A stretch of DNA of 64,000 nt from Octopus bimaculoides (Eukaryota). The notes under the pieces were generated by a model. It made no database searches. It saw nothing but the letters and a program-made list of their open reading frames with translations, and was not told the DNA's origin. Both the position numbers and the translations under genes were made by a program. The stretch spans positions 9,893,224 to 9,957,223 of the forward strand of contig NC_069005.1 of assembly GCF_001194135.2 (NCBI RefSeq). The letters run 5' to 3'. Of this stretch, positions 1-64,000 are shown one piece after another. The first letter of the stretch is position 1. The number at the start of each line of letters is the position of its first letter.

Positions 1-44
1 TATGGTTGCAATCCAATGACTGAAACTAGTAAAAGATAAAAGAT
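1..44 (+). mobile_element. SINE-A 3' tail fragment
   Basis: GCAATCCAATGACTGAAACTAGTAAAAGATAAAAGA matches the tail of the full SINE-A copies (e.g. 49600-49640, 53625-53655). Confidence 0.55.
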
Positions 45-1329
45 GTATATGTGTGTATGTGTGTGAATGTATGTCATTTTATTCCCATGATTTATTGTGT
101 ATGTTTAGACATGTATATACATGTAACTATACATGTATATGCATACAGACATGCACACATTAACATATATAAGCATATATATATATATATGCATTGACAC
201 ATGTGTATGTGTGTGTGTGTATATATATAAGTATATATTTGTTTGAATGCATATATGTTGGTTTTCTTCAGTAGTTTGTTATGAGGGTTCATTTATTTGT
301 ATGTATGACTGTGCATGTGTGTGTGAGTGAGCATATGTGTGTGTGTACCTTCCAATCTATATATGTAAATTTATTTTAAAAAATTTACCTGTGCACTCAT
401 GTCTATGTATGTTTGTATGGACAACTGTTTGTTTTGATTTTTAATCATAAAAATCTATATTCATTTATATTTATTTTCTGTTTTTCATTATTCTAATTTG
501 TTTATTTTTCTTCCATCTTTATTATTATTTTTCCTTTTTTCTTTTTCTGTCTTGCTTTAAAATCAAATTTTCAGTTTTACATTAATTTTTCAGTTGCTAA
601 AATTCTTGTTTTTATTTAATCTATGTATTTTTATTTTTCAATTTGATTTTGTTGTTTTATGCTTAATTTTTATTTTGTTTATTTTTTTCATTATGTATCT
701 CCACCCCTTCCTCTTAAGGAATAAGTGGATAGGTTTGAAACATGCAAAGCAGAGCATTCACTGCATGTGAGTCCTTGCTCAATGGTAGCACAACTGAGAG
801 AACAGAACATAATACCACACAGTACAACATGTGCTTATATTAAAACCTCTACATGATTCAATTCGTTTGTGCCTGTTAAGACATTTCAGTCAAATATGCT
901 CAACAAACATATAGAGGCTTTGTTAACCATTTAACTGTAGTGGAATTCTATGGGCAATTATTTAATAGACGTGACTTAAGGGTCTTGCTCAGTTGTGTAC
1001 CCAGTGTAAAAATAATTTTAATGAACATCCCTAAACAGCACACAGAAGCACAATGCTCATGTTGGGTTAGCACTGAATGCCCAACTCTGTGGTTGTGGTC
1101 TATGATGCGCAGGTGGTGTCCAGTGGCAGCAGTGGTATCCCCACACGACCCCTGTGTGATCGACTCTACAAGTCCCTGACCTTCTGCCACTGCCCACCCT
1201 AAAGTGAGCACCCTTACCCTTGCTGTTGCCATCGTTCTACACCTTGTGCCTCGGCAGCCGCCTTTCCGTTCGTTACGCCGTTGTTGCTGCCGTACAACTA
1301 CACACATTTGCTCACACAGCTAGGACAAC

Positions 1330-1435
1330 CTCGTCGCACGTGCCTTCCGTGCTTGCTCACGGGTTTTTGGAGGCAACAGAGTGTGAATAGCAATGAGCTA
1401 ATGGAATCTCTCAAATAGAACTAAGTTGAACTAAG
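1330..1435 (+). repeat. Unclassified dispersed repeat, copy 1 (homologous to 9575-9707)
   Basis: TGAATAGCAATGAGCTAATGGAATCTCTCAA(A/G)TAGAACTAAGTTGAA is shared almost exactly with 9657-9703; weaker similarity extends about 60 bp upstream. Confidence 0.7.
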
Positions 1436-3384
1436 CAACAGCAACAACACAAACAATGTAGGGTCACATACTCAGAAATATGTTGGGACAATGGAGGGCC
1501 CCTTTAAGATGTACCTAAATAGCCACAGGTTCACTTTTAGGATCCCAGAGAGGAACAACATTACAGCATTGGCAAACTAAATTTGGTGTTTAAAATAACT
1601 GGGAATACTATAGAAGAGTAAATGGAAGTTACTAGAACCACCTTACCCCATACCTCAATGGATGGAGATGGTGCAGACTTTGCTTAGTCGTGAGGACAAG
1701 GATCCTAAAAAACTTGCTTGTTCTAGGTGCCTTCTTAAATTCAAACAGTGAAGTGCTTAGTCTATGCCCACATGATGGAAAATTCACAATGGAAATGTGA
1801 GCCTCCCCACATATTGACTATTGAATGGAAAAACATACACAAATGTATATGAACTTACCTTTTTCAGACACAACTGAAATTGTTCAAATGGTGTTGAATC
1901 CATCACTCCCAGAAGAGGTTTCGTTTTGAAAATATTTTCATTTCAGAAGCTTTTCACCACCAAGCTGACCAAGATTGTATTTTTACCTCCGTTTGGGAAG
2001 AGGTTATGCACCCTCAACTAGCAGGTCTGGTGAGTCACTTATGTTGCTATGTGCAATAGTAGACATGAAACCAATAATAACATTCTGATTAACCATAACC
2101 AATAATTGCATAACATGTTATTGCTCAAAAAACAATTCTTTTAGAGCATGGTTTTTATTGGACTTATGGACAACTGACCAAGATATATTATATATATGTA
2201 TATAAAGGTTTGGTTATAGATTTACTTATTGAATTTATTTACTAAAACTGTTGTATATTGGGTAAATGTATTTGAAAGTTGTGGTTTCTTTGGTTTGTTT
2301 ATTCCCAAACAACACTTATTTTAGTGCTGTTGACACTGCTGGACTGAATGGTATTGTCCAGGTATGAAAACCATAATAACATCCGTGAGGAAGCTGATGA
2401 TGGACGTATGCTGGATTGTTGGTATGGCTGTTTTTGTATATATGGAATAGTATTATAACACCTCCTTTTGATATATATATGTATATATATATNNNNNNNN
2501 NNTAGGGTTTGGCAAGTATTGCTTCAACACACACCGAAAATTAGAAATAGCAGCCAAAACTACTATTTCTCTACCAAAACATACTACCCCAAAAACAGCA
2601 ACACACCGAACTACTTGGTAAAATTACTAATTATTAATTCATTTATAATTTTTACCCTATATCTATATATATATAAAACATGTTATTAATATGGTCAGGT
2701 TAGTTAATTATTGTATTTCTATTCAACTAAGCTTTAACCATTTCATTTGTGAGTAACATATTCATAAGGCTTGTCTCTTGTTCTATGAAACACCAATCTG
2801 AGAATGCTTGTCTTGAGTAATATTAAACTGATAATTTTCAAACTAATAATTTTCAAAATCCTGCATTGCACGATAATGTGTGAACTTCACACTGACTAGT
2901 AAGAAAATAATAATGCTTGGATCCTTTCTGATAATGCTTGAAATTTTTTCCTTCTGGATTTTAAGTAATAGAAATTTTTGCTTTCATTAATGTCAAATTA
3001 ATAATGCTTGTATCTGTCTTCTTTGATGTCTCATCAATAATGTTTGATTTGAGGCTGCCATGTACAGAATATTTGATACAATGGTCTATGCCTTTGTAGT
3101 CTTGAAAATATTGTAGATGTTTTAACCACAAAGTCATTATTAAACCCCCATAAACATCATGTTAACTACAAAACCATTGAACCTATATAACCAAATTTAT
3201 AACTCCATAACCATCATTAATCTTCCTTAACCATCATTGCACCTACATAGCCATCATCACTAAACAGACATAAAAAATGTCCAAGATATGTTTGATATAT
3301 GTGTGTGTGTGTGTGTGTGTATAGCTACTGTTCTGTTAAGCTAGGATCGATAAAAGAAATACACCATTCTTGTGAATGTGTGTG

Positions 3385-3572
3385 TGTGTGGGGTGTATGT
3401 TTGTTCCCCACCATTGCTTGACAACTGGTGGTGTTGTTTTTATATCCCCGTGACTTAGTAGTTTAGCAAAATTGATCGATAGAATAAATATTACAGTTGA
3501 TTTGTTTGATTAAAAGTTCTTCAAGGTGATGTCTCAGCATGGCTGAGGTCTAACGAATAAAACAAGTAAAGG
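3385..3572 (+). mobile_element. SINE-A 3' half, strongly decayed
   Basis: TTTGTTCCCCACCATTGCTTGACAACTGGTGGTG...CCCCGTGACTTAG...CAGCATGGC aligns to the SINE-A 3' half; several CpGs have become TpG/CpA. Confidence 0.7.
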
Positions 3573-4419
3573 CATATATATATAAGTCAGTAAATGGTGT
3601 TAACCGCACATGGAGAAATAATAGGAAAATAAATAATAATAATAATAAGGCAGAATGCTAAACTGAAAGCATGTTTTAATATAGATGTGTATAAGGAGGA
3701 TTAAAAAGGATTTCTAACCAGCTTTCATTGCATGGCAAATTTTCAAGAAGAGGGAAAATGAAAATAATGTTTTTTACAAAAAAATAAAAAATATATAAAG
3801 AAATAAATATACCAATACATTATATTGTCTTTGAGTTTTTAAAGTTTAATGGTAATCCATGTAGATAATTGTTAGATAGATTAGGATGCATGGAATTAAA
3901 AATCGTGTTGTGTTTAAAAAAGGCTGAGAGTTTGTGTTAAACNNNNNNNNNNNNNNNNNNNNNNNNNNNNNNNNNNNNNNNNNNNNNNNNNNNNNNNNNN
4001 NNNNNNNNNNNNNNNNNNNNNNNNNNNNNNNNNNNNNNNNNNNNNNNNNNNNNNNNNNNNNNNNNNNNNNNNNNNNNNNNNNNNNNNNNNNNNNNNNNNN
4101 NNNNNNNNNNNNNNNNNNNNNNNNNNNNNNNNNNNNNNNNNNNNNNNNNNNNNNNNNNNNNNNNNNNNNNNNNNNNNNNNNNNNNNNNNNNNNNNNNNNN
4201 NNNNNNNNNNNNNNNNNNNNNNNNNNNNNNNNNNNNNNNNNNNNNNNNNNNNNNNNNNNNNNNNNNNNNNNNNNNNNNNNNNNNNNNNNNNNNNNNNNNN
4301 NNNNNNNNNNNNNNNNNNNNNNNNNNNNNNNNNNNNNNNNNNNNNNNNNNNNNNNNNNNNNNNNNNNNNNNNNNNNNNNNNNNNNNNNNNNNNNNNNNNN
4401 NNNNNNNNNNNNNNNNNNN

Positions 4420-4474
<55 letters not shown>

Positions 4475-4517
4475 TACATATATACAAACACACACAAGAG
4501 TCAAAGACCCTTATAGC

Positions 4518-4587
4518 CAGAGGTGTAGCCGGAGTAGGGCAAGCAGGGCACATGCCCTGGGCACCATTTAACCTAGCAACACCCCTG
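4518..4587. mobile_element. Tiny hAT-like MITE (70 bp)
   Basis: Ends CAGAGGTGTAGC and GCAACACCCCTG are inverted (10/12); GC-rich interior GGGCAAGCAGGGCACATGCCCTGGGC; no clean 8-bp TSD. Confidence 0.45.
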
Positions 4588-4954
4588 CTAATTAGCCACA
4601 GACATAGCACAAGTCCCCTGTCAGTACATAGACTTGAGGTATGTTTATGGCTATAAGGGTATTTGACTTTTGTTTCTAGCAACACAGGTGTTACCTGGCA
4701 CTCTCAATCACCATTAGTGAGAATTGAATTTTTCCTCTTTGATTTTCTATCACATCAAGCCACCTTTATTATTTTATATAGCTGATGAAGGAAAATGTTC
4801 TCTATGTGGCTTTTGTGTTTTCTGTACTCTGGTTCTTATTTTCTTGTCTACGTTTTGTTTGCAATGTCCTGTACCCTGATATGCACCTATATATACAGGT
4901 AGACGTAGGTATGCACATACCTGTACGTGTATATGCATATACTCATTTATTATT

Positions 4955-4988
<34 letters not shown>

Positions 4989-5480
4989 NNNNNNNNNNNN
5001 NNNNNNNNNNNNNNNNNNNNNNNNNNNNNNNNNNNNNNNNNNNNNNNNNNNNNNNNNNNNNNNNNNNNNNNNNNNNNNNNNNNNNNNNNNNNNNNNNNNN
5101 NNNNNNNNNNNNNNNNNNNNNNNNNNNNNNNNNNNNNNNNNNNNNNNNNNNNNNNNNNNNNNNNNNNNNNNNNNNNNNNNNNNNNNNNNNNNNNNNNNNN
5201 NNNNNNNNNNNNNNNNNNNNNNNNNNNNNNNNNNNNNNNNNNNNNNNNNNNNNNNNNNNNNNNNNNNNNNNNNNNNNNNNNNNNNNNNNNNNNNNNNNNN
5301 NNNNNNNNNNNNNNNNNNNNNNNNNNNNNNNNNNNNNNNNNNNNNNNNNNNNNNNNNNNNNNNNNNNNNNNNNNNNNNNNNNNNNNNNNNNNNNNNNNNN
5401 NNNNNNNNNNNNNNNNNNNNNNNNNNNNNNNNNNNNNNNNNNNNNNNNNNNNNNNNNNNNNNNNNNNNNATATATATATG

Positions 5481-5561
<81 letters not shown>

Positions 5562-5932
5562 GCATATATATAACTCATAAATACAGTATACATTTAAATG
5601 GTAGCACAACTATGTTATTTGCTAAAATACAAAATCAGAAACCAATTGGTCCAGGAAACTAGATGGTAAATGTTTTTATTTTTCATTTCATTCCTTTCGA
5701 AGTTTTATCCCTAACAGTGGTTGTGGAACTTAGCTGTTCTAATTATATATTTATATATATATATATTTACATGCACACATACATATATGCAACAGGCTTC
5801 TTTCAGTTTCCATCTGTCAGATCCACTGACAAAGCTTTGGTCAGCCCAGAGTGGTTGGAAAGCAAGCATCTTCGTCACATAGCTAAACAGTATAGACACA
5901 TACACACATACATATATATATATATACACATA

Positions 5933-6147
5933 TACTCTTTTACTCTTTTACTTGTTTCAGTCATTTGACTGCAGCCATGCTGGAGCACCGCCTTTAGTCG
6001 AGCAAATCGACCCCAGGACTTATTCTTTGTAAGCCTAGTACTTAATTTATCAGGTCTCTTTTGCCGAACCGCTAAGTTACGGGGACGTAATCACACCAGC
6101 ATCGGTTGTGAAGCGATGTTGGTGGGGAGGGGGTGGAACAAACATAT

Positions 6148-6182
<35 letters not shown>

Positions 6183-6358
6183 CATACATATATATGATGG
6201 GCTTCTTTCAGTTTCTGTCTACCGAATCCACTCACAAGGCTTTGGTCGGCCCAAGGCTATAGTAGAAGACACTTGCCCAAGGTGCCACGCAGTGGGACTG
6301 AACCCAGAACTATGTGGTTCGTAAGCAATCTACTTACCACACAGCCACTCCTACGCCT
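5933..6358 (-). mobile_element. Full-length tRNA-derived SINE-A with internal (TA)n microsatellite
   Basis: Minus strand reads AGGCGTAGGAGTGGCTGTGTGGTAAG (A box) ... GGTTCAGTCCC (B box) ... CCTTGGGCAAG ... GGAAACTGAAAGAAGCCC-(TA)n-3' half ending GTAAAAGAGTAAAAGAG; CpGs retained, so a young copy. Confidence 0.9.
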
Positions 6359-6741
6359 AAATATATATAGGCACATATATATTTATATGTGTGTGTGTTT
6401 CTTGTAATGTGCACACTTACATAGATGCAGTCCCAGACATACACAAATGTATATATGTATGTATGCGTGAGTGTTACAAAAAAAAAAAAAAAAAAGAAAA
6501 AAAGATGTGAGTGAAAATGCACACCACACCTCAAGGGAGAAGAAAACATCATTTTTGTTTCATTTTAAGCATCTCTTTCACGTGTCTGTAGTCTTCCCCG
6601 TTTATTCAATTACCAACGATGTGCACAGAAGAGCGAAAGAGGGATGGGGGAGGGGGAGGGGGTTGTAAGCTGTGGCATCTTTACTTCTCAATAAAGATAG
6701 CATTTGTTAGCAAGAACAACTGTCTTAGGTCTTTCTTCCCT

Positions 6742-6781
<40 letters not shown>

Positions 6782-6869
6782 AATCATCATCATTATCCAA
6801 TCAATAACAATAACAGCAGCAAAATAATTTGACTTCATATTTCTCCCTAACCACTCTCATTTCTCTCTC

Positions 6870-7906
6870 TCTCTCTCTCTCATTTGCTTGTTCTTTCTGA
6901 CTTCTTATCTCTCTTTCTCTGTCACTTGTTCTTTCTGACTTCTTATCCCTCTTTCTCTGTCACTTGTTCTTTCTGTTCTGGATTCTCTCTCTCTCTCTCT
7001 TTTTCTTTCCTTCTCCCCCACTTCTTTCTCTCTTTCGTATTCATTCTTTCTCCTTTTTCTCTCTCCCCCCTTCATTCACTCACTCTATCCCTCTCTCTCT
7101 CATTCTTCCTGACTTCCTATCTCTCTTTCTCTGTCACTTGTTCTTTCTGTTCTGGGTTCTCTCTCTTTCTCTCTCTCTTTTTCTTTTCTTCTCCCCCACT
7201 TCTTTCTCCTTTTTCTCTCTCTCCTTCATTTACTCACTCTATCCCTCTCTCTCTCATTCTTCCTGACTTCTTATCTCTCTTTCTCTGTCACTTGTTCTTT
7301 CTGTTCTGGGTTCTCTCTCTCTCTCTCTCTTTCTTTCCTTCTCCCCCACTTCTTTCTCTCTTTCGTATTCATTCTTTCTCCTTTTTCTCTCTCTCTCCTT
7401 CATTCACTCACTCTATCCCTCTCTCTCTCATTCTTCCTGACCTCCTATCTCTCTTTCTCTGTCACTTGTTCTTTCTGTTCTGGGTTCTCTCTTTCTCTCT
7501 CTCTCTTTTTTTTTCTTTCCTTCTCCCCCACTTCTTTCTCCTATTTCTCTCTCCCTCCTTCATTTACTCACTCTATCCCTCTCTCTCTCTCATTCTTCCT
7601 GACTTCTTATCTCTCTTTCTGTTCTGGCTTCTCTCTCTCTCTCTCTCTCTTTTTCTTTCCTTCTCCCCCACTTCTTTCTCCTTTTTCTCTCTCCCTCCTT
7701 CATTCACTCACTCTATCCCTCTCTCTCTCATTCTTCCTGACTTTTTATCTCTCTTTCTCTGTCACTTGTTCTTCCTGTTCTGGGTTCTCTCTCTGTCTCT
7801 TTTCTTTCCTTCTGCCCCACTTCTTTCTCCTTTTTCCCTCTCTCTCTCTCTCATTCTTCCTGACTTCTTATCTCTCTTTCTCTGTCACTTGTTCTTTCTG
7901 TTCTGG

Positions 7907-7953
<47 letters not shown>

Positions 7954-9130
7954 CCTTCTCCCCCACTTCTTTCTTTCTCCTTTTTCTCTCTCCTTCATTC
8001 ACTCACACTATCCCTCTCTCTCTTATTCTTCCTGACTTCCTATCTCTCTTTCTCTGTCACTTATTCTTTCTGTTCTGGGTTCTCTCTCTCTTTTTCTTTC
8101 CTTCTCCCCCACTTCTTTCTCCTTTTTCTCTCTCCCTCCTTCATTCACTCACTCTATCCCGNNNNNNNNNNNNNNNNNNNNNNNNNNNNNNNNNNNNNNN
8201 NNNNNNNNNNNNNNNNNNNNNNNNNNNNNNNNNNNNNNNNNTTCTCTCTCTCTTTTTCTTTCCTTCTCCCCCACTTCTTTCTCCTTTTTCTCTCTCCCTC
8301 CTTCATTCACTCACTCTATCCCGCTCTCTCTCTCTTTTTTTCTTACCTTCTCCCCCACTTCTTTCTCTCTCTCTTTCTCTGTCACTTGTTCTTTCTGTTC
8401 TGGGTTCTCTCTCTCTCTCTCTTTCCTTCTCCCCCACTTCTTTCTCCTTTTTCTCTCTCCCTCCTTCATTCACCTTTTTCTCTCTCCCTCCTTCATTCAC
8501 TCACTCTATCCCTCTCTCTCTCTCTCATTCTTCCTGACTTCTTATCTCTCTTTCTCTGTCACTTGTTCTTTCTGTTCTGGGTTCTCTCCCTCTCTTTTTT
8601 CTTTCCTTCTCTCTCATTCTTCCTGACTTCTTATCTCTCTTTCTCTGTCACTTGTTCTTTCTGTTCTGGGTTCTCTCTTTCCTTCTCCCCCACTTCTTTC
8701 TCCTTTTTCTCTCTCCCTCCTTCATTCACTCACTCTATCCCTCTCTCTCTCTCTCTTCCCTTCTCCCCCACTTCTTTCCCCCTCCTTCATTCACTCACTC
8801 TNNNNNNNNNNNNNNNNNNNNNNNNNNNNNNNNNNNNNNNNNNNNNNNNNNNNNNTTCTCTCTCATTCTTCCTGACTTCTTATCTCTCTTTCTCTGTCAC
8901 TTGTTCTTTCTGTTCTGGGTTCTCTCTCTCTCTCTCTCTTTTTCTTTCCTTCTCCCCCACTTCTTTCTCTCTTTCGTATTCATTCTTTCACCTTTTTCTC
9001 TCTCTCTCTCTCTTTCATTCACTCTATCCCTCTCTCTTTCATTCTTCCTGACTTCCTATCTCTCTTTCTTTCCTTCTTCCTCACCCACTTCTTTTCCTTC
9101 TTCGTCACCCACTTCTTTCTCTCCTTTTTC
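6870..9130 (+). repeat. Polypyrimidine minisatellite, unit about 120-175 bp, roughly 13 or more copies
   Basis: Recurring unit TTCTTTCTGTTCTGGGTT(CT)n...CCTTCTCCCCCACTTCTTTCTC...CATTCACTCACTCTATCCC(TC)nATTCTTCCTGACTTCTTATCTCTCTTTCTCTGTCACTTG; unit length varies with the (CT)n tracts; interrupted by two gaps. Confidence 0.95.
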
Positions 9131-9574
9131 TCTCTCTCATTCATTCTGTCCCATGATCTTAGTCTGTCTGTCTCTCTTTTCATCCATTCTCTCCCACGCA
9201 TTCATTCTGTCTTTCATTCCTTCTCTCTCTACCCTGCTTTTTCTTTCATTCTTTCTCTCTCTCCTGCTTTTTCTCTCATTCTCTCTCTCGCTCTCTCTTT
9301 GTCTTTCTCTCAACTTCTGTTTGTAACAACTTTATCCTCTCACCTCAGAAGACTACCTACATCCTTTCTCTCTTTCCTCCCATTCTCCTCCTCTCTCTCT
9401 CCTCCTCCTCCTCCTCAGCCCCCTTCTCTCTGTCCTACAGCATCAGCCACGCCAGCACCATCTTCAAGGCAATGCATTCCCTTCTCCAGACATGTCCAGT
9501 CAAAGACAACCACCACCACCACCCTCCCTTCCACCACAAAAAAACAACAACAACAACAGCAGCAGCAGCAATAA

Positions 9575-9707
9575 CAACAACTACTGCCTTGTCATCCTCA
9601 CATGGGACTGTCTTGGATTATTTTATTGTGCCAAAAACTTTGAAGACAATGGAGACTGAATAGCAATGAGCTAATGGAATCTCTCAAGTAGAACTAAGTT
9701 GAATTAG
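9575..9707 (+). repeat. Unclassified dispersed repeat, copy 2 (CpG-decayed homologue of 1330-1435)
   Basis: Same core as copy 1; CCTCGTC to CCTTGTC and CACGTG to CACATG are consistent with CpG decay. Confidence 0.65.
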
Positions 9708-12470
9708 AGCCAAGCCAGAAGATTCCAGAGAACTTTTAGCAATCCTGAAAGTTTTCTGCAGCTGGTCACTAATTCCAATGACGCTCTACAGATTACCACC
9801 AACAGGTTAATGCTATAATGTCACCTTTTTATTTTGAAGAATGCTCTGGGGGTGGAGGGGGGGGCGGGTCATCCTGTGTCTTTTTCTTTTTTATATTGTT
9901 NNNNNNNNNNNNNNNNNNNNNNNNNNNNNNNNNNNNNNNNNNNNNNNNNNNNNNNNNNNNNNNNNNNNNNNNNNNNNNNNNNNNNNNNNNNNNNNNNNNN
10001 NNNNNNNNNNNNNNNNNNNNNNNNNNNNNNNNNNNNNNNNNNNNNNNNNNNNNNNNNNNNNNNNNNNNNNNNNNNNNNNNNNNNNNNNNNNNNNNNNNNN
10101 NNNNNNNNNNNNNNNNNNNNNNNNNNNNNNNNNNNNNNNNNNNNNNNNNNNNNNNNNNNNNNNNNNNNNNNNNNNNNNNNNNNNNNNNNNNNNNNNNNNN
10201 NNNNNNNNNNNNNNNNNNNNNNNNNNNNNNNNNNNNNNNNNNNNNNNNNNNNNNNNNNNNNNNNNNNNNNNNNNNNNNNNNNNNNNNNNNNNNNNNNNNN
10301 NNNNNNNNNNNNNNNNNNNNNNNNNNNNNNNNNNNNNNNNNNNNNNNNNNNNNNNNNNNNNNNNNNNNNNNNNNNNNNNNNNNNNNNNNNNNNNNNNNNN
10401 NNNNNNNNNNNNNNNNNNNNNNNNNNNNNNNNNNNNNNNNNNNNNNNNNNNNNNNNNNNNNNNNNNNNNNNNNNNNNNNNNNNNNNNNNNNNNNNATGAG
10501 ACGGGATGGGGTGGGGGGGGACCAAATGAAATGCATCTTTTTTTTTTATATGTGTGTATTTGTATACAAAAGAGATACGCCCTGGCACTAGCAGTAATGA
10601 CAACAATAACATTCACAACTAACAACAACAACAGTCGCAAATGAAAGAGTACACACACACACACACACGTACATATTCACATACACACCAGAGGCTCTTG
10701 CAGACATTCACACACTAAAACATTTTCACACATTTGCATACACTTATATACAAATATATACACACATATATACATGCAGATACACACACACACACACACA
10801 CACATCGTTATCCACACATAAATACATGCATACACACAGGAACACATATATACATTTACACACTCATATGTATGCATACAGATATATATATATATATACA
10901 TATATATATAAACATATATGTATATATATATNNNNNNNNNNNNNNNNNNNNNNNNNNNNNNNNNNNNNNNNNNNNNNNNNNNNNNNNNNNNNNNNNNNNN
11001 NNNNNNNNNNNNNNNNNNNNNNNNNNNNNNNTATATATATATATATATATACACGCATACATTGACATGACTGTATATGTATGCAGATATAAATACACAA
11101 TGCGTACACAAAATACAGAACACAGAAAGAAACAAAACGCGTGTGTCAGTGAAGATTATGTAATCCAGGCTTCGTATATTTATTACATTACGTCATCAGA
11201 GATTCGTTCAGAATGTTATTCGTTATTTCAGCCTAATAAAGAAGAAAAATTAGATATAACTGCTACGAGGAAAAGTTTAATAAATTTCAATAGAAGTAAG
11301 GAAGTATGACTTGAAGATATTGATGAAATCCCTCGATCGTGGATCAGGCTAAATTGAAAGATAAATCCCCGAAGCTCAGTAGAGGTTTTACAATGATGAT
11401 GCTCTACATGCAATAACTAATTATAACCCTTTAGCTATAGAAAGGCTTAGAAAGGTCTTACATTGATTAAAAAGAAAGCAGTAATATTTCTATTTCGTCT
11501 GATATATCCTTAATAAGTGTATCTTTTTAGATATGACCTTTTATCTTAACGCTGGCTTGTGTTATCTTTATCATAAACCAAATGGAAATCTATATTACGT
11601 ACACAAGCATTTAAATCACTTGTATATATATATATATATATATATGTATATAATCTTGTTAGAAATGTTTCTATCCACAAATAAACAAATACTGGATGCT
11701 AACACAGAATAATTTAATAATGCACTGAAAGGATGAGACTTTAATTTAATATGTAGTCCTCTGATTATATGAATAAGCTCGTTTGTTAAAATAAACTGTC
11801 TCCAGAAACTAAATAACCGTAAATGTTATTTTTATTTTAGACAATATTCTAATAAAAGAAATGATGATATATCAAAATTCGTGAAAGCTAAATGCGACCA
11901 AGCCTACAGTCATTGCGACAGTTATCGAATAATTACCTTATAATAATAAACAGGTATGAGAATACCTATTGCTGATCAATAAATACACCTGATAAAAAAG
12001 GCAAATGAAAGAAGGAAGGACTATTACAGGCACTAGTGATAGGGAGAGGAAAGGTAGTGATAGTACTGTAGGGGGAGGATTTAACAATCATCTGACGTTG
12101 CGATTCGCTAGAATGTTCCCACGTGATCAACAAAAGTTGATTAATCACGGCATTGCGTGGGATAGGTTCCAGCGATGACCTGATGTTTCACCGTGCTTCT
12201 TTTTGAGCCTATCAACCAGTATAAATTCGACACATTGTAACTAATAGACAAAGATATTTGGAGTGCAGCAGAGAGAGCGTTGACAGGCACTGTAAGAGTA
12301 GGCCAAGAGAGAAGACGGCGGACAACAGCTGACAACACAAAGGAAATGAACAAACGACAGAAGTCAGTTGCCGGTAAGCAGTTAACAAATTAACAACACT
12401 TTATGTGCTCCAGCAACTTCACAAAGAACAATGCCATTAAAACTTTCTCGGCGTTTTGTCACTTGTAGTA

Positions 12471-12639
12471 ACGACATCATTCGTTTTTTGTTCTTTTTTT
12501 GTGTACGAAAAGAATAAAATTTTGTTTATCAAACACCTCAACAGACTCCAGTCTTCTTCATCAAAGTTACGACATCATTCGTTTTCTGTGTACGAAAAGA
12601 ATAAAATTTTGCTTATCAAACATCTCAAGAGACTCCAGT
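12471..12639 (+). repeat. Direct tandem duplication, period 98 bp
   Basis: ACGACATCATTCGTTTT...GTGTACGAAAAGAATAAAATTTTG(T/C)TTATCAAACA(C/T)CTCAA(C/G)AGACTCCAGT starts at 12471 and again at 12569. Confidence 0.9.
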
Positions 12640-37775: not shown

Positions 37776-38148
37776 AAGTTTGAAAGTGACTTCGAAGTTT
37801 CGGATTACCAGAAATGTAGAAAAGATTGCACGATTTGTGTGCATTTGAGCGTATTATCATCATTTTTTGAATGACCTGTTCCTAGTTCGAATTTAACTTT
37901 GGAACCTAAAAGTACATATCTGGAAATAATTACACCTGATGGACGAACGAGAAAAACGATCAGAGAAGAAAGGTTGAGGAGCAAAGAGTGAAAGAAAGAA
38001 AGAAAGAATGTATGGATGAATGAAACGCGGAGAAATTAAGTAAAATAACGAAAAGAAACGAACGAGAAATTGGTAAATGAAAAGAACAGAAAAGGAAAAA
38101 AGGAGGAAACCAACATGACGTAAAGAAACACAATAAAGAAGACGAGAA

Positions 38149-38187
<39 letters not shown>

Positions 38188-39863
38188 GAAAAAAGAGAGA
38201 AAGAAAGAAAAATACAAGAAAATAACGAGAACAACATCAACAATAATATGAAGCTTGGTGAGATAAAATTTAAACGAGAGGAAATTAGTCTGAGGACNNN
38301 NNNNNNNNNNNNNNNNNNNNNNNNNNNNNNNNNNNNNNNNNNNNNNNNNNNNNNNNNNNNNNNNNNNNNNNNNNNNNNNNNNNNNNNNNNNNNNNNNNNN
38401 NNNNNNNNNNNNNNNNNNNNNNNNNNNNNNNNNNNNNNNNNNNNNNNNNNNNNNNNNNNNNNNNNNNNNNNNNNNNNNNNNNNNNNNNNNNNNNNNNNNN
38501 NNNNNNNNNNNNNNNNNNNNNNNNNNNNNNNNNNNNNNNNNNNNNNNNNNNNNNNNNNNNNNNNNNNNNNNNNNNNNNNNNNNNNNNNNNNNNNNNNNNN
38601 NNNNNNNNNNNNNNNNNNNNNNNNNNNNNNNNNNNNNNNNNNNNNNNNNNNNNNNNNNNNNNNNNNNNNNNNNNNNNNNNNNNNNNNNNNNNNNNNNNNN
38701 NNNNNNNNNNNNNNNNNNNNNNNNNNNNNNNNNNNNNNNNNNNNNNNNNNNNNNNNNNNNNNNNNNNNNNNNNNNNNNNNNNNNNNNNNNNNNNNNNNNN
38801 NNNNNNNNNNNNNNNNNNNNNNNNNNNNNNNNNNNNNNNNNNNNNNNNNNNNNNNNNNNNNNNNNNNNNNNNNNNNNNNNNNNNNNNNNNNNNNNNNNNN
38901 NNNNNNNNNNNNNNNNNNNNNNNNNNNNNNNNNNNNNNNNNNNNNNNNNNNNNNNNNNNNNNNNNNNNNNNNNNNNNNNNNNNNNNNNATATATATATAT
39001 ATATATATATATATATACGTGAAGTACACACGTGTGTGTAAAAGAAATTACATTAGCAAGGTGGGGTGGGACTGGAAGAAAGTAGATGAGGTGAAGTTAA
39101 AGGAAAGGGAGGAGGTGTAAACTAAATTATAAATTGGTAATTCCATTAAAGGAATTGATTCCTTGTATCTATTAGAAAAACTGGGTCTTTTTGTTAAAGA
39201 AAGGAAATAGGTAAGTGGAGGAGTTGAGGGCGAGGGTGTTGGTTGTGGTGATGGAGGGGGAGGGGCATAATTGCAGGTATTTCGTACGTCGGAGTTGGAG
39301 GAGAGACACTGAGGAGAGTAAGGGAGGAAAGAGAAAAGAGAGGCGGAGGAGGAAGAGAAGAGAAAGGAGAGAAAAGGGAGCGAGAAAGAGAGAGAAGGAG
39401 AGAGGGGAGAGGCAAAAACAGCAATAACGACAAAAATCACATCTATAACAATAATAACAGTAAAAACAACAGCAATAAAAATGCAATAATAATAATAATA
39501 ATAATAATGATAATAATTCATTCAGTTATTTTTCACAAGGCCCAATGCATTCACGCAAAACGTGTTATAAATGATATTATAGGACATGGGTGCAGTGCAG
39601 TGCAGCATGTGTGTATGTGCGTGTATGTATACACATATACACATACACACACACATACACATACTTTATTTAGGGGTCAAGAAGGCAACCAATGGTTTCA
39701 TGTTAAGACATTTTCATAATCATTCAAGCACGCCGCATGGAAGCGTTGGTATTCGTTTCCATTTCTTTTTCCATGAAACCATAGATTCCCATCGTTCGAT
39801 ATTAGCGCATACATACGTCCATACATACATACATACATACGTATATACATACATACATACGTA

Positions 39864-39897
<34 letters not shown>

Positions 39898-40712
39898 CAT
39901 GCATACATACATATNNNNNNNNNNNNNNNNNNNNNNNNNNNNNNNNNNNNNNNNNNNNNNNNNNNNNNNNNNNNNNNNNNNNNNNNNNNNNNNNNNNNNN
40001 NNNNNNNNNNNNNNNNNNNNNNNNNNNNNNNNNNNNNNNNNNNNNNNNNNNNNNNNNNNNNNNNNNNNNNNNNNNNNNNNNNNNNNNNNNNNNNNNNNNN
40101 NNNNNNNNNNNNNNNNNNNNNNNNNNNNNNNNNNNNNNNNNNNNNNNNNNNNNNNNNNNNNNNNNNNNNNNNNNNNNNNNNNNNNNNNNNNNNNNNNNNN
40201 NNNNNNNNNNNNNNNNNNNNNNNNNNNNNNNNNNNNNNNNNNNNNNNNNNNNNNNNNNNNNNNNNNNNNNNNNNNNNNNNNNNNNNNNNNNNNNNNNNNN
40301 NNNNNNNNNNNNNNNNNNNNNNNNNNNNNNNNNNNNNNNNNNNNNNNNNNNNNNNNNNNNNNNNNNNNNNNNNNNNNNNNNNNNNNNNNNNNNNNNNNNN
40401 NNNNNNNNNNNNNNNNNNNNNNNNNNNNNNNNNNNNNNNNNNNNNNNNNNNNNNNNNNNNNNNNNNNNNNNNNNNNNNNNNNCCCCCCCCCCCAAAAAAA
40501 AAACTACATTTTCGAGACGTGAGCCAAAATAACCTTCTACGAACATGATATTTCAGATGCCTCAGCCTCGTAGATTACTTAAGTATTTCAGGTGACAGTA
40601 ATGGTAATTCACCAATTGACACGAAGTGTAAACAAAACATGTAGAACAATTTCCAACACATCTCAACAAATGGTATTATAGAAACTACGATTGAACTTCT
40701 GAACGAACCTCT

Positions 40713-40996
40713 TTTGCACCGAAGATCGAAAATGTGGTCTTCTGGACGTGCCATCGTTGCTCGTAAAAACGAAAACGTTTCCTTCCGAATTTGCTATTGT
40801 TGCACGTAAAAATGACAATGTAGTCTTCTGAAAGTGCTACCTCTGATATTACAAATAGCAATGCGGTTTTCGGAACGTGCCATTTTTTATCCTAAAAATG
40901 AAAATGTGGCCCTTTAAACGTGCTACTCTTGCTCTTAAAAATGATAGTGTGGCATTCTGAACGTGCCATCCTTGCTCCTTAAAATGACTAATGTGC
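40713..40996 (+). repeat. Diverged 43-bp minisatellite, about 6.5 units
   Basis: Units start at 40713, 40756, 40799, 40842, 40885, 40928 and 40971; the first six are exactly 43 bp and the seventh is partial; consensus approximately CTTGCTCGTAAAAATGAAAATGTGGTCTTCTGAACGTGCCATC. Confidence 0.9.
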
Positions 40997-41109
40997 AGGG
41001 TGTGTATGTCACCGTCATTTGAGAGATACTAAACCCATAGACATTAGTGACAATCTACAACCGAGTGCCCATCATCATCAACCCTGAGTATTACTGTCTC
41101 AAGTCCTAG

Positions 41110-41318
41110 ATTACCGGGTTTCCTTGGTGTATTACTGACCGAGGTCACAACGGCACGGCAGTTCATCACAAGGTTACTCATTTACAGCTGAGTGGACTGG
41201 AGAAACGTGAAATGAAATGCTTTGCTCAAGAACACAACACACAGCCTGTCCGAGAGTCGAAACCACGGTCTTGCGATCGTGAACATACAACACCCTAACC
41301 ACTGGGCCACGTACCTTC
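41110..41318 (-). mobile_element. SINE-D (CORE-like)
   Basis: GGTTACTCATTTACAGCTGAGTGGACTGGAG...TTGCTCAAGAACACAAC...CCCTAACCACTGGGCCAC. Confidence 0.8.
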
Positions 41319-42047
41319 GCACTCATTATGTTGCTACGAAGCTTGTATGCAACAAAAGCCTTTAACGGTACAAGACTAAATGCCCACAAAGGGTTCGTGA
41401 TACCACCAATATACCAACTAGGTCTTCTTCTCTGCAGCGTCAATGCCACAGCTTTATTTTCTATCCTCCACAATTTTAAAATGGCTCCATAATATAGAGG
41501 AGTTGGAAGTCCAATGTGACTCATCCCGGACACAAGATGATTAAGGTCATAGCTGTACCTAATACCTGATCACGAATAACATATAGTTTTTACCTGTAGC
41601 TCAGAAACGGCTAGGACCATTTTTTCTATATTTCACAACACTATACCATTCTTTAGTGACATTAATACGAACTAATTGTTTATGTAACATTTTTTCCCTA
41701 TGAGATGATGTCCACCAAAATTAGTAGTAGTTTTATTAACAGAATTGCAACATAATAACATTGGCAATAACTTAGCAGACTTGTGACGTAACAAATGTAG
41801 CAGTAGCATGAAAGAATGGTTACGTAAGAGAACTGGCAAGACTACGACAAAATTGGATGTAACTGAAAAGAAATGCAACATAAAATTGGCTATAGCACAA
41901 CAGAATCGCAACATAAGAGAACGCAACAAAATTGTAATAACTGAATTGGAAGTAACATAAGCGAGGTGAAACTGAATTAGCAACAGAACGTGTGTTTACC
42001 TATATACATACATACATACACGCATACATGTATATATATATATATAG

Positions 42048-42428
42048 GTGTATGGCGCAACTGTGTAGTTAAGAAGCAGGATTTGCAACGATGTAAGTTT
42101 TGGGTTCAGTCCCACTGCGCGGCACCTTAAGTAAATGTTTTCTACTGTAACTCCAGGCTGACCAATGCCATGTGAGTGAATTAGCTAGATAGTAACTGTG
42201 TGTAAGCCTGTCGTATACAGAAATGTCTGCGTGTATGTGTGTGTGAGCATTTGTGCATTCCCGCTTAATCGCTTAGCAACCGGTGTTGGTTTATCTCCTC
42301 GTAACGTAGCAGCTCGGCAAAAAGGACTGATAGAATAAATACTAGATTTGGAGAAAAAAATACTCGTATCAATTTGTTCAATTAAATCCTTCAACGCGTG
42401 TCCCAGCATGACCGCAGTGAAATAACTG

Positions 42429-42430
<2 letters not shown>
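42048..42430 (+). mobile_element. SINE-A, near full length, diverged
   Basis: GGCGCAACTGTGTAGTTAAG...GGTTCAGTCCCACTGCGCGGCACC...CAGCATGACCGCAG. Confidence 0.75.
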
Positions 42431-42460
<30 letters not shown>

Positions 42461-43346
42461 ATATATACATTATATATATATACATTATANNNNNNNNNNN
42501 NNNNNNNNNNNNNNNNNNNNNNNNNNNNNNNNNNNNNNNNNNNNNNNNNNNNNNNNNNNNNNNNNNNNNNNNNNNNNNNNNNNNNNNNNNNNNNNNNNNN
42601 NNNNNNNNNNNNNNNNNNNNNNNNNNNNNNNNNNNNNNNNNNNNNNNNNNNNNNNNNNNNNNNNNNNNNNNNNNNNNNNNNNNNNNNNNNNNNNNNNNNN
42701 NNNNNNNNNNNNNNNNNNNNNNNNNNNNNNNNNNNNNNNNNNNNNNNNNNNNNNNNNNNNNNNNNNNNNNNNNNNNNNNNNNNNNNNNNNNNNNNNNNNN
42801 NNNNNNNNNNNNNNNNNNNNNNNNNNNNNNNNNNNNNNTATATATATATAAATATAAATATATATATATATTTAAATATATATGTATGTATATATGTGTA
42901 TATATGTATGTATGTCTGTATGTATGTATATTTACAATATAACAAGATATTTTGAGATGTATTCTATGGAATACCCATATGCCTGGTACATATATGAAAT
43001 GTCCCTAGGTAGGTTTCACTTCATTAATTCACGACTAAGTTGAGAACCTCTGGAGATGTTTTATAAACCTCACAAGGAAACAAAATTGGGATCCGCTGTA
43101 ACTATTCTCGTTCAATTTAGTTTCTTTCTTTCTCACTCTCTCCTTCTTTCAATAGACACACACATTTATGAATATGTCGTCCATATTTGCTGCGACTATC
43201 TCAATCCAGAGTACAAATCACAAATCGATTGAGTTAATTTTGTCTCTTATCGATTTGGAATCGATGAACAAAGCGGCAGCGGAGGACGATGGATTTGTGG
43301 AAAGCAAGATCGCCGAAAGACATGCTTTACCGTTTTCGCTTCGGCG

Positions 43347-43674
43347 AAATGGAGCAATAATTAACAATGAGAAGTGGATCATTGGTGTTTTAAAGTCATT
43401 CTTTAATTAAATTAGGAGTATGTTTAATGACTTGTCACTAAAATGTAAGACTACTGCTTTAACGAACTCTTTTTCTCCTTGTTCCCTTCTATTTTACCTT
43501 TGCCTTCTTTTTCCATATAATCGTTCTGAACATGTTTATCAATTATAACGAAGTAAATGCAAATTTACCTCATTTTGATAAATAGAAACAGTTGTAAATT
43601 TACCCCTAATTTGATTAAACAATGATTTTAAAACACCAATTATCCACTTCTCATTGTTAATCATTGCTCCATTT
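43347..43674. mobile_element. MITE-like element with 70-bp terminal inverted repeats
   Basis: 43347-43416 and 43605-43674 are reverse complements with 5 mismatches; 188-bp spacer; no TSD recognised. Confidence 0.8.
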
Positions 43675-43843
43675 CTTATCGTGTCTATATATATTAAACC
43701 ACAGTTTTACCTTTAAATTACCTACTACCGTATACCTTAGAACAAGGACCATTCATACTATGGCAATTACCAGAAGTGCCTATGGATACATGTAACCCTT
43801 AGATAGTTGCGTAACCTCTAACTTATATCCTACTTAATCTATA

Positions 43844-43882
<39 letters not shown>

Positions 43883-43927
43883 TTTGCTGTCTCTCTGACT
43901 CTCTCTGTATATATATATATATATATA

Positions 43928-43939
43928 TACTAGCAGTAT
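43928..43939 (-). mobile_element. Possible Helitron 3' terminus next to a gap
   Basis: (TA)n-ACTAGCAGTAT resembles the ACTAGCAG terminus at 31821; the rest is hidden by Ns. Confidence 0.35.
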
Positions 43940-43979
43940 NNNNNNNNNNNNNNNNNNNNNNNNNNNNNNNNNNNNNNNN

Positions 43980-44023
<44 letters not shown>

Positions 44024-44029
44024 TATATA

Positions 44030-44250
44030 TGTTTGTGTGTCTTTCTGTCTGTTTGTCCTCCAACTATTGCTTGGCAACCGATGCTGGAGCGTTTGCATCC
44101 TCGTGACTTAACAAAAGAGGCCGATAGAATAAGTACTAGGCTTACAAAGAATAAGTCCTGGGGTAGATTCGGTCGACTAAAAGGCGGTACTCCAGCATGG
44201 CCACAGTCAAATGACTGAAACAAGTAAAAGAGTAAAAGAGTAAAGAATAT
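44030..44250 (+). mobile_element. SINE-A 3' half
   Basis: TTTGTCC...GCAACCGATGCTGG...GAATAAGTCCTGGGG...CAGCATGGCCACAGTCAAATGACTGAAACAAGTAAAAGAGTAAAAGAG. Confidence 0.85.
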
Positions 44251-45591
44251 ATAAAAGTGAGTAGTTCTATACGTGGTCGGTGGATCTGCTAGAAATGCCA
44301 GCCAAAATCATAAGGCTAATCAATCAGTGTTGTTATATGTTATGAGCTAAACAACAACTTGAACACCAATGGTAGCAACAAGCCGTTATCGATACACGTA
44401 TTGATTTATTCCATAGTAAACACATGAGGCCAGATTTCAAAAGAGTGCGGTGCAGTTGAGTATATCGATCCCAATACTCACCAAGTATTTGTATTATCGA
44501 CTTCCGGTCTATTATTAAAGGTAAAGTCGACCTCACAAGGAATTTGATATGAGCGCGGGATTATGATTAGAAAGGAGCATGGCTGAATAATGCATGACAT
44601 TTAGCCTGACACTATAACACTTATGTTAATAAACTTATGTGTGCGTGTATATATGTGTGCGTGTATATATATATATATANNNNNNNNNNNNNNNNNNNNN
44701 NNNNNNNNNNNNNNNNNNNNNNNNNNNNNNNNNNNNNNNNNNNNNNNNNNNNNNNNNNNNNNNNNNNNNNNNNNNNNNNNNNNNNNNNNNNNNNNNNNNN
44801 NNNNNNNNNNNNNNNNNNNNNNNNNNNNNNNNNNNNNNNNNNNNNNNNNNNNNNNNNNNNNNNNNNNNNNNNNNNNNNNNNNNNNNNNNNNNNNNNNNNN
44901 NNNNNNNNNNNNNNNNNNNNNNNNNNNNNNNNNNNNNNNNNNNNNNNNNNNNNNNNNNNNNNNNNNNNNNNNNNNNNNNNNNNNNNNNNNNNNNNNNNNN
45001 NNNNNNNNNNNNNNNNNNNNNNNNNNNNNNNNNNNNNNNNNNNNNNNNNNNNNNNNNNNNNNNNNNNNNNNNNNNNNNNNNNNNNNNNNNNNNNNNNNNN
45101 NNNNNNNNNNNNNNNNNNNNNNNNNNNNNNNNNNNNNNNNNNNNNNNNNNNNNNNNNNNNNNNNNNNNNNNNNNNNNNNNNNNNNNNNNNNNNNNNNNNN
45201 NNNNNNNNNNNNNNNNNNNNNNNNNNNNNNNNNNNNNNNNNNNNNNNNNNNNNNNNNNNNNNNNNNNNNNNNNNNNNNNNNNNNNNNNNNNNNNNNNNNN
45301 NNNNNNNNNNNNNNNNNNNNNNNNNNNNNNNNNNNNNNNNNNNNNNNNNNNNNNNNNNNNNNNNNNNNNNNNNNNNNNNNNNNNNNNNNNNNNNNNNNNN
45401 NNNNNNNNNNNNNNNNNNNNNNNNNNNNNNNNNNNNNNNNNNNNNNNNNNNNNNNNNNNNNNNNNNNNNNNNNNNNNNNNNNNNNNNNNNNNNNNNNNNN
45501 NNNNNNNNNNNNNNNNNNNNNNNNNNNNNNNNNNNNNNNNNNNNNNNNNNNNNNNNNNNNNNNNNNNNNNNNNNNNNNNNNNNNNNNNNNN

Positions 45592-45627
<36 letters not shown>

Positions 45628-46312
45628 CTGTCGTTTGTTCGTTTGAAAAGAATATATTATTTAGTTATCTATAATAACCTCCATCACTCCCACCACCAAC
45701 AACACAACCACCGCCATTTTAAATCATTATCAGAGCTTTTGAACGCTGCATTTCTTGAGAAGCTCTTCTCTCTCATGTTTCATACGCACGTGAATAGAGA
45801 ACGGACAGAAGCAGATGATGCCTGCAGTTTCCGGTGGTGGTGTAAGTTAGGCCCTGTACATTATATATATATATATATATATATACTCTCTTTTATCTCT
45901 CACTTGTTTCAATCATTGGACTGCGGATATGCTGAGGTGCTGCCTTCATGTGTTTAGTCGTAGAGTACTAAATGCCATAGTAGAGATTAATATATTTTAC
46001 TTTGGTTGAGACTGTCTCTTACTAATACGCGTTCACCTATAGGTACAAAGGGTCGTTACTTGAAGATCTAGTACACCCACACGTGAAACACAGACTTGTA
46101 AGAGACCGATTCAACCAAAATACTACTACTACTACTATTACTACTACTACTACTCTACGACAGACTGGCGTTCCGTTCAGGAAGTATGTTGATATTTCGA
46201 CCAATTCCATGCCGTGGCAGAAATCGGGTAACAGCCTTGAGTATCTTCTGCTATAGCCTCAGGGAGACCAAGGCCTTGTTTAGCGAATCTGGTAGGCAGA
46301 AACTGAGTGTAA

Positions 46313-46548
46313 GGCGGTGAGCTGACAGAAACGTTAGCACGCCGGGCGAAATGCTTAGCGGAATTTCGTCTGTCTTTATGTTCTGAGTTTAAATTCCGCC
46401 GAGGCCGACTTTGCCTTTCATCCTTTCGGGGTCGATACATTAAGTACCAGTTACGCACTGGGGTCGATCTTGTCGACTTAATCTCTTTGTCTGTCCTTGT
46501 TTGTCCCCTCTGTGTGTAGCCCCTTGTGGGCAATAAAGAAATAAGAAA
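46313..46548 (+). mobile_element. Full-length solitary SINE-B (reference copy)
   Basis: GGCGGTGAGCTGACAGAAACGTTAGC (A-box region), GAGTTTAAATTCC (B box), central GCCTTTCATCCTTTCGGGGTCGAT..AAGTACCAG, tail GGGCAATAAAGAAATAAGAA. Confidence 0.9.
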
Positions 46549-46645
46549 CAGTGTGGAAGCCGTCATGTATGCATGTATGTATGCATGCATGCATGTATGT
46601 ATGCATGCATATATGAATGCGTGCATGTATGTATGTATGTATGTA

Positions 46646-46863
46646 TGAAGGGGTTCGAAAACGTTCCTGGCTTTAAGATTATCGCGAAAGGCATGGCTGG
46701 ATGCACAACTTTCCGGGTTATTTTACAGGGCTAAGGAAAAACTGAAGGGCCTGTGCAAGAAGTGTGTGAATCTGAGAAGGGACCATGTTGAATAAAATCA
46801 TAATTAACTGATCCACCTGTATTTTCTTTTACCCAAAGCTAGGAACTGTTCAGCACCCCCTCG
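46646..46863 (+). mobile_element. Mariner-derived MITE (218 bp) flanked by TA
   Basis: Ends TGAAGGGGTTCGAAAACGTTCCTGGCTTT and AAAGCTAGGAACTGTTCAGCACCCCCTCG are inverted; TA on both sides; internal LCKKCVNLRRDHVE* resembles the mariner C-terminus (KCIELKGDYVE*). Confidence 0.85.
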
Positions 46864-47589
46864 TATATACAGGTGTAGTGTGTGTTTGTCTCCCACACCG
46901 CATGCCAAGCGGTGCTGGTTTGTTTACGGTCACGTGATTTAACACCCAAATTTGAAACCAATATTTGTCCGATTCTGCCAAAAATATTCGCTATTCAAGA
47001 CGTTTGAAGGACATTTGGTGCACATTTCTAGCAAGTCGAGCGACCACCTAAGGGTTACTTCGTTGTTCTGTACACGTTTTCTTCATATTTACGTAATTCG
47101 ATTTATCAATATTTCTTCAAGTCACTGCTTTATTTCCTTTTACTTTTAACCTTTTCATGTTCCCCCAACATTAAATACGTTTTTCCACCCATTTAAATAT
47201 CTATCGTCTAGTCGGTCCGATAGATAATGACACACAGACGAAAGCATTAGTGGAATTGATACGAAACTTCCATTGAGAGATAGCAGTGAAAAATCATACA
47301 ACGAAGCACTTTAGAAATATTTGATAATGGAGACAAATTTAAAAGAAAATTCTGCGACATCATTCTGGCATCTTCGTTCTAGAAACATAAGTTATTGTTG
47401 TCATTTTTGATGTTTAACCCTGGGTTAACTTTGATCGAACAGACCAATGGCCTATGATGATCTAAACGTGTTCATCTATATGTTTCTCTAATGTACAGGT
47501 AATCCAGGACAGCATAGTCCACCGTGTTCATTCCTAAGACGGTGGAATGTGATCCGAAGAAGACGTAGTTTTAACATGTAGCAGGTAGT

Positions 47590-48965
47590 AAGGCAACGAG
47601 CTGGCAGAATCTTTAGCACGACGAGGTCGACTTTGCCTTTCATCCTTCCGGGGTCGATAAATCAAGTCACAGTTACGCACTGGGGTCGATGTAATCAACT
47701 TAATCCCTTTGTCTGTCCTTGTTTATCCCCTCTATATTTATCCCCTTGTGGGCAATAAAGAAATAAGAATCTTTAGCACGCCGAGCAAGATGTTTAGCGG
47801 TATTTCGTCCGTCTTGTGTTCTGAGTTCAAATTCCGCCAAGGTCGACTTTCATGATTTTGTGGTCGATAAAATAAGTACAAGTCCGCAACGTGTAGTTTT
47901 TTAATCAACCCCAAAAGGATAACAAGTAAATTCAACCTCGGTGGAATTTGAACTCAAAACGTAAAGAGCCGGAAGAAATGCAGCTATACATACATTTGTA
48001 ATGATTCAACAAGCTTACTGCCTTAATATTTGTTCTGAAGTTTGGCATAAGGCCAACAAGTTCAGGGACGTGGGGTGAGTCGATTACATCGACCCCAGTA
48101 CTCAACTGGTACTTATTTTATCGACGCTGAAGGGATGAAAAAAGGCAAAGTGGATCTCGGTGGAATTTGACAAACGAAATACCGCTGAGCATTTTGCCCG
48201 GTATGCTGACGTTTTCTTTTCTTCTCTAGGCACAACATCCGAAATTTTTTGGAGGGAGGGGCCAGTCGATTAGATCGACTCCAGTATGCAACTGGTACTT
48301 AATTTATCCACCCCGAAAGGATGAAAGGCAAATTTAACTTCGGCGGAATTTGAACTGGGAACGTAACGACAGACGAAATCCCGAGAAGCATTTCGACCGA
48401 CGTACTAACGTTTCTTATTTCGTTATTGCCCACAAGGGGCTAAACACAGAGGGGACAAACAAGGACAGGCAAAGGGATTAAGTTGATTAAATCGACCCCA
48501 GTGCGTAACTGGTACTTAATTTATCGACCCCGAAAGGATGAAAGGCAAAGTTGACCACGGCGGAATTTGAACTCAGAACATAACGGCAGACGAAATACTG
48601 CTAAGCATTTCCCCCTGGCGTGCTAACGTTTTTGCCAGCTCGCCCTCTTAGAAATAATTATTAGAATTACCCATTAAAGAAAAAAACATATCTTCAAACA
48701 ATAGGTACAGGGTTCAAATACCATAGAAAATAATAAATTCTTTCATCGTTTGACGTTTAAATCTGTTAATATTTCGAAAATATTCAGCTAAGAATTGGAT
48801 TGTTAAGGGTTGTAAAACAAAGGGGAGAAACAAGGATAGGCAAAGGGATTAAGTTGATTACATCGACCCCAGTGCGTAATTGGTAATTATTTAATCTAAC
48901 CCGAAAGGATGAAAGGCAAAATCGACCTCGGCGGAATTTGAACTAAGAACGTAACGGTAGACGAA
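47590..48965. mobile_element. Dense SINE-B cluster: plus-strand nested pair, minus-strand trimer and fragments
   Basis: About seven partial or full copies; tail-to-A-box junctions at about 47768, 48215 and 48413. Confidence 0.9.
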
Positions 48966-49254
48966 AAAAGGTGAAATATATTGAAGCATTTCAGAAATTA
49001 AGAGTCCGATTTGTAAATTATGAAATTTGAAAAGTCGATAAATATAAATGAATTTTTATGTGAAACAATGAAAATGTAAGTTATTTTATTCTTTTTTTTT
49101 TATTTCCCGTGGTATATGAAACCGTGTATAAACTTTATGAAAATTTAATATTCAATTGTGATATTTTGATAACGACAGCGTTCCAGATGTATGTTGTTTA
49201 TATATGTTTGTCCGGTTGTCTATATATATGTGTGTATTTATGTATATGTACAAT

Positions 49255-49640
49255 ACAGCGTGACTGTGTGGTAAGAAGATTGCTTCTCAGTCACATGGTT
49301 CTGGGTTCAGTTCCACCGCATGGCACCTTGGGCAAGTGTCTTCTACTATAGCCTTGGGCCGGCCAAAGCTTTTAAAGTGGATTTGTTAGACGGAAACTGA
49401 AAGAAGACCGTCGTATATACATATATGTGTGTGTGTTTTTGTGTCTGTGTCCCCCCCCCCTCCATCATTGCTCAACAACCGGTGTTGGTGTGATCTATGA
49501 CACCGTAACTTAGCGGTTCGGCAAGATAACCGATAGAGTAAGTATTAGGCTTTAGAAAAACAAGTCTCGACTAAAATACTTCAAGGCGGTGCTCCAGCAT
49601 TGCCGCAGACTAATGACTGAAACAAAATAAAAGATAAAAG
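49255..49640 (+). mobile_element. Full-length SINE-A
   Basis: GCGTGACTGTGTGGTAAG...GGTTCAGTTCC...GGAAACTGAAAGAAGACCGTCG...AATGACTGAAACAAAATAAAAGATAAAAG. Confidence 0.9.
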
Positions 49641-49714
<74 letters not shown>

Positions 49715-49804
49715 AAATATACATAGTACATGTATGTATGTATGTATGCATGTATGTATGCATGAATGAATGAATATATGTGTGCACAATACGCATGTGT
49801 GTCT

Positions 49805-50517
49805 AATGGTTTCAAATTTCGGCACACAAGCAGCTATTGTTCGGGGAAGGGATTAAGTGGATTTCATCGACGCCAGTGCACAACTGGTACTTTATTTTAT
49901 CGACTCTAAAAGGATGAAAAACAATGTAGGCACTTAGAAAATAATGAACAGAAAGAAATTCTGCTGAGCATTTTGTACGACGCGGTAAAGACTCAATCAG
50001 TTTGCCACCTTAATGAGTGCATTTACATTGAAAATTATACCTGCACACATTGTATGAAGTTTGAGCAATGTTGTATATTCTTTTCTACTCCAGGCACAAA
50101 GCCCGAAATTTTGGGGGAGAGGGCTAGTCGATTAGATCGACCCAGTACAGAACTGGTATTTAATTTATTGATGAAAGACAAAGTCGACCTCGGTGGGATT
50201 TGAACTCGGAACGTAAAGACAGACGAAATACCGCTAAGCATTTCGCCCGGTGTGCTAATGATTCTTATTTCTTTATTGCCCACAAGGAGCTAAACATAGA
50301 GGGGACAAACAAGGAGAGACAAAGGGATTAAGTGGATTACATCGACCCTTGTGCGTAACTGGTACTTAATTTATCGACTCCGAAAGGATGAAAGGCAAAG
50401 TCGACCTCGGCGGAATTTGAACTCTGGCATTCGCCGGCGTGCTAATGATTCTTAATTCTTTATTTCCCACAAGGAGCTAAACATAGAGGGGACAAACAAG
50501 GACAGACAAAGGGATTA
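49805..50517 (-). mobile_element. SINE-B cluster, chain of at least three copies running into a gap
   Basis: Junctions at about 50263 and 50451, both preceded by the same variant GTGCTAATGATTCT. Confidence 0.85.
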
Positions 50518-63944: not shown

Positions 63945-64000
63945 GTTTGGCACAAGATCAGCAAGTTCGAGTGAGGGAAGTAAGTCGATTACATCGATCC
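63945..64000 (-). mobile_element. SINE-B tail, cut by the window end
   Basis: TTTCAAAGTTTGGCACAAGATCAGC...AAGTCGATTACATCGA. Confidence 0.7.

What the first reader, a model, noticed from the sequence alone, without database searches (positions are those of the whole stretch)
47598..50517. SINE-B appears to insert into the A box of its own family (self-targeted nesting)
Seen: at eight sites (about 15005, 18987, 35475, 47768, 48215, 48413, 50263, 50451) the A-rich tail of one SINE-B is fused at essentially the same point of another copy, GGCAGAA^ACGTTAGC, inside the Pol III A-box region. At 47606-47620 and 47766-47780 an exact 15-bp non-consensus sequence (AGAATCTTTAGCACG) flanks a 5'-truncated copy, as a TPRT target-site duplication would. 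A 14-bp variant is likewise shared at about 50252 and 50439. In chains, the GGGCAATAAAGAAATAAG-tailed subfamily is always upstream and other tail types are downstream, which gives an age order and argues against simple unequal crossing-over. Inference: the mobilising LINE cuts, or primes through AGAA microhomology, at the SINE's own promoter. A new copy would then take over an already permissive Pol III locus and push the resident downstream. I do not know whether this is described for this family.
Basis: partly seen in the sequence, partly recalled or inferred. Interest (0 to 1): 0.7.

Follow-up and report, generated by a model that had tools for sequence, protein, structure and literature searches.

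The report
Octopus SINE nests in its own head
A young subfamily of a short octopus retrotransposon almost always lands at one short sequence near the 5' end of older copies of its own family, building head-to-tail chains; this is a self-directed version of the site-specific insertion already known for a few other SINE/LINE pairs.

Summary
The window is Octopus bimaculoides chromosome DNA. Seven of the eight complete tails of the 'T1' SINE-B subfamily (...GGGCAATAAAGAAATAAG) are fused, in the same orientation, to consensus position 17-22 of another SINE-B copy. One T2 tail is fused to a T3 copy at the same point. Chance gives about 1e-20.

The best explanation is sequence-directed insertion by target-primed reverse transcription at GGCA^GAA(A/T)C.
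- Two 5'-truncated T1 copies are bracketed by duplications of the resident's own non-consensus head: 15/15 bp at 47606/47766, and about 25 bp at 50451/50264.
- The only T1 copy outside SINE-B sits in another SINE at the only other GGCAGAAAC 9-mer in the window, with a 12-bp target-site duplication.
- Chains mix subfamilies, and divergence usually rises downstream.

Full-length T1 copies join seamlessly and carry T1-like heads. For these, insertion resolved through homology cannot be told apart from reverse-transcriptase template switching. An O. vulgaris locus shows that such switching does occur.

The 'A box' identity is only a 6-of-9 consensus match, and 'promoter takeover' is untested. The closest precedent is crocodilian SINEU-3/Tx1-Mar. 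I could not run a genome-wide test. I rate it a new variant of a known kind, of moderate interest.

The parts
47590..47620 (+). Chain D: 5' head (consensus 1-31) of the resident older-subfamily SINE-B. Its last 15 bp are the 5' copy of the duplication AGAATCTTTAGCACG (47606-47620).
   Evidence: It carries T at position 21 (older-subfamily state) and a private T at position 23, both also found in the downstream copy.
47621..47765 (+). Chain D: 5'-truncated T1 insert (consensus about 84 to the tail ...GGGCAATAAAGAAATA).
   Evidence: T1 3' domain 47700-47769, 95.7% to consensus. The core has T1-type GATAAAT(T/C)AAG.
47766..47883 (+). Chain D: 3' copy of the duplication (47766-47780) followed by the rest of the resident (consensus 17 to about 149). 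It is of the older subfamily (GATAAAATAAG) and is cut off by an inverted SINE-B fragment.
47881..47990 (-). Old 5'-truncated SINE-B fragment F (consensus about 43-150). It lies just 3' of chain E and meets chain D tail-to-tail.
   Evidence: 24% diverged.
47985..48215 (-). Chain E, member 3: T3-type SINE-B from consensus about 21 to its own 3' end. It is the only T3 3' domain in the window.
48216..48414 (-). Chain E, member 2: T2-type SINE-B from consensus 18 to the tail AGAAGAAAAGAAA, fused to T3 at the canonical point.
   Evidence: T2 diagnostics GTGGAT and GTTGCATAC are present.
48415..48648 (-). Chain E, member 1: full-length T1 with a T1-like head. Its tail is fused to T2 at 48415|48414.
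   Evidence: It is the least diverged member of the chain (4.2% against 10.7%).
48800..48975 (-). Older T1-like copy, 5'-truncated, with a degenerate tail. It is not in a chain.
50449..50517 (-). Chain G, member 0: the 3' end of a T1 copy; the rest is lost in the assembly gap at 50518.
50265..50451 (-). Chain G, member 1: a copy of the resident's head segment GAATCATTAGCACGCCGGCGAATGC (50451-50427), then 5'-truncated T1 (consensus about 72 to the tail; 50426-50265).
   Evidence: The head segment has T21 and A23 like the downstream T2, not the T1 state GAAACG.
50078..50264 (-). Chain G, member 2: the T2 resident from consensus 18. It begins with the second copy of the duplication (50264 to about 50238).
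14788..15207 (+). Chain A: T1 (lacking consensus about 34-68) -> T2, junction at 15004/15005. The whole chain is flanked by the 16-bp duplication AGTCCAATGA[C/G]TGAAA (14788-14803 and 15192-15207), inside a SINE-A.
18774..19220 (-). Chain B: full-length T1 (3.4% from the core consensus) -> old (ATT)n-tailed SINE-B (18%), junction at about 18987.
35257..35734 (+). Chain C: T1 -> T1 (junction about 35474) -> T2. The second T1 is joined to the T2 core through a later deletion joint at 35654-35671.
46298..46554 (+). Solitary full-length T1 (46311-46544) inserted in the 3' part of a SINE-A at GGCA^GAAACTGAGTGT. The duplication is AGAAACTGAGTGT (46298-46310) against AGAAAC--AGTGT (46544-46554).

Best explanation
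T1 is a young subfamily of a tRNA-type octopus SINE ('SINE-B'). A LINE machinery copies it into DNA by target-primed reverse transcription. That machinery nicks, or can only prime, at a short sequence, (G)GCA^GAA(A/T)C, which lies 17-18 nt from the 5' end of every SINE-B copy.

The T1 RNA ends in ...AAUAAGAA, so it can pair with the nicked GAA.

If the cDNA stops early, the second nick falls 14-27 bp downstream. The truncated T1 then ends up between two copies of the resident's positions 17/18 to 31-44, with the resident's head left upstream.

If the cDNA reaches the T1 5' end, its last 20-30 nt are homologous to the resident's head. The 5' join is then made by annealing, which gives a seamless T1 -> resident fusion with no visible duplication.

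Each event recreates an intact GGCAGAA head at the 5' end of the chain. The downstream copies are now preceded by ATAA instead of GGCA. Later hits therefore go to the front, and chains run from youngest to oldest.

Shown: the fixed junction, the duplications in chains D and G, and the same 9-mer at the non-SINE-B target.
Inferred: the nick position, the role of tail pairing, the homology-mediated 5' join, and the identity of the LINE.
For: (1) 7 of 8 T1 tails, plus one T2 tail, lie at consensus 17-22 in the same orientation; P is about 6e-21.

(2) Chain D: a 15/15-bp duplication brackets a T1 that starts at consensus about 84. The duplicated segment carries the resident's states (T21, private T23), not T1's GAAACG. 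The resident belongs to a different, older subfamily (GATAAAATAAG).

(3) Chain G: a 25-27-bp duplicated head segment with T21/A23 is shared by a truncated T1 and the T2 behind it, and it recurs after the next T1 upstream. This is tandem copies sandwiching the duplication.

(4) The one T1 outside SINE-B sits in SINE-A at GGCA^GAAAC with a 12-13-bp duplication. The 9-mer GGCAGAAAC occurs only twice in 55.6 kb, at this site and in a SINE-B head, against 0.23 expected.

(5) Chains mix subfamilies that have their own core diagnostics. T2 is an independent SINE with its own head (L005 226-57 and 18941-19153; the latter has an ortholog in O. vulgaris L004).

(6) Divergence from each copy's own subfamily consensus rises downstream in chains C, E and G, and from the common core in chains B and D. 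T1 averages 6.7% and T2 9.2%.

(7) No copy in the window starts at position 18-22 without a tail in front. This argues against a general RNA 5' end or reverse-transcriptase stop at that point.

(8) Precedents: SINEU-3/Tx1-Mar builds tandem copies sandwiching a 16-bp duplication by sequential insertion (PMC4494074). The first bases of duplications correlate with the 3' microsatellite of RTE-mobilised SINEs (PMC6007223).
Against: - The three full-length upstream T1 copies in chains B, C and E show no duplication and no doubled head. In chains A, B and C position 21 of the head differs from that of the downstream copy. The model therefore needs an unproven homology-mediated 5' join for them.
- In chain A the upstream T1 is no younger than the T2 behind it (10.1% against 8.6%). 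Its head segment differs from the T2's at about 5 of 17 positions, although the chain's outer duplication is 15/16 intact.
- Internal deletions are common in these copies. The 'truncations' in chains A and G could be deletions instead.
- Two solitary T2 copies (L005) and one older copy (13742) keep an intact GGCAGAA(A/T)C and are unoccupied.
- Two T1 tails outside the window join SINE-B at other positions.
- The sample is 64 kb plus about 70 kb of other loci. No partner LINE was seen.
Confidence: 0.6

Rival explanations
1. RNA-level chimeras. During one insertion event the reverse transcriptase copies a resident-type SINE-B RNA up to about position 18-21. It then jumps, helped by AGAA microhomology, onto the 3' end of a T1 RNA and copies that. 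The chain is thus born in one step, and the members are of equal insertion age.
For: - Full-length T1 copies at the front of chains B, C and E have T1-like heads, with no duplication and no doubled head.
- Chain A has one clean outer duplication around the whole dimer, and its T1 is not younger.
- Jumping among SINE-B RNAs does occur. O. vulgaris L004 24007-24259 is T1[91-232]-SINE-B[49-108]-SINE-B[1-56] and replaces about 800 bp that are present in O. bimaculoides.
- L003 joins a T1 tail to T2 at about position 118.
Against: - Known end-to-end jumps occur at the donor's 5' end, which here is position 1, not position 18. No copy in the window starts at 18-22 on its own, so there is no evidence of an RNA end or a stop there.
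- Chains D and G would need a second jump from T1 back onto the same donor RNA, re-copying positions 31-18, to explain the duplicated private variants.
- It does not explain the S insertion at GGCAGAAAC in SINE-A.
- The age gradient in 5 of 6 chains is unexpected.
Confidence: 0.2
2. Composite masters. One or a few ancestral T1-T2 (or longer) fusions became source genes and were retrotransposed as units through the downstream member's tail. Most junctions would then be inherited rather than independent.
For: - All four T2 copies in the window, and the one in L003, are preceded by T1.
- Chain A is flanked as a unit by a 16-bp duplication.
- T1 has no T>=4 Pol III terminator, so transcripts from a chain head would read into the next member.
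Against: - The downstream partner varies: T2, T1, T3, (ATT)n-type and an older type.
- The T1 parts of T1-T2 pairs differ in structure: full, deleted 34-68, deleted 44-72. They share no private junction variants.
- Solitary T1 (S) and solitary full-length T2 copies exist.
- Even on this view at least five independent fusions at the same point are needed.
Confidence: 0.08
3. DNA-level rearrangement without retrotransposition: unequal crossing-over, replication slippage or gene conversion between neighbouring copies at the short AGAA(AC) repeat.
For: - The unit from position 22 to the tail is bounded by AGAAAC on both sides once a T1 lies next to a duplication.
- Deletion joints at microhomologies are seen elsewhere (35654-35671; possibly L003).
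Against: - This route produces arrays of one subfamily and one age, but the chains are heterogeneous.
- It would need pre-existing adjacent copies.
- It does not explain the truncated inserts bracketed by resident sequence, or the S site.
Confidence: 0.05
4. Artefact of a gap-rich short-read assembly joining repeats wrongly, or rolling-circle or ribozyme-type tandem elements (retrozymes).
For: The window has 22 N gaps, and one chain abuts a gap.
Against: - Seven junctions have different private sequences, so they are distinct loci.
- A tail-to-head junction cannot arise by collapse at a shared k-mer.
- No ribozyme or tRNA family reaches even E<=10 in 46200-50520.
Confidence: 0.02

Closest known systems
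SINEU-3 mobilised by Tx1-Mar LINEs in crocodilians (Kojima 2015, PMC4494074)
   Same: A SINE of which about 90% of copies sit at one position of one repeated sequence, with a constant duplication of about 16 bp. Tandem SINE copies 'sandwiching a TSD' are explained by sequential insertion at the regenerated target. Chains D and G here have exactly that architecture.
   Different: There the target is an unrelated DNA transposon (Mariner-N4_AMi), and a LINE partner with the same target is known. Here the target lies in the 5' head of the SINE's own family. Insert and target are therefore homologous and most joins are seamless. No partner LINE was identified.
Target-specific non-LTR retrotransposons: Tx1L in Tx1D, Keno in U2 genes, R2 in 28S rDNA (as summarised in PMC4494074)
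   Same: Endonuclease-defined insertion into a multicopy sequence. Co-transcription with the target can reinforce specificity. T1 lacks a Pol III terminator, so transcripts from chains would carry downstream target sequence.
   Different: Those are autonomous LINEs. No LINE, endonuclease type or co-transcript was observed here. The specificity here is high but not absolute.
RTE-related SINE insertion signature (Nishiyama and Ohshima 2018, PMC6007223)
   Same: The first bases of the duplication correlate with the microsatellite-like 3' end of the SINE RNA, suggesting that priming depends on tail-to-target pairing. Here the tail ends in AAGAA and the duplication starts with (A)GAA.
   Different: That signature is a loose preference (a T stretch one helical turn upstream), not a 9-bp site. 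A 3-4 nt pairing alone cannot explain 7 of 8 hits in one position.
Chimeric retrocopies made by LINE template switching, such as U6-L1 (own knowledge; cited in PMC4494074)
   Same: Two RNAs joined head-to-tail within one pair of duplications. L004 24007-24259 looks like such an event.
   Different: Those junctions are at the 5' end of the first-copied RNA and do not duplicate its sequence. Here the junction is 17-21 nt inside, and two cases duplicate 15-27 bp.
Alu insertions into the A-rich tails of older Alus, and Pol III-directed integration by Ty3 and Dictyostelium TRE elements (own knowledge, not tested)
   Same: Retroelements clustering on members of their own family (Alu) or at Pol III genes (Ty3, TRE).
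   Different: Alu-in-tail puts the newcomer downstream and follows a generic TT|AAAA preference. Ty3 and TRE read the transcription complex, not a sequence. Here the off-family hit lies in the 3' part of SINE-A at the same 9-mer, which favours sequence reading.

Membership tests
tRNA-type SINE (SINE2) | Internal Pol III promoter: a B box (GGTTCGANNCC) and an A box (TRGCNNAGTGG) in the 5' head | tested here: inconclusive
   By eye on the consensus. The B-box-like GAGTTCAAATTCC at 75-87 is a good match. There are two A-box candidates, TGGCAGAAACG (13-23, 12 nt from the 5' end) and TAGCACGCCGG (25-35). Each matches 6 of 9 specified positions. No functional test was possible.
tRNA-type SINE (SINE2) | Recognisable tRNA-like cloverleaf | tested here: not met
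   ARAGORN finds 0 genes. Rfam gives no tRNA hit at the gathering threshold, or at E<=10 in 46200-50520. The head is too degenerate.
tRNA-type SINE (SINE2) | Short, non-coding, dispersed copies with variable target-site duplications and a LINE-like 3' tail | tested here: met
   About 23 copies in 55.6 kb. Duplications of 12-16 bp flank S and chain A. Subfamily-specific 3' domains end in A-rich or (ATT)n tails.
Deu/Nin-type conserved central domain SINE superfamily | Shared central domain found in SINEs of distant animals | tested here: inconclusive
   The 21-mer GGTCGACTTTGCCTTTCATCC and its continuation ...TTTCGAGGTCGATAAA occur behind an unrelated tRNA-like head in metagenome contig L002. 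Naming the domain rests on memory. No reference consensus was available.
Target-specific SINE/LINE system (SINEU-3/Tx1-Mar type) | The large majority of copies sit at one position of one sequence, in one orientation | tested here: met
   7 of 8 T1 tails in the window. The eighth is at the same 9-mer elsewhere. The sample is small, and two non-canonical junctions exist outside the window.
Target-specific SINE/LINE system (SINEU-3/Tx1-Mar type) | A constant duplication derived from the target, and tandem copies sandwiching it | tested here: met
   Chain D has 15/15 bp. Chain G has about 25 bp, seen twice. This is not visible for full-length inserts.
Target-specific SINE/LINE system (SINEU-3/Tx1-Mar type) | A partner LINE sharing the 3' end and the same target | not testable with these tools
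   There is no LINE in the window, and no eukaryotic genome search was available. Only a T1-like 3' end without a SINE-B core was seen (L005 7490-7555). O. bimaculoides is reported to have full-length RTE and Dong LINEs (PMC9115989).
Template-switch chimeric retrocopies | Junction at the 5' end of the first-copied RNA, and a single outer duplication | tested here: not met
   The junction is at position 17-22, not 1. Inner duplications exist in chains D and G. Chain A's outer duplication is compatible.
Dimeric or composite SINE family | Uniform dimer structure with shared diagnostic junction changes and halves of equal age | tested here: not met
   Partners and structures vary. Solitary T1 and T2 copies exist. 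Ages differ in most chains.
Retrozyme / hammerhead tandem repeats | A self-cleaving ribozyme motif at the unit boundary | tested here: not met
   No ribozyme family is detected.

The most novel reading that the evidence does not exclude
A SINE subfamily and its LINE partner have evolved an endonuclease or priming specificity for a motif inside the A-box region of the SINE's own family. Every new copy would then land at a site already proven to be an accessible Pol III locus. It would decapitate the resident's promoter (TGGCA replaced by ATAA) and become the transcribed front unit. This would be an intra-family 'cuckoo' or safe-haven strategy. It would also leave a readable stratigraphy of subfamily succession in each chain.
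Probability: 0.2. Interest if true: 0.75.

Novelty: new variant of a known kind. Interest (0 to 1): 0.5.

Why it matters
If it holds genome-wide, it matters in four ways.
- It gives octopus, whose genome is unusually rich in SINEs, a sequence-specific SINE whose target is its own family. That means a defined 9-bp site with which to find and test the responsible LINE endonuclease.
- It offers a natural case of retrotransposition into a homologous target, which tests how the 5' junction is resolved.
- Chains whose order records the succession of subfamilies could be used for dating.
- It is a practical warning that 'dimeric' or 'trimeric' SINE consensus sequences from repeat finders may be nested insertions.

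Self-nesting would also confine a large share of new insertions to junk DNA. That bears on how octopus tolerates its SINE load.

Tried and rejected
Attempts to enlarge the sample:
- Exact-pattern scans of metagenome, prokaryote-genome and viral collections for the T1 tail found nothing. A scan for the core domain found only an unrelated SINE (L002).
- A protein search with the open antisense frame of SINE-B found one 543-bp contig (L003).
- O. bimaculoides PIF1-like proteins from the window's Helitron remnant are not on record with positions. No ortholog of the window could therefore be fetched, and the filled-versus-empty test on the window's chains could not be done.
- A rhodopsin query did give three orthologous loci of about 24 kb (L004-L006). 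These hold no canonical T1 chain. They do hold solitary T2 copies and one aberrant T1 chimera.
- Searching papers for the element's sequence strings found nothing.

Ideas rejected:
- RNase P-type processing at position 17|18 as the source of a fixed RNA 5' end. No acceptor-stem pairing can be drawn, and no tRNA model hit exists.
- A 'T2-type head' diagnostic (GATGCGAGC) for chain A. The O. bimaculoides ortholog of the O. vulgaris T2 copy reads differently.
- Newer copies inserting into the T1 tail from downstream. Chain A's outer duplication pairs the T1 5' flank with the T2 3' flank.
- Pol III-complex tethering. No T1 lies in any SINE-A head, and the one hit in SINE-A is in its 3' part at the same 9-mer.
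Full report
WHAT THE WINDOW IS

The window is repeat-rich animal DNA with 22 assembly gaps. A Helitron-type PIF1 helicase remnant at 32360-32905 (-) is an annotated gene of Octopus bimaculoides assembly GCA_001194135.2. This places the window on CM046625.1 near 9.9 Mb.

ANATOMY OF THE ELEMENT

'SINE-B' has about 23 copies or fragments in 55.6 kb of non-N sequence. All copies share three parts:
- a head, AAGGCGGCGAGCTGGCAGAAACGTTAGCACGCCGGGCGAAATGCTTAGCGG...;
- a B-box-like GAGTTCAAATTCC;
- a central domain, ...GGTCGACTTTGCCTTTCATCCTTTCGGGGTCGATAAATTAAGTACCAGTT...GGGGTCGATnTAATCGACT.

After that they split into subfamilies by 3' domain:
- T1 ends ...TTAATCCCTTTGTCTGTCC...CCCCTTGTGGGCAATAAAGAAATAAGAA.
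- T2 ends ...GGCCCCCTCCCCCAAAATTTCGGGCCTTGTGCCTAGAGTAGAAAAG.
- There is a single T3 copy.
- Several older types have (ATT)n tails.

T1 and T2 also differ in the core. T1 has GTTACGCAC where T2 has GTTGCGTAC, and TCGAT where T2 has TGGAT. They are therefore separate lineages.

Neither ARAGORN nor Rfam recognises a tRNA or any ribozyme in these copies. The same central domain follows an unrelated tRNA-like head in a metagenome contig (L002). It is thus one of the widely shared SINE core domains. I recall it as Deu/Nin-like but could not test that.

THE OBSERVATION

All eight junctions are real. The window holds eight complete T1 tails. Seven of them run straight into another SINE-B copy, in the same orientation, at consensus position 17-22:

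| Site | Junction |
|---|---|
| 15004/5 | T1->T2 |
| ~18987 | T1->(ATT)n type |
| ~35474 | T1->T1 |
| 47765/6 | T1->older type |
| 48415/4 | T1->T2 |
| 50265/4 | T1->T2 |
| 50452/1 | T1->T1 |

A T2 tail is joined to the T3 copy at the same point (~48213).

There are about 18 available sites and a 6-nt tolerance. A random insertion therefore hits such a site with probability of about 1e-3, and P(>=7 of 8) is about 6e-21. The junctions differ in private substitutions, so they are distinct loci and not an assembly artefact. The 15-mer AGAATCTTTAGCACG is present exactly twice, at 47606 and 47766.

EVIDENCE FOR DNA-LEVEL, SEQUENCE-DIRECTED INSERTION

(a) Chain D reads as follows:
- head 1-31 (...GGCAGAATCTTTAGCACG);
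- then T1 from consensus about 84 to its tail;
- then AGAATCTTTAGCACG again;
- then the rest of a copy of an older subfamily (GATAAAATAAG).

The repeated 15 bp carries T at position 21 and a private T at position 23. T at 21 is the state of the older subfamilies; the T1 heads that keep this position read A (the head in front of chain D's own truncated T1 reads T, and this account assigns that head to the resident). So the segment in front of the truncated T1 is a copy of the resident. This is what a staggered cut and a 5'-truncated cDNA produce.

(b) Chain G repeats the pattern. GAATCATTAGCAC[G/A]CCGG(G)CGAA(A)TGC, with T21/A23, precedes both a T1 that starts at about 72 and the T2 behind it. 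It also follows the tail of a further T1 upstream. The copies therefore sandwich the duplication.

(c) The only T1 not followed by SINE-B is a full-length copy in the 3' part of a CORE-type SINE-A. It was inserted at GGCA^GAAACTGAGTGT with a 12-13-bp duplication. The 9-mer GGCAGAAAC occurs only twice in the window, here and in a SINE-B head, against 0.23 expected. The target is therefore a short sequence, not the SINE-B element or a Pol III complex as such. In line with this, none of the dozen or so SINE-A heads carries a T1.

(d) T2 is an independent SINE. Two full-length T2 copies with their own heads and no T1 lie near the O. bimaculoides rhodopsin gene. One of them has an ortholog in O. 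vulgaris. Chain A (T1->T2) is flanked as a whole by a 16-bp duplication, 15/16 identical, inside a SINE-A. This is expected if a T2 landed there first.

(e) Divergence from each copy's own subfamily consensus rises from front to back in three chains:
- chain C: 6.7, 9.7, 8.8%;
- chain E: 4.2, 10.7%;
- chain G: 4.5, 7.9, 8.7%.

Measured against the common core, it also rises in chain B (3.4 against 18%) and chain D (8 against 15%). Chain A is the exception (10.1 against 8.6%). None of these contrasts is significant alone.

WHAT DOES NOT FIT SIMPLY

The full-length T1 copies at the front of chains B, C and E have no visible duplication and no doubled head. Their heads look like T1, with A at position 21. 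In chains A, B and C this differs from the copy behind.

Plain staggered-cut insertion predicts resident 1-31 followed by T1 1-237, and that is not seen. I therefore infer that a complete cDNA joins by annealing, because its last 20-30 nt are homologous to the resident's head. This gives a seamless product in which either head may survive. It is an extension of the known microhomology use at LINE 5' junctions, but it is not shown here.

The alternative for these cases is a one-step chimera. The reverse transcriptase would leave a resident-type RNA near position 18-21 and jump onto the T1 3' end. That such jumps occur is shown by an O. vulgaris locus. There, T1[91-232], SINE-B[49-108] and SINE-B[1-56] are strung together in place of about 800 bp that are present in O. 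bimaculoides. A small metagenome contig also joins a T1 tail to T2 at about position 118. That could equally be a later deletion.

Three points count against jumping as the general cause:
- known jumps happen at the donor's 5' end, and no copy in the window starts at 18-22 on its own;
- chains D and G would require a jump back onto the same donor;
- the S site is unexplained.

OTHER RIVALS

Unequal crossing-over cannot make mixed-subfamily chains. Composite T1-T2 masters may have contributed, for three reasons:
- every T2 in the window is preceded by T1;
- chain A is flanked as a unit;
- T1 has no T>=4 terminator, so read-through is expected.

But the partners and structures vary, and solitary T1 and T2 copies exist. 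At least five independent fusions at the same point are still needed.

THE 'A BOX'

Two overlapping candidates each match 6 of the 9 specified positions of TRGCNNAGTGG:
- TGGCAGAAACG at 13-23. This lies 12 nt from the 5' end, the usual spacing, and the cut falls inside it.
- TAGCACGCCGG at 25-35. The cut falls 4-8 nt upstream of it, and the duplication covers its first half.

'A-box region' is a fair description, but function is untested. After an insertion the downstream copy is preceded by ATAA instead of TGGCA, so candidate 1 is destroyed. Whether this silences the resident, or whether the front unit is preferentially transcribed, cannot be told from sequence.

COMPARISON WITH KNOWN SYSTEMS

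- The nearest precedent is SINEU-3 of crocodilians. About 90% of its copies lie at one site of the transposon Mariner-N4_AMi, with a 16-bp duplication. Tandem copies 'sandwiching a TSD' are attributed to sequential insertion, and mobilisation is by target-specific Tx1-Mar LINEs (PMC4494074).
- Tx1L in Tx1D, Keno in U2 genes and R2 in rDNA are autonomous analogues.
- For RTE-mobilised SINEs, the first base of the duplication tracks the 3' microsatellite of the RNA (PMC6007223). This parallels tail ...AAGAA against duplication (A)GAA... here.
- O. bimaculoides is reported to have full-length RTE and Dong LINEs (PMC9115989). Which one, if either, moves T1 is unknown.

What is different here is that the target lies in the SINE's own family head. 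This makes the nesting self-referential and most joins seamless. I found no description of this for octopus SINEs in the searchable literature. The original octopus SINE paper and Repbase entries could not be read.

VERDICT

Sequence-directed insertion at GGCA^GAA(A/T)C is the best explanation (about 0.6), and template switching is a real but probably minor contributor. The finding is a new variant of a known kind. The main limit is sample size: 64 kb plus about 70 kb of other loci. The decisive genome-wide and cross-species tests are specified but could not be run with the tools available.

Noticed in passing
window 47860-47900 (junction near 47881-47883): Two SINE-B copies on opposite strands (chain D member 2 on +, fragment F on -) meet tail-to-tail. 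Both are cut at the element's internal palindrome CCAGTTACGCACTGG. This looks like a hairpin-mediated inversion or foldback breakpoint.
   Followed up: partly
L004 24007-24259 (O. vulgaris) against L005 19957-20754 (O. bimaculoides): A chimera of T1[91-232], SINE-B[49-108] and SINE-B[1-56] replaces about 800 bp present in the other species. This is the signature of multiple reverse-transcriptase template switches with a target deletion.
   Followed up: partly
L004 22447-22703 against L005 18948-19204: An orthologous full-length T2 copy, together with about 50 bp of its 3' flank, is inverted between O. vulgaris and O. bimaculoides. O. vulgaris also has about 3.7 kb of extra sequence next to it.
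   Followed up: no
L005 7490-7555: A sequence 80% similar to the T1 3' end (...TTTGTCCCAGCTTTGTTGAGCCCTGTGTGGCTAATAAAAGAAAT) occurs without a SINE-B core in front. It is a candidate fragment of the LINE, or of another SINE, that shares the T1 tail.
   Followed up: no
window 35654-35671: A deletion joint inside chain C. The T1 3' domain (…TCTATGTTTA) is fused to T2 core position about 140 (CGCACTGG…) at a GTTTA/GTTA microhomology, removing a T1 tail and the first 120 nt or so of the T2.
   Followed up: partly
window 6868-8677 (and on to about 9300): A CT-rich tandem array with nested periods of about 38, 89, 154-177 and 328 bp. It has extreme strand skew (GC skew down to -0.64) and is interrupted by two gaps.
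   Followed up: partly
window 32360-32905 (-): A Helitron-type PIF1 helicase C-terminal fragment (Pfam PF21530), annotated as a 175-aa gene in the assembly. Its closest relatives are other O. bimaculoides copies at 62-77% identity.
   Followed up: partly
L002 6380-6613 (metagenome contig Ga0066187_1002493): An unrelated tRNA-like SINE head is followed by the same central domain as SINE-B (GGTCGACTTTGCCTTTCATCCTTTCGAGGTCGATAAA). The domain is therefore shared well beyond octopus.
   Followed up: no
window, all T1 copies (for example 46177-46626 -, 18952-19287 +): The antisense strand of T1 is an almost uninterrupted open reading frame. The repeat unit from position 22 to the tail is 216 nt (72 codons), so chains keep the frame. 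ORF finders can therefore report long spurious proteins here.
   Followed up: partly
window 13742-13975, 15398-15660, 18774-18985: Older SINE-B subfamilies end in (ATT)n, the microsatellite associated with Dong-type LINEs. A full-length Dong is reported in this species. A different partner from that of T1 and T2 is likely.
   Followed up: no
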